Program-made: the position numbers and the translations under genes
The notes under the pieces: model-generated
What the model saw: only the letters and a program-made list of their open reading frames with translations
What the model was told of the DNA's origin: nothing
Databases searched by the model: none
In this document: in pieces, positions 1 through 64,000 of the stretch
How the letters are laid out: every line of letters begins with the position of its first letter
Position numbering within the stretch: position 1 is the stretch's first letter
Origin: an uncultured Spirochaetaceae bacterium
Lineage (GTDB): Bacteria; Spirochaetota; Spirochaetia; Sphaerochaetales; Sphaerochaetaceae
Direction of reading: 5' to 3'
DNA length: 64,000 nucleotides
Assembly: GCA_944389115.1 (NCBI GenBank)
Contig: CALXLE010000083.1
Location: forward strand, 417-64,416

Positions 1-695
1 CTGACATACTCCCTGAGCAGAGGCATTACATCCTCTCCCTTGTACTTCGCACTCGTCACGAAAGTGAAGTGGTTGAGGCCAGAAACATCTATGTCTATCT
101 CACGTCTGTCAGGAACGGCGATTCCACGCTTCTCCGCCAGGAACTCTGCAATGAATGTCTCTGTATGGAAAACCTCATGGCAGCATCCAAGGGCCTTTAT
201 CCCAGGGAAAGCCTTATACAGTGCGGCTGTACAGAGCGTCATCGGGTTCGTATAGTTGATAACCCAGGCATCCGGAGCATATTTCTCTATCTCCCTTGCG
301 AAATCAAAGAAGAGAGGAAGCGCACGGCGTGCGCGCATAAGACCACCAGGCCCTGTCGTATCGCCTACTGACTGAAGTATTCCATATTCCTCGGGCAGTC
401 CCAGATCGTACTTCCTTATGTCAGTCACACCAGGCTCAATCGCGATTATGATGAAATCTGTGCCCTTCAGACCTTCTGAAAGCGTATCTGCAACGGAAAC
501 AGAGAGCATATTGCTCTTTCCATTTACCTTGAATATCTCATTGGCTACAGCCTCATTATTCAGAGCAGCCTTCTTGTCGATATCATAAAGCACAACATGG
601 GCAGATACCTTGTCCTGCAGTGTCAGATCCTGAAGGAATCTGATAGCCCAGAGCCTTGATCCGCCGCCAATTATGCAGATTCTTACCATTTCCAT
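1..695 (-). CDS. Glycoside hydrolase family 4 (NAD/Mn-dependent alpha-glycosidase/6-phospho-glycosidase type), N-terminal part; C-terminus lies beyond the window start
   Basis: The reverse-strand translation starts MEMVRICIIGGGSRLW (GGGS NAD-binding start). It continues ...INYTNPMTL...LGCCHEVF..., typical of GH4. AGGAG-like SD (GGAGG) sits 5 nt upstream of the ATG at 695. Not in the ORF track because it runs off the window. Confidence 0.8.
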   Translation of the reverse strand, partial: MEMVRICIIGGGSRLWAIRFLQDLTLQDKVSAHVVLYDIDKKAALNNEAVANEIFKVNGKSNMLSVSVADTLSEGLKGTDFIIIAIEPGVTDIRKYDLGLPEEYGILQSVGDTTGPGGLMRARRALPLFFDFAREIEKYAPDAWVINYTNPMTLCTAALYKAFPGIKALGCCHEVFHTETFIAEFLAEKRGIAVPDRREIDIDVSGLNHFTFVTSAKYKGEDVMPLLREYV

Positions 696-775
696 ATAAA
701 CCTCCAAAATAAAATCCCATGCGCATGACATGGAATCATCAGAAAAAGGCCGGACTAACCGGCCTTATATAATCA

Positions 776-1561
776 TTACTGTGGCTGCTTTCCGATATAT
801 GCAAGGATTCCGCCATCGACATAGAGAATATGTCCATTGACGAAGTTCGATGCATCGGATGCAAGGAATACAGCTGGTCCCTGCAGATCGGAAGTCTTGC
901 CCCATCTGTGGGCTGGAGTCTTCGCAAGGATAAATTCATTGAACGGATTGCCTGGAACCCTGAGAGGTGCTGTCTGAGGTGTCTCGATATATCCAGGTCC
1001 AATTCCATTGCACTGGATGTTGTACTCACCGTATTCGGAAGCTATATTCCTTGTAAGCATCTTCAGACCACCCTTAGCTGCTGCATATGCGCTTACAGTC
1101 TCTCTTCCGAGCTCAGACATCATGGAGCAGATATTGATGATCTTTCCATGTCCCTGCTTGATCATTCCAGGAATAACTGCCTTGGAAACGATAAAAGGAG
1201 CATTGAGATCAACATCGATGACCTGGCGGAATTCCTCTGCCTTCATCTCACACATAGGGATTCTCTTGATGATACCTGCATTATTCACGAGGATATCGAT
1301 CTTGCCGAACTCTTTGATAATCTCTTCCGTCGTTGCCTGAACCTGGGCCTCATTTGTCACATCACAGACATAGCCCTTCGCCTCGATACCTTCTTCCTTA
1401 TATGCAGCGATGCCCTTGTCCACGAGCTCCTGCTTGATATCATTGAAAACAATCTTTGCACCGGCTGTTGCGAATGCGGATGCGATTGCAAAGCCAATAC
1501 CATATGATGCACCGGTTACCCATGCGACCTTCCCCTCAAGGGAGAAATCCTTCATTTCCAT
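776..1561 (-). CDS. Short-chain dehydrogenase/reductase, gluconate-5-dehydrogenase / KduD-like
   Basis: TGASYGIG cofactor motif, NNAG, and a YAAAK catalytic Y-x3-K. AGGAGG lies 8 nt upstream of the ATG at 1561, so this start is preferred over the TTG at 1567. Confidence 0.85.
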   Translation of the reverse strand: MEMKDFSLEGKVAWVTGASYGIGFAIASAFATAGAKIVFNDIKQELVDKGIAAYKEEGIEAKGYVCDVTNEAQVQATTEEIIKEFGKIDILVNNAGIIKRIPMCEMKAEEFRQVIDVDLNAPFIVSKAVIPGMIKQGHGKIINICSMMSELGRETVSAYAAAKGGLKMLTRNIASEYGEYNIQCNGIGPGYIETPQTAPLRVPGNPFNEFILAKTPAHRWGKTSDLQGPAVFLASDASNFVNGHILYVDGGILAYIGKQPQ

Positions 1562-1661
1562 ATGCAATACCTCCTGCCTGCTGGTCTAAAAGACCCGGAC
1601 TTTATAGATTCTAATACAGCATATCGCATAAAGCAAGAAGAAATGAAACTTTGTTCCGTTT

Positions 1662-3086
1662 TCAGAGCTTATCAATAAGCATTGAGCATTTGCCGGAAGG
1701 AATAGGAAGCGTCTTCTTCTTGTCCTCATCGAGGATGTGGATCGTAAAGTAATAGAGCTTCTCGCTCTCAAGCCTTATCTCCCACCCCCTGACATTCTTA
1801 TTGGAAAGTATCGTGATGCTGTTCTTCTTCAATGACAGGTCTTCGATACCCATCTCCTCAAGAGACTGCATAGTCCAGTTCACAGTCTTCCTTGGCAGGG
1901 ATATCTCAAGCCCTATGATATTCTCTATCACAAGGGAGATTGTCACCAGACCTACCATCGGCAGATAGCGCTTTCTGTTCTCTATCTCACCGTTTATGAC
2001 AACGGCAGGCCCCTCGGAAAGAGGTTTGTATATCTCCCACACATCATCCTGTTTCTCTGCATCCGGATGGAGAGTATCGAGTATGAAGTACATATGCCGG
2101 ATAGCACATTCCCTTGCAAACACGAAAGCTCCATAGTTCATCAGACCCTTAACGACAATGTATGTCAGGAAAGGAACAACACCGCCCCTGTATCCATCAC
2201 CTGATTCTGAGAAGTACTTTGAGGATGCTGGCACGGTCGGGAAGGGATTCTCAGTACCGAACTCTTTGTCATCCTTCAGACTGTTGATGAGGAATGAGGC
2301 ATATTCGTCATTCGGAATCTCAGCAAGAAGCGTCCAGAAAGCTCCGATATGCTTGTTCTTTATCCTATTCTTATCCGCATCCAGATCATAGTAGAACTTG
2401 TCTTCGGAATCCCACATCATCGAATTGATGCGTGTCTTCACCGAGAAATAGATTCTCTTGTATCTGAAAGCCAGCTCCTTATCATTGAGGATGTCTCCGA
2501 TATATGACATATAGAGAGCGAATACAGCTATCGCGGAATTGTAATCTACAGTATATACAGCCCCTTCCCTAGGAAGATTCCCCATATGGGTAGCGCTGTC
2601 CGGCACGGAATAAAGACCATCCTTATCCATGAAGTTCTTCTGAATCCATGCAAAGTACTTCTCAAGGAATGGAACAACATCCTTCAGCCTCTTCTTGTTG
2701 CCTATCTTGTGATAGAAGACAAACTCAACATATGAAAGCAACGGAAGCGACGCACCAAGAGGATTGCTGCTATCAAAAACAGGCGCCTTCGAGGCTATAT
2801 CATACTTTTCAGCGATCTGCCCATCCTCTCCCTGTACAGAATAGAAGAAGTCTATCATCGAATACGGGCTGTAATTCTGATTGCTGTAAACAAGGAAAAG
2901 CGCTGATAGAGAAGAATCGAACAAGCTGATCACAGGAGAATCAGCATGTGTGAGATAGCCCTCCGGGAATAACCCTTCCTTCTCGCCCTGATGCCAGATC
3001 TCATCGATCCAGACCCAGGTTCTATCATACATATCCACAAAATCCTGGTCATAGAAATGAATGCGCGGAACTAGATCCTTAACCAC
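1662..3086 (-). CDS. Putative (alpha/alpha)6-barrel glycoside hydrolase (GH63/MGH1/trehalase-like)
   Basis: 474-aa ORF with no signal peptide. Overall resemblance to six-hairpin glycosidases is judged by eye only. GTG start has GGAG 7 nt upstream. Confidence 0.5.
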   Translation of the reverse strand: MVKDLVPRIHFYDQDFVDMYDRTWVWIDEIWHQGEKEGLFPEGYLTHADSPVISLFDSSLSALFLVYSNQNYSPYSMIDFFYSVQGEDGQIAEKYDIASKAPVFDSSNPLGASLPLLSYVEFVFYHKIGNKKRLKDVVPFLEKYFAWIQKNFMDKDGLYSVPDSATHMGNLPREGAVYTVDYNSAIAVFALYMSYIGDILNDKELAFRYKRIYFSVKTRINSMMWDSEDKFYYDLDADKNRIKNKHIGAFWTLLAEIPNDEYASFLINSLKDDKEFGTENPFPTVPASSKYFSESGDGYRGGVVPFLTYIVVKGLMNYGAFVFARECAIRHMYFILDTLHPDAEKQDDVWEIYKPLSEGPAVVINGEIENRKRYLPMVGLVTISLVIENIIGLEISLPRKTVNWTMQSLEEMGIEDLSLKKNSITILSNKNVRGWEIRLESEKLYYFTIHILDEDKKKTLPIPSGKCSMLIDKL

Positions 3087-3145
3087 TGCTTTTCTCCGTT
3101 TTCAAGTAAAAAACCCCTGATTTTTGTCCTTGAATCGCATTATAC

Positions 3146-3174
3146 ATAATATTGCAGTGCATAAAGAAAGTCAA
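3146..3174 (-). promoter_or_regulatory. Candidate sigma70 promoter for the 1662..3086 hydrolase gene
   Basis: On the minus strand: TTGACT (3174..3169), 17-nt spacer, TATTAT (3151..3146), about 60 nt upstream of the GTG start. Confidence 0.4.
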
Positions 3175-3224
3175 ATTGTTTTTTACAAATGGTTCTTCTT
3201 GCATTTCAATGAGTTATACAGAAA

Positions 3225-4166
3225 TTATTTTTCTTGGCCATATATGAGTTTCAGGGCATGCGGAAGAATCTCCACCTGGAAGCTGCGGCCGGCCTTGGTA
3301 AACACTTCTCCATCGCTATGAGCGACGACAGAAGGCTCATCGGACTCTATCCTGATCTTCCTAGCTTTCAGATATGTAAAGCTCTCTTTATCCTTGATAT
3401 GAGCTCCCCTGAAGAACTCCAGGACTGCAATTATCAGATCCTTGCGGGTACGGAATGGCCTATTGGCATAGAATATATCGAATACACCGTCATTTATGCT
3501 GGCTAGTGGGCCAAGCACGAACGATGCACCCATGCGCTTGCCGTTGAGAACCGAAAGCTGCTGGGTATCAAGTGGAAACTCCTCTCCATCGTCGATGGAT
3601 ATGCGGAGATGATATGGTTCTGGAAAATGGCGGAGAATATAGAAGAATGCAACTATATAGCTCAGCATTCCGTTTATCTTCTGATACTCCATCGCCTTGA
3701 AATTGACCATGGGCTCGAATCCGAAACCTGTTCCATTGAGGAAATACATCCCTTCTGCATGGTCAGTGCCTCTGCATATCCCAACATCAACAGGCTTTGC
3801 CGAACCATTGATTATAAGATCTATTGACTCCTCAAGCTTTCTTGGAATCCCTGCGCACCAGGCAAAATCATTCCCTCTTCCGATTGGTATGATTCCCATC
3901 GTCACGGAAGATGATCTACCAGAGAACATAATGCCATTGAGCACTTCGTTAACCGTACCATCACCGCCTGCAGCGATGATGACCTTATACTCATACTGGA
4001 CACCCTTTCTTGCCAGTGTGGCTGCATGGCCAGCACCCCTTGTATAAGCTACCGTGCACTGCCTGCCGCGGCTTTTGAATATACTCTGGATAAGCTTGGC
4101 GCTCTTTCGTCCGCGGCCCTTTGATGCATTGGGATTTATGATGAGGAGGATATCCTTTTCGAGCAT
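3225..4166 (-). CDS. Diacylglycerol/lipid kinase family protein (YegS/BmrU-like)
   Basis: Matches include LLIINPNASKGRG, AAGGDGTVNEV and the GRGNDFA motif. The start is trimmed to MLEKDILL (ATG at 4166) because the longer ORF would overlap nagA. Confidence 0.8.
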   Translation of the reverse strand: MLEKDILLIINPNASKGRGRKSAKLIQSIFKSRGRQCTVAYTRGAGHAATLARKGVQYEYKVIIAAGGDGTVNEVLNGIMFSGRSSSVTMGIIPIGRGNDFAWCAGIPRKLEESIDLIINGSAKPVDVGICRGTDHAEGMYFLNGTGFGFEPMVNFKAMEYQKINGMLSYIVAFFYILRHFPEPYHLRISIDDGEEFPLDTQQLSVLNGKRMGASFVLGPLASINDGVFDIFYANRPFRTRKDLIIAVLEFFRGAHIKDKESFTYLKARKIRIESDEPSVVAHSDGEVFTKAGRSFQVEILPHALKLIYGQEK

Positions 4167-4220
4167 ATGGAAAGTATGCGCTTTCGGATAGAAATCAGCA
4201 ATATCGGAATGCTCTGTTTT

Positions 4221-4229
4221 TGCTATAAT
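4221..4229 (+). promoter_or_regulatory. Extended -10 element (TGCTATAAT) immediately upstream of nagA
   Basis: TGnTATAAT ends 7 nt before the nagA ATG at 4237. No SD lies in between. Confidence 0.4.
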
Positions 4230-4236
4230 CCTATAT

Positions 4237-5379
4237 ATGGGAACTATCATAAGAAATGCAACAACAGTGCTCCGGGATGGTATAAAGACAATGGATATTT
4301 CCTTCGACAAAGGTGTATTCTGCCACCCTAATGACTGTTCGGCTGACAGAGAGATGGACGGGACTGGGCTTATTGCCATACCCGGCATGATAGACACTCA
4401 TATCCATGGATATGGGGGCTACGGTACGGAAGATGCCGATCCGGAGTCGATTCTAGCCATTTCGGAACTCCTTATCAGAAACGGCGTAACAGCTTTCTTC
4501 CCTGCTGTATATACCGATACAGAAGAAAGAATGATCCATTCAATAAAAGCTATAGCAGAGGCCGCTGGAAAGGAGAAGGGGGCATCAATAGCAGGAATCC
4601 ATGTAGAAGGCCCATTCATCTCCGAAAAGAGGATCGGAGCACAGGCTGCCGTGGGCAGACATGATCCAGATCCGGATCTGATGCTCAGAATCATCGAGAC
4701 CGGAGATGGCCTTATAAAAGCTATGACAATAGCCCCAGAACTCCCTAATGCCGATAAAATAGCTAAAATAGCGGATGAATACGGCATTATTCTTCTAATG
4801 GGACATACTGATGCATCATATGATGAGGCAAAGGCGGCAATAGGCATGGGCATACACCATGCTACTCATATGTACAATGCCATGTCTGGCATAAACCACA
4901 GGAACCCTGGAGCTGCAGGATGCATTCTTATGGACAAAGCTATAAGTGCCGAGATCATTGCCGATGGAATACATGTGAATGCAGACCTTGCTTCGTTCAC
5001 AATGAGAACCAAGGGACAAGGCAGGATTGTGCTGATAACAGATGCTCTCAAGCCTACAGGGCAGAAAACCGGGCCATTCTATGCTAATGGCACCGAGGTA
5101 ATCATGGAAAATGGTGTTTGGGTATCAAGTGAGAACCACGGCCTTCTTGCAGGATCAGCTCTGACCATGCATAAGGCATTCATGAATGCAATATCATGGG
5201 GATTGCCGATTGAGGATGCCACTGCCGCTTCATCATCGGCCCCGGCTTGCATCTATGGCATGAAAGACAAGGGAAGTATAGAATATGGTAAGATAGCGGA
5301 TCTTCTGCTTCTTGATGAAGATCTGAACATAAAGTGTATTTTCCATAAAGGAGAGGAATATGTGGTACAGCGGGCTTGA
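4237..5379 (+). CDS. nagA: N-acetylglucosamine-6-phosphate deacetylase
   Basis: Amidohydrolase metal motif DTHIHGYGG, HVEGPF and overall NagA-like layout; 380 aa. Confidence 0.85.
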   Translation: MGTIIRNATTVLRDGIKTMDISFDKGVFCHPNDCSADREMDGTGLIAIPGMIDTHIHGYGGYGTEDADPESILAISELLIRNGVTAFFPAVYTDTEERMIHSIKAIAEAAGKEKGASIAGIHVEGPFISEKRIGAQAAVGRHDPDPDLMLRIIETGDGLIKAMTIAPELPNADKIAKIADEYGIILLMGHTDASYDEAKAAIGMGIHHATHMYNAMSGINHRNPGAAGCILMDKAISAEIIADGIHVNADLASFTMRTKGQGRIVLITDALKPTGQKTGPFYANGTEVIMENGVWVSSENHGLLAGSALTMHKAFMNAISWGLPIEDATAASSSAPACIYGMKDKGSIEYGKIADLLLLDEDLNIKCIFHKGEEYVVQRA

Positions 5380-6787
5380 GAACAAACGGCTTTGGCAGAT
5401 TTTCAATGATATATCAAAGATACCAAGGGAAAGCGGCAACGAGGAAGGCATAAGGAACTATCTGCTCTCATGGAGCAGCAGGAACGGACTTGAGGCCTTT
5501 GCGGACAAAGCCGGAAATGTAATCATAAAAGCTCCAGCGACGGCAGGCTGTGAGAAGCTTCCTGCGATTGCCTTGCAGGGGCACATGGATATGGTATGCG
5601 TGAAGAAAGCTTCATCCTCGCATGATTTCACGAAGGATCCGATATCGATAACGACCGATGGAACTCTCATCAAAGCACGCGGAACTTCACTCGGTGCTGA
5701 TAACGGGATAGCAATAGCAATGGTACTCGATATCCTTTCCGACAAGAGTGCAGAGCATGGTCCTATTGAAGCAGTATTCACTGTTTCGGAAGAGACTGGA
5801 ATGGATGGGGCATTCGCTCTTGAGCCAGATACAATCACCGCAAGACGCATGATAAACCTCGACAGCGAGGAGGAAGGCATTATCTATGTCGGATGCGCTG
5901 GCGGTGCCGATATCGAGGCAACAATGAAAGTTAAATATGAGCAGGCAGCGGGTTCTGCTCTACGTGTAAAGGTCTCAGGGCTTCTAGGAGGCCATAGCGG
6001 CAATGAGATTGGCAAAGAAAGAGCAAATGCCATAAAGATCCTTGCCAGATACCTCACACGTCTTCCTTATTTCCAGCTAGCATCGATAAGCGGAGGAACA
6101 AGAAGCAACGTCATCCCATCTTCTGCAGAGGCGATAATAACGGTTGCGGACAAGGAAGCTGCACTATCAATAGCAGAGACATTAAGGTGCGAGCTTAGGA
6201 ACGAGTATTCAAGCTCAGATCCAGATCTCAAGCTGACAATAAGCGATGCTGCAATGCCGGAGATGGCAATAAAAAGAAAGAAGAGCATGCTTATCGCAGA
6301 CTCCCTTCTTGCTGTACCACATGGTGTGAAAGCTATGGATACAAAGTTCCCGGGTGTTGTTGAGACATCTGACAACCTTGCCGTCATCTCAATCGATAAG
6401 AACAGATTCAATATTTCGATATCTGTCAGGAGCACAATCGATTCCAGGAAGAATCTCCTCTGCTCCGAGATACAGACTATCCTAGAAGCCTTCGATTACA
6501 AGACATGGATTGCAAGCTCATATCCGGCATGGGAGCCTGATAAAGACTCAGCCTTTACGAAGAGATTCGCAAGATCATACAGGAAGCACATAGGAAAGAA
6601 GCCAAATGTTACCGTGATACATGCTGGCCTTGAATGCGGAATCATCAACTCGAGAATCCCTGGCATGCAGTCTGTATCAATAGGTCCTGAGCTGAGGGAT
6701 GTGCACTCAGTCAATGAGAATCTCAATGCAGGGTCTGCTGAAAGAACGGCTGCTTGCCTGAAGACTATGCTCAAGGATCTCCGCTGA
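5360..6787 (+). CDS. pepD: Aminoacyl-histidine dipeptidase (M20 family, PepD-like)
   Basis: N-terminus LWQIFNDISKIPRESGNE, HMDMV, DNGIAIA and SEETGMDGA motifs; 475 aa. GGAGAGG SD lies upstream. Confidence 0.85.
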   Translation: MWYSGLENKRLWQIFNDISKIPRESGNEEGIRNYLLSWSSRNGLEAFADKAGNVIIKAPATAGCEKLPAIALQGHMDMVCVKKASSSHDFTKDPISITTDGTLIKARGTSLGADNGIAIAMVLDILSDKSAEHGPIEAVFTVSEETGMDGAFALEPDTITARRMINLDSEEEGIIYVGCAGGADIEATMKVKYEQAAGSALRVKVSGLLGGHSGNEIGKERANAIKILARYLTRLPYFQLASISGGTRSNVIPSSAEAIITVADKEAALSIAETLRCELRNEYSSSDPDLKLTISDAAMPEMAIKRKKSMLIADSLLAVPHGVKAMDTKFPGVVETSDNLAVISIDKNRFNISISVRSTIDSRKNLLCSEIQTILEAFDYKTWIASSYPAWEPDKDSAFTKRFARSYRKHIGKKPNVTVIHAGLECGIINSRIPGMQSVSIGPELRDVHSVNENLNAGSAERTAACLKTMLKDLR

Positions 6788-7200
6788 TGACCCTCAATCT
6801 CATCGATCCATTATGGTACAAGCCATCGGACATATCACTCGATGACATCATGGCCTCTCTCCCCTCAAAGGACAGAGGCTATGACGCCTTTGTCCTGTAT
6901 GAACTATCCCTGACCGATGATGCCATGGATCTAAGGCCTCTCCACGCAGGAGAAAGGAATGGCTATTCTGAAGAAGACAGGAAAAGAATAGAAGCAGGCT
7001 TCTCCCCGATAAGAAAACCAGAGGAAACCCGTTCGATTCCTTCCGGAAAGTACCTCTTTGAGCAGTTCCCTGCAGCATTCAGCTCATCGGACATCCCAAG
7101 GCTGCTGCTGCCATACGCAACGAAATCCGGGCAGATCTACATCAGGTTCTTTAAGGAAAGCATACTTGAATCCGTAATGCAGTTCATGATTCCCCAGTGA
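6787..7200 (+). CDS. Hypothetical protein (137 aa)
   Basis: The ORF is translationally coupled to pepD (TGATGA overlap). No recognisable motif. Confidence 0.4.
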   Translation: MTLNLIDPLWYKPSDISLDDIMASLPSKDRGYDAFVLYELSLTDDAMDLRPLHAGERNGYSEEDRKRIEAGFSPIRKPEETRSIPSGKYLFEQFPAAFSSSDIPRLLLPYATKSGQIYIRFFKESILESVMQFMIPQ

Positions 7201-7236
7201 GTTGCCCTCTGTTTTTCTTATGGCTATACTTGCGTT

Positions 7237-8430
7237 ATGCAGATTGAGAAAATCAGCGACACTTACCACCGCATAACATTCTCTGATGGCAGCATAGTCT
7301 ATCTGATAGGCACTGCTCACGTCTCAAGAAACAGCGTGGAAGAGGTCAGGAACATAATAGAGACCGAGAATCCAGACAGAGTCTGTATAGAGCTCGATGC
7401 TTCCAGAATGGCAAGCAAGACAAGCAGGAAGAACTGGGAGAACCAGGATATAAGAAAAGTATTCAAGGAAGGAAAAGGCTTCCTGCTCCTTGCCAACACA
7501 GCCCTTGCCTCATTCCAGCGGAAGCTGGGAGCACAGACAGGAGCGAATCCTGGAGAAGAGATTCTCGGAGCCGCAAAGCTTGCTGAAGAGAAAGGGATAC
7601 CGGTCTCTCTATGCGACAGAGATATACAGGCCACATTCCGCAGGGCATGGGCAAAAAGCGGACTCTGGAATAAGTGCAAGCTTCTTGCCACATTGATATC
7701 CGCAGCATTCTCAGATGAGGAGATAACCCCTGAAGAGCTCGAGGAACTCAAGAACCAGGAAACGCTTGAGGGAATGCTCAATGAGGTCGCGAAGGAACTT
7801 CCATCCGTAAAGGAAGTACTGATCGATGAGAGGGATTCCTATCTGGCATCAAAGATCTGCAGCGCTCCCGGTCAGCGTAAAGTTGCTGTCATCGGAGCAG
7901 GACATACGAAAGGCGTGATAGCCACAATGGAATGCATCGATAACGGAGAGAGCACTCCTGATACCAATGAACTTGAGGTTATTCCTAAAGGCAGGAACAT
8001 CGGCAAGGCTGTCAGCTTTGCAATCCCTGCGCTGATCATCGCTCTCATCGTATACGGTATTGTCGCCAATGGATGGGATCAGGGAATCAGGACATTCATC
8101 TACTGGATAATAGTGAATGTATCATGCACATTCGTCACAACGCTCATTTCTGCCGCTCATCCGCTGAACATCCTCGCATGCGCGATAACAGCGCCTTTCT
8201 TTGCCCTGAATCCGGTCCTTGGAGTTGGAATGCTTGGTGGAATACTTGAGGCAACGCTCAGAAAGCCGAAGGTAATGGATTTTGAAAAGCTCAATGATGA
8301 CGCAATGACATTGAAGGGATGGTACAGAAACAGAATACTGCACTGCCTCCTTGTATTCTTCCTATCGTCGATAGGAAGCATGCTGGGGACATTCGTAGCA
8401 TTCCCTCTTCTTATTGCAAGACTTGCCTGA
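7237..8430 (+). CDS. TraB/PrgY/GumN family protein with C-terminal membrane segments
   Basis: YLIGTAHVS N-terminal motif, DERD, GAGH, and four hydrophobic C-terminal helices, typical of the TraB family. Confidence 0.75.
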   Translation: MQIEKISDTYHRITFSDGSIVYLIGTAHVSRNSVEEVRNIIETENPDRVCIELDASRMASKTSRKNWENQDIRKVFKEGKGFLLLANTALASFQRKLGAQTGANPGEEILGAAKLAEEKGIPVSLCDRDIQATFRRAWAKSGLWNKCKLLATLISAAFSDEEITPEELEELKNQETLEGMLNEVAKELPSVKEVLIDERDSYLASKICSAPGQRKVAVIGAGHTKGVIATMECIDNGESTPDTNELEVIPKGRNIGKAVSFAIPALIIALIVYGIVANGWDQGIRTFIYWIIVNVSCTFVTTLISAAHPLNILACAITAPFFALNPVLGVGMLGGILEATLRKPKVMDFEKLNDDAMTLKGWYRNRILHCLLVFFLSSIGSMLGTFVAFPLLIARLA

Positions 8431-8447
8431 AATACATCGGGATATGC

Positions 8448-9092
8448 CTACTGAAGAATCCAGCGTATCCCTTTAATCAGCCGAGTCCCAGCATCCTGGA
8501 AATGATTTCCAGGATTTATCTCCAGAACGGAGTCTATACCTTCCAGCAAATATTTTTCATGCAGCCTTTCAGTACAATCCCTGACTGTTTTCATATACTG
8601 ATTCGCAGTCCTCTCTTCCTTGTCGCCAAGCGATAGATATATACGATCCGGTCTTCTCATCATTTCATGGCACTCAGCATAGTCGGCAAAACCGGGATAC
8701 CAAAGAGAGCCCGATACAGAGGCTATCCTCGAGAACATGCTTGTCCGGTACGCTGAATATAGAGCGAACAACCCAGCCAGTGAATATCCCGCAATAGCAA
8801 AATATGCAGGCTGAAGACCATATCTCTGTTCTATCCCAGGTACTATAGTCCCGGAAAGCTCTGCCGCATATCTATCAGCCATCCCCCCGAAAGAATCTCC
8901 GTTCCTGAAAACAGGCTGAGCTGGCCAGGGGGAAAGATCATCATTCCAATCGAGATTCCATACAGCAACCAGCGAAGCTCTATCACCGATTGCATTATGT
9001 ATGTCCTCTCCTTCATTTCCGGTAGCATTAACAACCACAAGCGGAGCGCGGGTATTCTCTGAAGGGAATACGCTTATTTTCTTTTCAGCCAT
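8448..9092 (-). CDS. Alpha/beta-hydrolase, putative esterase family
   Basis: GYSLAG nucleophile elbow; 214 aa. Confidence 0.65.
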   Translation of the reverse strand: MAEKKISVFPSENTRAPLVVVNATGNEGEDIHNAIGDRASLVAVWNLDWNDDLSPWPAQPVFRNGDSFGGMADRYAAELSGTIVPGIEQRYGLQPAYFAIAGYSLAGLFALYSAYRTSMFSRIASVSGSLWYPGFADYAECHEMMRRPDRIYLSLGDKEERTANQYMKTVRDCTERLHEKYLLEGIDSVLEINPGNHFQDAGTRLIKGIRWILQ

Positions 9093-9115
9093 AAATCAGT
9101 ATTACTTACTAATAG

Positions 9116-10477
9116 TTATCTATTTCTGCTGAATGCAGATATTATAGCACTCTTGATATCTTTCACATTAACAGGAATAGTTTCTAAGCATTGCTTACTA
9201 TCTATTGTAAGCACCTTTTTGAATCCCATATCGGAAAGAGCCTTCATCCTGCGAGAGGAGAACGATACAGGTCTTACTTCTCCCGCAAGAGACAATTCCC
9301 CGAATGCTGCTAGCTGCCCAGAGATTGGAACATCCATCCTTGAACTATACAGAGCAAGAGCAAGTGCCAGTTCTATCGATACTTCAGAAAGCTTCATTCC
9401 TCCGCCGACATTGACATAGATATCCTGATCTGAAAGAACAAGACCAGCATGCCGCTCGAGAATTGCCGCAACACGGCTGACACGGGCACCATCGATCCTA
9501 TCGGAGTAGATGCGCTGCATACTGCCCTTGGCAGGAACGACAAGGGCCTGTATCTCGACAATGAATGTACGGCTCCCTTCAACTACCGGAGTAAATGCGA
9601 TTCCGGAAGGAATATCATTACCGGTCCTTCTTGATATGAAGACAGAAGAGGGATCCTTAACACCATGCAGTCCATCGCTGTCCATTGTGAACAGACCTAT
9701 CTCATCAACGGATCCGAACCTGTTCTTGCTCGCCCTGAGCAGTCTCAGACCGGACTCTGCGCTCTCGAAATAGAGAACTGTATCGACCATATGCTCAACG
9801 ATCTTTGGTCCTGCTATGTTCCCATCCTTGGTCACATGGCCGACAAAGAAGACCGCTGCTCCAATCTTCTTTGCAAGTAGAGATAATTCCATACAGCAAG
9901 CCCTGACCTGATTCGGAGAACCCGCCAGAGACGGCAAGGAAGCGCTGTAAAGCGTCTGCAGCGAATCGATGACAATATAACCCGGACGAACCTTTTCAAT
10001 CGCTTCAGAAAGAGCCTCAAGCCTCGTATCGCAGAATACGGAAATGGAATCTGTCCTTAGAGCAAGCCTATCTGACCGCATTCTCACCTGGGAAGGAGAT
10101 TCCTCACCGGATACATACAGCACGGATGCCGATGATGAAAGATTGGAAAGCATCTGAATCATGATTGTTGATTTGCCAATGCCCGGCTCTCCTCCGACAA
10201 GAACGGAAGAAGGCCTCATGACACCTCCTCCGAGAACCCTATCGAGCTCATCCATGCCAGAGGAGATACGCATGGTGCTTTCAATGGGGATATCGGAAAG
10301 CATCCTCACAGAATCATCCATCACAGTGGCATCAGCAGATGCACCATTCGCTTTTCTGGAAACCTTCTCTTCAACAAAGGAATTCCAGGATCCGCACTCA
10401 GGGCACCTGCCATTCCATTTCGATTCGATATGCCCGCATTCTGAGCAGATATACTGAACAGTGCTCTCCTTAGCCAT
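9116..10477 (-). CDS. radA: DNA repair protein RadA (Sms)
   Basis: N-terminal Zn-ribbon CSECGHIESKWNGRCPECGSWNS, Walker A GEPGIGKST, KNRFG motif and a Lon-like C-terminal domain. Confidence 0.95.
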   Translation of the reverse strand: MAKESTVQYICSECGHIESKWNGRCPECGSWNSFVEEKVSRKANGASADATVMDDSVRMLSDIPIESTMRISSGMDELDRVLGGGVMRPSSVLVGGEPGIGKSTIMIQMLSNLSSSASVLYVSGEESPSQVRMRSDRLALRTDSISVFCDTRLEALSEAIEKVRPGYIVIDSLQTLYSASLPSLAGSPNQVRACCMELSLLAKKIGAAVFFVGHVTKDGNIAGPKIVEHMVDTVLYFESAESGLRLLRASKNRFGSVDEIGLFTMDSDGLHGVKDPSSVFISRRTGNDIPSGIAFTPVVEGSRTFIVEIQALVVPAKGSMQRIYSDRIDGARVSRVAAILERHAGLVLSDQDIYVNVGGGMKLSEVSIELALALALYSSRMDVPISGQLAAFGELSLAGEVRPVSFSSRRMKALSDMGFKKVLTIDSKQCLETIPVNVKDIKSAIISAFSRNR

Positions 10478-11436
10478 CAGAAATCAAGAAGCTCCACATT
10501 GAAGATAAGATAAGAATCTGGAGGAATTACCCCAGGATATCCATATTCACCGTATCCAAGTTCAGGAGGAATGATAAGAAGGCGTTTCTCCCCTTTTTTC
10601 ATGTTCTGAAGAGCCTCATTCCAGCCGTCGATAACCTGGCCAACACGGAATGTTGCAGGCTTCTCGCGTATCATGGATGAATCAAAAACCTTTCCATTAA
10701 GAAGCTCTCCCTGATAGTGAACAGTAACACTCTGTCCCATCTTCGGAGATTCGTTACCAGTTCCCTCTCTCTGGATAATATACCGTAACCCGGTAGAGGT
10801 TTTTATTGCATTAGGATATCGGTTATCAATTTCTTTCTCAACCTTTTCTTTTGCTGCCTTATGAGCCTCTCTGATCTTTTTCTCAACATTCTCAACAAGT
10901 GTTGCAAAAGATTCACCGGAAGCATCAAAGGATCCTGCATCCTTACCAACTCTGATTATCTCAACTGAATTTATACGATCGCCCTGCTCAATGCTGTTAA
11001 CCACATCCTGTCCATCAATAACGTGACCAAATACCGTATGTTTTCCATCGAGCCATGGTGTAGGTACATGTGTTATGAAGAACTGGCTTCCATTTGTACC
11101 AGGACCAGCATTAGCCATGGACAGTATTCCCGGCTTATCATGCTTAAGATCGGGATCAAATTCGTCTGGGAACCGATAGCCAGGACCACCCGTTCCATCA
11201 CCTTTAGGACATCCACCCTGGATCATGAAGTCCTTTATTACTCTATGGAAGGAAAGCCCATCATAAAAAGGAGTACCTTTATCATCAATATTCAAGGACC
11301 CCTCAGCAAGGCCAACAAAGTTGCAAACTGTCATAGGGCAGCGCTTATATTCAAGTTCAAGGAGAATATCACCCTTATCTGTATGTATTACTGCATAAAT
11401 ACCATCTTTAAGATTATTTTTATCCATCATTTTCAC
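10477..11436 (-). CDS. Dual-family peptidyl-prolyl isomerase: N-terminal cyclophilin fused to C-terminal FKBP domain
   Basis: Cyclophilin motifs [13 protein letters not shown] and [20 protein letters not shown] motifs [18 protein letters not shown] and VIDGW...IPPELGYG. Confidence 0.9.
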
Positions 11437-12416
11437 TCCGTAAAAAGTTCTCCTCCATCAGAAAGAAGAGAATATATTCTCTCAAGATCCTGCTGCGATC
11501 TATAGCGTATAAGAAGCTTACCCTTGCTGAGATTACCCTTAATCTCACATCTGTTGCCAATAGCAGAAACAAAGCGCTCCTCAATCTCAGTTATCTCAGG
11601 ATTATCATCTCTATCCTTCTTCTTAGGAACTATCTTATGTCCTTTATTGTATTCATCAGCAAGCTTTTCAGCTTCTCTAACGGATAAATCCCGCTCAATG
11701 ATCTTATCTCTAAGAAGTTTCTGATCAGAAGGATTCACTAGAGAAAGAATTGCCCGTGCATGGCCAGCAGAAATCTGACCCGAAATCAAATCATCCTTAA
11801 TCGAATCTGAAAGCGATAAAAGCCTTACAGAGTTCGCAATAGCCGATCTTGACTTTCCAACCTTTTCTGCAACCTGCTCCTGAGTCATATCCGAACGCTG
11901 CATAAGGTATTGATAAGCTGATGCTTCTTCAATTGGATTCAGGTTTTCACGCTGGATATTCTCAATGAGAGACATCTGGATTCTCTGCATCTCATTCAGT
12001 GATTTTATGATCACAGGAACTTTGCTTATTCCAGCCATTTTTGCAGCCCTGAAACGTCTTTCGCCAGCAATAATCGAATATCTACCTGGAACAATTTCCT
12101 CAACAATAATTGGCTGGATTATTCCCTGCTCTTTTATCGATACAGAAAGTTCCTTCAAAGACTCCTCATCAAAAGACTTTCTTGGCTGGTTTGGATTTGC
12201 AGAAATATTTGAAAGAGGAACATAAATTGCTGAAATCGAATCTGTTTTATCGGCCTTTTCTACCACTACCTTTGATGAAGAAACAGACGATGCAGATTCA
12301 GGTTTTTCAGAAGCTGTTGTCTTATTTATAATGTTCTCAACCTGGGAATCATAATCAAAACTTCCAAGCAAAGATCCGATTCCTTTTCCGAGACCATGCT
12401 TTTTATCACTGGACAC
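11433..12416 (-). CDS. parB: Chromosome partitioning protein ParB/Spo0J
   Basis: ParB box [13 protein letters not shown] region, and 11-nt overlap with the upstream parA. Confidence 0.9.
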
Positions 12417-13167
12417 GGCTTACAACCTCCTTGGCAAGCTCAGCAAATGCTTTCGATCCAACATTTGACTTATCGTAATAATTAATAGGAAGACCATGGG
12501 AAGGGGCTTCCGACAATCTTATTGAACGAGGAATGATTGTTTTAAAAACAACATCGCTGAAAAAGGATGAAATATCTTCAACAACCTGCTGATTAAGAAG
12601 TGCTCGCTTCTGATACATAGTAAATAATATACCAAGCGTCTTAATTTTTGGATTAAGCTGCTTCTTAACATTACTTATGGTCCTCATAATAAGATTCAGT
12701 CCTTCCATTGCAAGATACTCGCACTGAAGCGGAATGATAATATAATCCGCCCAGGCAAGTGCGTTCATTGTTTCAAGGCCCAATGAAGGAGGACAATCAA
12801 GGAGAATATATTCAAAATCATCATCTATTGATTCTAATGCTGTCTTCAGAAAATACTCCCTGTTATTCTGATTTACAAGTTCAATAGATAGCCCTGCAAC
12901 ATCCAATGATCCCGGAATAAGATATAGATTATTGAATATGGTGGATTGAACAGCGATGCTCGCAGGGACATCACCAACAATCACCTGATATATATTAGGC
13001 TTCTTCAGATCACCGGACACGGCACCGGTCAGATTGCATTGGGCATCAAAGTCTATTAACAAAACCTTATGACCCATTTCAGATAAGGCAGATCCAAGAT
13101 TAACAGTTGCAGTTGTTTTTCCTACACCACCTTTCTGATTATAGAATATAATCTTATGAGCACTCAT
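12406..13167 (-). CDS. parA: Chromosome partitioning ATPase ParA/Soj
   Basis: Deviant Walker A NQKGGVGKTT. The start is trimmed to MSAHKIIF (ATG at 13167); the longer ORF-track extension is hydrophobic junk. Confidence 0.9.
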   Translation of the reverse strand: MSAHKIIFYNQKGGVGKTTATVNLGSALSEMGHKVLLIDFDAQCNLTGAVSGDLKKPNIYQVIVGDVPASIAVQSTIFNNLYLIPGSLDVAGLSIELVNQNNREYFLKTALESIDDDFEYILLDCPPSLGLETMNALAWADYIIIPLQCEYLAMEGLNLIMRTISNVKKQLNPKIKTLGILFTMYQKRALLNQQVVEDISSFFSDVVFKTIIPRSIRLSEAPSHGLPINYYDKSNVGSKAFAELAKEVVSRVQ

Positions 13168-13282
13168 ATATTCAAAATACACAATATAAACCAGTCTGTC
13201 ATCAAAAAGATTTGCCATTAACGACAAAATCTTGACCGGAAGAGAATGCTGTAGTATCTTAAAGCAACCAAAGGAGATAAAA

Positions 13283-13534
13283 ATGGCCACAGTAAGCATA
13301 GAAGCAATTAAAGAAGCCATTGATGCAATTCGTCCTGCATTGCAGAACGATGGCGGGGATATTGAATATGTCAGCTACGATGAAGCGGAGAAAAACGTTC
13401 ATGTAAGACTTGTAGGAGCATGTGCAGGATGCCCAATGAGTCAGCTGACTCTTACAAATGGTGTTCAGCGCTACATGAGAGAGACTCTCGACAAGGAGTT
13501 AACTATCATAAATGATGGGCAGCCAAGCTTCTGA
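13283..13534 (+). CDS. NifU-like (Nfu C-terminal domain) Fe-S cluster protein
   Basis: DGGDIEYV and GACAGCPMS (CxxC) motifs. AAGGAG SD lies 6 nt upstream of the ATG at 13283. Confidence 0.8.
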   Translation: MATVSIEAIKEAIDAIRPALQNDGGDIEYVSYDEAEKNVHVRLVGACAGCPMSQLTLTNGVQRYMRETLDKELTIINDGQPSF

Positions 13535-13558
13535 TCTGTAAGCTACAAAGAAAATATT

Positions 13559-13592
13559 GCAGGAGCATTCAAACAGCTCCTGCATTTTGTTT
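13559..13592 (+). terminator. Rho-independent terminator after the nifU-like gene
   Basis: Stem GCAGGAGC (13559-13566) pairs with GCTCCTGC (13576-13583), followed by ATTTTGTTT. Confidence 0.6.
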
Positions 13593-13603
13593 CACGTGAA
13601 ACA
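13588..13603. promoter_or_regulatory. parS: parS centromere-like site (perfect 16-bp palindrome TGTTTCACGTGAAACA)
   Basis: Exact match to the canonical chromosomal parS consensus TGTTNCACGTGAAACA, about 420 bp from the parA start. Confidence 0.85.
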
Positions 13604-14726
13604 AAGCAAATATTATCTTAATCATATGCTTATATGTTTTACCAAAAGTTCTTTATCAATCTAATCGAATTGCGGAATACACGCTTTAGATAATATTGAT
13701 TGTTTAAAGAATTATCTTCTAGGATTACGCAAGCACAATAAACAATCTTTAAGAAATAGCATTCAAGAATTCTTACACTCCAATCCAATATTCGGTTTTT
13801 AACAAACAACACCGAATATTTTCCATCTATTGACATTCAAATATCCCTTTGATCGTTTATTTCCAATCCCTATAGTTTATCAATAGAAGATCAGCCAGCA
13901 TTAGATACATACAACGCAGCATTTTTCTTAGCTTCTGAATAACTATTACAATAGCTAATTCTTTGCTTTTCTATTATACATTTTCGTTGTCATTATCTTC
14001 CAAATCAGAATTTTGCTCCGACATACTCCCCAAATTAACGCCAGTGACATAATCTTTTTTCATCTAACTCTGGTTAATTAACTTTTATGCATCTGATTAT
14101 ATAAAGCATATATTTTCCTCACCTCATACTCCGCCCATGATTGTAAATAACAAATATTTCATAAGCGCAAAAAGGATAATAGATAATAATAATATTTGCT
14201 GCTTCTTTTTATGAAAACTTTTCAATCGTTCTAGAAGATCAATAATATTGTATTTTCTTCAATGTTTCACGTGAAACTATAATCCTGTTTTCTCTTTAAA
14301 ATTTTATAGACTAAATATCAGGATAAGTATATATAATTATAAGGACAAGGATACTTTTCTATTTTCAATTTTTTTACCTTGTCTAATTTCAAAAACCGCG
14401 TTTAAACGCGTAAAACGGCCATTTTTAATATATTTTTCTATTAATAGAAACAGATTCCTCAGACTTACATCCTCAATTTTCCCTATTCAATAGGTATAAA
14501 ATTCGTTTGCTGATTTAAACTCTTTTCCTTATTTGTTTCTGTTTATAAATACGGTTTTGCCTTATTTTCTAATGAATTTCCGTGCGGATGTTTTAATTTT
14601 TTGAGTCATTTTTTATAATTATATTGTTTCGATACAATTTTTATTTATTATATGATTTGCCATATTGCATATTATTATCTGACTATGCTTCTTTCCATCA
14701 TTCAACTCTCTGAGTTTCTAAAAGGT
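13604..14726. other. AT-rich, ORF-free, palindrome-rich intergenic region (about 1.1 kb)
   Basis: No ORF over 65 aa on either strand. Hand counts of single 60-nt lines give roughly 18-25% G+C, against about 40-47% in flanking coding lines. Confidence 0.7.
14263..14278. promoter_or_regulatory. parS: Second parS-like site (TGTTTCACGTGAAACT, 15/16 match)
   Basis: One mismatch at the last position relative to the palindromic parS consensus. It lies inside the AT-rich region. Confidence 0.7.
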
Positions 14727-14760
14727 CATAAAATATCGCCTGCTATAAAACAGGCGATAA
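14727..14760 (-). terminator. Rho-independent terminator downstream of gyrA
   Basis: Minus strand reads TATCGCCTG-TTTTATAG-CAGGCGATA followed by TTTTAT, about 20 nt after the gyrA stop. Confidence 0.65.
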
Positions 14761-14780
14761 TCTTTTTATTCGATAAAGCG

Positions 14781-17264
14781 TTACTGATCTTCTTCAGATG
14801 ACTCAGAACCTTCATCTTCCTGAGACTCATCTTCCTGATACCCTGTAACGGCAATAGCATTGATAAGGTCGTCTTTCTTCTTGAATGTAGCAACCTTGAC
14901 GCCCATCGCAGCTCTTCCCTGGATTGATATATCTCTTGCATGGACTCTGATTGTCTGTCCCTTCAGAGTTATGATAACAACATCGGAATCGTCATCAACG
15001 GCCACTGCTCCTACAAGTCCTTTATCCTCAACCGTGTAAATCTTCTGACCCATTGTTCCACGGCCATGAGGCATGAACTGATCGAATCTGACCTGCTTGC
15101 CTTTTCCATTCTCTGTAATCATAAGGATTCTCTTATCATTATCAACAGGAACAACACCTACAACCTCATCTTCACCAAGAAGCCTTATGCCCCTGACACC
15201 ATGGGTTGCTCTTCCCATTGTCCTGACATCCTCTGCATGGATTCTCAGACCTTTACCGTTCTTTGTCACTATCATGACATCATCATCTTCTTTAACGAAT
15301 ATTGATGCGATAAGAGAATCGCCCTCATCAAGGATGATAGCCTTAACACCTCTTGCTTTAGCATTTATGAAGTCATTGAGCCTTACCTTCTTTGCAACAC
15401 CATAGCGGGTGACCATAAGAAGATAATCATCCTCAGAGAATTCGGAGAATGAGATAACGGAAGTTACTTTCTCATTATTCTCAATCTGGAGGAAGTTCTT
15501 TATATTTGCTCCCTTCGTATTCTTCGCACCTTCAGGAATCTCAAAAGCCTTGATGTAATATGCCTTTCCGAAATCCGTGACAAACATCACAAGATCATGG
15601 GATGAGCAGATGAAGAGATGATCAACGAAATCTCCATCAACCAGCTTTGCGCCTATTGTTCCCTTGCCACCGCGACCCTGTGCCTTATATTCGTCAGTCG
15701 AAAGTCTCTTTGCAAATCCTTTTCTGGAGATATTTATTACAACATCTTCCTTCTTTATGAAATCTTCAGGAGATGCATCATTGAGCTCCTGCTCCATGAT
15801 TTCTGTTCTCCTTCTATCTCCATAATTCTGACCGATTGCAATAATCTCATCGCTGACAACACCCAGAATCTTTCTCTTATCAGAAAGAAGATCCTTGTAA
15901 TATGCTATCTTGGCTTCAAGATCTGAAAGCTCATTGAGAATCTTATCTGTCTCAAGGTGAGAGAGTCTTCCAAGCTTCATATCGATGATGGCATCCGCCT
16001 GGATTTTATCGAGACTGAAGGCCTTCTGAAGCTCAAGCGAAGCTATATTGTTATCTTCGCTCTCCTTGATGATTCTTATGACTTCATCGATATTCTCAAG
16101 TCCTATCTTAAGGCCAAGAAGGATATGAGCTCTTTCCTCAGCCTTCCTAAGATCAAACCTCGTGCGTCTCTCAATGACTTCCTCTCTATGATCGACATAT
16201 ACAGCAACCATATCCTTGAGAGTCATAAGCTGAGGCTTTCCATCCTTAAGAGCAAGATTATAAGCATTGAAATTGCTCTGAAGGGCAGTGCGGCTGAACA
16301 GCATGTTAAGAACTATCTTAGGAACAGCTCCCTGCTTGAGTTCGACAACAACCCTTATACCATCCCTGCCACTTTCATCTCTTACAGCAGAGATATTAGG
16401 GATTATATTATCCTTTCTGAGATCATCAATCTTCTTCACAAGCTCTGCCTTATTAACCTGATAGGGCAGCTCAGTGAAGATTATCGCATCATGGCCTCTG
16501 TCATTCTCCTCAATCTCATAGCGTGATCTGATGACTATCTTGCCACGTCCCGTGGTATAGGCATCCATAATGCCTTTTTTACCACAGATGATTCCATATG
16601 ATGGGAAATCAGGACCTTTGATATAATTCATCAGTTCAGGGATGGTTATATCAGGGTTATCGATATAAGCACAGATTCCATCAACTACTTCCTGAAGATT
16701 ATGAGGAGCAAGGTTTGTAGCCATACCTACAGCGATTCCTGACGATCCATTCGTAAGAAGGAATGGGAATGCTGCTGGAAGGACCGCTGGCTCTGTTGTC
16801 GAATCATCATAGTTCGGAACGAAATCAACAGTCTCTTTCTGGATATCGGCAAGCATCTCCTCACCAATACGGCTCATCCTTGCCTCTGTATACCTCATTG
16901 CTGCAGGTGGATCACCATCGATAGATCCAAAGTTTCCCTGAGGCGATACAACTGGATAGCGTAGTGAGAAGTCCTGTCCCAGACGTACAAGAGCATCATA
17001 TACAGATGCATCTCCATGCGGATGGTACTTACCGAGAACATCACCTACAATACGCGCACATTTCTTGTTTGGCGTATTATAGCGGATTCCCTGCTCAAAC
17101 ATATCATAGAGGATTCTTCTATGGACAGGCTTGAGTCCATCCCTGGCATCAGGAAGCGCTCTGCTTATGATGACTGACATTGCATAGTTTATATAGCTGG
17201 TGCGCATCTCTTCCGAGATATCGGCATTGATTACGCGCCCTGTAAGTTCCTGGCTGTCTTCCAT
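14781..17264 (-). CDS. gyrA: DNA gyrase subunit A
   Basis: Matches [23 protein letters not shown], with the active-site Tyr in the AAMRYTE context. It has beta-pinwheel C-terminal repeats and an acidic tail; 827 aa. Confidence 0.97.
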
Positions 17265-17275
17265 ATCATTATTCC

Positions 17276-19321
17276 TTAGATATCAAGCGTCCTGACAAAT
17301 GTCGCATTCTGTTCGATGAACTCGCGCCTTGGCTCGACTTCCTCACCCATAAGCATAGAGAAGACTCTGTCTGCCTCCTCAGCATCCTTAAGGCATATCT
17401 TGCTGATCATCCTGGTCTCAGGATTCATTGTTGTCTCCCAGAGCTGCTCAGGATTCATTTCTCCAAGACCTTTATATCGCTGGATAGGTATCTTGTTTTC
17501 ATCAATTCCCTGTGCATTCTCTGCGAGAATTCTCTTCTTATCCACCTCATCATATGCATAGAAGATTTTCTTTCCGATAGTGATCTTATAGAGAGGTGGC
17601 ATAGCAAAATAGACATAGCCAGCCTCAATAAGAGGTCTCATGTAGCGGAAGAAGAATGTAAGAAGCAATGTTCTGATATGAGATCCATCAACATCGGCAT
17701 CAGCCATAATGATGACCTTATGGTATCTTACTTTCGACAGATCGAATGTCTTTTCCTTCTCTGCCGGTTTATCCTCATCACTATCGTAATCATCGGAACC
17801 AGTATCGTTATATCTTGTTATACCAGCCCCTATAGTCTGGATTACAGGCTGTAGCTTATCATTATTGAGAACCTTTGCTTCCTGGGATTTCTCGACATTC
17901 AGCATCTTTCCCCAGAGAGGAAGGATTGCCTGGAACTGCCTGTCACGGCCCTGCTTTGCAGATCCGCCTGCGCTATCACCCTCAACGATGAATACCTCAC
18001 ACTTCTCAGGGTCGCGCTCAGAGCAATCAGCAAGCTTTCCTGGAAGACCGCCGCCTTCGCTCTTTTTTCTGATATTCTCCCTTGCTTTCCTTGCCGCAAC
18101 ACGGCCAAGAGCTGCATTCGTAACCTTATCAAGGAGCTTATCGATTGAATCAGGGAATTCATCAAAGTAATTGGTAAGATTCTCATATACGAGAGAATCA
18201 ACTATTCCCTTTACATTCGAGTTGCCAAGTTTCATCTTGGTCTGCCCCTCGAACTGAGGATTAGGAATCTTTACCGATATGACAGCTGTAAGTCCTTCAG
18301 ATATATCAGAGCTCTCAAGGCTTTCAGAGTATTTCTTCATATATTTGACACTCTTCTTGAGCTGATTATTCAGACATCTTGAAAGAGCAGCCCTGAAACC
18401 TGAGAGATGAGTACCACCTTCACGTGTATTGATATTATTCACGAATGTATAGATTTTCTCATCGTATTTATCATTGTACTGAAGCGATACCTCAACCGAT
18501 ACCTCATCTTTCTGACATTCGAACGAAATAGGATCAAAAAGGGTGGTCTTGTATTCGTTAAGATACTTAACAAATGATGAAAGACCGCCTTCTGCATGGA
18601 ATTTCTCGCTCTTCTCAGGATCGATTCTTCTGTCGGTAATGGATATTGAAATACCTTTATTGAGATAGGAAAGCTCCTTGAATCTGGCAGCTAGAGTATC
18701 ATAATCAAATGAATTCTGCTCCATAATCTCGAAATCAGGAGTGAACTTCACTATTGTTCCCGTTCTATCGGTATCTCCTATTACCTCAACAGGCTTTTCA
18801 GGTATTCCCTTATGATAAACCTGCCTGTATACATGTGGAGCACGATGCACAGTCACTTCCATCCAAGAGGACAGGGCATTAACACATGATACACCTACGC
18901 CATGAAGTCCTCCCGAGACTTTATATGCGTTATGATCGAACTTTCCTCCAGCATGAAGCTGTGTGAGAACGACCTCAAGAGAGCTTTTTCCTTCCTCAGG
19001 ATGTATATCAACAGGAATACCGCGCCCATTATCCTCAACAGTGCAGATTTCCCCATCAGGACCATCCTCGAGATATACCTTGATATCATTGCAGTATCCA
19101 GCCATAGCCTCATCTATGGAGTTATCAACTACCTCATATACAAGGTGATGAAGGCCATCTATACCCGTGGACCCAATATACATACCTGGCCTGAGACGTA
19201 CAGCCTCAAGTCCCTTCAGGACAGTAATACCGCTTGAATTGTAGTCTTCGCTGGCTTTGATTTCAGCCTTGAGTTCGGCCTCAGAATGCCCTGCGATTTT
19301 CAGTTCATTGTCATCGTGCAT
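17276..19321 (-). CDS. gyrB: DNA gyrase subunit B
   Basis: GHKL ATPase motifs ([22 protein letters not shown]), Toprim EGDSAGG, and PLxGK ([11 protein letters not shown]). It lies directly upstream of gyrA. Confidence 0.97.
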
Positions 19322-19514
19322 TGTCTTCCTTTTTCACGGCTCTTAATTATAAGGCAGGCCTCGTAGAGCAGGATTGTCAAAGCATGACCTAAAGAGCCGC
19401 AATACCTTATGTATTATATATTCCAGAGTTTTTTTCATCAAGCAGGCCAGATAATTGTAAAAACTTCATAATTTATTTTATTGCTTATATATACAATGTA
19501 ATCGAAATAGATGC

Positions 19515-19546
19515 TTGCTTTACGTTTTGCCTGATTGTAATATAAT
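19515..19546 (+). promoter_or_regulatory. Candidate dnaA promoter (TTGCTT - 17 nt - TAATAT, overlapping TATAAT 19541-19546)
   Basis: The -10 element ends 7-10 nt before the dnaA ATG at 19554, with no SD between. Confidence 0.4.
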
Positions 19547-19553
19547 CCTGCAT

Positions 19554-20900
19554 ATGTCTGATCTAGATAGAATTTGGAATGAGGCAGAAGCCCAGCTTGC
19601 AGAGGCTCTGCCTGAAGCAAAACGTATATATATCGATATGATTGAATACAAGGGTGAGAAGGATGGATCGATCGTTCTGGCTTTTCCCTCTGATTTCTAT
19701 AAGAACAATGCTGAAAAGAACTGCAGATCTGAGATAGAGAATACAATATCAGTCATTGCAGGCCATCATATTGATACTATTTTCATAACAGATGAGAACA
19801 GTACCAGGAAAAAAGAGCATAAGGCAAAACCCAGGACTCAATCTAAGTCAAAGACTGAGAATGCATCCAGAAATACAACTCTGAATAAGATTTATTCATT
19901 CGATAACTTCATTTCAGGTGATAACAGCAGCTTTGCATTCAATGCAGCAAGAGTAATAGCTCAGAATCCAGGTACAAGCTATAATCCATGCCTCATCTAT
20001 GGAGGTGTAGGTCTTGGTAAGACCCATCTTCTTCAGTCGATTGGCAATTACATAGATGAGCATAATCCGAAGATGAAGATTATCTATGTCACGGCAGAGA
20101 ATTTTACCAATGAGTTCATAAACTCGCTTCTTACCGATAAGGCATCAGCTTTCAAGATCAAATACAGAAGCGTTGATGTGCTTCTTATCGATGATATACA
20201 TTTTCTGCAGAAGAAGAACCAGATACAGGAAGAGCTCTTCCATACATTCAATGAGCTTTATGATAATCATAAGCAGATAGTACTTACCTGCGATAGGCCT
20301 ATAACAGAGCTTACAGATATAACAGACAGGCTCAAGACAAGATTCAGAAAAGGACTGAATGTAGATCTTCAGCCACCTGCATATGAGACAAGAATGGCAA
20401 TCGCGATACAGAAATGCAGAGAAAGAAACTATAAGCTCGATAATAATGTGCTGGAATTCATATGCCAGAGCATAGATACGAATATAAGAGACCTGGAAGG
20501 TGCTCTTACAACGCTGAGCTCATTTTCAGAACTTGTTGGCAAACCTATAACGCTGGATATAGCAAAAGAGCATCTCAAGAATTTCATTGTAGAACCTGCT
20601 ATAAAGAACAATGATATCTCTATTGATATGATAATCCGCAAAACGGCATCCTATTTCAATATAAAAGAGTATGATATCAAGGGTAAAAGCAGAAATAAGA
20701 ACATTATTCTGGCAAGACATATATCAATATATCTTTCATCAAAGCTGACGTCCTACTCTCTGTCTGAGATAGGAAAGATGATGAATGGAAAGGATCATAC
20801 AACGATAATGCATTCAGTTGACAGGATAAAATCCCTTATAGATACAGATGAATCTGTAAGAAATGCTGTCAATTCAATAGAAAGCAGCCTGATGGAATAA
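19554..20900 (+). CDS. dnaA: Chromosomal replication initiator DnaA
   Basis: AAA+ Walker A GGVGLGKTHL, box VII, and the C-terminal DNA-binding motif ARHISIYL...DHTTIMH. The start is taken at MSDLDRIW. Confidence 0.95.
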   Translation: MSDLDRIWNEAEAQLAEALPEAKRIYIDMIEYKGEKDGSIVLAFPSDFYKNNAEKNCRSEIENTISVIAGHHIDTIFITDENSTRKKEHKAKPRTQSKSKTENASRNTTLNKIYSFDNFISGDNSSFAFNAARVIAQNPGTSYNPCLIYGGVGLGKTHLLQSIGNYIDEHNPKMKIIYVTAENFTNEFINSLLTDKASAFKIKYRSVDVLLIDDIHFLQKKNQIQEELFHTFNELYDNHKQIVLTCDRPITELTDITDRLKTRFRKGLNVDLQPPAYETRMAIAIQKCRERNYKLDNNVLEFICQSIDTNIRDLEGALTTLSSFSELVGKPITLDIAKEHLKNFIVEPAIKNNDISIDMIIRKTASYFNIKEYDIKGKSRNKNIILARHISIYLSSKLTSYSLSEIGKMMNGKDHTTIMHSVDRIKSLIDTDESVRNAVNSIESSLME

Positions 20901-20901
20901 G

Positions 20902-21172
20902 TTTTCCACAGGCTGTGGAAAAGTCAGTGGAAAACCTGTTGAAAACATATTGATAACCTGTGCATATCAGCATAAGTTTTCCACAGGCCTGAAAGACAAA
21001 GAGAAGCAACATGTGGAAACTGTGGAAAACCCACCATTGTTTTACACATAGTTATCCACATTCTAATTCATTTGTATGCAATGCATTATCATAGTTTTCC
21101 ACAATTAGTCAGCCTATTATTATTACTACTATCATCTATTTATGATAATATTAACAATAATAGGAGCACTTT
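20902..21172. promoter_or_regulatory. oriC: oriC candidate 1: DnaA-box cluster plus AT-rich stretch in the dnaA-dnaN gap
   Basis: Boxes: TTTTCCACA at 20902, 20977 and 21095. TTATCCACA at 21052. TTTTACACA at 21040. Reverse TGTGGAAAA at 20914 and 21021, TGTGGAAAC at 21012, AGTGGAAAA at 20926 and TGTTGAAAA at 20937. An AT-rich segment at 21104-21172 abuts dnaN. Confidence 0.75.
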
Positions 21173-22276
21173 ATGAAATTCACATGCAAATGCTCATTGC
21201 TGAGACAGGAAATAGAATATGCGAGCAATTTCGCAAGCAAGAAGAATTCACTCTCGATTTCAAGCAATGTTCTTCTTGAAGTATCAAATGAGCTTCTGAC
21301 AATAAAAGCATATGATCAGCAGATGGGATTCATTTCATCGATTCCAGTATCGGTTTCTGTACCAGGATCAACTACTGTATTCTGTGAAAAGCTGAGCAAT
21401 GTACTTAAGAATACTGAAGATGTTGATATTGAGGTTTTCGAAGATAATGGAATTCTCAATATAAGACCTGTTGATAATGAGAATTTCAGCGCGAATATGA
21501 AGACTATCGAAGCTTCAAGGTTCCCTGAGCTTGAAAGTATTGATGATTCATTGTTCTTCTCTGTTACACAGCGTGATTTCATTGATATGATAGATAAGAC
21601 TTCCTTTGCAGTAGCAGGTGAGGATAATAGGCATTTTCTTACTGGCGTCTACATGGAGAATAAAGAAGATAGACTTGTAATGGTAGCAACTGATGGTAAG
21701 AGACTTGCATGCGTAAAGAGGCAGTTTGAGCAGGAAATACCAGAGTTCAGGCCATGTATAATGTCTGTAAGATTTCTTTCGATGCTGAAGAGTATATCAA
21801 CTGGAGAGGGCGTTCTTTCACTTGCAGTCAAGGAAGGGCTTATCTTCTCAAGAATCGGTGGCAGGACTATATATTCGGCATTGATAGCTGGCAATTATCC
21901 TAATTATGAGAAGGTAATACCAAAGAATCTCGAATATAAGTGTGTTGTAAGAACTGAAGATCTTGAGAAAGCTGTATCTTTCACTTCAATATTCGTCGAT
22001 GAGAAATCCAGGAGAATCTTCGTTGAGATATCCAATGAGAAGATCGATATCTCAGGAGAAAGCACTGATATAGGAGATAGCAGACAAAGCATATCTTGCG
22101 AGTATTCCGGTCCTGATATCAGGATAACGTTCAATTCCTCGCTTCTTCATCTTCCTATAAAGAAAATTGATTCTGAGTTCATGAAGATAATGTTCAGGTC
22201 GGAATCCGCAGCGCTTACTATATCTCCAGAACCGGATAAGGACTATCTTTATGTTCTTATGCCGATGCAGAACTGA
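21173..22276 (+). CDS. dnaN: DNA polymerase III beta sliding clamp
   Basis: 367 aa directly after dnaA with a three-domain clamp-like layout; AGGAG SD upstream. Confidence 0.95.
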   Translation: MKFTCKCSLLRQEIEYASNFASKKNSLSISSNVLLEVSNELLTIKAYDQQMGFISSIPVSVSVPGSTTVFCEKLSNVLKNTEDVDIEVFEDNGILNIRPVDNENFSANMKTIEASRFPELESIDDSLFFSVTQRDFIDMIDKTSFAVAGEDNRHFLTGVYMENKEDRLVMVATDGKRLACVKRQFEQEIPEFRPCIMSVRFLSMLKSISTGEGVLSLAVKEGLIFSRIGGRTIYSALIAGNYPNYEKVIPKNLEYKCVVRTEDLEKAVSFTSIFVDEKSRRIFVEISNEKIDISGESTDIGDSRQSISCEYSGPDIRITFNSSLLHLPIKKIDSEFMKIMFRSESAALTISPEPDKDYLYVLMPMQN

Positions 22277-23364
22277 TGAGATTCAGGAGAGTAGCAATAC
22301 ATAATTTCAGAAATATATCCTCTGCAGATACTTTCGTTGATGCAAAGGATATAATTCTTACTGGTGAAAACGGTCAGGGAAAGACAAATTTTCTTGAGGC
22401 AATCTATACTCTTTCATACGGTTCTTCCTTCAGGACTGCACATCTGAAGGAAGCTGTCAGAAACGGAGCAGAAGGATTCTCTATATCGGCAGAGTTTGAG
22501 AATGAGTATGGTGAAATTGAAAGAATAAATACTTCCTTTGCGGATAATAGACGCAGGATAACTATCGATGGTAAGGAAATCAGCGACAGAAAGGAGCTGA
22601 TATACCATTTTCCATGTATTGCATTTATCCATGATGATATTGGCTTCATAAAAGGTGAACCTGAGGTAAGAAGGAAGTTCTTCGATCAGATGATGAGTCT
22701 TCATTCACCTGTATTTTTTGATTCTCTCAGATCATATAGAGCCGTACTTATGCAGCGTAATGCTGCTATAAGGAATGGAAGAACTGATTTAATGCATCTG
22801 TATGATCAGCGAATGGCCATGCATGGTATTGAGATAATGAAGGAGAGAGCTTTAGCTGTATATGAATTCAATAGAATATTTCCTTCTCTTTTCAGCAGGA
22901 TATCAGGTAGCGATATCGACCTCGATATAAGATATCAGCCATCATGGAATGGACTATCATCGGAAGATGAGATAATTGATTATCTTGAGAGCACGGAAGA
23001 GAGAGATATGAAGATGATGACGACTACAAGCGGCATACATCGTGATAGATTCTCTGTTATGTCGCAGTCTGGGCCATTTTCATCGATTGGATCCACAGGG
23101 CAGATAAGACTCTGCTCTATTCTCTTCAGAATATCGGAAGCCAAATATTTCACGGAGAAAACAGGCAAGAAACCTATACTGCTTATTGATGATGTTCTTC
23201 TTGAGCTTGATGACAGGAAAAGAGCTCTTCTCCTCTCTGAGCTTGATGGATATTCACAGGCTTTCTTTACTTTTCTTCCAAGAGAAAGCTATTTTGGTGA
23301 AAAACGGAGTTCAATAGTATATTCTGTATCCAATGGGGAGTTCTCCAATGCCGATAGAGGTTAA
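22276..23364 (+). CDS. recF: DNA replication/repair protein RecF
   Basis: Walker A GENGQGKTNFLEA, signature region SGGQ-like (STGQIR), Walker B LLIDDV. Confidence 0.93.
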   Translation: MRFRRVAIHNFRNISSADTFVDAKDIILTGENGQGKTNFLEAIYTLSYGSSFRTAHLKEAVRNGAEGFSISAEFENEYGEIERINTSFADNRRRITIDGKEISDRKELIYHFPCIAFIHDDIGFIKGEPEVRRKFFDQMMSLHSPVFFDSLRSYRAVLMQRNAAIRNGRTDLMHLYDQRMAMHGIEIMKERALAVYEFNRIFPSLFSRISGSDIDLDIRYQPSWNGLSSEDEIIDYLESTEERDMKMMTTTSGIHRDRFSVMSQSGPFSSIGSTGQIRLCSILFRISEAKYFTEKTGKKPILLIDDVLLELDDRKRALLLSELDGYSQAFFTFLPRESYFGEKRSSIVYSVSNGEFSNADRG

Positions 23365-23635
23365 AAACATAAGCGATCTTGTATCAGAGTATGTATCGGA
23401 AGTAGGCAAAAGCAGTGGTACTGCGATGCATAGGCTATGGAAAGAGATTGCCGGAAAAGAGCTTGAGGGTATTGCTGAATTCGTTAAAGAAGAGAATGGC
23501 ATGATAATAATATCAGCGAAAGGACCTGCTGCGGCATCTCTTCTCATGCTTAGAAAGAGGAAGATAATAAGCGAATTCAGAAGGAACTTTCCAGATGCTG
23601 GTATCATATCGATGCAGATAAAACGTACATATTGA
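23348..23635 (+). CDS. DUF721 (DciA-like) protein
   Basis: Small basic protein directly after recF, with the pattern W..IAG..L...A....E..G...I....P...S.L. typical of DUF721. GGGGAG lies 7 nt upstream of the ATG at 23348; the alternative start is 23333. Confidence 0.65.
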   Translation: MPIEVKNISDLVSEYVSEVGKSSGTAMHRLWKEIAGKELEGIAEFVKEENGMIIISAKGPAAASLLMLRKRKIISEFRRNFPDAGIISMQIKRTY

Positions 23636-23732
23636 CCTCTGCTATCCCGTTTGATAAAATCTCCTAGCTGTGGTCTTATGCCACTATATGATGATAATAA
23701 CCGCTTAACAGCGTTGGAATTGGAGTAGATCA

Positions 23733-23900
23733 ATGAGTTACAAGGGAAAGAGAACCTATCATCCAAGCAAGATGAAGAGGACAAGGAAGTTCGGTTTCCG
23801 TGCTAGAATGGCTACAAAGGGAGGCCGCTTGGTTCTTGCTCGCCGCCGTGCAAAGGGCAGACACAGCCTCACGGTCAGCGATGAGAAGAAGCCTTACTAA
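23733..23900 (+). CDS. rpmH: 50S ribosomal protein L34
   Basis: 55-aa ORF, too short for the ORF track: [55 protein letters not shown]. It carries the hallmark GFRARM...RRRAKGR. Confidence 0.9.
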
Positions 23901-24243
23901 GAGAGAAATCATAAGAAAGAAACAGGATATCAATCGCATTTTCAGAGAAGGTAAGTCTATATCATGCTCAGGAATGCGGTTGATAAGTTCTTCCAATGAA
24001 TTCGGATATGACCGGATTATAGTAATTCCTGCAAAGCATTACGGAAGGGCAGTAGATAGAAATCTTGTCCGCCGCCGCGTGAAGGAGATATTCAGGTGCT
24101 ATCCGGAGAGAAAGACAGAAGATAATCCTGTTGAAGGAAGAGGGCATGATATTGCCCTCATCGTGTATCCTGGAAAGGTCTCCGATTTCTCTTTGCTTGA
24201 GTCCGGATTCATATCACTTCTGGACAGGGTATACCGGAGATAG
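23881..24243 (+). CDS. rnpA: Ribonuclease P protein component
   Basis: Basic 120-aa protein overlapping the rpmH 3' end by 20 nt, in the classic rpmH-rnpA-yidC order. The start is trimmed to MRRSLTKRE. Confidence 0.85.
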
Positions 24244-24312
24244 CTCCATCAGTCTCATCAGCAGAGTTTTTCCTATTCAGCTTTCCAGATACAGATAATC
24301 CAAGGAGTACCA

Positions 24313-26121
24313 ATGGATAGGAATACTATCATTGCTATTGTGCTGTCGGTGATTGTCATCACTGTCGGCATGACAGTCCAGTCTTTTTTCATGGAAGAGG
24401 AGATGGCTGCAGCTGAGCTTACGGCTCAGGAGACTGCAGCAATTGAGGAAAGTGCTTCTTCCGAAGATATACAAGTAATAGAAACCGATATGATAACAGC
24501 TGTCGGTGATGAGCCGGACAGTACACCATTTACTGTCAAGAGCGGTGAATTCGAAATAGAATTCAATCCTGCTGGTGCAGCAATCGAGTCGATAAAGCTT
24601 GTCAATCATTTCGATAATGGAAGTCCTGTTGAACTTATCTACAAGGATTCCGATGATGCCGATATATTCACCATGTATGTAGGCAATACAGCTGTTGATG
24701 ATGTATTCAGGTATGATATATCGGAAATCGATATATCCTCCGTACATGAAGGAAATGATATAACGCGTGTATCATTCATACGTGATTTCCAGACAGCAGA
24801 GGGCGAAGGATTCACAATAGAGAAATCATATGCCATTCCTCTCAATGATGAATTCCTTATTCAGATGTCGGTAAGGATGTATAAAGCTGATGGATCTCCT
24901 GTATCAATAGGAGATGGAAATACGGCTTACACAGTTTCCGTAGGACCTCAGATAGGACCTGCATTCCAGTCTCTCTCATCGAACTATGACTGGAGAAGGC
25001 TCGAGGTCAAATACGCCGAGGATAAGGATAAGAAGAATCTCAGATTCTCAGATGGGCACTATGCTGCGGAAGAAGCTGTTGACTGGATGAGTCTTTCAGG
25101 AAAGTATTTTGCATTTGTTCTTATGCCTGAGGATGATATCGCGATGTCTTCTGTTACTGCGGATGAGGCAACATTCGATACTGGTGTTCCGCAGAAGGAT
25201 ATCATGTATTTCTCAAGAGCAAATGATGGTACTCTTATCGATGATATCTATTCATTCTATGCAGGCCCAAAGGTATCAGGATATCTTGATATCTACAACA
25301 GAATGGGTGAGAACATATTCGGACTCAATGAAAGCAGCCTGAATAAGGTTGTTGATGGTAACTGGCTTTCATGGCTTGAGGCTATCCTCAACTGGATTTT
25401 GCAGTTCTTCCATCGCTTCATACCGAATTATGGTGTAGCTATCATACTGCTGACGATTCTCGTCAAGCTGATACTCCAGCCTCTTTCAAAGAAAGGTATG
25501 GATTCCACTGCTAAGATGGGAGCCCTTACTCCAAAAATCGAGGAAATCAAGCAGAAATTCCCTGATAATCCTGAGGCTCAGAATGCCGCTATGGCAAAGC
25601 TCTATAGGGATGAGGGCATAAATCCAATGGGTTCATGTCTTCCGATGCTTATCCAGTTCCCTATATTTATTGCGCTATATGGCCTTCTGAATACCAATTT
25701 CGATCTCAGAGGATCTATGTTCATACCTGGATGGATACCTGATCTTTCAATTCCTGATACGATCTGCACTCTTCCATTCAGTATTCCTCTTCTTGGACCT
25801 GATATCCATATTCTGCCTATCCTGTACGTTATCTCCATGATTCTTTCAATGAAGATAACGCAGTCGAGTTCAACAGCTGCATCTTCACAGGCTGGCATGA
25901 TGGCATTTATGACATATGGAATGCCAATAATCTTCTTCTTCGTCATGTATAATGCACCGTCCGGTCTTCTTCTTTACTGGTCTACTGTCAACATCATTTC
26001 AATCGGACAGCAGATCTTCGTAAATAAGAAGAAGAAAGCAGTTTTTGCTGAGGAGATAGCTGAGCGTGATGCTGCGAAGCAGGCCAAGAAGGATGCAAAG
26101 AGGAAATCAAGGAGAAAGTAA
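24313..26121 (+). CDS. yidC: Membrane protein insertase YidC (long, periplasmic-domain type)
   Basis: 602 aa with an N-terminal TM segment, a large periplasmic domain, the conserved C-terminal 5-TM core (GVAIILLTILVKL, CLPMLIQFPIFIALY) and a basic tail. Confidence 0.93.
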   Translation: MDRNTIIAIVLSVIVITVGMTVQSFFMEEEMAAAELTAQETAAIEESASSEDIQVIETDMITAVGDEPDSTPFTVKSGEFEIEFNPAGAAIESIKLVNHFDNGSPVELIYKDSDDADIFTMYVGNTAVDDVFRYDISEIDISSVHEGNDITRVSFIRDFQTAEGEGFTIEKSYAIPLNDEFLIQMSVRMYKADGSPVSIGDGNTAYTVSVGPQIGPAFQSLSSNYDWRRLEVKYAEDKDKKNLRFSDGHYAAEEAVDWMSLSGKYFAFVLMPEDDIAMSSVTADEATFDTGVPQKDIMYFSRANDGTLIDDIYSFYAGPKVSGYLDIYNRMGENIFGLNESSLNKVVDGNWLSWLEAILNWILQFFHRFIPNYGVAIILLTILVKLILQPLSKKGMDSTAKMGALTPKIEEIKQKFPDNPEAQNAAMAKLYRDEGINPMGSCLPMLIQFPIFIALYGLLNTNFDLRGSMFIPGWIPDLSIPDTICTLPFSIPLLGPDIHILPILYVISMILSMKITQSSSTAASSQAGMMAFMTYGMPIIFFFVMYNAPSGLLLYWSTVNIISIGQQIFVNKKKKAVFAEEIAERDAAKQAKKDAKRKSRRK

Positions 26122-26124
26122 TAT

Positions 26125-26811
26125 ATGCAGAGCGATTTTGAAGGAAGAACCGAACAGGAAGCTATAGATAAAGCGGTTGAGGAGCTTGGGCTTGATCGTG
26201 ATGAATTCGATGTTGAGATCCTTGAGAGCTCAAAGAAGGGTCTTTTCAAGAAGGGCAATGTCAAGATCAGGGTCTATTATGGAAATGATGATTCTGCAGA
26301 TGAGGATGATACAAGCGTACCAGAAGAAGAGGTAAGCGGTATATTCGATCCCGAACCTGAGAATGATAATGAAAGGAAGATCATTGATTTTATCGAGACG
26401 CTCATTCAGAAGATGGGATATTCCGGAAATGCATTTGTCTCATTCAGACGTGACAGTAAGATAGGAATAGGGATTGAGAGTACAGATTCATCAATACTTA
26501 TCGGAAGAAAGGGAAAGAATCTCGACGCAATCCAGCTTGTAACAAATGTGTTTGCTGGTAATCTTGATCCAGATCTTAAGATTGTCGTTGACAGCGAGAA
26601 TTACAGAATGCGCCATGAAGAGCAGATAATAAGGAATGCGTACAAGACTGCTGAGATCGTAAAGCGCACAGGCCGATCAAGACTTCTGGATCCAATGAAT
26701 CCGTTTGAACGCAGGCTTGTCCATACAGCGCTTAATGATGTTGATGGCGTCGATACAAAGAGTGAGGGTGATGGACTGTATAAGCAGGTAAGGATAATTC
26801 CTGTTAAATAA
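26125..26811 (+). CDS. jag: Jag/KhpB RNA-binding protein (Jag_N, KH, R3H domains)
   Basis: KH-like IGRKGKNLDAIQ and R3H motif ERRLVHTAL; it follows yidC. Confidence 0.85.
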   Translation: MQSDFEGRTEQEAIDKAVEELGLDRDEFDVEILESSKKGLFKKGNVKIRVYYGNDDSADEDDTSVPEEEVSGIFDPEPENDNERKIIDFIETLIQKMGYSGNAFVSFRRDSKIGIGIESTDSSILIGRKGKNLDAIQLVTNVFAGNLDPDLKIVVDSENYRMRHEEQIIRNAYKTAEIVKRTGRSRLLDPMNPFERRLVHTALNDVDGVDTKSEGDGLYKQVRIIPVK

Positions 26812-26830
26812 GTATAAGCTGTCTTTGCTG

Positions 26831-26858
26831 AGGGCTGTTTAATCAGCCCTTTTCTATT
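26831..26858 (+). terminator. Rho-independent terminator after jag
   Basis: AGGGCTG-TTTAAT-CAGCCCT followed by TTTCTATT. Confidence 0.55.
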
Positions 26859-26886
26859 GACAGATTATTATAGTAATGATACTTTA

Positions 26887-26903
26887 TTGATAATAATTAT
26901 CAA
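26887..26903. promoter_or_regulatory. Fur/PerR-family operator (TTGATAAT-A-ATTATCAA, perfect 8-1-8 palindrome)
   Basis: Contains the 7-1-7 Fur-box core TGATAATnATTATCA. It sits between a TTGACA (26857-26862) / TACTTT promoter and the first ATG of the Fur-family gene. Confidence 0.75.
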
Positions 26904-26904
26904 T

Positions 26905-27330
26905 ATGAAAGAAAGACGGAACACAATGCAGAAGGAGCTCACATATGATGCTGTGCTCCACTATCCAGGGCATCCAAGTGCTGATGATGTCTATAAGGTG
27001 ATTTCATCGCGGTATAAGTCGATATCGAAAGCGACAGTATACCGTAATCTTGCTACGCTCTGTGAAGAAGGAAAAATCGGCAGGGTGATTCCTACTGATG
27101 GGTGGGAAGCCCGCTTCGATCATCGTACTGAGGAGCATGCCCATGCTGTATGTACTTTCTGCGGCAATGTTTTCGATGTTGATGTATCATATGATAAGAA
27201 TATATTCAGCAAAGCGGTTTGCATGGAAGATGGATTTATCATTACATCCCATGAACTGATATTTGAAGGTATCTGCAGAGATTGCAGAGAGAAGGAGAAG
27301 GAAAATGGAACTGAAAGGATCAAGGACTGA
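26905..27330 (+). CDS. Fur-family metalloregulator (PerR-like by context)
   Basis: Winged-helix region (ATVYRNL) plus HxH and CxxC...CxxC (CTFCG ... CRDC) motifs. The alternative start is the ATG at 26926. Confidence 0.8.
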
Positions 27331-27844
27331 GAAGAATCTTCAGGCAGCGTTTGCTGGTGAGAGCCAGGCAAGAAACAAGTACACATACTTCGCTTCCAAG
27401 GCAAAGAAGGAAGGATATGAGCAGATTGCAGCTATCTTCCTTGAGACAGCTGAGAATGAGAAGGAGCATGCTAAGCTTTGGTTCAAGTATCTCGAGGGTG
27501 GTGATATCAAGTCTACATCCGAGAATCTCAAGGCAGCTGCAGAGGGCGAGAACTATGAGTGGACAGATATGTATGCTGAGTTCGCTAAGGTAGCTGAGGA
27601 AGAGGGATTCAAGGAAATCGCAGCAAAGTTCAGGGGCGTTGCAGCGATTGAGAAGCATCATGAGGAGAGATATCTTGCTCTTCTTAAGAATGTGGAGGAA
27701 GGACTCGTATTCTCAAGAGATGGCGAGATGATCTGGAAGTGCAGAAACTGCGGTCATATCGTGGTAGGAAAGAAAGCTCCTCAGATGTGCCCAGTATGTG
27801 CTCATCCTCAGGCATATTTTGAGCTTGTTGGACAGAACTACTGA
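27305..27844 (+). CDS. rbr: Rubrerythrin
   Basis: Di-iron ExxH motifs ([19 protein letters not shown]) and a C-terminal rubredoxin-like CRNCGH...CPVC. Confidence 0.9.
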
Positions 27845-27870
27845 TTTATCCTCTAATCAAGATAAGATGG

Positions 27871-27910
27871 CGCTGCTGGTGTTCCCCACTGGCAGCGTTT
27901 TCTTTCTTTT
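27871..27910 (+). terminator. Rho-independent terminator after rubrerythrin
   Basis: 11-bp stem CGCTGCTGGTG / CACTGGCAGCG (two G-U pairs) followed by TTTTCTTTCTTTT. Confidence 0.65.
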
Positions 27911-28075
27911 CCCTGATCTTTGTTTTGCTCCAGCTATTTCAGCTTTTTTTACTGCATCATATTATTCTGATTTCTGATTATGGATTGTGTTTATCATCTG
28001 ATTTCATATCCAATGGTCTGGGTATTCATTCAATGGAGGATAATAATAGTCCGTTAGAAGGACACTACATATGGT

Positions 28076-28348
28076 TTTTCCACAGGTTTTCCACAGGTTT
28101 GTGGAAATGCAGTGGAAAAGTCCCTGAAAGCGGTGGAAAACTCGGTTTGCCTAATCTTTGCCTACAGATATTATTTTTCTGATAACTTCTTTAAATATAT
28201 AGAGTTAAAAATAGTCAATACAATAAGAAAATTATTGGATTTATATAAAATCTACATTAAGAGGATGTTTACTTTTCCACCGTTTATATCCAGTTATTCA
28301 CTGAGTTTTCCACAGGTTTTCCACAACATTGTCTACATACTATCCACA
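28076..28348. promoter_or_regulatory. oriC-like locus 2: nine DnaA boxes flanking a ~130-bp AT-rich core
   Basis: Forward TTTTCCACA at 28076, 28087, 28306 and 28317, TTTTCCACC at 28273, CTATCCACA at 28340. Reverse TGTGGAAAT at 28100, AGTGGAAAA at 28111, GGTGGAAAA at 28132. AT-rich core at 28141-28272. Confidence 0.75.
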
Positions 28349-28411
28349 GGCTAATTCGCAATGTATAAGGGAGTTAGCAGGAAGATAGTACACCATGTAT
28401 GTTTTATGGTC

Positions 28412-29467
28412 CTAGTGTACTTCTTCCTCATCAATCCCAAGATGATGGAGCATTATCATCGAGAACAGCTCCCTTACATTGCCTGGATAGTCATAATCCA
28501 TGAAAGATGTGTAGTCTAGTATTCTGTTATTCGGATGTATTCCTATAGAGGCTTCAAAGTGGGAAATAAGCTCTGGTATATCTTCCTTATGCTCTGCAAG
28601 GCTTGGCATCCTTATCATCACTGGAGAGAGTCTGTAATAGAAGTCCTTCCTCAGTTTGTTTTCCCTCAGCAGTTCCTTCAGATCGATATTCGATGCTGTT
28701 ATCAGGCGAAAAGCCGATTTGAGTACCTTATCCTTTCCAAGCTGTCTGTATTCACCTGTCTCAAGGACATGCAGCAGCTTTGACTGCATACCAAGGCTCA
28801 TATCCTCGATTTCATCAAGAAAGAATGTATTGCCATCAGCTCTTCCGAGAAGACCTTCCCTTTCTTCCGTAGCTCCGGAGTATGCGCCTTTTGAATGGCC
28901 GAAGAATGAGCTTTCAGCTAACTCTGAGGAGAGCAGGCCGCAAGATTCATAGATGAATTCCGATCTGCTTCCGCTCCTTTTGTGGATTTCCTTTGCGGCA
29001 ATATTCTTTCCGGTTCCAGTCTCGCCTGAAAGATGGACTGTGCATCCTGCGTCTATTGCTCTTTTGATTCTTCCGCGAGTCTTCTCCATTATTCCTGAAC
29101 TGCCGATTATGCTTTCCTCAAGAGAATCTATTTTCTCTGTGATTCCTGATGCTAGAGCCATTGCGTTTGCGATATCTTCTTTCAATGAACCTCGTGGGAT
29201 GTATACGGCATTTCCATATATAAGGAATGGATTGATATTGAGGAATTCACTGGCATCATAAAAGACAATGAAGCATAATGCCTTTCCTTTTTCTTTCTGA
29301 ATCTCATATGGCAGTCCTGCTGCAAGATCCATTATTATTGTGTCCTTCTTTGTTATCGGCAAAGAAATAAGATGGTCTGAGGACCGGCATGTCTGGATTT
29401 CCCGTGAATTTATGAAGCTTTTAATGCATTCCGCGTCTTTACGCTCGATGCTGTGCAAGTAGTACAA
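28412..29467 (-). CDS. Sigma54-interaction-type AAA+ ATPase (bacterial enhancer-binding protein core) with an unknown N-terminal domain and no C-terminal HTH
   Basis: Walker A GETGTGKN, Walker B FFLDEIEDM, and the loop GAYSGA in place of GAFTGA. Also R-finger region FYYRL, and YPGNVREL about 18 aa before the C-terminus. TTG start with a G-rich SD. Confidence 0.8.
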   Translation of the reverse strand: MYYLHSIERKDAECIKSFINSREIQTCRSSDHLISLPITKKDTIIMDLAAGLPYEIQKEKGKALCFIVFYDASEFLNINPFLIYGNAVYIPRGSLKEDIANAMALASGITEKIDSLEESIIGSSGIMEKTRGRIKRAIDAGCTVHLSGETGTGKNIAAKEIHKRSGSRSEFIYESCGLLSSELAESSFFGHSKGAYSGATEEREGLLGRADGNTFFLDEIEDMSLGMQSKLLHVLETGEYRQLGKDKVLKSAFRLITASNIDLKELLRENKLRKDFYYRLSPVMIRMPSLAEHKEDIPELISHFEASIGIHPNNRILDYTSFMDYDYPGNVRELFSMIMLHHLGIDEEEVH

Positions 29468-29551
29468 TAGTATCCCCCCGAAAATAAAATATCAGTAATT
29501 TCTGCTAACAGAAATAATTCTATTCTATAAAATACAGGGAAACAAGTAAAA

Positions 29552-30280
29552 TCAGAGGCTTTTATGCGTTATTGTCTGAATTGATGCCGCCGCATATATT
29601 GCCGCAGTTTCTGCCCGCAATATATTTGTCTTAAGGAGGATTGGAATAGCTCCATGATTCTCTGCCAGTTCGCATTCTCTGTCAGAGAATCCTCCTTCTG
29701 GACCTATCAGGCATGAGACCTTATCCTTGATTGGTATATCGGTGATGGATTCTGTTCTTGTTCTTCGGCTCTGATGGAGAATCAGTACAGTGCCTTCTGC
29801 TTCCGCCACAGCCTGGGAGAAGTCCACAGGACCGCAGATCTCAGGAGCCTTGCTTCCTGATTGCTGGACAGCTTCTCTTGCTATCGCATCAATGCGTTCT
29901 GCCATATGGTTATTCCAGGAACCTTCCGAGAATTCGGTGTTCATCAGGACTATCTTCTCTACGCCCATTTCGGTAAGCATGCGTATCTCTGTTTCATTCT
30001 TCTTTCCCTTAAGAATTGAGATGAACATCGTTATAGGGAAGAAAGGACCTTTGAACGATGAGAGGGAATCATTGAGTGTTTCCTCTGGATTGTCGGTAGG
30101 TTCAATAGCCATGCTGTCTTCATTGAACAGGAAAGCCTTGTAATAGATTCCTGATTTATCGACAGCAGTGAATGTATCGTTGACACTCTTCCTCAGCACG
30201 GAGAATAGGTATTTCCTTTCCTTTGCTGAGAGATGGTATATTCCATTGTCTGGATTATGGGATAGAAGGAATAGCCTCAT
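29552..30280 (-). CDS. rsmE: 16S rRNA (uracil1498-N3)-methyltransferase RsmE
   Basis: 242 aa with a PUA-like N-terminus and SPOUT C-terminus (IGPEGGFS, LRAETA). Confidence 0.85.
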   Translation of the reverse strand: MRLFLLSHNPDNGIYHLSAKERKYLFSVLRKSVNDTFTAVDKSGIYYKAFLFNEDSMAIEPTDNPEETLNDSLSSFKGPFFPITMFISILKGKKNETEIRMLTEMGVEKIVLMNTEFSEGSWNNHMAERIDAIAREAVQQSGSKAPEICGPVDFSQAVAEAEGTVLILHQSRRTRTESITDIPIKDKVSCLIGPEGGFSDRECELAENHGAIPILLKTNILRAETAAIYAAASIQTITHKSL

Positions 30281-31704
30281 ACAAGTTCCTCAATGGCTAT
30301 GCGCAGTACCTCATCATACTCAGGATCAGCGACAGGACGGTCATTGTAATCCATTCTGTACAGATACTCGTTCCGTATGAGAAGCATGAGAAGATCCTCA
30401 GGAACACCGGATGATGCATGCTCATCGGCAAATGCCTTTATGCTCTCTCTGCTGTATTCATGGGAGTCTGCGAATGCTTTTATTGAGTCATCGGACATAA
30501 ATGCGGAAAATGCCTCGAGCTCTTCCTCGCTGTACTCTTTGTCCTCTATCACTATATCAGGGGTGATTCCTACATGATGGATATCATTGCCTGATGGTGT
30601 GTAGAAATGTCCTGTCGTTATCTGTATGAATCCGTCAGCGAATGGCCTTACTTCCTGCGATATGCCTTTGCCGAATGTCTGGCTTCCTATTATTTCTGCT
30701 CTTCCATTGTCCTTGAGAGCTCCTGTAAGTATCTCTCCCGAGGATGCGGTACCGCCATTTACCAGAACAACCACTGGATATTCATCCGGAATAAGGGTGC
30801 TGCTATCGGCATTTCTTATCAGAGATTTACGTCCAGACTGCTCTTTGAAGCGTGTTTCCAGAAGCCTTCCGTCAGAAAGGAACATATCTGCGATCTCCAG
30901 AGCAGTCTCAACTGTTCCTCCTCCATTATCCCTGAGGTCGATTATGAATTTATCCGCACCGGAATCAAGCAGCTTCTTTATCTCCTTCTCAGCGGAATCC
31001 GCTGTTGTCATGGAGAATGTGTAGATTGCAATATATCCTATGCCATCATCAAGCATCGTCGATGCGGTTGATGGTGTCGTAACTTTCTCCGGTCTCAAGG
31101 TTATATCGAAGACTGCATCTCCTCTATGGACAGTAAGGACAAGATCCTTTCCCGGTTCGCCTTTCAGCTTTTTTGAGGCTTCAGCGGCAGTAAGCGGAGC
31201 GGTGCTCTCTCCGTTTATGGCACTGATCATATCCCTGCTTCTAAGACCGGCTCTATCAGCAGGGGCTCCAGGGAATACCGATGATATAACGACCATCCAG
31301 GAAGAGGGGTCGGACATATCGCTGTATGATGGATTCATCTTGTAGAGATATGTTCCGATTCCTATATAGCTTCCATCGGAATTCTCTTCATATGAATCCG
31401 CCATATCCGCCGGGATATAGTATGAATAGGGATCTCCCAGGGAATCTATCATGGCAGCTATCAGCTCTTCTTCCATCCTGCTGTCATTGATATCATAGAG
31501 GAAGCTTCTATCAAGATATGCATATAGATTTCCAAGAGAGTATAGTGTCGATGATATCGTCACGGATCTGGATGCAACGATCTCTGCATCATATTCAGGA
31601 GATTCCGACAGAATAGCTGGCGTCGCCTGCTCAGTTCTTCCTCCGGCATAAGCCGTAAAGAGTATCATAATGCACAGCATAGCTGAGCTGATCATTCTTT
31701 TCAT
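30277..31704 (-). CDS. ctpA: C-terminal processing peptidase (S41 family, PDZ-containing)
   Basis: PDZ segment (GAPADRAGLRSRDMISAING), NGGTASSGEI and GKG motifs. The start is chosen at the signal peptide MKRMISSAMLCIMILFTAYA. Confidence 0.85.
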   Translation of the reverse strand: MKRMISSAMLCIMILFTAYAGGRTEQATPAILSESPEYDAEIVASRSVTISSTLYSLGNLYAYLDRSFLYDINDSRMEEELIAAMIDSLGDPYSYYIPADMADSYEENSDGSYIGIGTYLYKMNPSYSDMSDPSSWMVVISSVFPGAPADRAGLRSRDMISAINGESTAPLTAAEASKKLKGEPGKDLVLTVHRGDAVFDITLRPEKVTTPSTASTMLDDGIGYIAIYTFSMTTADSAEKEIKKLLDSGADKFIIDLRDNGGGTVETALEIADMFLSDGRLLETRFKEQSGRKSLIRNADSSTLIPDEYPVVVLVNGGTASSGEILTGALKDNGRAEIIGSQTFGKGISQEVRPFADGFIQITTGHFYTPSGNDIHHVGITPDIVIEDKEYSEEELEAFSAFMSDDSIKAFADSHEYSRESIKAFADEHASSGVPEDLLMLLIRNEYLYRMDYNDRPVADPEYDEVLRIAIEELV

Positions 31705-31864
31705 ATGCAATAAGGATATCCCCATAACGGCAGAATATGCAATTGTTGCTGGTTTCATCAACATTATGGCTATAATATGCTTGTTTAATAAGAATATAGG
31801 AGTCATGAGTATCTGCCTCTTTTGGGAGGTGTCCTATAGCCTTATAATCTGGTAGACTTTCATC

Positions 31865-32872
31865 ATGCTATCTCTTTATCTGACATATCCGGACTGGATT
31901 GATCCCTTTGTGATAAATGGCCTTCCTGTGCGCTGGTATGCCCTTATGTATCTTGTAGCCTTTTTTGTTGCATATCTTCTTGTGCGCTATCAGTGCAGGA
32001 ATGATGGTGTCATCGATATGGATGCGGATGAGACACAATCGCTGTTCTTCTACTGCTGTCTTGGGTTGCTTATAGGTGCACGCATATTCTCTGTGCTGTT
32101 CTATAGCGATGGACTGTATTATATAACGCATCCATGGATGATCTTCTGGCCTTTCAGAAATGGACATTTCGTTGGCCTTCCAGGTATGAGCTATCATGGT
32201 GGTGTTGTTGGATGTGTCATCGGAGGCTGGTTATTCTCAAAGCGCTATAAGAGAAGTCTTCTGCAGATGACCGATCTGGCAACTGCAGGTATTCCTCTTG
32301 GATATACATTCGGACGTCTTGGGAATTTCATAAATGGTGAGCTTTTTGGGCGTGTGACGACAAGCCCTATTGGCATGATATTCCCGCTGGCTGAACCTTT
32401 CTCTACTTATGAGCCATGGGTAAGGGATGCTGCGGACAAGGTCGGAATTGAGTATCAGATGGGACAGCTGATCAATCTTCCCCGTCATCCATCCCAGTTA
32501 TATGAAGCTTTATTCGAGGGCATTATTCTTTTTCTTATCCTCTGGTTTATCATCAGGCCATGGAAGATAAGGAAGAATCTTCCACATGGGACTGTTTTCT
32601 CATTCTACCTGATGGGATATGGTATTTTCCGGTTCTTCATTGAATACTGCAGGCAGCCTGATGCATCTATCGGCTATGTGATATCCTTAGGCAGAGGAAG
32701 CGGGAATATAGCGCTTTTTGAATCATTTCTGAATATATCCGAAGGACAGATCTTCTGCCTGCTTATGGTAGCAGCTGGAGCTATCCTTCTTGGTATCCTT
32801 TCAGCACGGAGGCATTATGATAGCGCAGCGTCTGGAAAAGCTAAGGGCAATTCTCAGAGAAAGAGGCATTGA
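31865..32872 (+). CDS. lgt: Prolipoprotein diacylglyceryl transferase
   Basis: RWYALMY, GRLGNFINGEL and HPSQLYEA motifs. Confidence 0.9.
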   Translation: MLSLYLTYPDWIDPFVINGLPVRWYALMYLVAFFVAYLLVRYQCRNDGVIDMDADETQSLFFYCCLGLLIGARIFSVLFYSDGLYYITHPWMIFWPFRNGHFVGLPGMSYHGGVVGCVIGGWLFSKRYKRSLLQMTDLATAGIPLGYTFGRLGNFINGELFGRVTTSPIGMIFPLAEPFSTYEPWVRDAADKVGIEYQMGQLINLPRHPSQLYEALFEGIILFLILWFIIRPWKIRKNLPHGTVFSFYLMGYGIFRFFIEYCRQPDASIGYVISLGRGSGNIALFESFLNISEGQIFCLLMVAAGAILLGILSARRHYDSAASGKAKGNSQRKRH

Positions 32873-34619
32873 CTGGTATATCATAACAGGGAATGATCCC
32901 CATGGAAGCGAGTATCCCGGGGAAAGGTGGGGAACGCGTGCTTTCATTTCAGGTTTCACAGGTTCCGCAGGGACGATTGCCATATCTCAGGACAGGGCTG
33001 TTCTGTGGACAGATAGCCGCTATTTCCTGCAGGCAGAGAAGGAGCTTGAAGGATCTGGGTATGAGCTGATGAAAGAGGGCATGGAAGGTGTTCCATCCCT
33101 CCGTAGATACCTGATTGATAATGCAGGTAAAGGCATGAGGATCGGTGTCGATAGCGCTGCTGTATCGATTGCTGAATACAGAAGTCTATCAGAAGGTCTG
33201 GCTTCGGTAGATGCGGTAATCATTGATGCCGGTGATCTTATTGATCCTATCTGGGAAAAGAGGCCTCCTGTTCCATCCGAGGCGCCTATCAGGATTATTG
33301 ATGATAAGAAAGCTGGTGAGAGCGTTCATGACAAACTGGAACGCATCAGGAAGATTCTCAGGGAAAGAGGGGCCAGATGGACATTCGTCTCTTCTCTTGA
33401 TGATATTGCCTGGATAACGAATCTCCGCTCTTCGGATATTCAATATAATCCCCTTTTCTATGCATTCCTCTTCATATCGTTATCGAAGGCTGTGCTGTTC
33501 ATCAATAAAGATCGTCTCTCCGGGGATGTTCTGGAAAATGTGAAGAGGAATTTCGCAATAGAATCCTACGATGATGCGGAGGTTCTGCTTCCCTCCCTGA
33601 TAAGAGGGACAGGTCTTTATTCACCTGATAAGACAGCTGCTTTGTTCATAGGTACGGTTGGCAGCAAGCGCAATATTCCCTCCCGTGATATCTCCACAGA
33701 TCTGAAGAGCATTAAGAATAAGGCCGAGCTTGATGGAATGCGCAGGGCCCATATCCTTGATGGCGCAGCTTATGTCTCTTTTCTGGCAAAACTCGATAAG
33801 CTCAATGGCATATATACAGAGACGATGATCTCAGATGCGCTTGAAAGGGAAAGAAAGCGCATGGAGGGATATATTGGTCCATCTTTTGCACCTATATCAG
33901 CATTCGGGGCAAATGGGGCGATCGTCCATTACAGAGCTGATACGGAAAAGCCTTCAAATGTAATGGGGCATGGACTTCTTGTTCTTGATACAGGATCCCA
34001 GTTCAGCATGGGAACGACGGATGTCACCCGTACGCTGTTTTTCGGAATGGAACCTACGGAAGAGGAGAAGAGGGATTACACGCTTGTACTGAAAGGGCAT
34101 CTGGCTCTTCAGTCACAGATATTCCCTAAAGGAACCAGAGGTGTCCAGCTTGATGCCATTGCCAAGCAGTTCCTGTGGAACAATTATTCCGCATTCTTCC
34201 ATGGTACAGGGCATGGGGTCGGATGTACCCTGATGGTCCATGAAGGACCTCAGAGAATCTCCTCTGCATTGATTGACATTCCCCTTGTTCCAGGAATGGT
34301 TGTATCGGATGAACCAGGCTTATATAAAGCAGGGCGTTATGGCATAAGGATAGAGAACCTTCTTGCGGTACGTGAAGATGAAAGCAGTGAGTTCGGAGAT
34401 TTCCTCTCATTCGAGAATCTGACATATGTTCCTTATGAGAAAAGCCTGATTGATGTCAATCTGCTTACAGATGACGAGATAGATAGGATCAATAGCTATC
34501 ATAGAAAGGTCTTCTATATGCTTTCTCCCTATCTTGACAGCTATTCGGCTGAGTGGCTTAAGCAATATGCTTCCCCGATAGAGCATATTTCATTATTATC
34601 AGGGATGGAGGAAATATAA
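32817..34619 (+). CDS. pepP: Xaa-Pro aminopeptidase (M24B, creatinase-N domains)
   Basis: M24 metal ligands in context (DTG...TDVTRT, HGTGHGVG, SDEPG, IENL). GGAGG lies 4 nt upstream of the ATG at 32817. Confidence 0.85.
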   Translation: MIAQRLEKLRAILRERGIDWYIITGNDPHGSEYPGERWGTRAFISGFTGSAGTIAISQDRAVLWTDSRYFLQAEKELEGSGYELMKEGMEGVPSLRRYLIDNAGKGMRIGVDSAAVSIAEYRSLSEGLASVDAVIIDAGDLIDPIWEKRPPVPSEAPIRIIDDKKAGESVHDKLERIRKILRERGARWTFVSSLDDIAWITNLRSSDIQYNPLFYAFLFISLSKAVLFINKDRLSGDVLENVKRNFAIESYDDAEVLLPSLIRGTGLYSPDKTAALFIGTVGSKRNIPSRDISTDLKSIKNKAELDGMRRAHILDGAAYVSFLAKLDKLNGIYTETMISDALERERKRMEGYIGPSFAPISAFGANGAIVHYRADTEKPSNVMGHGLLVLDTGSQFSMGTTDVTRTLFFGMEPTEEEKRDYTLVLKGHLALQSQIFPKGTRGVQLDAIAKQFLWNNYSAFFHGTGHGVGCTLMVHEGPQRISSALIDIPLVPGMVVSDEPGLYKAGRYGIRIENLLAVREDESSEFGDFLSFENLTYVPYEKSLIDVNLLTDDEIDRINSYHRKVFYMLSPYLDSYSAEWLKQYASPIEHISLLSGMEEI

Positions 34620-36268
34620 TGGTAGATTCCCTTAAGAAAAACAATAAGATCAATCGCCGTGGACCTGTCCTTCTTGTAATCATGGATGGAGTTGGTTTCG
34701 GCAAATACAAGGAAGGTGATGCAGTCGCTGCTGCAATGACAAAAAACCTTGATAAGCTTTTCAGTATTGCTCCATGGACGAAGCTCAAGGCTCATGGGCT
34801 TGCTGTCGGACTTCCTTCCGATGCCGATATGGGAAACAGCGAGGTAGGGCATAATGCAATGGGAGCCGGACGTGTGTTCGCACAGGGGGCTAAGCTTGTT
34901 TCGAATGCCATATCCTCTGGTGATATGTACAAGGGAAGCACATGGCAGAAACTTGTAAGCAATGCAAAGAACAATAATTCCACTCTCCACTTCATTGGAC
35001 TGCTCTCAGATGGAAATGTCCATTCGCATATAGATCATCTTAAGGCAATGGTCAGCGAGGCAAAGAAAGAGGGTGTCAAGAAGGTCAGGGTACATGCTCT
35101 TCTTGATGGACGTGATGTTGGTGAGGTATCAGCCCTTGATTACTTCGATCCATTCGCACAGTATCTCGCAGATCTTTCTGCAGACGGTACCTTCGATGCC
35201 AGGATAGCTTCTGGCGGCGGAAGAATGGTTATAACCATGGATCGCTACAATGCAGACTGGAATATGGTTAAGAAGGGCTGGGAGACTCATGTTCTCGGCG
35301 AGGGACGGCAGTTTGCATCTGCGCATGAAGCCATCGAGACGCTTAGAAATGAGACCGGTGCGATAGATCAGGACCTTCCTCCGTTCGTGATTGCGGAGAA
35401 TGGAAAGCCTGTAGGGACGATCAATGATGGTGATTCCGTAATCCTATTCAATTTCCGCGGAGACAGGGCTATTGAGATTTCCCGTGCATTTGATGAGGCG
35501 GATTTCAAGGAGTTCGACAGAAAGAGATGGCCTAAGGTGGAGTATGCGGGAATGATGGAGTATGACGGAGATCTTCATATCCCTCATCAGTATCTTGTAT
35601 CACCTCCTGCTATTGACAGGGTAATGGCAGAGTATCTTTGTGCAACAGGCGTAAAGCAGTTCTCAATCTCAGAGACGCAGAAGTTTGGACATGTCACATA
35701 TTTCTTCAATGGAAACAGATCCGGCATGTTTGATTCCAAGCTTGAGGAGTATGTCGAGATTCCTTCCGACAAGGTTCCTTTTGAGCAGAGACCATGGATG
35801 AAATGCGCTGAGATAACAGACAGAGTCATAGCGGAGATCGAGAGCGGTAAATGGGACTTCATCAAGCTCAACTATCCAAATGGCGATATGGTTGGCCATA
35901 CTGGTGTATTTGAGGCAGTTGTCTGCTCAATGGAAGGTATGGATCTTCAGATTGGAAGGCTCAAGGAAGCTATTGAGAAAGCTGGTGGCGTAATGGTCAT
36001 AACAGCGGATCATGGCAATGCCGATGATATGTATGAGCATGCTAAGAACGGTGATGTGAAGTGCTATGATGATGGCGAGCCAAAGGCAAAGACATCGCAT
36101 TCTCTAAACCCTGTTCCCTGCATCATCTATGATCCAGAGTATAAGGGCGAGTATTCGAAGGAGCTCAATGAAGGGCTTGGAATTTCCTCGATTCCTGCAA
36201 CCTGCATGGAGCTTATGGGCTTTGTGCCTCCCGCTGATTATGACAAGAGCATCATAAATCTCAACTGA
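34619..36268 (+). CDS. gpmI: 2,3-bisphosphoglycerate-independent phosphoglycerate mutase (long ~550-aa form)
   Basis: LVIMDGVG, GNSEVGHNAMGAGR, DGRD and ADHGNAD motifs. Confidence 0.92.
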   Translation: MVDSLKKNNKINRRGPVLLVIMDGVGFGKYKEGDAVAAAMTKNLDKLFSIAPWTKLKAHGLAVGLPSDADMGNSEVGHNAMGAGRVFAQGAKLVSNAISSGDMYKGSTWQKLVSNAKNNNSTLHFIGLLSDGNVHSHIDHLKAMVSEAKKEGVKKVRVHALLDGRDVGEVSALDYFDPFAQYLADLSADGTFDARIASGGGRMVITMDRYNADWNMVKKGWETHVLGEGRQFASAHEAIETLRNETGAIDQDLPPFVIAENGKPVGTINDGDSVILFNFRGDRAIEISRAFDEADFKEFDRKRWPKVEYAGMMEYDGDLHIPHQYLVSPPAIDRVMAEYLCATGVKQFSISETQKFGHVTYFFNGNRSGMFDSKLEEYVEIPSDKVPFEQRPWMKCAEITDRVIAEIESGKWDFIKLNYPNGDMVGHTGVFEAVVCSMEGMDLQIGRLKEAIEKAGGVMVITADHGNADDMYEHAKNGDVKCYDDGEPKAKTSHSLNPVPCIIYDPEYKGEYSKELNEGLGISSIPATCMELMGFVPPADYDKSIINLN

Positions 36269-36290
36269 TTATAACTAGCGGAGAAAGCTG

Positions 36291-36322
36291 GAGGGCCTCT
36301 GTATGAGGCCCTCATTCTTTTT
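36291..36322 (+). terminator. Rho-independent terminator after gpmI (possibly bidirectional with the convergent XRE gene)
   Basis: GAGGGCCTC-TGTAT-GAGGCCCTC followed by ATTCTTTTT. Confidence 0.65.
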
Positions 36323-36708
36323 CATTTCCTGAAAAACTGCAAAGCGATGCATGTAAGACCGATTCCAAGCATTGCCAGACCGGCTTCCGGCTCTAGCTCA
36401 TCTATGATTGACAGAACGGTTACTGCAATACCCATTGCAAGTCCTACGCATTTCAGTACCAGCATTATTGTATCCTGGAAGGTTTCCTTCTTAGGGTCTG
36501 CAGTCCTGCTCTGCATCAGTTCATCAACCGATACACCAAGAATCTCAGCAAGACGTGGGATCGATGAGATATCCGGGCAGGAGAGATCACGCTCCCATTT
36601 CGATACGGCTTTATCTGTGACATTCATCTTTTCTGCAAGCTCGAGCTGGGTGAGTCCCTTCGCCTTCCTCAGCTCCGCTATCATTGTTCCAAGTGTTTTT
36701 CTGTCCAT
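36322..36708 (-). CDS. XRE-family HTH regulator with a C-terminal transmembrane anchor
   Basis: HTH_3 pattern LRKAKGLTQLELAEKMNVTDKAVSKWE. Two hydrophobic helices sit at the C-terminus. AGGAG lies 7 nt upstream of the ATG at 36708. Confidence 0.75.
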   Translation of the reverse strand: MDRKTLGTMIAELRKAKGLTQLELAEKMNVTDKAVSKWERDLSCPDISSIPRLAEILGVSVDELMQSRTADPKKETFQDTIMLVLKCVGLAMGIAVTVLSIIDELEPEAGLAMLGIGLTCIALQFFRK

Positions 36709-36809
36709 TGTACAGCTCCTTATGTAGGATGCTATTATCTTTAGCAAATGAACTCTACCGACAGGAAGTTCAGCATGGTAAACCGCTGGTTTAGATGCAG
36801 TGGAGTCGG

Positions 36810-37580
36810 TCAGAATGTATTCTTTGCAGATATACTCAGCATTATTATTCCAGCAACATAAATCACCACCGACAGCACACCGGTCACTATATCGGTACCA
36901 ATGGAGAGATAGTTGCCGATGATCAGGAAGATGAACGCTGCTGATCTTGTAACGCTATGTGTTGCCCTGTCCTTTGCGACCGCTGCGATGTATGTCGCTG
37001 CAGCTGCAATATAGATCAATGTGATCAGAACAAGGAAGTATGCATCATATGATGATGTGAAGATCATCGATGATGATGTTGTATTCAGCGGAATCGCTAT
37101 TGATATAAACAGAGATGCCCCAATTGCCGAGATAAGGTAAAGCCACATCTTCGAGAGATTCGTCCCGAAGAACTGTACAGCAGAGAATGTGAAGAGGATT
37201 GCTGCTGAGAGAAGGGAGAATCTTGATAGGAATATTATCGTACTCGGTGGAAGAATGGAGATACCGGAGACATCGTAATATATCGGGAGGATCATTGAGG
37301 ATTCGAGCGCTATGAATGTGAATAGAAGAGGGAGCAGGCTCCCATCCTGCGTATGCGCTCTATGCCTTATGCGCAGCACGAACTGAAGGGACATTGATGA
37401 TATTATTATCACAAGCTGCGGGAAGTAGGCGATTATAGTACTGAACCAGCCCTGTGTCCTGCTTCTTACAAGCAGAACGGTCATATGCACGAGCAGGGCA
37501 GCATAGACTATCGAAATGATAGTCTGCATCATAAGCGCTATTGAACCTTTGCGGTTTCTTGCTTTCTTCCTTTTTCCCAT
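36810..37580 (-). CDS. Hypothetical polytopic membrane protein (about 7 TM)
   Basis: 256 aa with a basic N-terminus followed by repeated hydrophobic helices. No enzymatic motif recognised. Confidence 0.5.
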   Translation of the reverse strand: MGKRKKARNRKGSIALMMQTIISIVYAALLVHMTVLLVRSRTQGWFSTIIAYFPQLVIIISSMSLQFVLRIRHRAHTQDGSLLPLLFTFIALESSMILPIYYDVSGISILPPSTIIFLSRFSLLSAAILFTFSAVQFFGTNLSKMWLYLISAIGASLFISIAIPLNTTSSSMIFTSSYDAYFLVLITLIYIAAAATYIAAVAKDRATHSVTRSAAFIFLIIGNYLSIGTDIVTGVLSVVIYVAGIIMLSISAKNTF

Positions 37581-37581
37581 A

Positions 37582-38847
37582 TCAGATTATGTCGCTATAT
37601 GGAATCTCTGTATCAGTATCGATGAAAGATGCAGCTACTGCTGAGCCAAGTGCAGCTGAATATGCATCGATTGCCGCGGCGAATCCGCCGAGAAGCGGAA
37701 GAAGCGCGATCATGGCATTCTCCGCACCATACAGATTGATACCAAGTATTCTCAGAGCAAGCACGGAAATCAGAGCAATCTCTGTTCCGATAGCTGCAGA
37801 TGAGGCGAATGAAACGAGTGCAGCAGCTCCTGCGGCTATTGCGATGACAGCAGGCTCGGGGATGTTCCCGGCTGTGGACTGGAATAGAGGGAGAATCGAT
37901 ATTACGGCTATAGCGGCAGCTCCTCCACGTCCTATTACCGCGAAGAATGGAACAGATACCGATGCGACACGCTTCTGCACTCCATTGTTCTGTCTTGCGA
38001 TACTCTCATTCATCGGAATGGATGCGATTATATTGCCGGTTGCGAATGCTGTGATTATGGAAGCGGCGGAACGATAGAGTATTCTATACGGATTCTTCTT
38101 GAAACGGGTGAACAGGGCGAACAGAAGCGGCAGGATTATCACCAATGATACCAGAGCTGTGATTCCGAGCAATATGGCGTAATCAGGGGCCGCAAAGAGT
38201 GTCTTCTCCTGATAGACATCAATGAATAGGGACGCAGATGATGCATATGCAAGGAAGAAACCGTATACAGTGTACGTCCTTGAGATTCTGTACATCACCT
38301 CCGCAAATGAATTCATGACTGTATAAGCCGGTCTTATTATGTCCGCAGACGGCTTTATAGCAAGGCCGAGTATCCATGAGATTATGATGACCGGAACAAT
38401 GAAATATGTCGCAGTGGCAACTGACCAGAATGCATTCATCGGGTAGAGTGAGCTGCTTATTGCGGAAAGAAGATATGAAACGTGGCCAGAAAGAGCTCCC
38501 GGGGCGCTTCCTGCAGTGCTTGTAACGGGAAAAAGAACAGGGTGGATCGAGTAGACTACAGCAGCTGCTGCTGAAAGCACGATAGCTGATGCTATTGCCC
38601 ATAGAATGACAGCAAGTGCGCATCGAGGTCCTTTTCTGTTCTTCCCAAGCGATGCGATGCCTGAAGGAAGAGTGAATACCATTATCGGGATAGTGATGAA
38701 TATCCCAAGACTTACCAGGAAGGATGAGATTGCCGACAATATCCCGGAGGCATAGACTGCATCACCGAAAAGCAGTGCTGTAGCCAGTCCCATGAGAATC
38801 GCAGCTATATATGTTATCCACGTTTTCATAGGAAAAGGATACAGCAC
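37582..38847 (-). CDS. Divergent dicarboxylate/amino acid:cation symporter-like membrane protein
   Basis: 421 aa, polytopic. The segment AFATGN..ASIP.NES......GV.KRVAS...P..A.IG..G resembles the SDF-family HP1/TM7 region. The start is uncertain (GTG at 38847 or ATG at 38829). Confidence 0.45.
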   Translation of the reverse strand: MLYPFPMKTWITYIAAILMGLATALLFGDAVYASGILSAISSFLVSLGIFITIPIMVFTLPSGIASLGKNRKGPRCALAVILWAIASAIVLSAAAAVVYSIHPVLFPVTSTAGSAPGALSGHVSYLLSAISSSLYPMNAFWSVATATYFIVPVIIISWILGLAIKPSADIIRPAYTVMNSFAEVMYRISRTYTVYGFFLAYASSASLFIDVYQEKTLFAAPDYAILLGITALVSLVIILPLLFALFTRFKKNPYRILYRSAASIITAFATGNIIASIPMNESIARQNNGVQKRVASVSVPFFAVIGRGGAAAIAVISILPLFQSTAGNIPEPAVIAIAAGAAALVSFASSAAIGTEIALISVLALRILGINLYGAENAMIALLPLLGGFAAAIDAYSAALGSAVAASFIDTDTEIPYSDII

Positions 38848-38860
38848 CTCTTTTCATGCG

Positions 38861-41800
38861 TCAATCTTCGGAATCCTCCTTCCGCAACAGAGCCGCAAGT
38901 TTATATCCACTCTTCAATTCCTTTTCCAGCATGATGTTAACAAACTCATCAGCAGAGAATCCACGGGCTTTTGGCGAAAGGGAGAAGGAGAGTGCGATGA
39001 TAAGTATGGCCCTCTGCATCTCCTCCTTGTTATACCATATCTCCCCCTGATACTGATTGCATTGAGTAAGGTCCATAACGCCATCATCATTGGCTATTGC
39101 GGCAAACTGTGCCAGTGGATCGCTGTTCTTCTGGTACATATCCCCCGCGCTGACAAGCAGTGCGGCGGCGTGAGTGATTACGCGTCTTGCATTCTCATCG
39201 TACCCAGCTTCGTTGAATGCTTCCTCCAGGAAAGCATCGGCCAGAAGCCTGTCAGCTTCCTCCATCGCGGCCCTGGGCTTCATCTTCCTTGTGAAAGGAT
39301 AGAGCATAAGAGCAGAGATCAGCATAAGCGGGATTGAGTTGTCTATTCCTGCCCATGCTGGATATGTGCTGCACTTTCTTCCTTTGAATAGGTCGCAGAG
39401 CGTTCTGATGAGCTTAACCATCGGCTTTGGTTCTACTTCCGCAGGATGGACTCCGATCTGTCCCTTTGCAGGTTCATCAAGCGATTGATAGACCTCTGGC
39501 AGGGCGGCATAGCACTCAGCTACCGAAAGCAGCAGGTCCCTCTCCTCTTCCTTTGTTATCGTACCTTCTGCAAGATGCCTTGCCAGCAGTATGGTTTCCT
39601 TTTTCCTCAGAGGATCGAGGCATCTGTACAGAGGCTCAAGCCTGAGCAGAGCCACAGCTTTCGAGATATTCCTTATTCCACGTCTTCCATAAAGCTTCCA
39701 GATGCGCTCGTAGCTTCCGTCTGTATCCTCTACTTCCCTTATGTTCCAGAAGACCTTTGCCTCATAGCCATTGAGGGAGAATGAATATCCTTCGTCGTAC
39801 AGCTGGATAGAAGGCATTATATATGTCAGCCCATCGGAGAAACAGTCAAGAAGTGCGAAGCTTCTTCCTCCGAATGTCAGACCGAGATTCTCAGCAAGCT
39901 TCACTGTAACGGTTGTCCTGTCGTTACCGTTCTTCCTGAGCTTCGGTACAGATACATTTATCGTTCCGCTAGCTCTTTCATACTGGTTGTTCACGAGAAT
40001 GAGAGTCCTCTCGTCTCCCTGTCCATTCACGAATGCATAGACAGATTCCTCCACACCGCCATTCCCGTTATAGCAGTCATAAAGCTGGAAGCAGTCAACG
40101 CCAGAGAAAAGATATCTTCTGCGGAAAAGAGGGAATATGCGGCGATAATGCTCACCGATGAGCCATTCATTCGGGCTTTCGTTGTAATATGCCCTCCTGT
40201 ACTCCATTCCGTACTTTTCCCTGAAGCCTTCTATCTGCCCATGCCCGACCATCGGGAGGCCTGGAAGGGTAGCGAGGAGTGTGCATACCGCAAAGTACTT
40301 ATCCCCATCCCCGAACTGGGCAATTGCCGTCTCCTCATCCGGATTGTTCATGAAGTTGACATATCGTTTCAGGATCTCTGGTTCGTATACAAGAGTGTTC
40401 TTTATTCCGAGTCTGTATTTCTGGTTCTCCTGATTCTTGAGCATATTCATGAATGCGGAGTTGTAGACCCTGTGCATTCCAAGGGTCCTGACGAAGTATC
40501 CTTCCATCATCCAGAATGCTTCGGCAAGAAGGAGCGTGTCAGGGACCTCTGCGGCGATTCTGTCTACGACCTCTCTCCAGAATTCCTGCGGTATCCTTCT
40601 ATTGAACTCTTCATCGCTCATGGCATGTCCGGCTCTTCCTGCGATATCGCCACCATTGCCCGGCTTTGGATACCAGAGTCTCTGTATATGCCTCTTCGCA
40701 AGCGTCATAGCTGCATCGAAGCGTATGATCGGGAAGTTCTTCGCAACATGGATGATTTTCTGAATGACAGCTTCTCTTGCTTCCGGATTGAGATAATCGA
40801 TCTGGGCCGTATCGTTCCAAGGCATCGATGTGCCATCGTTTCCATGGAATATGTATCTGCATCTGCCATTGCGCTTATCGATAAGGCGGAAGGTGACAGC
40901 GGCATCGGTCCTGTCATAGTAGTGATCCTCTATCTTGATCTCGAAGTCAGGATTATCCGAGAGATCAGGGCCATTGTATGTATATGACGGGAAGGGAGGC
41001 CAGTCCTGCTGGATGAAGTAATCAGGATGCTGATACACCCAGTTGCCATCGATGCCGGTATGGTTCGGGACCATATCCGAAGCGAGCCTTATGCCGCGCT
41101 TCTGGCATCTATGCCTGAGATTCTCCAAGGCTTCCCAGCCTCCGATTGACCATGAGATATCATAATCACGGAGAGAATAGGCAGAGGCCTCGGCCTCGGG
41201 ATTGCCGCAGTAGTTCTTTATCTTCTTCGATGCTTCTGAACGTTCCCATAGTCCTATGAGCCACAGGGCTGTGAATCCTCTTTCCTTCAGTGTATCGAGT
41301 TCTTCATCGGGTATCTGATCAAGTCTTGTGATTGATTTCCTGTATTTTTTTGACAGCTGGTCCAGCCATACGAGCGTGCTCTTTGCCATCATCACAACAC
41401 GTGGCATCCAGTTCGAGTCGTCGGAGAAGGCCTCATACTCATTCAGATCAGACAGAGAGTAGTCGATTACGTGGGTCTCTCCGCCTCCGCCTCCCGTTCC
41501 GCTTCTGTCCTTTTCCTCTTCGTGGATATAATCCAGCGAGGTCTCAAGAAGCATTATCAGATCCGCTGGAAGGAACATCCTCCACTCCCTGAGAATATAG
41601 CGGATCTGCTCCTCAAGCGAATTCGGATAGAGACGAGCCGGAAGCTGAAGCATCGTAAATACATCTTCCGTATTTGGGCGGCCATCCCTGAGATCATCTT
41701 TAACAAACGATGAGAGAATGCTTGATAAAGCTTTTATACCTTCTGGATAGATTATCCCATCCGGTGAGATGAAAGGTTTTGACGCAGCAAGGAGAGCTGG

Positions 41801-42232
41801 ATTCTGAAGCAGTACCTGATGCACGAAGAATCCTCTCATATCCTCTGTTATCCTCTTCTCATTGCCCGGCCTTGATTCATTAAGCGCCGGAGAAGGGAAT
41901 GTCTTTGAATAGAATGCCAGGGCATTGAGGAGCTCCTCGTTTCCCATCACCGTTGCGATGCGCCTTGTGAAGAAGTCAGGCTGGGAATCCCCAATGCGGG
42001 CGGAAAGGACAATCTGGTAGATGAGATGGAGCACTGCGGAAGCATGAAGTTTTCCGGGTGATACGAAACCTTCCGCCTTTCCTTCTTTCTTCAGCTCATT
42101 GTTGTATGTGAATGCAAGCAGGGAAGCTTCTCTATAGAGCAGATCGATGCTTTCATCGGAAGGGAAGACCTCCTTGAAGATCTTTATTTTCTCTCTGGTA
42201 GGTTCTGCGATCCTGAAATCCCTTTTTTCCAT
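38861..42232 (-). CDS. Large multidomain alpha-amylase-family (GH13) protein, 1123 aa
   Basis: GH13 regions: I DMVPNHTG; II IIRFDAAMTLAKRH; III LLLAEAFW; IV-like FMNNPDEE. These are flanked by about 330-aa N-terminal and about 360-aa C-terminal regions of unknown function. Confidence 0.8.
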   Translation of the reverse strand: MEKRDFRIAEPTREKIKIFKEVFPSDESIDLLYREASLLAFTYNNELKKEGKAEGFVSPGKLHASAVLHLIYQIVLSARIGDSQPDFFTRRIATVMGNEELLNALAFYSKTFPSPALNESRPGNEKRITEDMRGFFVHQVLLQNPALLAASKPFISPDGIIYPEGIKALSSILSSFVKDDLRDGRPNTEDVFTMLQLPARLYPNSLEEQIRYILREWRMFLPADLIMLLETSLDYIHEEEKDRSGTGGGGGETHVIDYSLSDLNEYEAFSDDSNWMPRVVMMAKSTLVWLDQLSKKYRKSITRLDQIPDEELDTLKERGFTALWLIGLWERSEASKKIKNYCGNPEAEASAYSLRDYDISWSIGGWEALENLRHRCQKRGIRLASDMVPNHTGIDGNWVYQHPDYFIQQDWPPFPSYTYNGPDLSDNPDFEIKIEDHYYDRTDAAVTFRLIDKRNGRCRYIFHGNDGTSMPWNDTAQIDYLNPEAREAVIQKIIHVAKNFPIIRFDAAMTLAKRHIQRLWYPKPGNGGDIAGRAGHAMSDEEFNRRIPQEFWREVVDRIAAEVPDTLLLAEAFWMMEGYFVRTLGMHRVYNSAFMNMLKNQENQKYRLGIKNTLVYEPEILKRYVNFMNNPDEETAIAQFGDGDKYFAVCTLLATLPGLPMVGHGQIEGFREKYGMEYRRAYYNESPNEWLIGEHYRRIFPLFRRRYLFSGVDCFQLYDCYNGNGGVEESVYAFVNGQGDERTLILVNNQYERASGTINVSVPKLRKNGNDRTTVTVKLAENLGLTFGGRSFALLDCFSDGLTYIMPSIQLYDEGYSFSLNGYEAKVFWNIREVEDTDGSYERIWKLYGRRGIRNISKAVALLRLEPLYRCLDPLRKKETILLARHLAEGTITKEEERDLLLSVAECYAALPEVYQSLDEPAKGQIGVHPAEVEPKPMVKLIRTLCDLFKGRKCSTYPAWAGIDNSIPLMLISALMLYPFTRKMKPRAAMEEADRLLADAFLEEAFNEAGYDENARRVITHAAALLVSAGDMYQKNSDPLAQFAAIANDDGVMDLTQCNQYQGEIWYNKEEMQRAILIIALSFSLSPKARGFSADEFVNIMLEKELKSGYKLAALLRKEDSED

Positions 42233-42305
42233 TGAAACCCTCTTTCAGTACTGATTACATACTATCTTACCACAGAGAAAGAGAGCATTCAGCAGATTGG
42301 ATAGC

Positions 42306-43157
42306 CTATTTCTTAAATCCGGAGAGGAATAATCCGGAAAGCGTCAGGATTGTCCCAATAATAGAGAATGCCGTTATCTTCTCTCCAAGGATCACAGCCG
42401 AGGCTATTACCGTGATTACCGGAACGAGATATATGAATATACTCGTTCTGATCGGCCCTAGTCTTTCGACGGCTATATTCCAGAGAACGAAGCACAGAGC
42501 AGAGGCAGCAAGCCCCAGAAACAGCAGCCCTGTGATATTCCATGGAGAGAGCATATCCCTCTCCATGCCGGTATTATTCCAGAGAATAAGAGGAACCAGC
42601 ATGAAAGCCATTCCATATATGAATGACCTTCTGACAGTGAGCAGAGGGCTGTATCCGAAGCTGGCTATCTTTTTCGAGGCTATTGCATAGAAGGCCCATA
42701 CAAATGCTGCTGACAGAGCAAGCAGATCGCCTTTCAGGCTTTCGGCGGAGAAGTCAATCGATGACAGGCTTATCATCGCGATTCCGGTAATTGCGACAGC
42801 AAATCCCGCAAAGAACCGCCAGCTCTTCCTTTCTTTGGAAAGAAGGGCTGTGAAGAATGGCGCGGTTGAAACAATGACGCCAGCATTCGATGCGGTTGTC
42901 CACAGCATAGAGACATTCTCCAGGAAGTAGTACAGGAATATGCCTGTCAGCCCTGCGGATATGAGGTATTTCTCTTCCTGCCAGCCCTTTGTTTTCAGCC
43001 TTTTTGGCATTACAAGCGCAAGCGCAATTGTTCCGAGCAGAAATCTGATGAAAAGGATTTCCACAGGAGTGAATGACACAAGAAGCGATTTCGTGAAGAC
43101 AAATGTGAGTCCCCATATCGCTACGGTGATGAATGCTGCGATATATCCTTCAGTCAT
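42306..43157 (-). CDS. EamA/DMT-family transporter
   Basis: Ten predicted TM helices in two EamA-like repeats. The start is trimmed to MTEGYIAAF to limit overlap with pth. Confidence 0.8.
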   Translation of the reverse strand: MTEGYIAAFITVAIWGLTFVFTKSLLVSFTPVEILFIRFLLGTIALALVMPKRLKTKGWQEEKYLISAGLTGIFLYYFLENVSMLWTTASNAGVIVSTAPFFTALLSKERKSWRFFAGFAVAITGIAMISLSSIDFSAESLKGDLLALSAAFVWAFYAIASKKIASFGYSPLLTVRRSFIYGMAFMLVPLILWNNTGMERDMLSPWNITGLLFLGLAASALCFVLWNIAVERLGPIRTSIFIYLVPVITVIASAVILGEKITAFSIIGTILTLSGLFLSGFKK

Positions 43158-43677
43158 TGATATCCACCTCTGCGGGTTTATCAGGGGCCTCAAGGATGTC
43201 TCTGAGTCTGGTGAAGAGCTGATCCATGACAATCATCTCATCTTTTCTGAAAGGCGCTGTGACATATAATCTGACATCGCCATGCTCTGGCCTGCCTATT
43301 CCTATGCGGAGTCTGAAGAAGTCACTGCTTCCAAGCCTCTCCTTTATGCTTCTGAGACCGTTGTGTCCCTGTAGTCCTCCTCCTTTCTGAAGTCTGGCCT
43401 TTCCAATCGGAAGCTCAAGATCATCGTGTACAACAAGGATCTCTTCCGGTGCCATATGATAGAAGGAAGCGGCCTCCGATACAGCTGTTCCCGATAGATT
43501 CATGAATGTCATAGGTTTCATCACATAGACATTCCCGGCTTTCATGAACTGGGAATGGAACTTCATCTGATAGCTTGCATCAGGATAAAGGTAATCACAG
43601 AGCCTGAATCCTGCATTATGTCTTGTAGCTGTATAATCTTTTCCTGGATTGCCAAGGAAAACAAGCATTCTGATCAT
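43150..43677 (-). CDS. pth: Peptidyl-tRNA hydrolase
   Basis: LVFLGNPGKDYTATRHNAGF, and DDLELPIGKARL..GGG..GHNGLRS. Confidence 0.9.
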   Translation of the reverse strand: MIRMLVFLGNPGKDYTATRHNAGFRLCDYLYPDASYQMKFHSQFMKAGNVYVMKPMTFMNLSGTAVSEAASFYHMAPEEILVVHDDLELPIGKARLQKGGGLQGHNGLRSIKERLGSSDFFRLRIGIGRPEHGDVRLYVTAPFRKDEMIVMDQLFTRLRDILEAPDKPAEVDIND

Positions 43678-43775
43678 GAGAGTGAGTATCCAGAGAGGAG
43701 AGATAGCAGTCAATATCTTAACCTTAGGTTCTTATGTATCTATAATAGATTTGCATTATCAGACAGGAGGTCGAT

Positions 43776-44183
43776 ATGGCAGGTTCAAAATCCATCGGGG
43801 ATATGATCCTCAGGATCCTAGTGGGTCTTCTTTTCGTTATCATCGGCATCGAAGGCATGGCTGACTTCGGCGGCAACGCCCTTTACAGGGAGCTTGACGA
43901 TGTCTTTGATATCATCGTAGGAGCTGTTCTGCTTGTTGCAGGTCTTCTCCTTATTGTCCCGCTCTTCATCACGGGTATCAAGGCATCATTTACAAAGGCT
44001 GCTACTCTCGTAGTCCTGGTCGCCTGGGTAATATACATAGTCCTTGCGGATTTCATGTATGGTCTCAGAGGCGTTGACGGCACAGAGTGGTTTGAATGGC
44101 TGGAGGTACTTATATACCATCTTCTCATCCTTGCATCGGTATATAAGGTAGCACAGCCAGCTGTGAAGAAGCTCGGTAAGTGA
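43776..44183 (+). CDS. Hypothetical small membrane protein (4 TM)
   Basis: 135 aa. AGGAGG lies 5 nt upstream of the ATG and a TATAAT sits at 43741-43746. Confidence 0.5.
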   Translation: MAGSKSIGDMILRILVGLLFVIIGIEGMADFGGNALYRELDDVFDIIVGAVLLVAGLLLIVPLFITGIKASFTKAATLVVLVAWVIYIVLADFMYGLRGVDGTEWFEWLEVLIYHLLILASVYKVAQPAVKKLGK

Positions 44184-44873
44184 TTATCTTGACCTGATTA
44201 CGCCTTCTTTCCTGCATTCCTCTGTCAGTGGACACTCCGAGCAATGAGGGGAGACAGGCGTGCAGACATACTGCCCATAGCGCACAAGGAGCTCGTTTAG
44301 GGGGATCCAGAAACGCTGGGGCAGTATTTTTCTCAGCGCTTTCTCCGTCTCCTCCGGTGTCTTTGTCTTCACCCATCCCGTTCTGTTCGCTATCTCATGC
44401 ACATGGCAGTCAACGCATATGGCATCAATGCCGAATCCAAGATTGAGCACGAGGGATGCCGTCTTTATACCTACACCGGGCAGACTCATTATCGTATCCA
44501 TATCAGCAGGGATGGAGGAGTGATGCTCATCACGGAGTATTCCGGCAATCTTCTTCAGCTGTTCTCCCTTCCTTCTGTAGAAACCAGCAGGCTTTATCAG
44601 CTCGGCGATTTCCTCCGGATCGGCATCCGCAAGACTGTCTATATCAGGATATCGCGACAGAAGGCGCTCAGATGCAGCAAGCGTCACGCTGTCCTTGGTT
44701 CTGAGGCTTATGATTGTTGATACAAGGACCCTGTACGGATCATTGTTCTTTTCTGCCATTATGCTGACAGAAGGAAGGGGCGCGCCCATGCTTCTGAGCT
44801 TTTCGGAGAAAAGAGCGAATACTTTATCGAAATAGGTTTCGTCCAATTGATTTTTATTGACCATTTTCTGCAT
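44184..44873 (-). CDS. nth: Endonuclease III (HhH-GPD, 4Fe-4S)
   Basis: HhH LPGVGIKTA, catalytic region VDCHV, and cluster CTPVSPHCSECPLTEEC. The start is trimmed to MQKMVNKN. Confidence 0.88.
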   Translation of the reverse strand: MQKMVNKNQLDETYFDKVFALFSEKLRSMGAPLPSVSIMAEKNNDPYRVLVSTIISLRTKDSVTLAASERLLSRYPDIDSLADADPEEIAELIKPAGFYRRKGEQLKKIAGILRDEHHSSIPADMDTIMSLPGVGIKTASLVLNLGFGIDAICVDCHVHEIANRTGWVKTKTPEETEKALRKILPQRFWIPLNELLVRYGQYVCTPVSPHCSECPLTEECRKEGVIRSR

Positions 44874-44894
44874 AAAAGATAGCTTTTCAGCAAG

Positions 44895-46808
44895 ATGATT
44901 ATAATCCTCAGACAAGGTATTACACCAAGCGAAAAAGATAAAGTGAGATCCTTCCTTACAGAGAAAGGATTCATGGTCAAGGAAATTGTTGGAGAGAATG
45001 ATACGGTATTCGGTGCTGTAGGTACCGTACATATCGATCCGAGACAGGTCGAGCTACTGCCTGGCGTCAGTTCTGTTGTTCCTATCTCAAAGCCTTATAA
45101 GCTCGCTTCCCGTGAGCTCAAGAAGGAAGATACGATTGTCTCAGTGGGCAAAGTGAGAATAGGTGGCAACAGAGTTGCCGTGATAGCCGGTCCCTGCGCT
45201 GTAGAGAATTACGATCAGGTGATGGCAATTGCTGAAAGCGTAAGGGAATCCGGAGCTGTGATGCTTCGCGGAGGTGCCTTCAAGCCAAGGACAAGCCCAT
45301 ATTCATTCCAGGGACTTGGAGAGGAAGGACTTAAGATTCTCAGGAAGGCTGGAGATGCCTTTGATATGCCTATAACGACAGAGGTCGTTTCTCCTGGCGA
45401 TGTTGAGATGATGGCCTCATACATCGATATGTTCCAGATCGGTGCCAGGAATATGCAGAACTTCGAGCTTCTGAAAGCCGTAGGGAAGACAGGAATGCCG
45501 GTACTTCTGAAGAGAGGTCTTTCCGCAACGATTGAAGAGTGGCTGATGGCAGCGGAGTATCTCATGGCCTCAGGTACCGATCAGGTCGTTCTGTGCGAGA
45601 GGGGAATAAGGACATACGAGAGGGCGACAAGGAATACGCTGGACTGCTCTGCGATTCCTGTTGTCCAGAAGCTTACCCACCTACCTGTAATCGGCGATCC
45701 GTCGCATGCCACAGGTATTCGTGATATGGTTGCTCCGATGTCGCTAGCGCTTGTCGCTGCCGGAGCCTCAGGAATAATAGTAGAGGTCCATAACTGCCCT
45801 GAGAAGGCTCTCTCGGATGGTCCCCAGTCCCTGTATCCAGCTCAGTTCTCAAAGCTGATGAGGGATATACAGGCTCTGTGCCCTGTCGTTGGAAAGAGTC
45901 TTGAAAGGATTCCACGCATCCTTCCTGAGAGCATAAAGGAGAAAGGCAGTGAGAAGCCGGTATCATCTGATAGCGTGAAAGTAGCTTTCCAGGGAGAGAG
46001 AGGCGCTTTTTCTGAACTGGCTATAAGGCGGACCTTCGATGAGAGCGTAGGTGTTCTTCCCTGCCATCTCTTCAGTGATGTATTCGATGCCGTCTCAGAG
46101 GGGAAGGCGAAGTATGGAATGCTTCCTGTGGAGAATACTCTTGGAGGAACGATCTACGATACGCTGGACCTCCTTGCGATGCATCCGGAGATTACCGTAG
46201 TCGGGGAACAGCAGGTGAGGGTCATACATAATCTTATCGGAATGCCTGATGCTGAGCTCAGCGATATAAAGAAGGTCTATTCGCATCCTCAGGGGCTTGC
46301 GCAGTGCGCAAGGTTCCTTTCAGAGGAACTCCCTGATGCAGAGCGTATACCTTTCTTCGATACCGCGGGGGCTGTATCATTCATAGCTGAGAAGAAGGAT
46401 AAATCCATAGCTGCCATAGCGGGAGCTCCTGCTGCGGTATATCATGGACTAAAGATCATTAGGCAGGGAATTGAGTCTGATGCATCGAATTATACGCGCT
46501 TCTATGTGATAGCCAGAGAGGAGAATGCCGATGTTTTCAGATCCCAGGCTAAGCCCAATAAGGCTTCAATCTCATTCTCTGTCTCCGATGAGCCAGGTGC
46601 GCTTATGAATGCTTTGAAGGTTCTTGCGGATAGGAGAATCAATATGAAGAAGCTTGAATCAAGGCCGATACAGGGAAAGCCTTGGGAGTATCTGTTCTTC
46701 CTTGAGATCCAGCTGCCTGAGGATGGTTCCTTTGAGGATCTCTGCAGCGAAATGAAGAACGCGTGCGCTACGTTCCGTGTTCTTGGAACATATGCTTCGG
46801 TCCTATAA
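44895..46808 (+). CDS. Fusion protein: type I-beta DAH7P synthase (with N-terminal ferredoxin-like regulatory domain) + prephenate dehydratase + ACT domain
   Basis: Residues 1-350 read like Thermotoga-type DAH7PS (MIIILRQG..., IAGPCAVE, LRGGAFKPRTSPYSFQGLG, LLKRG, CERGIRT, DPSH). From about aa 361, VKVAFQGERGAFSE, the TRF motif and ESRP (ACT) are typical PDT. Confidence 0.88.
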   Translation: MIIILRQGITPSEKDKVRSFLTEKGFMVKEIVGENDTVFGAVGTVHIDPRQVELLPGVSSVVPISKPYKLASRELKKEDTIVSVGKVRIGGNRVAVIAGPCAVENYDQVMAIAESVRESGAVMLRGGAFKPRTSPYSFQGLGEEGLKILRKAGDAFDMPITTEVVSPGDVEMMASYIDMFQIGARNMQNFELLKAVGKTGMPVLLKRGLSATIEEWLMAAEYLMASGTDQVVLCERGIRTYERATRNTLDCSAIPVVQKLTHLPVIGDPSHATGIRDMVAPMSLALVAAGASGIIVEVHNCPEKALSDGPQSLYPAQFSKLMRDIQALCPVVGKSLERIPRILPESIKEKGSEKPVSSDSVKVAFQGERGAFSELAIRRTFDESVGVLPCHLFSDVFDAVSEGKAKYGMLPVENTLGGTIYDTLDLLAMHPEITVVGEQQVRVIHNLIGMPDAELSDIKKVYSHPQGLAQCARFLSEELPDAERIPFFDTAGAVSFIAEKKDKSIAAIAGAPAAVYHGLKIIRQGIESDASNYTRFYVIAREENADVFRSQAKPNKASISFSVSDEPGALMNALKVLADRRINMKKLESRPIQGKPWEYLFFLEIQLPEDGSFEDLCSEMKNACATFRVLGTYASVL

Positions 46809-46815
46809 TCCATCG

Positions 46816-47322
46816 ATGCTTTTCATGGGAGTCCTATCTGTCATAGGGCTCCCTGATGATCTGAGAAGCAGGCTGGAATCGCTTTTTGGACCGATATCTG
46901 TAATCACAGATTCCTTTCTCTTCGATTTCACCGATTACTATGTTCCGGAGATGGGCGATGGTATAGAACGGTTCTTCATATCTTTCAGGGACCTTGTATT
47001 TCCCGATTCCCTTGCTTCAATCAAGACAGAGACAAACAGCATCGAAGAGGAATACAGTGATAACGGAAACCGGAGGATAAACCTTGACCCTGGGCTCCTC
47101 TCCCTCGAGAATGCAATACTTGCAACGACGAAGAACAGATCGCATAGAATCGCGATAGGGAAGAACCTCTATGCAGAGGTGACGCTTATCTATCATAAGC
47201 ATCAATGGCAGGCCTTTCCCTGGACATATGCGGATTACCGTTCTGAGAGAGTTCAATCCATACTTTCATCATTCAGGGAAGAGTATAAGGAGAAGCAGAG
47301 GGAGCTCAACGCTTCTCTCTGA
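46816..47322 (+). CDS. DUF4416-family protein
   Basis: INLDPGLLSLENAILATTKNRSHRI..G.NLYAEVTLIY pattern. The start is placed at the ATG at 46816, after the upstream stop. Confidence 0.6.
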   Translation: MLFMGVLSVIGLPDDLRSRLESLFGPISVITDSFLFDFTDYYVPEMGDGIERFFISFRDLVFPDSLASIKTETNSIEEEYSDNGNRRINLDPGLLSLENAILATTKNRSHRIAIGKNLYAEVTLIYHKHQWQAFPWTYADYRSERVQSILSSFREEYKEKQRELNASL

Positions 47323-48955
47323 GTATTGCCTTATTGAGGATCAGCAGTGATACCGTACTGAACAGAATGCATATCACAGCCATTGCCATTCCTTTCCCGA
47401 CGCTTCCCTGCTCGAATTGTCTGTTGATGTATGTCGAGACTGTTAGGGTATTCGTAGGTGCGATGAGGGAAGGTGTGACGAGTTCACGGAAAGCTATTAT
47501 GAATGTCATCATCCATCCTGACATGATTCCTCTTGAGATCAGGGGCAGGGTAATGTGAAGGAATACATATGATGGAGATCCTCCTGAAATCCTGCCAGCC
47601 GCAACTAGGCTCGGGCTTATCTGTGAGTATGATGATGTGACATACTGGACTGTATATGGAAGGAATAGCACGACATAGCTGAGAACCATTATCCATATTG
47701 TTCCGTATATCGGGATTGCTTTGTATATTGAGTTATAGAAGAGCATTATACCAAGTACAAGAACGATGCTCGGCAGCATCTCAGGGAGGAGAGCAATACC
47801 TTCTATCGTTTTCTTCATTTTCTTTCCGCAGTTTCTCGATATCGTGACTACGATAGTTCCCAGCATAGCAGCAATCGTAGCGGATGAGACGGCAAGGAAT
47901 ATGGAGACCAGCAGAGCATTGATTCCCTGTGTATCCTCTGTGAATACCTTTATGTAGTTAGCTGTTGTATAGTTGCCTGACCTCATCCCATAACCCCGGA
48001 GTTTTATAAGCGATGAAATTGTCACAGAGAACAGTGGTATGAGCATTGAGAAGAATACAACGATGGCAATGAATGCTATAGCGGCAACCAAGGCAGGCCT
48101 TGATAGTTTTCTGTATCTCACAGCACTGCCTTTTCCTCCGACAAGACTATATGTCCTTCTCATAGTTATATAGTTCTGCAGCAGCCAGATCATCAGGCAG
48201 ATTCCAACGAGCACGGATGCAAGAGAGGCAGATTTGCCGAACTCTATCGGAGCGACCGTAGCATACCTGTGGATATCTGTGGTGAATACACTGAAGCCTA
48301 TTCTTCGCCCGAGCGTAGATGGTGTTCCATATTCTGAGATGGTCTTTACGAATACAAGCAGAGCTCCGATTGCATAATTGCCTGTGAGAAGAGGCATGAA
48401 GAGCTTTCTTATACGTACTCTGAAAGGTGCTCCGAGCACGGCTCCGGCTTCATCGAGCGAGGATGGGACAGACAACATCGCGTTCTTCATCATCGTCATC
48501 ATGAATGGGAATACATGGAAGCTCATCACAAGCACAAGACCGGCAAGCGAGAAGAACCAATCGGAGATGAATGCGAGATCTGGGAAGAGTTGCTGCATCA
48601 ACCCTCTTTTCTGCATGAATAGTATCCAGCCCATCGATGCGATATACGGAGGTGTCATGAACGGAATCATGAAGATGATATCAAAGAAGTGGTAACGGGC
48701 AAGCGATGTTCTGGAGAATATATATGCGAGCGGCAGGGCTATTGCTGAGGATACTATGACTACAAGGATGCCGAGAAGCAGCGATGATCCAATCATCTTT
48801 GCATTCTCGTTCTCTGTGATTGTCGCGATTGCACTGCTGAGGCTGAAGCGGCCATTCTGGAATACCGCTTCAGCGAATATTGAAAGCAGTGGACAGATAA
48901 TCAGGAAAACCAGTGCCGTAATCAATAAAAAAGCGATTGTCTTCTTTCCGTTCAT
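47306..48955 (-). CDS. ABC transporter permease, double-domain (FbpB/iron(III)-type)
   Basis: 549 aa with two tandem BPD-transporter permease modules of about 6 TM each. Confidence 0.85.
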   Translation of the reverse strand: MNGKKTIAFLLITALVFLIICPLLSIFAEAVFQNGRFSLSSAIATITENENAKMIGSSLLLGILVVIVSSAIALPLAYIFSRTSLARYHFFDIIFMIPFMTPPYIASMGWILFMQKRGLMQQLFPDLAFISDWFFSLAGLVLVMSFHVFPFMMTMMKNAMLSVPSSLDEAGAVLGAPFRVRIRKLFMPLLTGNYAIGALLVFVKTISEYGTPSTLGRRIGFSVFTTDIHRYATVAPIEFGKSASLASVLVGICLMIWLLQNYITMRRTYSLVGGKGSAVRYRKLSRPALVAAIAFIAIVVFFSMLIPLFSVTISSLIKLRGYGMRSGNYTTANYIKVFTEDTQGINALLVSIFLAVSSATIAAMLGTIVVTISRNCGKKMKKTIEGIALLPEMLPSIVLVLGIMLFYNSIYKAIPIYGTIWIMVLSYVVLFLPYTVQYVTSSYSQISPSLVAAGRISGGSPSYVFLHITLPLISRGIMSGWMMTFIIAFRELVTPSLIAPTNTLTVSTYINRQFEQGSVGKGMAMAVICILFSTVSLLILNKAILREKR

Positions 48956-48972
48956 CTATCCACTTCCATTGA

Positions 48973-49935
48973 TCATCTTTCGCAGAGTTCGTTGATTCTT
49001 GCAGCTGAATCAGAGGAGATTGCCATCATGGCATCCCAGTCGCATTCAATCTGCGGGATTTCTGCAAGTGTTGATCTGTTGCTGTACTCGATATCCGTCC
49101 TTCCGGGGAGAAGATATGCGTCCGTTACCATCTTCTGGGCATCTTCGGAAAGAAGATAATCAATAAATGCCTTTGCATTATCCATATCAGGAGCGGTCTT
49201 CATGATCATTGCAGGGCGAGGGTTCACAACAGTACCGCTTGCTGGGTAGTAGATTGCAAGAGGCTCGCCATCTGCCATCGAGGAGTAGGCATTGTAATCA
49301 ACACCTGCGATGAGGATTCCGACCTCGCCTGTTGTTACTGCCTCAAGGGCAGCCTTGTTCGCTCCTGGTACGATCATTCCATTATCCGCAAGGGCTTCGA
49401 ATGTATCCCATCCAAAAGCATTGACATAGCCTGCGACGAAATCCTTGCAAGCACCGGAAAGCTCCGGATCAGGGATCGCGATATCATTCCTGTACTGGGA
49501 ATCGGCAAGCTCCTGCCAGTCAGCGCTGAGCTCTGGATAGATAAGCGTATTATAGATTACTCCTACTGCTGAAGCACTGTATCCGAAGAGCGTTGAATCG
49601 GAATCTATCCAGCCTGGAACCATCTTGTCAGCATTTGCAGGAACATATGACTCCAGCTGTCCGCTGTTCTTCATTGAAAGGCCATCTGACCAAGAGGCAA
49701 GAATGACAACATCTGCAACGGGATTCGCCTTCTCTGTTTCAAGACGAGCGAGGATTTCTCCGGTCGTACCCTGGAAAGTCCTGACTTCGATACCTGTCTT
49801 TGCCTCGAAATCCGCAGCGAGCTTGTTTGCGAGTCCTGCAGGAGATGGCATGTATACAGTTACGATTCCCTTATCAGAAGCAGATAGGGAAAGAACCGAT
49901 AGAAGCATGATAAGAACAATAAGAGTTTTCTTCAT
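48973..49935 (-). CDS. ABC transporter periplasmic substrate-binding protein (Fe3+/thiamine-like SBP family)
   Basis: Signal peptide MKKTLIVLIMLLSVLSLSA. GGAAGGAA SD upstream. It lies in an operon between the ATPase and permease genes. Confidence 0.8.
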   Translation of the reverse strand: MKKTLIVLIMLLSVLSLSASDKGIVTVYMPSPAGLANKLAADFEAKTGIEVRTFQGTTGEILARLETEKANPVADVVILASWSDGLSMKNSGQLESYVPANADKMVPGWIDSDSTLFGYSASAVGVIYNTLIYPELSADWQELADSQYRNDIAIPDPELSGACKDFVAGYVNAFGWDTFEALADNGMIVPGANKAALEAVTTGEVGILIAGVDYNAYSSMADGEPLAIYYPASGTVVNPRPAMIMKTAPDMDNAKAFIDYLLSEDAQKMVTDAYLLPGRTDIEYSNRSTLAEIPQIECDWDAMMAISSDSAARINELCER

Positions 49936-49948
49936 TTCTTCCTTCCTT

Positions 49949-50911
49949 TCAGTTATCAATCCTTAGGATTGAATTCCTGTTTATATAGATAGGGATTGCA
50001 GTCCCCGTTTCTATTCTCTTTTCCGATCCGATGACCCATTTTTCATTGCCATATTGCATGAGGATGCGATATGAGGAGCCTAGGTACTCAGAACCTATTA
50101 CAGTTGCAGTAAAGCTTTCATCGTCGCTGGAATTTCTCTCAAGCTTTGCATTTTCAGGCCGGAACATCCGATTATCATCTATCCAGTCCGATGAGCCGAC
50201 GAAACGGGCAGCGAATTCTGAAGCTGGATTCGAATAGATTTCCTCCGGTGAGGCATATTGCTCTATCTTCCCTCTGGACATCACCGCAATCATATCGGAC
50301 ATCGACATTGCTTCGGTCTGATCATGCGTCACGAATACCGATGTGATACCGCGCTGCGATACAAGAGCTTTCAGTTCGCTCCTCATTTCCTCTCTTAGAA
50401 GTGCATCAAGTGCAGAAAGCGGCTCATCGAACAGGATGCATTCAGGCTCTGTTACGATAGCCCTTGCGAATGATACTCTCTGCTGCTGTCCGCCGGAGAG
50501 TTCCGATGGGTAACTGTCAATATAATCCTCAAGCTGTACAGCTCGAAGCGCATTCCTTACCTTGGATTCAAGATCATCGGTTTTCTTCTGTACCTTAAGC
50601 CCGAAAGCGACATTGTCCTTTACCTTCATATGGGGCCATAATGCAAAATCCTGGAAAACAAATCCGAGTCCCCGTTTTTCTGGAGGGATTGAGATTCCTT
50701 CATCCGAGGAGAACACGCATTTGCCTCCAAGCATTATCCTTCCACTGTCAGGTGTCTCAAGGCCAGTAATCATTCTCAGCAAAGTAGTCTTGCCGCATCC
50801 AGAAGGTCCGAGAAGGGTCGTAAAGCTTCCTGAAGGGATATCAATGGTGAGATTATCTATAACCTTTTTGCTGCCAAAGGACTTTGTGATGTTCTGAAGT
50901 CTGATTTCCAC
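49949..50911 (-). CDS. ABC transporter ATP-binding protein (FbpC/PotA-like)
   Basis: Walker [10 protein letters not shown], signature LSGGQQQR, Walker [12 protein letters not shown]. Confidence 0.9.
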
Positions 50912-51042
50912 AGTAATTCCTTTATTGTCTATATATTGAGCTTCTGTTAATTAATCATATTTCCCTTGGTTAATTCCGTTTTAATTCGTGTTTTCATTCT
51001 TGATTTTGCGGCAGATAGACGGGTCTGAAGCGTATATACAGT

Positions 51043-51765
51043 ATGCGGATATTATTTTTGATTACGGCTGCCGTCCTTCTTATATGCTGCTCGATTGAAA
51101 CGCCTCGTACTGTGACTCTCCGGATAGCGGAGGATCATCCTTTCGAAATCCTTGCCTCTGAGGATATGTGGTATACACTCAGATATTTTGATGGAAAGGG
51201 GATTGTGGAACGATATGTTCCCGCATCCGTGAGGACAATAGATGTAGTGGTTTATACGGGAGGACTAAGGCCTTTCGTGCTTATACCGCTTGGATCTCTT
51301 GGCCCTATTGGGGGATTTTTTGAGCCTGGCGATGTCAGCTATATAGAGCTTCGAAGTGAATACGGTTCCTTTGCCGAGATGCTTGTAGGCGCTGCAGAAT
51401 ACAGGCCATCTGCTGTATCAAGGTTATCAGTAGAAGAGATAATTGAGGATTATCCAGATCTTGCGCTCATTGATGAGCTTGCATTCCTTGCGGATTTGTT
51501 TGAAGGGACTCTTCGCAAAGGACAGCTTAAGCTCTATGCGAAGGATGTCCTGATGATTGATACAGTACCTGAAGGGGAGTGGGTCTCTGAGCGATATGAT
51601 ACACCTTCATTCTCTGTTGCATTCTCTGGTCGTCCTGTATATCTGGATCTCCATCCAGGAGTCTTCAGATTCATGAACTGGCAACGGGGCTTGCTTCTTA
51701 CCATTGCTGTTACGGAAGAGTGGGAAAAGAGTGCCAATATAAGCAAAGCACCAGTATGGTATTGA
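51043..51765 (+). CDS. Hypothetical lipoprotein
   Basis: Signal peptide with Cys (MRILFLITAAVLLICCS). No recognisable domain. Confidence 0.5.
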   Translation: MRILFLITAAVLLICCSIETPRTVTLRIAEDHPFEILASEDMWYTLRYFDGKGIVERYVPASVRTIDVVVYTGGLRPFVLIPLGSLGPIGGFFEPGDVSYIELRSEYGSFAEMLVGAAEYRPSAVSRLSVEEIIEDYPDLALIDELAFLADLFEGTLRKGQLKLYAKDVLMIDTVPEGEWVSERYDTPSFSVAFSGRPVYLDLHPGVFRFMNWQRGLLLTIAVTEEWEKSANISKAPVWY

Positions 51766-51799
51766 GCGCAGATGCCAACATGTGTAGACTCATACTGCT

Positions 51800-53002
51800 A
51801 TGGAATCACTGAGAGAACTCTATCGTATAGGATATGGTCCATCATCTTCGCACACAATGGGTCCTAGGAATGCTGCAGGCATGTTCCTTGAGAACCATCC
51901 TGAGGCAAAGAAGGTCAGGGCAGAGCTTTATGGCTCTCTTGCAGCGACCGGCAAAGGCCATCTGACGGACAGAGCTCTCCGTGAGGTATTCAAGGAGCAT
52001 GGTTCTGATATCGAGATACTGTGGTTTCCCGACACCTTCAAGCCTTTTCATCCGAATGCTCTTACGCTTATCGAACTTGAGCCTGGCAATGCTTCCGAAA
52101 CCTACTATTCAGTTGGAGGCGGAAAGGTTGTACACGAAGGCGAAAGCACAGAGGACAAGGATGTATATGATAACAGGAAGGTCGGAACCATGCGCAAGCT
52201 TCTTTCCTACTGTGATGAGACCGGATACCAGATCTGGGAAGTGGCAGTAGAGGCAGAAGGGGAAGAAATACTGGATTATGTCTTCGATGTATGGACTGTC
52301 ATGAAGGATGCAATAAAACGTGGACTTGAGGCAGAAGGGGTTCTTCCGGGAGGTCTGCATCTTCAGAGAAAAGCATGCCAGGCATATGCCAAGGCCCGTG
52401 ATTTCTCAGGGACAATGGGAAACACAGCCCATGGCTTTGCATACGCACTTGCCGTATCGGAGGAGAATGCCGGCGGAGGCAAGATCGTCACAGCACCCAC
52501 CTGCGGAAGCGCTGGAGTCCTGCCAGGAGCTCTTTATCATATATCCAGGGAGTACAATATTCCTGAAGTAAGAGTGCTCCGGGCTCTCCTGACTGCAGGT
52601 CTTGTCGGCAATATTGTGAAGGAGAACGGGTCTATATCAGGGGCGGATGTTGGATGCCAGGGAGAGGTAGGTGTCGCTTGCGCTATGGCAGGAGCGGCTT
52701 GTGCACAGCTTCTTGGAGGCTCGATATACCAGATAGAGTATGCTGCGGAAATGGGGCTTGAGCATCATCTTGGGCTCACCTGCGATCCCCTTATGGGACT
52801 GGTCCAGATTCCATGCATCGAGCGCAATGCGATGGCTGCTATGAGGGCAATCGACCATGCTTCATATGCTCTTATGGGCGATGGAAGGCATAAGATATCC
52901 TTTGATGACGTTGTCGAGGTTATGATGGAGACAGGTCATGCGCTTCCTTCCCTTTACAGAGAGACGTCGATGGGAGGGCTTGCTAGGATCCATGAGATGT
53001 GA
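51800..53002 (+). CDS. sdaA: L-serine ammonia-lyase (iron-sulfur type, single chain)
   Basis: YRIGYGPSSSHTMGP N-terminus; CGSAGV, CQGEVGVA and GLTCDP motifs. Confidence 0.9.
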   Translation: MESLRELYRIGYGPSSSHTMGPRNAAGMFLENHPEAKKVRAELYGSLAATGKGHLTDRALREVFKEHGSDIEILWFPDTFKPFHPNALTLIELEPGNASETYYSVGGGKVVHEGESTEDKDVYDNRKVGTMRKLLSYCDETGYQIWEVAVEAEGEEILDYVFDVWTVMKDAIKRGLEAEGVLPGGLHLQRKACQAYAKARDFSGTMGNTAHGFAYALAVSEENAGGGKIVTAPTCGSAGVLPGALYHISREYNIPEVRVLRALLTAGLVGNIVKENGSISGADVGCQGEVGVACAMAGAACAQLLGGSIYQIEYAAEMGLEHHLGLTCDPLMGLVQIPCIERNAMAAMRAIDHASYALMGDGRHKISFDDVVEVMMETGHALPSLYRETSMGGLARIHEM

Positions 53003-53013
53003 TCCACTGCTGC

Positions 53014-55491
53014 TCAGATATACCTGCCTGTAATGCTTTCCGGCGAGGCTTTTATCATATCAGGAGTTCCTGCTGCTACGATAGTTCCGCCATCATTGCC
53101 TCCACCCGGTCCCATATCTATGATGTAGTCGGCATTGCGTATCACATCAAGATCATGTTCGATTACGATTACTGTGGCTCCATTATCTATGAGTGTCTGG
53201 AATACTTCCAGCAGGCTCAGTACATCCAGAGGGTGCAATCCTATTGTTGGCTCATCGAAGATAAAGACGGAGTCTGACTGCTGCCGTCCCATTTCGCTTG
53301 CGAGTTTCAGTCTTTGCGCTTCTCCTCCAGAAAGTCCGGGAGTTTCCTCTCCAAGGGTAAGATAGCCCAGACCCAGCTCTCTGAGTATCACGAGCTTCTG
53401 AAGTATCTGCTTCTGTTCCGTAATGGCTTTGATTGCGCTGTCGACATCCATATCCATAAGCTCGGGGAGAGTATATTCCTCTCCTCTGCTGTTTCTGTAT
53501 ATCGCATAGCCTGTTTCCTTGGAATAGCGAGAGCCGCGGCATTCAGGGCATGGGATATCAACATCGGGGAGGAACTGCACGTCGAGGCTTATTGATCCCG
53601 TTCCATCGCATACAGGGCAGCGGAGCTTTCCTGTGTTGTATGAGAAATCGCTGGCTTTGTAGCCATGGGCTTTTGCTCCCGGGGTTTTTGCAAATAGCTT
53701 CCTGAGTTCATCATGTACATCGGAATATGTTGCGACAGTAGATCTTATATTGATACCGATTGGTGTGGCATCTATAAGCTTGACCTGCCTTATACCATCT
53801 GCCTGGATGGATTTCACATGCAGCGGAAGCTTTCTTCCATTTACAAGAGCATCGAGTGCCGGTACAAGGCTTTCCAGAATGAATGTTGTCTTTCCAGATC
53901 CTGATACTCCTGTGATAACTGTCAATCTGCCTTTCGGTATATCCGCTACAAGCGGCTTCACCGTATGGATCTCATCCGTAGAAATACTGATAAGACCTTC
54001 GTCAAAGATGTGCTGGTATCCACATGGTTTTCTTGCTTGCGTATCAATGCTTCCTGAAAGGAATGGCCCGATGCGTGACGAACTGTTCTTGCTGATATCC
54101 TCAACTGTCCCTTCTGCTATTACCCTGCCTCCGCTTGCACCAGATCCTGGGCCCATCTCAATGATCCAGTCAGCTTCGGAGAGGATTGCCGTGTCATGGT
54201 CCACAAGTACAACTGAATTGCCATCATCCACAAGATCATGCATGACTCCCTTCAGTCCTTCGATATTCGATGGGTGCAGTCCGATTGAAGGTTCATCGAG
54301 GACATACAGGACGCCTGTGGTGCGGTTTCTGACAGCGCGCGCAAGCTGCATCCGCTGCCGTTCCCCTGTTGAAAGCGTTCCTGCTGATCTATCGAGTGAA
54401 AGATATCCGAGCCCAAGATCCATCAGGCGTCTTGCGGTATCAAGGAATGATTCAGCAATGCGCTCAGCCATAGGCTTCATTTCTGCAGGAAGAGACTGAG
54501 GAACATTCCTGACCCATGGGATTATCTCCGAAAGGGTCATCGTGCAGGCTTCATCAAGGGAAATTCCGCAGAGCTTAGGAGCTCTTGCCTTCTCTGAAAG
54601 CCTTGATCCATGGCAGTCCGGGCATGTATCCTCCTTCAGAAACTTCTCAACACGCTTCATTCCCTGTTCATCCTTCACTTTCGCAAGGGCATTCTCGACA
54701 GTATAGACAGCATTGTAGTATGTGAAATCAAGCTCTGCCGCCTGATTTGAGTTCTTGGCCTTATAGAAGATATGCTTCTTCACGGCAGGGCCATTGAATA
54801 CAATATCCTTTTCCTTCTCTGTCAGATTTCTGAAAGGAATATCAGTACGCACACCCATTTCCCTGCAGACATCGACCATCAATGACCACATCAGGGAGTT
54901 CCATGGCGCAACTGCCCCTTGGTCGATAGTGAGTGATTCATCGGGCACAAGCGTGGTCCTGTCGACTGTATGCACTATGCCTGTGCCATTGCATCTTGGA
55001 CATGCGCCTTGGCTGTTGAATGCGAGTTCCTCTGCAGATGGTGCATAGAATGTTTCTCCGCAGATAGGGCAAATGAGTTCGTTTCCTGCTGCGACATCAA
55101 GGGAAGGTGCGAGGTAATGGCCATTCGGACAGCGGTGGCTTGCAAGCCGGGAGAACATCAGACGGAGGGAATTGAGGAGCTCGCTTCCTGTCCCGAATGT
55201 GCTTCTGATGCCCGGAACACCAGGCCTTTGTCTCAGAGCGAGTGCCGCAGGGATGTAGAGGACATCATCCACCCAGGCACGTTCTGCCTGTGTCATACGC
55301 CTCCGCGTATAAGTGGAAAGAGATTCAAGATATCGTCTTGATCCTTCTGCATATAGGACTCCAAGAGCAAGGGATGATTTTCCGGAGCCTGATACTCCTG
55401 CAATTCCGACTATCTCATTGAGAGGTATATCAACATCGATATTCTTCAGATTATGAACTTTAGCACCGCGTACGAGAATTCTGTCTGCCAT
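53014..55491 (-). CDS. UvrA-family ABC ATPase paralogue lacking the UvrB-binding domain (825 aa)
   Basis: Two ABC modules (GVSGSGKSS; GVSGSGKTT; LSTGERQR; LSGGEAQR). The Zn-module cysteines are present (CPNGH...CPICG...CPRCNGTG), but only about 20 residues separate them where canonical UvrA carries the ~140-aa UvrB-binding domain. Confidence 0.88.
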   Translation of the reverse strand: MADRILVRGAKVHNLKNIDVDIPLNEIVGIAGVSGSGKSSLALGVLYAEGSRRYLESLSTYTRRRMTQAERAWVDDVLYIPAALALRQRPGVPGIRSTFGTGSELLNSLRLMFSRLASHRCPNGHYLAPSLDVAAGNELICPICGETFYAPSAEELAFNSQGACPRCNGTGIVHTVDRTTLVPDESLTIDQGAVAPWNSLMWSLMVDVCREMGVRTDIPFRNLTEKEKDIVFNGPAVKKHIFYKAKNSNQAAELDFTYYNAVYTVENALAKVKDEQGMKRVEKFLKEDTCPDCHGSRLSEKARAPKLCGISLDEACTMTLSEIIPWVRNVPQSLPAEMKPMAERIAESFLDTARRLMDLGLGYLSLDRSAGTLSTGERQRMQLARAVRNRTTGVLYVLDEPSIGLHPSNIEGLKGVMHDLVDDGNSVVLVDHDTAILSEADWIIEMGPGSGASGGRVIAEGTVEDISKNSSSRIGPFLSGSIDTQARKPCGYQHIFDEGLISISTDEIHTVKPLVADIPKGRLTVITGVSGSGKTTFILESLVPALDALVNGRKLPLHVKSIQADGIRQVKLIDATPIGINIRSTVATYSDVHDELRKLFAKTPGAKAHGYKASDFSYNTGKLRCPVCDGTGSISLDVQFLPDVDIPCPECRGSRYSKETGYAIYRNSRGEEYTLPELMDMDVDSAIKAITEQKQILQKLVILRELGLGYLTLGEETPGLSGGEAQRLKLASEMGRQQSDSVFIFDEPTIGLHPLDVLSLLEVFQTLIDNGATVIVIEHDLDVIRNADYIIDMGPGGGNDGGTIVAAGTPDMIKASPESITGRYI

Positions 55492-55564
55492 GGTGGGAAT
55501 TATAGTAAGAACTCCAGTGATGGGAAATCAGAGAATACTCCTTAATCAAGTAAACAGTGGTTTC

Positions 55565-55616
55565 TTATAATAGAAAAGAGGCTACCTTTAAAGCCTGGGC
55601 TTTAGCGGTAGCCTCT
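55565..55616 (-). terminator. Long hairpin terminator downstream of the beta-helix lipoprotein gene
   Basis: AGAGGCTACC ... GGTAGCCTCT outer stem with an inner AAAGCC/GGCTTT stem. On the minus strand it is followed by TTTCTATTAT. Confidence 0.55.
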
Positions 55617-55641
55617 CTATGATTCTATTGCGGAATCAGTT

Positions 55642-56685
55642 TCATGAGATCGGGTTTCCATTGATGGAAATATTATTCCCGTAGGAATAATCCTTTGTTT
55701 TTATATCTTGTTCTATTTCTTCTGAAATGCTGAGATCCACATGGTAGTTGGATGTGCTAGCAACATAGACTCTAGGATGGTTTGGAGTTTCCATAACAAT
55801 TGATGTTGAATCATCAACAGAACAGGTTGTGTTATATTCATAGGAATTCTCTGTAGCATTGCCTACAACCAGAGTTGCATACGGAACTGAGTTCCCATCT
55901 TTCCAGTTGCCGTTTGCATATTGACCAAAATCAGATGCATCTACGTTACCATTGGAAACAAGCTTACTATTATTTTTAATGGTTGCATATCCTCCTCTTA
56001 CGATAAGAGCCTGAGCTCCTCCTTCAATATGCGAATCGATGATGCTCAGTGTGCTTGGGATATTGAATAGAAGACCAGTACCATTATTTGCAATAAGCCT
56101 AGAACCATTAATGGTGATATTTACACCGTTGACAGCGGTACTTGCGTTTGTTCCTACAGCGTATCCTCCGCCTGCTGATATAGTAGAGTTGTTTATAGTA
56201 AGCTCTGCCGCAGTCTGATCGACAAGGATTCCGGTTCTTGCTGAATTATATGTAACATTATTCAGTGTCAGCGAAGAGCCCTGCTGGAGCTTGATAAAGG
56301 CTTTTGAGTCATTTATCTCTGTAGGAATTAATATATTAAGCGTTCCTCCATTGCCATTAATTGTTACATCAGATCCTTCTGCAATAACAAGACGACCATT
56401 TGTATCAGCAGATGATGCTGCATTCAATGTGAGTGTATTGCCATTCAGGTTGATGCTGTAATTCCTGTTTTCTTTGATTGGAAGATCAGAAACTGAAATA
56501 CTGCTTGTCAGTCTAACCTGTCCTGTTGTACTGAGCATCTCCGCAAAGCTCTCTGATGTGCCTACATCGTATGGAGTTGAATCGTCCTCCCCGGGAAGAG
56601 GGAAGGGAATGAACCTGTACTGTGTGCATGATGCCGCTGTCAGCAGCACAAGCAGGATAATCAATGTTTTAAATAGAGTTTTCAT
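55642..56685 (-). CDS. Lipoprotein with parallel beta-helix (PbH1-like) repeats
   Basis: Lipobox LLTAAS|C. The body is repetitive and Asn/Gly/Thr-rich, with about 22-25-aa turns (TLNAAS.., VTINGNGGTLNI.., LTINNSTISAGGG.., ITINGSRLIANNGTG..). Confidence 0.65.
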   Translation of the reverse strand: MKTLFKTLIILLVLLTAASCTQYRFIPFPLPGEDDSTPYDVGTSESFAEMLSTTGQVRLTSSISVSDLPIKENRNYSINLNGNTLTLNAASSADTNGRLVIAEGSDVTINGNGGTLNILIPTEINDSKAFIKLQQGSSLTLNNVTYNSARTGILVDQTAAELTINNSTISAGGGYAVGTNASTAVNGVNITINGSRLIANNGTGLLFNIPSTLSIIDSHIEGGAQALIVRGGYATIKNNSKLVSNGNVDASDFGQYANGNWKDGNSVPYATLVVGNATENSYEYNTTCSVDDSTSIVMETPNHPRVYVASTSNYHVDLSISEEIEQDIKTKDYSYGNNISINGNPIS

Positions 56686-56701
56686 ACAACACCTCTAGGC
56701 T

Positions 56702-56729
56702 AGAGTACCCCCCCCCAGTAGTTTGTCAA
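56702..56729 (-). promoter_or_regulatory. Candidate promoter of the lipoprotein gene with a G9 tract in the spacer
   Basis: Minus strand: TTGACA (56729..56724) - AACTACT - G9 (56716..56708) - TACTCT (56707..56702). This is followed by the GAGGTG SD and the ATG at 56685. Confidence 0.5.
56708..56716 (-). repeat. Homopolymeric G9 (C9 on + strand) tract
   Basis: Read directly: ...gagtaCCCCCCCCCagtag... It is the longest G/C homopolymer I saw in the window. Confidence 0.9.
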
Positions 56730-56751
56730 TACAAATTTGTTTATCCTGAAT

Positions 56752-56781
56752 GAAAAAGGACCTGATTTTCACGTCAGGCCC
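56752..56781 (-). terminator. Rho-independent terminator downstream of leuS
   Basis: Minus strand GGGCCTGA-CGTGAAAA-TCAGGTCC followed by TTTTTCATTC. Confidence 0.65.
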
Positions 56782-56807
56782 TTTGAGAGTTCAGTTGCTT
56801 GTTTAGC

Positions 56808-59321
56808 TTACTTTACAACGATATTCACAAGCTTGTTCGGGACAACAATCTCCTTGACGATCTCCTTGCCCTCAATCCATGTCTTGATCTTCTCGTCATT
56901 CTTAGCTTCTCTGAGCATCTCTTCCTTTGAAGCACCCTGAGGCATCTGCAGTCTTGCCCTGAGCTTGCCATTGACCTGGACAACAACTTCGATAGTCGCA
57001 TCAATGGTCTTGGCAACATCGTATTCAGGCCATTTCTCATTTGCCACAGATGGCTCATGACCGAACATGACCCAGAGTTCCTCTGCAAGGTGCGGCGTGT
57101 ATGGAGAGAGCAGGAGGGTGAGGTTCTCCATTGCTTTCTTCGGTACTACCTCAAGCTTGTTGAGCTCATTGACGAATACCATCATCTGGCTGATTGCCGT
57201 ATTGAATGACAGGGATTCAGTATCCTCGGTTACCTTCTTTATAGTCTTATGCATAAGGCTATCGATCTCAGGAGTAAGCTCTATATCCTCAATCTTCTTC
57301 TCTGTAGAGATTCTCCAGATTCTATCGAGGAAACGGTATACTCCGATAAAACCATTTGTTGCCCAGGGCTTCGATTCTCTGAGCGGTCCCATGAACATCT
57401 CGTACATTCTTACGCTGTCAGCACCATAGTTCCTGATGAAATCATCGGGATTGATGACATTCTTGAGGGATTTTGACATCTTTGCTATGACCTGAGTCAG
57501 CTCTTCACCAGTCTCCTTGTCATAGTATTTGCCGTCCTTTTCCTCTACGAGATCTGTCGGAACGAGGCTCTTGTTCGCCTTCTGATAGGCAAATGATGTA
57601 ATCATTCCCTGGTTCACGAGACGGTGGAACGGCTCATCTGTAGATACCAGCCCGAGATCATAGAGCACTTTGTGCCAGAATCTCGAATAGAGAAGATGGA
57701 GAACTGCATGCTCAGCACCACCTACATAGAGGTTGACCGGCATCCAGTACTTCTCTTTCTCTGGGTCTATGAAAGCTTTCTCATTCTTTGGATCGATATA
57801 CCTGAGATAGTACCAGCAGGAACCTGCCCACTGAGGCATTGTGTTTGTCTCTCTCTTTGCATCAGCGCCGCAGACAGGGCATTTGCAATTGACCCAGCTC
57901 TCGACATTCACAAGAGGTGATTCACCTGTTCCCGATGGCTCGTACTTGTCTACCTCTGGCAGACGGAGCGGAAGCTGGTCCTCTGGAACTGTCACTGTTC
58001 CGCAGTGAGGGCAGTGGATGAGAGGAATAGGCTCTCCCCAGTAGCGCTGGCGGGAGAAGACCCAATCGCGGAGCTTGTAGTTGATAGCTTTATGCCCGTA
58101 ACCCTTTTCCTCAAGGAATGCAAGCATCTTCTCTATGGCATCCTTCTTGTTCAGGCCATCAAGCCATTCGGAATTGACGTGTATTCCATCCTCTGTCCAG
58201 GCCTGCTCCTGCACATCTACCTCTGATTTGAGTACTTCGATGATTGGAAGACCGAACTTCTTTGCGAACTCCCAGTCCCTGTCATCATGGGCAGGAACGG
58301 CCATGATAGCACCCGTTCCATAGCTTATAAGGACATAATCGGCAATCCAGATAGGGATGCGCTTGCCGTTTACAGGGTTGATGGCATAGGAGCCGGAGAA
58401 GACGCCTGTCTTATCCTTAGCAAGATCGGTTCTCTCGAGATCTGATTTATGCTTCGTCTCATCAAGATACTTATCAACAGCAGCTTTCTGCTCTGGGGTC
58501 GTAAGCTTCCCGACAAGCGGATGCTCCGGAGCCACAACCATGTACGTCGCACCGAAAAGCGTATCGCAGCGTGTTGTGTATACCTCTAGCTTTTCCTCCA
58601 TCCCATCAATCTGGAAGAATACAGCTGCACCTTCTGATCTTCCGATCCAGTTGCGCTGCATTGCCTTTACAGACTCTGGCCAGTCGAGCTCATCAAGTCC
58701 TTCGAGAAGCTTGTCAGCGTATGCAGTAATCCTGAGCATCCACTGCCTGATGTTCTTCTTCTCGACCTTCTCTCCGCAGCGCTCGCAATGGCCTTCCTTT
58801 ACTTCCTCGTTCGCAAGTCCTGTCTTGCAGCTCGGGCACCAGTTGATCGGAGTGACAGCTTCATATGCAAGTCCTTTCTTGTATAGCTGTTCGAAGATCC
58901 ACTGTGTCCAGTGATAGTAGTCCGGATCGCATGTAGATATCTCGCGGTCCCAGTCATATGAGAATCCAAGGCTCTTTATCTGGCGGCGGAATGTCTCGAT
59001 ATTCTTCTCTGTTGTTACCCAAGGATGGGTTCCGGTCTTGATTGCATAGTTCTCGGCAGGAAGACCGAATGAATCGAATCCCATCGGATGGAGGACATTA
59101 TAGCCTTTCATTCTCAGATATCTTGAATAGATATCCGTTGCCGTATAGCCTTCCGGATGTCCTACATGCAGGCCTGCTCCTGATGGATATGGGAACATAT
59201 CGAGGATATATCTCCTCTTTTCTTTTGGAACCGAAGGATCCTCTTCCGTATGGAAGGTCTTGTGCTCTTCCCAGTATTTCTGCCACTTGGGCTCTATCTC
59301 ATTGAAAGGATACTTGCTCAT
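56808..59321 (-). CDS. leuS: Leucyl-tRNA synthetase
   Basis: HVGHPEGY (HIGH motif), KMSKSLKN (KMSKS), CP1 editing domain; 837 aa. Confidence 0.97.
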
Positions 59322-59508
59322 AGCGATGAGAATATCATTAAGGGAGGAAAAAGGCTATGGATGATATCACTATTGCGGACATTATCACGGCCTTAACACA
59401 GCACTGTTTTCCTTTGCTCCGAATTAACCTGGAACTAACTCCATAATGGCAGAAGGGAATGGCTCCAGATGGTAATTTCTCCATAGATTCATCCGCATGG
59501 AGGACCAA

Positions 59509-60972
59509 ATGAAGAGAATTCTTACAGTGCTTGCAGCACTTATGCTCATTGCTTCAATGGCATATGCTGATGGCGCAAGGGAAACAGAGCAGACAATCCG
59601 CGGCAGCGTGGAGAATGCTTCGCCAAAATATGTATTCATGTTCATCGGAGATGGAATGAGCTCACCTCAGATCAATTCCGCTCAGGTGTTCAATGGCTGC
59701 AATGAGCCAGGACTTGTTGATCTTCAGGAGCTGACATTCACTCAGTTCCCTGTCGTAGGTATCCAGTATACACAGGATGCAACATCATTCGCTCCGGACT
59801 CAGCAAGTACGGCAACATCCCTTTCTTCCGGATTCAAGACACATAGCGGTGTTATCGGAATGGGAATCGACAAGGTGACGAAGGGCACGACAATTGCAGA
59901 GATGCTCCGTGATAAGGGCTGGAAGATCGGTATCGTATCGACAGTCACAATCAACCACGCAACACCTGCTGCATACTATGCTCATGTCGCATCACGCAAT
60001 GACTACTATGAGATTGGTCTGCAGATGGCTGCTTCGGGATTTGACTACTTCGGCGGCGGTTCCGTTAATCAGGCAGATAATGGCGAGAAGACAATCTACC
60101 AGGTTCTCGAGGACAATGGATATCTTGTAACGAATGACCGCGATACGATCCTCAGCCTCAACAGCGACAGTGGTAAGGTCTATGCTTACAGCCCTGTTCT
60201 TCAGGACGATGGCGCTATGCCATATGCAATCGATGCGGAAGATGACCAGCTCCAGCTCAAGGACTTCGTCAGGAAGGGAATCGATGTGCTCGACAATGAG
60301 ACTGGTTTCTTCATGATGGTTGAGTCCGGAAAGATCGACTGGGCAGGCCACGCAAACGATGCAGTTGCCAACATCAGCGATACACTCGCTTTTGATGAGG
60401 CTATCAAGGTTGCGGTTGATTTCGCAAAGGATCATCCAGATGAGACTCTCATTGTCGTGACAGGCGATCATGAGACAGGTGGTATGACAATCGGCTATGC
60501 AGCTACTGGCTACAACACAGCTTTCGATATCCTCCGCGCCCAGAAGGTTTCCTATGTGAAGTTCGATACGATGGTCGAGGAAAGAATCGCAGCAGGTGAC
60601 TTCTCCTTCGATGTACTCATGGAGATGGTTGAGGAGAACTTCGGACTTACAGCTCCTGGAACAGCTGCAGAGGTTGCTGCTCTTGAGATGAACGACTATG
60701 AGTTCGCAATGCTCCAGAGGGCATATGATGATGCAATGAGCGGGAATACTGATGGATATGAGGAATCCCTCCTCTATGGCGGATACAACCCAATCTCAGT
60801 CACGCTCACACACATCATCAACAACAAGGCTGGAATCGGCTGGACAAGCTACTTCCACACAGGTCTTCCAGTTCCTGTATATGCTTATGGAGAGGGAGCA
60901 GAGGCGTTTATCGGATCCTATGACAACACCGATGTCGCAAAGAAGCTTATGGATCTTACCAACGCAAGGTAA
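59509..60972 (+). CDS. phoA: Alkaline phosphatase (PhoA family), secreted
   Basis: FIGDGMS metal site and active-site DSASTAT. GGAGG lies 5 nt upstream of the ATG at 59509. Signal peptide MKRILTVLAALMLIASMAYA. Confidence 0.88.
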   Translation: MKRILTVLAALMLIASMAYADGARETEQTIRGSVENASPKYVFMFIGDGMSSPQINSAQVFNGCNEPGLVDLQELTFTQFPVVGIQYTQDATSFAPDSASTATSLSSGFKTHSGVIGMGIDKVTKGTTIAEMLRDKGWKIGIVSTVTINHATPAAYYAHVASRNDYYEIGLQMAASGFDYFGGGSVNQADNGEKTIYQVLEDNGYLVTNDRDTILSLNSDSGKVYAYSPVLQDDGAMPYAIDAEDDQLQLKDFVRKGIDVLDNETGFFMMVESGKIDWAGHANDAVANISDTLAFDEAIKVAVDFAKDHPDETLIVVTGDHETGGMTIGYAATGYNTAFDILRAQKVSYVKFDTMVEERIAAGDFSFDVLMEMVEENFGLTAPGTAAEVAALEMNDYEFAMLQRAYDDAMSGNTDGYEESLLYGGYNPISVTLTHIINNKAGIGWTSYFHTGLPVPVYAYGEGAEAFIGSYDNTDVAKKLMDLTNAR

Positions 60973-60987
60973 GTTGAATATAGATCA

Positions 60988-61020
60988 GAAGGGGGAGCTC
61001 CGGCTCCCCTCTTCGTTTTA
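60988..61020 (+). terminator. Hairpin after phoA (weak T-tract)
   Basis: GAAGGGGGAGC-TCCG-GCTCCCCTCTTC followed by GTTTTA. Confidence 0.45.
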
Positions 61021-61030
61021 CCGGAATCAG

Positions 61031-62191
61031 ATGCGTACCACACCGATAATCAGACGCAAGGATGCTGCTTTCATAGCGGCTTTTGCCATAGCTGCTCTTA
61101 TTCTTATCATCATACCCACCGGTTTTGAGCGGGATATATACATAAATGCGACAGGAGCGAAAGCAGAGATTCTCTCCTGTGATGACAGGGGAATAATCCA
61201 GACAGGGCTCTTCCGCACCGGAGATCAGCGCTGTCTTGTCCGTGTTCTCTCTGGGGAGCATAAGGGCCTTGAGATGGATGGGATAAATCTCCTGTCCGGG
61301 AGCCTCAAAGAGGATAAGGTCTTCGTCCCTGGGGATATCGCATGGGTGCTGATTGAGCGCGATGGGGATGGCAATCCTATATTCATAAATCTTATCGATT
61401 ATTACAGAATTGGTGCAGAATGGATTCTTGTAGCAGCTTTTGTAATCGTGCTTGTCCTCTTTGCAGGTATACGGGGAATAAGGATGATTATGTCATTCTT
61501 GTTTGCCTTTCTTATGATCTGGAAGCTCCTTATTCCCTCGATTCTGAAGGGGATGAATCCTCTTTTCATGTGTACATTCTCGCTTGTCCTGATGACTCTT
61601 GTGACACTGCCGATGGTCTCCGGGGTGAATAGGAGGAGCCTTGCGGCTATAGCAGGATCGCTTTTAAGCATGGTCATGACCGTGGCACTCTCTGTTTTCA
61701 CGACCTGGCTTCTGAGGATACATGGATCGGTGCTGGAGCAGAGTGAAGCGCTCCTTTACTGTGGATTCATCCATCTTGATCTCACATCGCTCTTCTCTGG
61801 CGTTGTATGCCTGAGCGCGGGAGGCGCTGTGATGGATCTCTCAATAGATGTATCTGCAGCTATGTGGGAAGTCCGGGAACACTCTGAGGATATCGGGAAA
61901 AGAGAACTGTTCAGGTCTGCGATGGAAGTCGGAAGGGCTGGAGTTGGCACACAGATTACAACACTGCTTCTTGCATACATGGGAAGTTTTCTCACCCTGA
62001 TGATGGTTTATATGGCCCAGGCGACACCTGTCATGAATCTGTTCACGTCAAAATCAATAGCCGCAGAGATACTCCAGACACTCGTTGGCTCAGCGGGAAT
62101 AGTGCTGGTTACACCGCTTACTGCCCTTATGGGACTCCTGATGTTCCGGTCAGATGGAGGTAAGGATAATTGTTTGCGTAATAGGGTGTAA
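61031..62191 (+). CDS. YibE/F-family membrane protein
   Basis: The N-terminal TM is followed by a soluble beta-rich segment and then about 7 TM helices. The start is trimmed to MRTTPIIRRKD, because the longer ORF overlaps phoA. Confidence 0.7.
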   Translation: MRTTPIIRRKDAAFIAAFAIAALILIIIPTGFERDIYINATGAKAEILSCDDRGIIQTGLFRTGDQRCLVRVLSGEHKGLEMDGINLLSGSLKEDKVFVPGDIAWVLIERDGDGNPIFINLIDYYRIGAEWILVAAFVIVLVLFAGIRGIRMIMSFLFAFLMIWKLLIPSILKGMNPLFMCTFSLVLMTLVTLPMVSGVNRRSLAAIAGSLLSMVMTVALSVFTTWLLRIHGSVLEQSEALLYCGFIHLDLTSLFSGVVCLSAGGAVMDLSIDVSAAMWEVREHSEDIGKRELFRSAMEVGRAGVGTQITTLLLAYMGSFLTLMMVYMAQATPVMNLFTSKSIAAEILQTLVGSAGIVLVTPLTALMGLLMFRSDGGKDNCLRNRV

Positions 62192-62209
62192 ACTCTGTAT
62201 ACTGATTTC

Positions 62210-64000
62210 ATGGCCTATGATGAAAGCAATATAAAATCCCTGTCATCACTCGAACATATCAGGCTGAGACCTGGAATGTATATCGGAAGGCTAGGCAATG
62301 GCTCGCATCCCGATGATGGCATATATGTATTACTCAAGGAGGTCGTGGATAATTCGGTAGATGAGTTCACGATGCATTTCGGTTCCCGCATTGATATCAC
62401 CGTGCTTGAAGATACGGTTTCTGTGAGGGACTATGGACGAGGTATCCCTCTTGGAAAGGTGGTGGAATGCGTTTCCGTCATCAATACTGGAGCAAAATAC
62501 GACAGCGAGGCTTTCCAGTTCTCGGTCGGTCTCAATGGTGTCGGAACGAAGGCCGTCAACGCGCTCTCATCAGCATTTCTTGTCCGTTCATACAGGGAAG
62601 GAAAATATGTAGAGGCGGAGTTCGAGCGTGGAGTTCTTAAGAGGAAGAAGGAAGGAAAAGCTCCTGAGGAGAAGGATGGCACATTCATTTCATTCCATCC
62701 CGATCCGCAGATCTTCCCCGATTTCCACTATCTCGATGATATCATCGAGGAGAGGCTGTGGAGTTACGCTTACCTCAATACGGGACTGACAATCACGTAT
62801 AACAAGATGCTCATAAAGAGCCAGAATGGGCTTCTGGATCTGCTTTCCAAGAAGCTTGGCTCCGAGGGTCTCTATCCTACACTGCATTTCAAGAATGATC
62901 ACCTTGAGTTTGCTTTCACTCATACTTCCGGATACGGCGAGAATTACTTCTCATTCGTGAATGGCCAGAATACTACCGATGGCGGAACCCACCTCGCAGC
63001 TTTTAAGGAAGGGGTGCTAAAGGGTATAAATGAATTCTTCAGGAAGAGCTGGCAGGCCCCTGAGATCCGTGATGGCATAGCTGCGGCTGTTGCCATAAAG
63101 ATGCAGAATCCTGTCTTTGAGAGCCAGACGAAGAACAAGCTTGGATCTACAGAGGTCCGTACCTGGATTGTAAACGAAGTCCGTGAAGCCGTAATGGATG
63201 CCCTTATGAAGGATAAGGCAAAAGCTCAGGGCATCCAGGAGAAGGTAACGACCAATGAAAAGGTCCATAAGGAAGAGCAGGCTGTCAGGAACAATGCAAA
63301 GGAGAGGGCCAGGAAGACAGCTATCCATATTCCTAAGCTGAAGGATTGCCGATACCATCTCGATTCCTCCTCTGCGCAGCACAGGAAGGAAGCTGAGAAT
63401 TCGATGATATTCCTCACAGAGGGAGACAGCGCTGCAGGAACGTTATCGATTGCCCGTGATGCGAACACCCAGGCAGTATTCGCGCTCCGGGGAAAACCAT
63501 TCAATGTCCAGGGCTATAAGCGTACGGAGCTCTATAAGCATGAGGAGCTGTACAATATCATGGTGGCACTTGGAATTGAGAACGGCATTGATGATATCCG
63601 CTATTCAAAGGTTGTCATCGCTACCGATGCCGATACAGATGGTTTCCATATAAGAATACTTCTCATGACATTCTTCCTCTCATATTTCGAGGAACTTGTC
63701 ACATCAGGCCGCCTCTTCATCCTTGAGACTCCGCTTTTCAGAGTCAGGAACAAATCAGTGACAAGCTACTGCTATTCGGAAGCGGAGCGCGATCAGGCAA
63801 TGGCGAAGATAAAGGGCTGCGAGGTGACAAGATTTAAAGGCCTCGGAGAGATAAGCCCGAATGAGTTCAAGGGCTTCATAGGAGAGGATATAAAGCTCCT
63901 TCCTGTCACAATCTCATCGATAAAGGACATCAAGGATAAGATGGAGTTCTATATGGGACAGAATACCCCTCAGCGCAGGGAGTTCATTATGGAGAATCTT
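62210..64000 (+). CDS. parE: Type IIA topoisomerase B subunit, ParE (topo IV)-like; 3' end truncated by the window
   Basis: Open frame from the ATG at 62210 to the window end (597 codons). It is not in the ORF track because it has no stop in the window. Motifs: [28 protein letters not shown], Toprim EGDSAAG, DADTDGFHI. It is distinct from the gyrB at 17276..19321. Confidence 0.85.
   Translation, partial: MAYDESNIKSLSSLEHIRLRPGMYIGRLGNGSHPDDGIYVLLKEVVDNSVDEFTMHFGSRIDITVLEDTVSVRDYGRGIPLGKVVECVSVINTGAKYDSEAFQFSVGLNGVGTKAVNALSSAFLVRSYREGKYVEAEFERGVLKRKKEGKAPEEKDGTFISFHPDPQIFPDFHYLDDIIEERLWSYAYLNTGLTITYNKMLIKSQNGLLDLLSKKLGSEGLYPTLHFKNDHLEFAFTHTSGYGENYFSFVNGQNTTDGGTHLAAFKEGVLKGINEFFRKSWQAPEIRDGIAAAVAIKMQNPVFESQTKNKLGSTEVRTWIVNEVREAVMDALMKDKAKAQGIQEKVTTNEKVHKEEQAVRNNAKERARKTAIHIPKLKDCRYHLDSSSAQHRKEAENSMIFLTEGDSAAGTLSIARDANTQAVFALRGKPFNVQGYKRTELYKHEELYNIMVALGIENGIDDIRYSKVVIATDADTDGFHIRILLMTFFLSYFEELVTSGRLFILETPLFRVRNKSVTSYCYSEAERDQAMAKIKGCEVTRFKGLGEISPNEFKGFIGEDIKLLPVTISSIKDIKDKMEFYMGQNTPQRREFIMENL

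Follow-up and report, generated by a model that had tools for sequence, protein, structure and literature searches.

The question raised by this locus is what a second, strictly built putative DnaA site is doing about 7 kb from the replication origin of a gut spirochete. DnaA regulation is poorly understood outside Proteobacteria and Firmicutes, and to our knowledge spirochetes lack the known regulators Hda, SeqA and YabA; the element bears on whether datA-like control exists in Spirochaetota. An earlier note on this DNA had offered three readings of the locus, namely the real unwinding site, the distal half of a widely split origin, or a datA/DARS-like site acting on DnaA. We analysed the whole 64-kb stretch, called the window below, together with related loci from other Spirochaetaceae. 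As read from these sequences, the element is with a probability of roughly 55% a conserved, non-coding, non-origin putative DnaA assembly site of the datA/DBC(/DARS) class, which would regulate initiation.

All nine DnaA-box 9-mers claimed by the earlier note were found at the positions given there, between 28076 and 28348 of the window, around an AT-rich core. They occupy an intergenic gap whose length of 567 bp was confirmed: rbr lies on the plus strand with its stop at 27844, and the AAA+ gene lies on the minus strand with its stop codon at 28412. The two genes are thus convergent, and because the gap separates two 3' ends, no promoter is needed there. The boxes are enriched over background within the 64-kb window, as 36 matches to TTTTCCACA with at most one mismatch were counted, compared with 14.45 +/- 4.12 in shuffled sequences, none of which reached 36. 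Exact copies of TTTTCCACA number nine in the window and are all in two places, five at 20902-21103 and four at 28076-28325. The features of the element, from left to right, and of its right-hand neighbour are the following.

28062..28074, no strand assigned: flank motif, consensus ACGCTAnATATgG, directly left of the left pair; its alignment columns are invariant
28076..28095, plus strand: left tandem pair TTTTCCACA-GG-TTTTCCACA, exact matches to the consensus DnaA box, starting at 28076 and 28087, 11 bp apart
28100..28119, minus strand: two inverted boxes, TGTGGAAAT and AGTGGAAAA, oriented toward the left pair; the second of them contains an invariant GTGGAAA
28132..28140, minus strand: extra inverted box GGTGGAAAA, present among the relatives only in the window species and in L007
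28141..28272, no strand assigned: AT-rich core, 75.8% AT, with a moderately conserved block at about 28181-28260 (TAAtTTCTTttAATATAaagAatTAAA ... TtTATATAaaat)
28273..28281, plus strand: inner-right box TTTTCCACC
28306..28325, plus strand: right tandem pair TTTTCCACA-GG-TTTTCCACA, starting at 28306 and 28317, exactly 230 bp from the left pair
28340..28348, plus strand: box CTATCCACA, which is TTATCCACA in several relatives
28412..29467, minus strand: AAA+ gene of the bacterial enhancer-binding-protein type, no HTH; constant right neighbour in all loci

The 11-bp spacing of same-orientation pairs and the AT-rich stretch at 28141-28272 are thus as previously described. Within the core, the segment 28163-28263 (82% AT) has the lowest duplex stability of any 100 bp in the 64-kb window. 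The two tandem GATA-initiated 14-mers reported in the core, which we considered as 13-mer-like repeats, did not hold up, since they share only 8 of 14 bases and the relatives do not conserve that stretch. Most relatives have an inverted TGTGGAAAA adjoining or overlapping the inner-right box; this inverted box is degenerate in the window. The flank motif is possibly a -10-like element for leftward transcription.

The relatives comprise contig CALXMP010000001.1, whose YidC is 98% identical to that of the window, seven further GTDB species-representative MAGs with a common gyrA-gyrB / dnaA-dnaN-recF-dciA-rpmH-rnpA-yidC-jag layout, and more distant relatives reached via orthologues of the AAA+ neighbour (38-80% identity). 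Conservation of the cluster, one of the checks named in the earlier note, was borne out: the element is kept in 17 related Spirochaetaceae loci, whose neighbour proteins are 38-98% identical. Fifteen of these loci were measured directly and two come from a metagenome scan; L010 was uninformative, as other genes follow rbr and the contig ends there. The scan used the twin-pair pattern of the element, with a free gap of 195-225 nt allowed. Of its 19 matches, two are from this clade, both with the pairs separated by exactly 210 nt (that is, 230 bp between pairs), while the other 17 are in sequences without homologues of the window genes. The one of these 17 that was inspected, L035, is an ORF-free TTTTCCACA-like tandem-repeat tract.

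The left tandem pair is present in all 15 loci measured, and the distance from pair to pair is 230 bp in 12 of them and 229 bp in three, i.e. about 22 helical turns, with both pairs on the plus strand. The right pair lies 81-107 bp from the AAA+ gene stop codon, and the centre is 76-88% AT, in every locus measured. This constancy does not extend to all of the sequence between the boxes: in 11 loci the mean pairwise identity of the box pairs is 94% and that of the central core block 55%, compared with about 32% in the neighbouring spacer (+65..+105) and in the right flank, which is the random level for the base composition. As the geometry is constant while parts of the sequence between the boxes are at random level, the architecture itself must be selected. 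The dnaA-dnaN array, in contrast, differs in length among loci, measuring 192 to 224 bp from its first to its last box. The first of the two inverted boxes at 28100-28119 is degenerate in L012-14. The variant TTTTTCACA occurs as boxes in the dnaA-dnaN gap of L024 and in the element of both L024 and L029; the presence of the same variant at both oriC and the element would be expected if DnaA is the protein that binds at both sites. Periodicity analysis of the A/T tracts in the core gave one peak, at 10.5 bp (z=3.4 relative to shuffles, for related sequences and 18 periods tested), and this phasing suggests, although it is only suggestive, that the core is intrinsically curved.

The surroundings of the element are conserved only on the side of the AAA+ gene. 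Its left neighbour is rbr in the window, L007-9 and L011, a gene for a pfkB-family sugar kinase in L012-14, L023, L024, L026 and L029, ssb in L025, aroA in L030, and in L027 a 537-aa ORF to which no function was assigned. The nine genes reported to separate the element from dnaA in the window were confirmed (dnaN, recF, DciA/DUF721, rpmH at 23733-23900, rnpA, yidC, jag, fur and rbr). Counted from dnaA, the element is 7 kb away in the window and about 8-12 kb away in L011-L014, L024-L026 and L029. For L023 and L030, the 10 kb fetched past the element contained no gene of the dnaA region. In every locus containing both, the element is on the dnaN side of the origin. As both the left neighbour and the distance to dnaA vary, the element is independent of both. 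The rearrangements around the element are all on one side only.

The conserved unit does not appear to be a gene or an RNA. Across 12 phase-aligned loci, no shared open frame exceeded 19 codons, and the one of that length lies over the box pair, so that a small protein gene was dropped. A non-coding RNA was also dropped, RNAalifold on 11 loci having given only the trivial box palindrome with no compensatory pairs; Rfam returned no match above noise for the 19-30 kb region of the window. Promoter-like sites in the element are at or below the shuffle expectation and their positions are not conserved, and no intrinsic terminator was found after the AAA+ gene in any locus scanned. The IHF consensus WATCAANNNNTTR has no match in the element; this consensus is that of E. 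coli and may not suit spirochete HU/IHF-like proteins.

Which of the two box clusters, then, is the unwinding site? The gap between dnaA and dnaN contains the following features.

20902..21103, no strand assigned: ten DnaA boxes, the box array of the probable true oriC
21095..21131, plus strand: unit resembling a basal unwinding system, made of a box TTTTCCACA, a 10-nt spacer and six trios, CTA TTA TTA TTA CTA CTA (21114-21131)
21132..21172, no strand assigned: AT-rich DNA that follows the trios as far as the dnaN ribosome-binding site and start codon

The triplet 5'-CTA-3' is the complement of the 3'-GAT-5' DnaA-trio (3'-GAT/AAT-5'). A TTTTCCACA box followed after 7-13 nt by CTA/TTA triplets and an AT-rich run was found in 11/11 loci with a dnaA-dnaN gap, the box being tandem in L012-14, and in the window the segment 21114-21154 is the least stable 40 bp. 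When units made of a DnaA box, up to 16 nt and CTA/TTA trios were scored, the trio score was 4-6 at dnaA-dnaN (11 loci) versus 0-2 in the element (14 loci, either strand); in these 14 loci no DnaA-trio run was found beside any box of the element on either strand. The basal unwinding system (BUS) is defined by a box, a spacer of 0-16 bp and at least three DnaA-trios, and such a unit was reported in 85% of 2070 predicted origins (PMC8287927). The distribution of GC skew points to the same place. Per-gene coding-strand GC skew was modelled as the sum of a transcription term and a replication term for the 45 genes of the one 64-kb window, and after this strand correction the replication skew switches at 18.5-21.7 kb and not at 28 kb, with a residual sum of squares of 60 versus 86 for whole-gene skew and of 186 versus 248 for GC3 skew. 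When the genes were bootstrapped 1000 times, at most 0.3% of replicates had their best position at 28 kb, and an origin at 28.25 kb gave a poorer fit than one at 21 kb in at least 99.7%. This skew evidence for an origin at dnaA-dnaN is supportive rather than decisive. Compared with a BUS-type origin, the element therefore has the box cluster and an easily melted AT segment and lacks the trio unit and the skew switch. Since the trio unit is found at dnaA-dnaN only and the skew switches at 18.5-21.7 kb, the element is probably not the unwinding site, and the proposal that it is the real one is not supported. In this species only, a CTATTATTA run is present on the minus strand at 28041-28049, on the wrong side of the boxes.

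Of the readings proposed earlier, a datA/DARS-like DnaA site fits best, given the one-direction boxes, the fixed spacing, the bendable AT core, the non-coding nature of the element and its proximity to the origin. In E. coli, datA stimulates hydrolysis of DnaA-bound ATP, and deleting it raises ATP-DnaA and leads to untimely initiation. The site is intergenic, is located downstream of two transcription units and near oriC, is duplicated soon after initiation, and has its essential boxes in one direction with a bend site between them, in optimised orientations and intervals (PMC5742627). The element resembles datA in being non-coding, near oriC and downstream of two transcription units, and in having same-direction pairs, a putative bend region and a fixed interval, both pairs being on the plus strand and 229-230 bp apart in 17 loci. 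It shows no sequence homology with datA and differs from it in several other respects. The boxes of datA (7-2-IBS-3) lie within 183-262 bp, whereas the element has two tandem pairs 230 bp apart; the element lacks the E. coli-type IHF consensus and has extra inverted inner boxes; and its distance to oriC is 7 kb, compared with about 470 kb for datA in E. coli. DARS sites bind ADP-DnaA preferentially and bring about ADP release. The DARS core consists of three boxes with fixed spacing, of which box I is opposite to boxes II and III (PMC5742627). The head-to-head arrangement of two rightward and two leftward boxes at fixed spacing in 28076-28119 recalls that of DARS1 and DARS2, whose core is defined by boxes in a head-to-head order, but the element does not have the three-box layout and its dominant conserved features are the same-direction pairs.

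The DnaA-box clusters (DBCs) of B. subtilis are stably occupied by DnaA in vivo, and their deletion leads to early initiation. They are made of consensus boxes in intergenic gaps close to oriC, one of them at thdF-jag; jointly they repress initiation, and some regulate their neighbours, while the genes downstream of potential DnaA-binding clusters differ between Bacillus species (PMC3245932). The element likewise consists of clustered consensus boxes in an intergenic gap, outside oriC and a few genes from dnaA. It belongs to another phylum, and it has one position and one geometry clade-wide, whereas the DBC study describes no fixed-spacing twin-pair architecture (PMC3245932). Another parallel is oriCII of Pseudomonadaceae and Halomonadaceae, a family-wide second origin-like DnaA-box cluster located a few genes from dnaA, which is dispensable for chromosome replication, replicates as a plasmid and regulates gidAB-parAB in a DnaA-dependent manner (PMC13438810). 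The element, also a second box cluster a few kb from dnaA and conserved at the family level, differs from oriCII in that it is intergenic and at a gene 3' end, while oriCII overlaps the gidA promoter and 5' coding region.

In the model that we favour, DnaA would nucleate cooperatively on each box pair, and the two DnaA assemblies would touch across the bent or looped AT core, a step that an HU/IHF-like protein may assist. The resulting nucleoprotein complex would sequester DnaA and/or alter its nucleotide state. Copied seconds after initiation at dnaA-dnaN, the element would double in dose at once, and this early copying would allow its dose to feed back on DnaA activity and hence on re-initiation. 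The effect on initiation could be either negative, as for datA and DBCs, or positive, as for DARS. By analogy with the E. coli and Bacillus sites, the element most likely tunes replication timing instead of starting replication. Catalytic, datA-like action is more plausible than bulk titration, which in its simple form would need more than nine to ten boxes. The activity of datA is sensitive to transcription running through it (PMC5742627), and read-through from the AAA+ operon may similarly modulate occupancy of the element, as proposed for datA.

A DnaA-controlled transcription element, in which the boxes would control a promoter within the core or next to it, or form a roadblock that ends the ctp-rsmE-AAA+ operon, is unlikely as the primary function of the locus, although such a role is compatible with a DnaA assembly site and the two are not mutually exclusive. 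Such a promoter would originally have driven the pfkB-family kinase gene and would drive a non-coding or antisense transcript in this species. In L012-14, L023, L024, L026 and L029 the element indeed has the AAA+ stop codon on one side and, on the other, the start of the pfkB-family gene, which reads in the same direction; this position directly upstream of a pfkB-family gene in at least seven lineages counts against our preferred reading, as a transcriptional role could be primary. The conserved -10-like motif that adjoins the left pair and the lack of an intrinsic terminator after the AAA+ gene in the loci scanned are also consistent with a role in transcription, and B. subtilis DBCs and P. 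aeruginosa oriCII control neighbouring genes in addition (PMC3245932; PMC13438810). However, the element is intact, with the same 230-bp spacing, in loci without pfkB (the window, L007-9 and L011), and it is intact where ssb (L025) or aroA (L030) separates it from pfkB. In addition, promoter-like sites are no commoner than in shuffles and are not conserved in position, and two pairs 230 bp apart with about nine boxes go far beyond the needs of a simple operator.

The distal-half proposal is weakened, and we regard it as improbable that the element is the remote half of a split origin. Here, DnaA bound to the element would loop over at least 7 kb to the dnaA-dnaN array and be needed in cis, or be strongly stimulatory, for unwinding; the element would then stand in for the boxes clustered upstream of dnaA in B. 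subtilis and H. pylori. In both of these species the bipartite origin is split by dnaA alone. The spirochete locus has in common with them two DnaA-box clusters of which only one has an unwinding unit, and the usual upstream partner is missing, as no DnaA box was found in the gyrB-dnaA gap of the window by scans for TTTTCCACA, exact or with at most one mismatch. Consensus boxes are as numerous in the element as in oriC, and the element is on the same side in every locus containing both. The clusters of described bipartite origins are about 1.4 kb apart and span dnaA only, whereas here, instead of clusters immediately flanking dnaA, nine genes separate dnaA from the element. This distance is not conserved either (7 kb, about 8-12 kb, and beyond the 10 kb fetched in L023 and L030), and the internal 230-bp geometry is far tighter than any link to oriC. 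Action over some distance has a precedent, since the distal DnaA box of B. subtilis acts via a DNA loop in either orientation and at all distances tested, up to 462 bp (PMC6669920).

The element could also be a conditional or dormant second origin, the AT core being a DUE opened by DnaA bound on both sides. Its box / AT-rich / box layout is that expected for such an origin, and transcription of the AAA+ operon reads toward the element, as mioC transcription reads toward E. coli oriC. No other 100 bp of the window melt as easily as those of the core, a DUE-like property that speaks against our preferred reading and for a second origin. A precedent exists in Pseudomonas oriCII (PMC13438810), but a second origin at this locus is very unlikely, since the DnaA-trio run typical of predicted origins is missing beside every box (PMC8287927), the core-proximal boxes in the window point away from the core, and the skew switch is at dnaA-dnaN. 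The convergence of the flanking genes in the window, which would set both forks head-on with transcription, is a minor point, as the gene-strand bias is weak. Indeed, the co-orientation bias of genes in the window is weak overall and the orientation argument was given little weight. It is decidedly unlikely that the element is either an obligatory remote origin component, looping over at least 7 kb, or a conditionally fired second origin that opens the AT core without DnaA-trios; if either were true, this would be an origin architecture not described in any bacterium.

The statement of the earlier note that any of its readings would be unusual for this lineage is overstated, since the kind of element is already known: DBCs (PMC3245932), datA and DARS (PMC5742627) and oriCII (PMC13438810) are documented. 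Our literature search found no comparable DnaA-box cluster described for Treponema-type spirochetes. The present element is distinguished by its architecture, in which two tandem pairs stay 229-230 bp apart on either side of a putatively curved AT core and are tied clade-wide to the 3' end of one gene. The constant 230-bp geometry, the diverged intervening sequence and the boxes that co-vary with the dialect of the origin make it a clean natural experiment, and it provides a 340-bp substrate for studying how DnaA assemblies on two phased pairs communicate across bent DNA. It is also a warning for origin predictors, in that the cluster ranking second for DnaA boxes need not be an origin, even when it has an AT-rich core.

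The strict tie of the element to the 3' end of the AAA+ gene is left unexplained by a pure DnaA-buffer model, and on this point counts against our preferred reading. The earlier note had called this neighbour an AAA+ gene; its product is more exactly a sigma-54-interaction-domain protein without a DNA-binding HTH. The protein has an intact Walker A motif and a GAYSGA loop, kept as GA(F/Y)(S/T)GA in orthologues. A role of this protein as a DnaA modulator was considered and dropped, as this loop and the standard enhancer-binding-protein motifs make it look like an ordinary sigma-54 activator that lacks an HTH.

In the gap between dnaA and dnaN, which carries the DnaA-box array of the probable true origin (oriC, 20902-21103), one segment has the layout of a textbook basal unwinding unit.

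21095-21172, dnaA-dnaN gap: a box, a 10-nt spacer, six CTA/TTA DnaA-trios and then an AT-rich run

This unit is kept in 11 related loci and is likely to be the site where the origin opens. On the promoter side of dnaA, the gyrB-dnaA intergenic region (19322-19514) contains no DnaA box. This lineage therefore lacks the upstream cluster, autoregulatory or of the oriC1 type, that is usually present.

Further left, ~5-7 kb from dnaA, lie two partition sites within a tract of low GC content.

13588-13603 and 14263-14278: two parS sites, one (TGTTTCACGTGAAACA) exact to the consensus, the other with one mismatch
13535-14780: AT-rich stretch of 1.25 kb, ~33-37% GC

Two parS matches in the window compare with 0.06 expected by chance, and a ParA-like gene (12406-13320) adjoins them. 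The AT-rich stretch that encloses both sites separates a NifU-like ORF from the end of gyrA and holds no ORF of more than 65 amino acids. Several duplex segments within it rank among the least stable of the window.

The second element, nine DnaA boxes at 28076-28348 around an AT-rich core, is flanked by one constant gene, and short conserved motifs lie outside its two tandem box pairs.

28062-28074: conserved motif left of the box pairs, ACGCTAnATATgG
28353-28381: conserved motif right of the box pairs, TAAnT...GAnTTA
28412-29467, minus strand: constant neighbour, a 351-aa AAA+ protein of the enhancer-binding-protein type

The left motif is similar to a -10 element for leftward transcription. 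The AAA+ protein has an N-terminal domain of ~110 aa and no DNA-binding HTH, and no intrinsic terminator was detected after its gene.

In the related lineage L024 the DnaA-box variant TTTTTCACA is used both at oriC (20560-20860) and at the second element (11072-11515). The same variant occurs in the element of a second lineage, L029 (11072-11514), for which boxes were compared at the element. This shared variant suggests that DnaA specificity co-evolves with all of its sites.

The twin-pair pattern (two tandem box pairs with a free gap of 195-225 nt between them) also matched 17 metagenome contigs, none of which carries homologues of the genes of the window. The one that was inspected (L035, 4450-4900) consists of tandem repeats resembling TTTTCCACA that extend over a long stretch with no ORF, and it appears to be satellite-like DNA and not a DnaA site.

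Among the 17 related loci that carry the element, all rearrangements are on the side opposite the AAA+ gene. As separate observations, an ssb gene immediately adjoins the element in one lineage (L025, 11527-11952), and in L029 pfkB and rbr are separated by an inserted pair of restriction-modification genes of the Tsp45I type (12543-14398).
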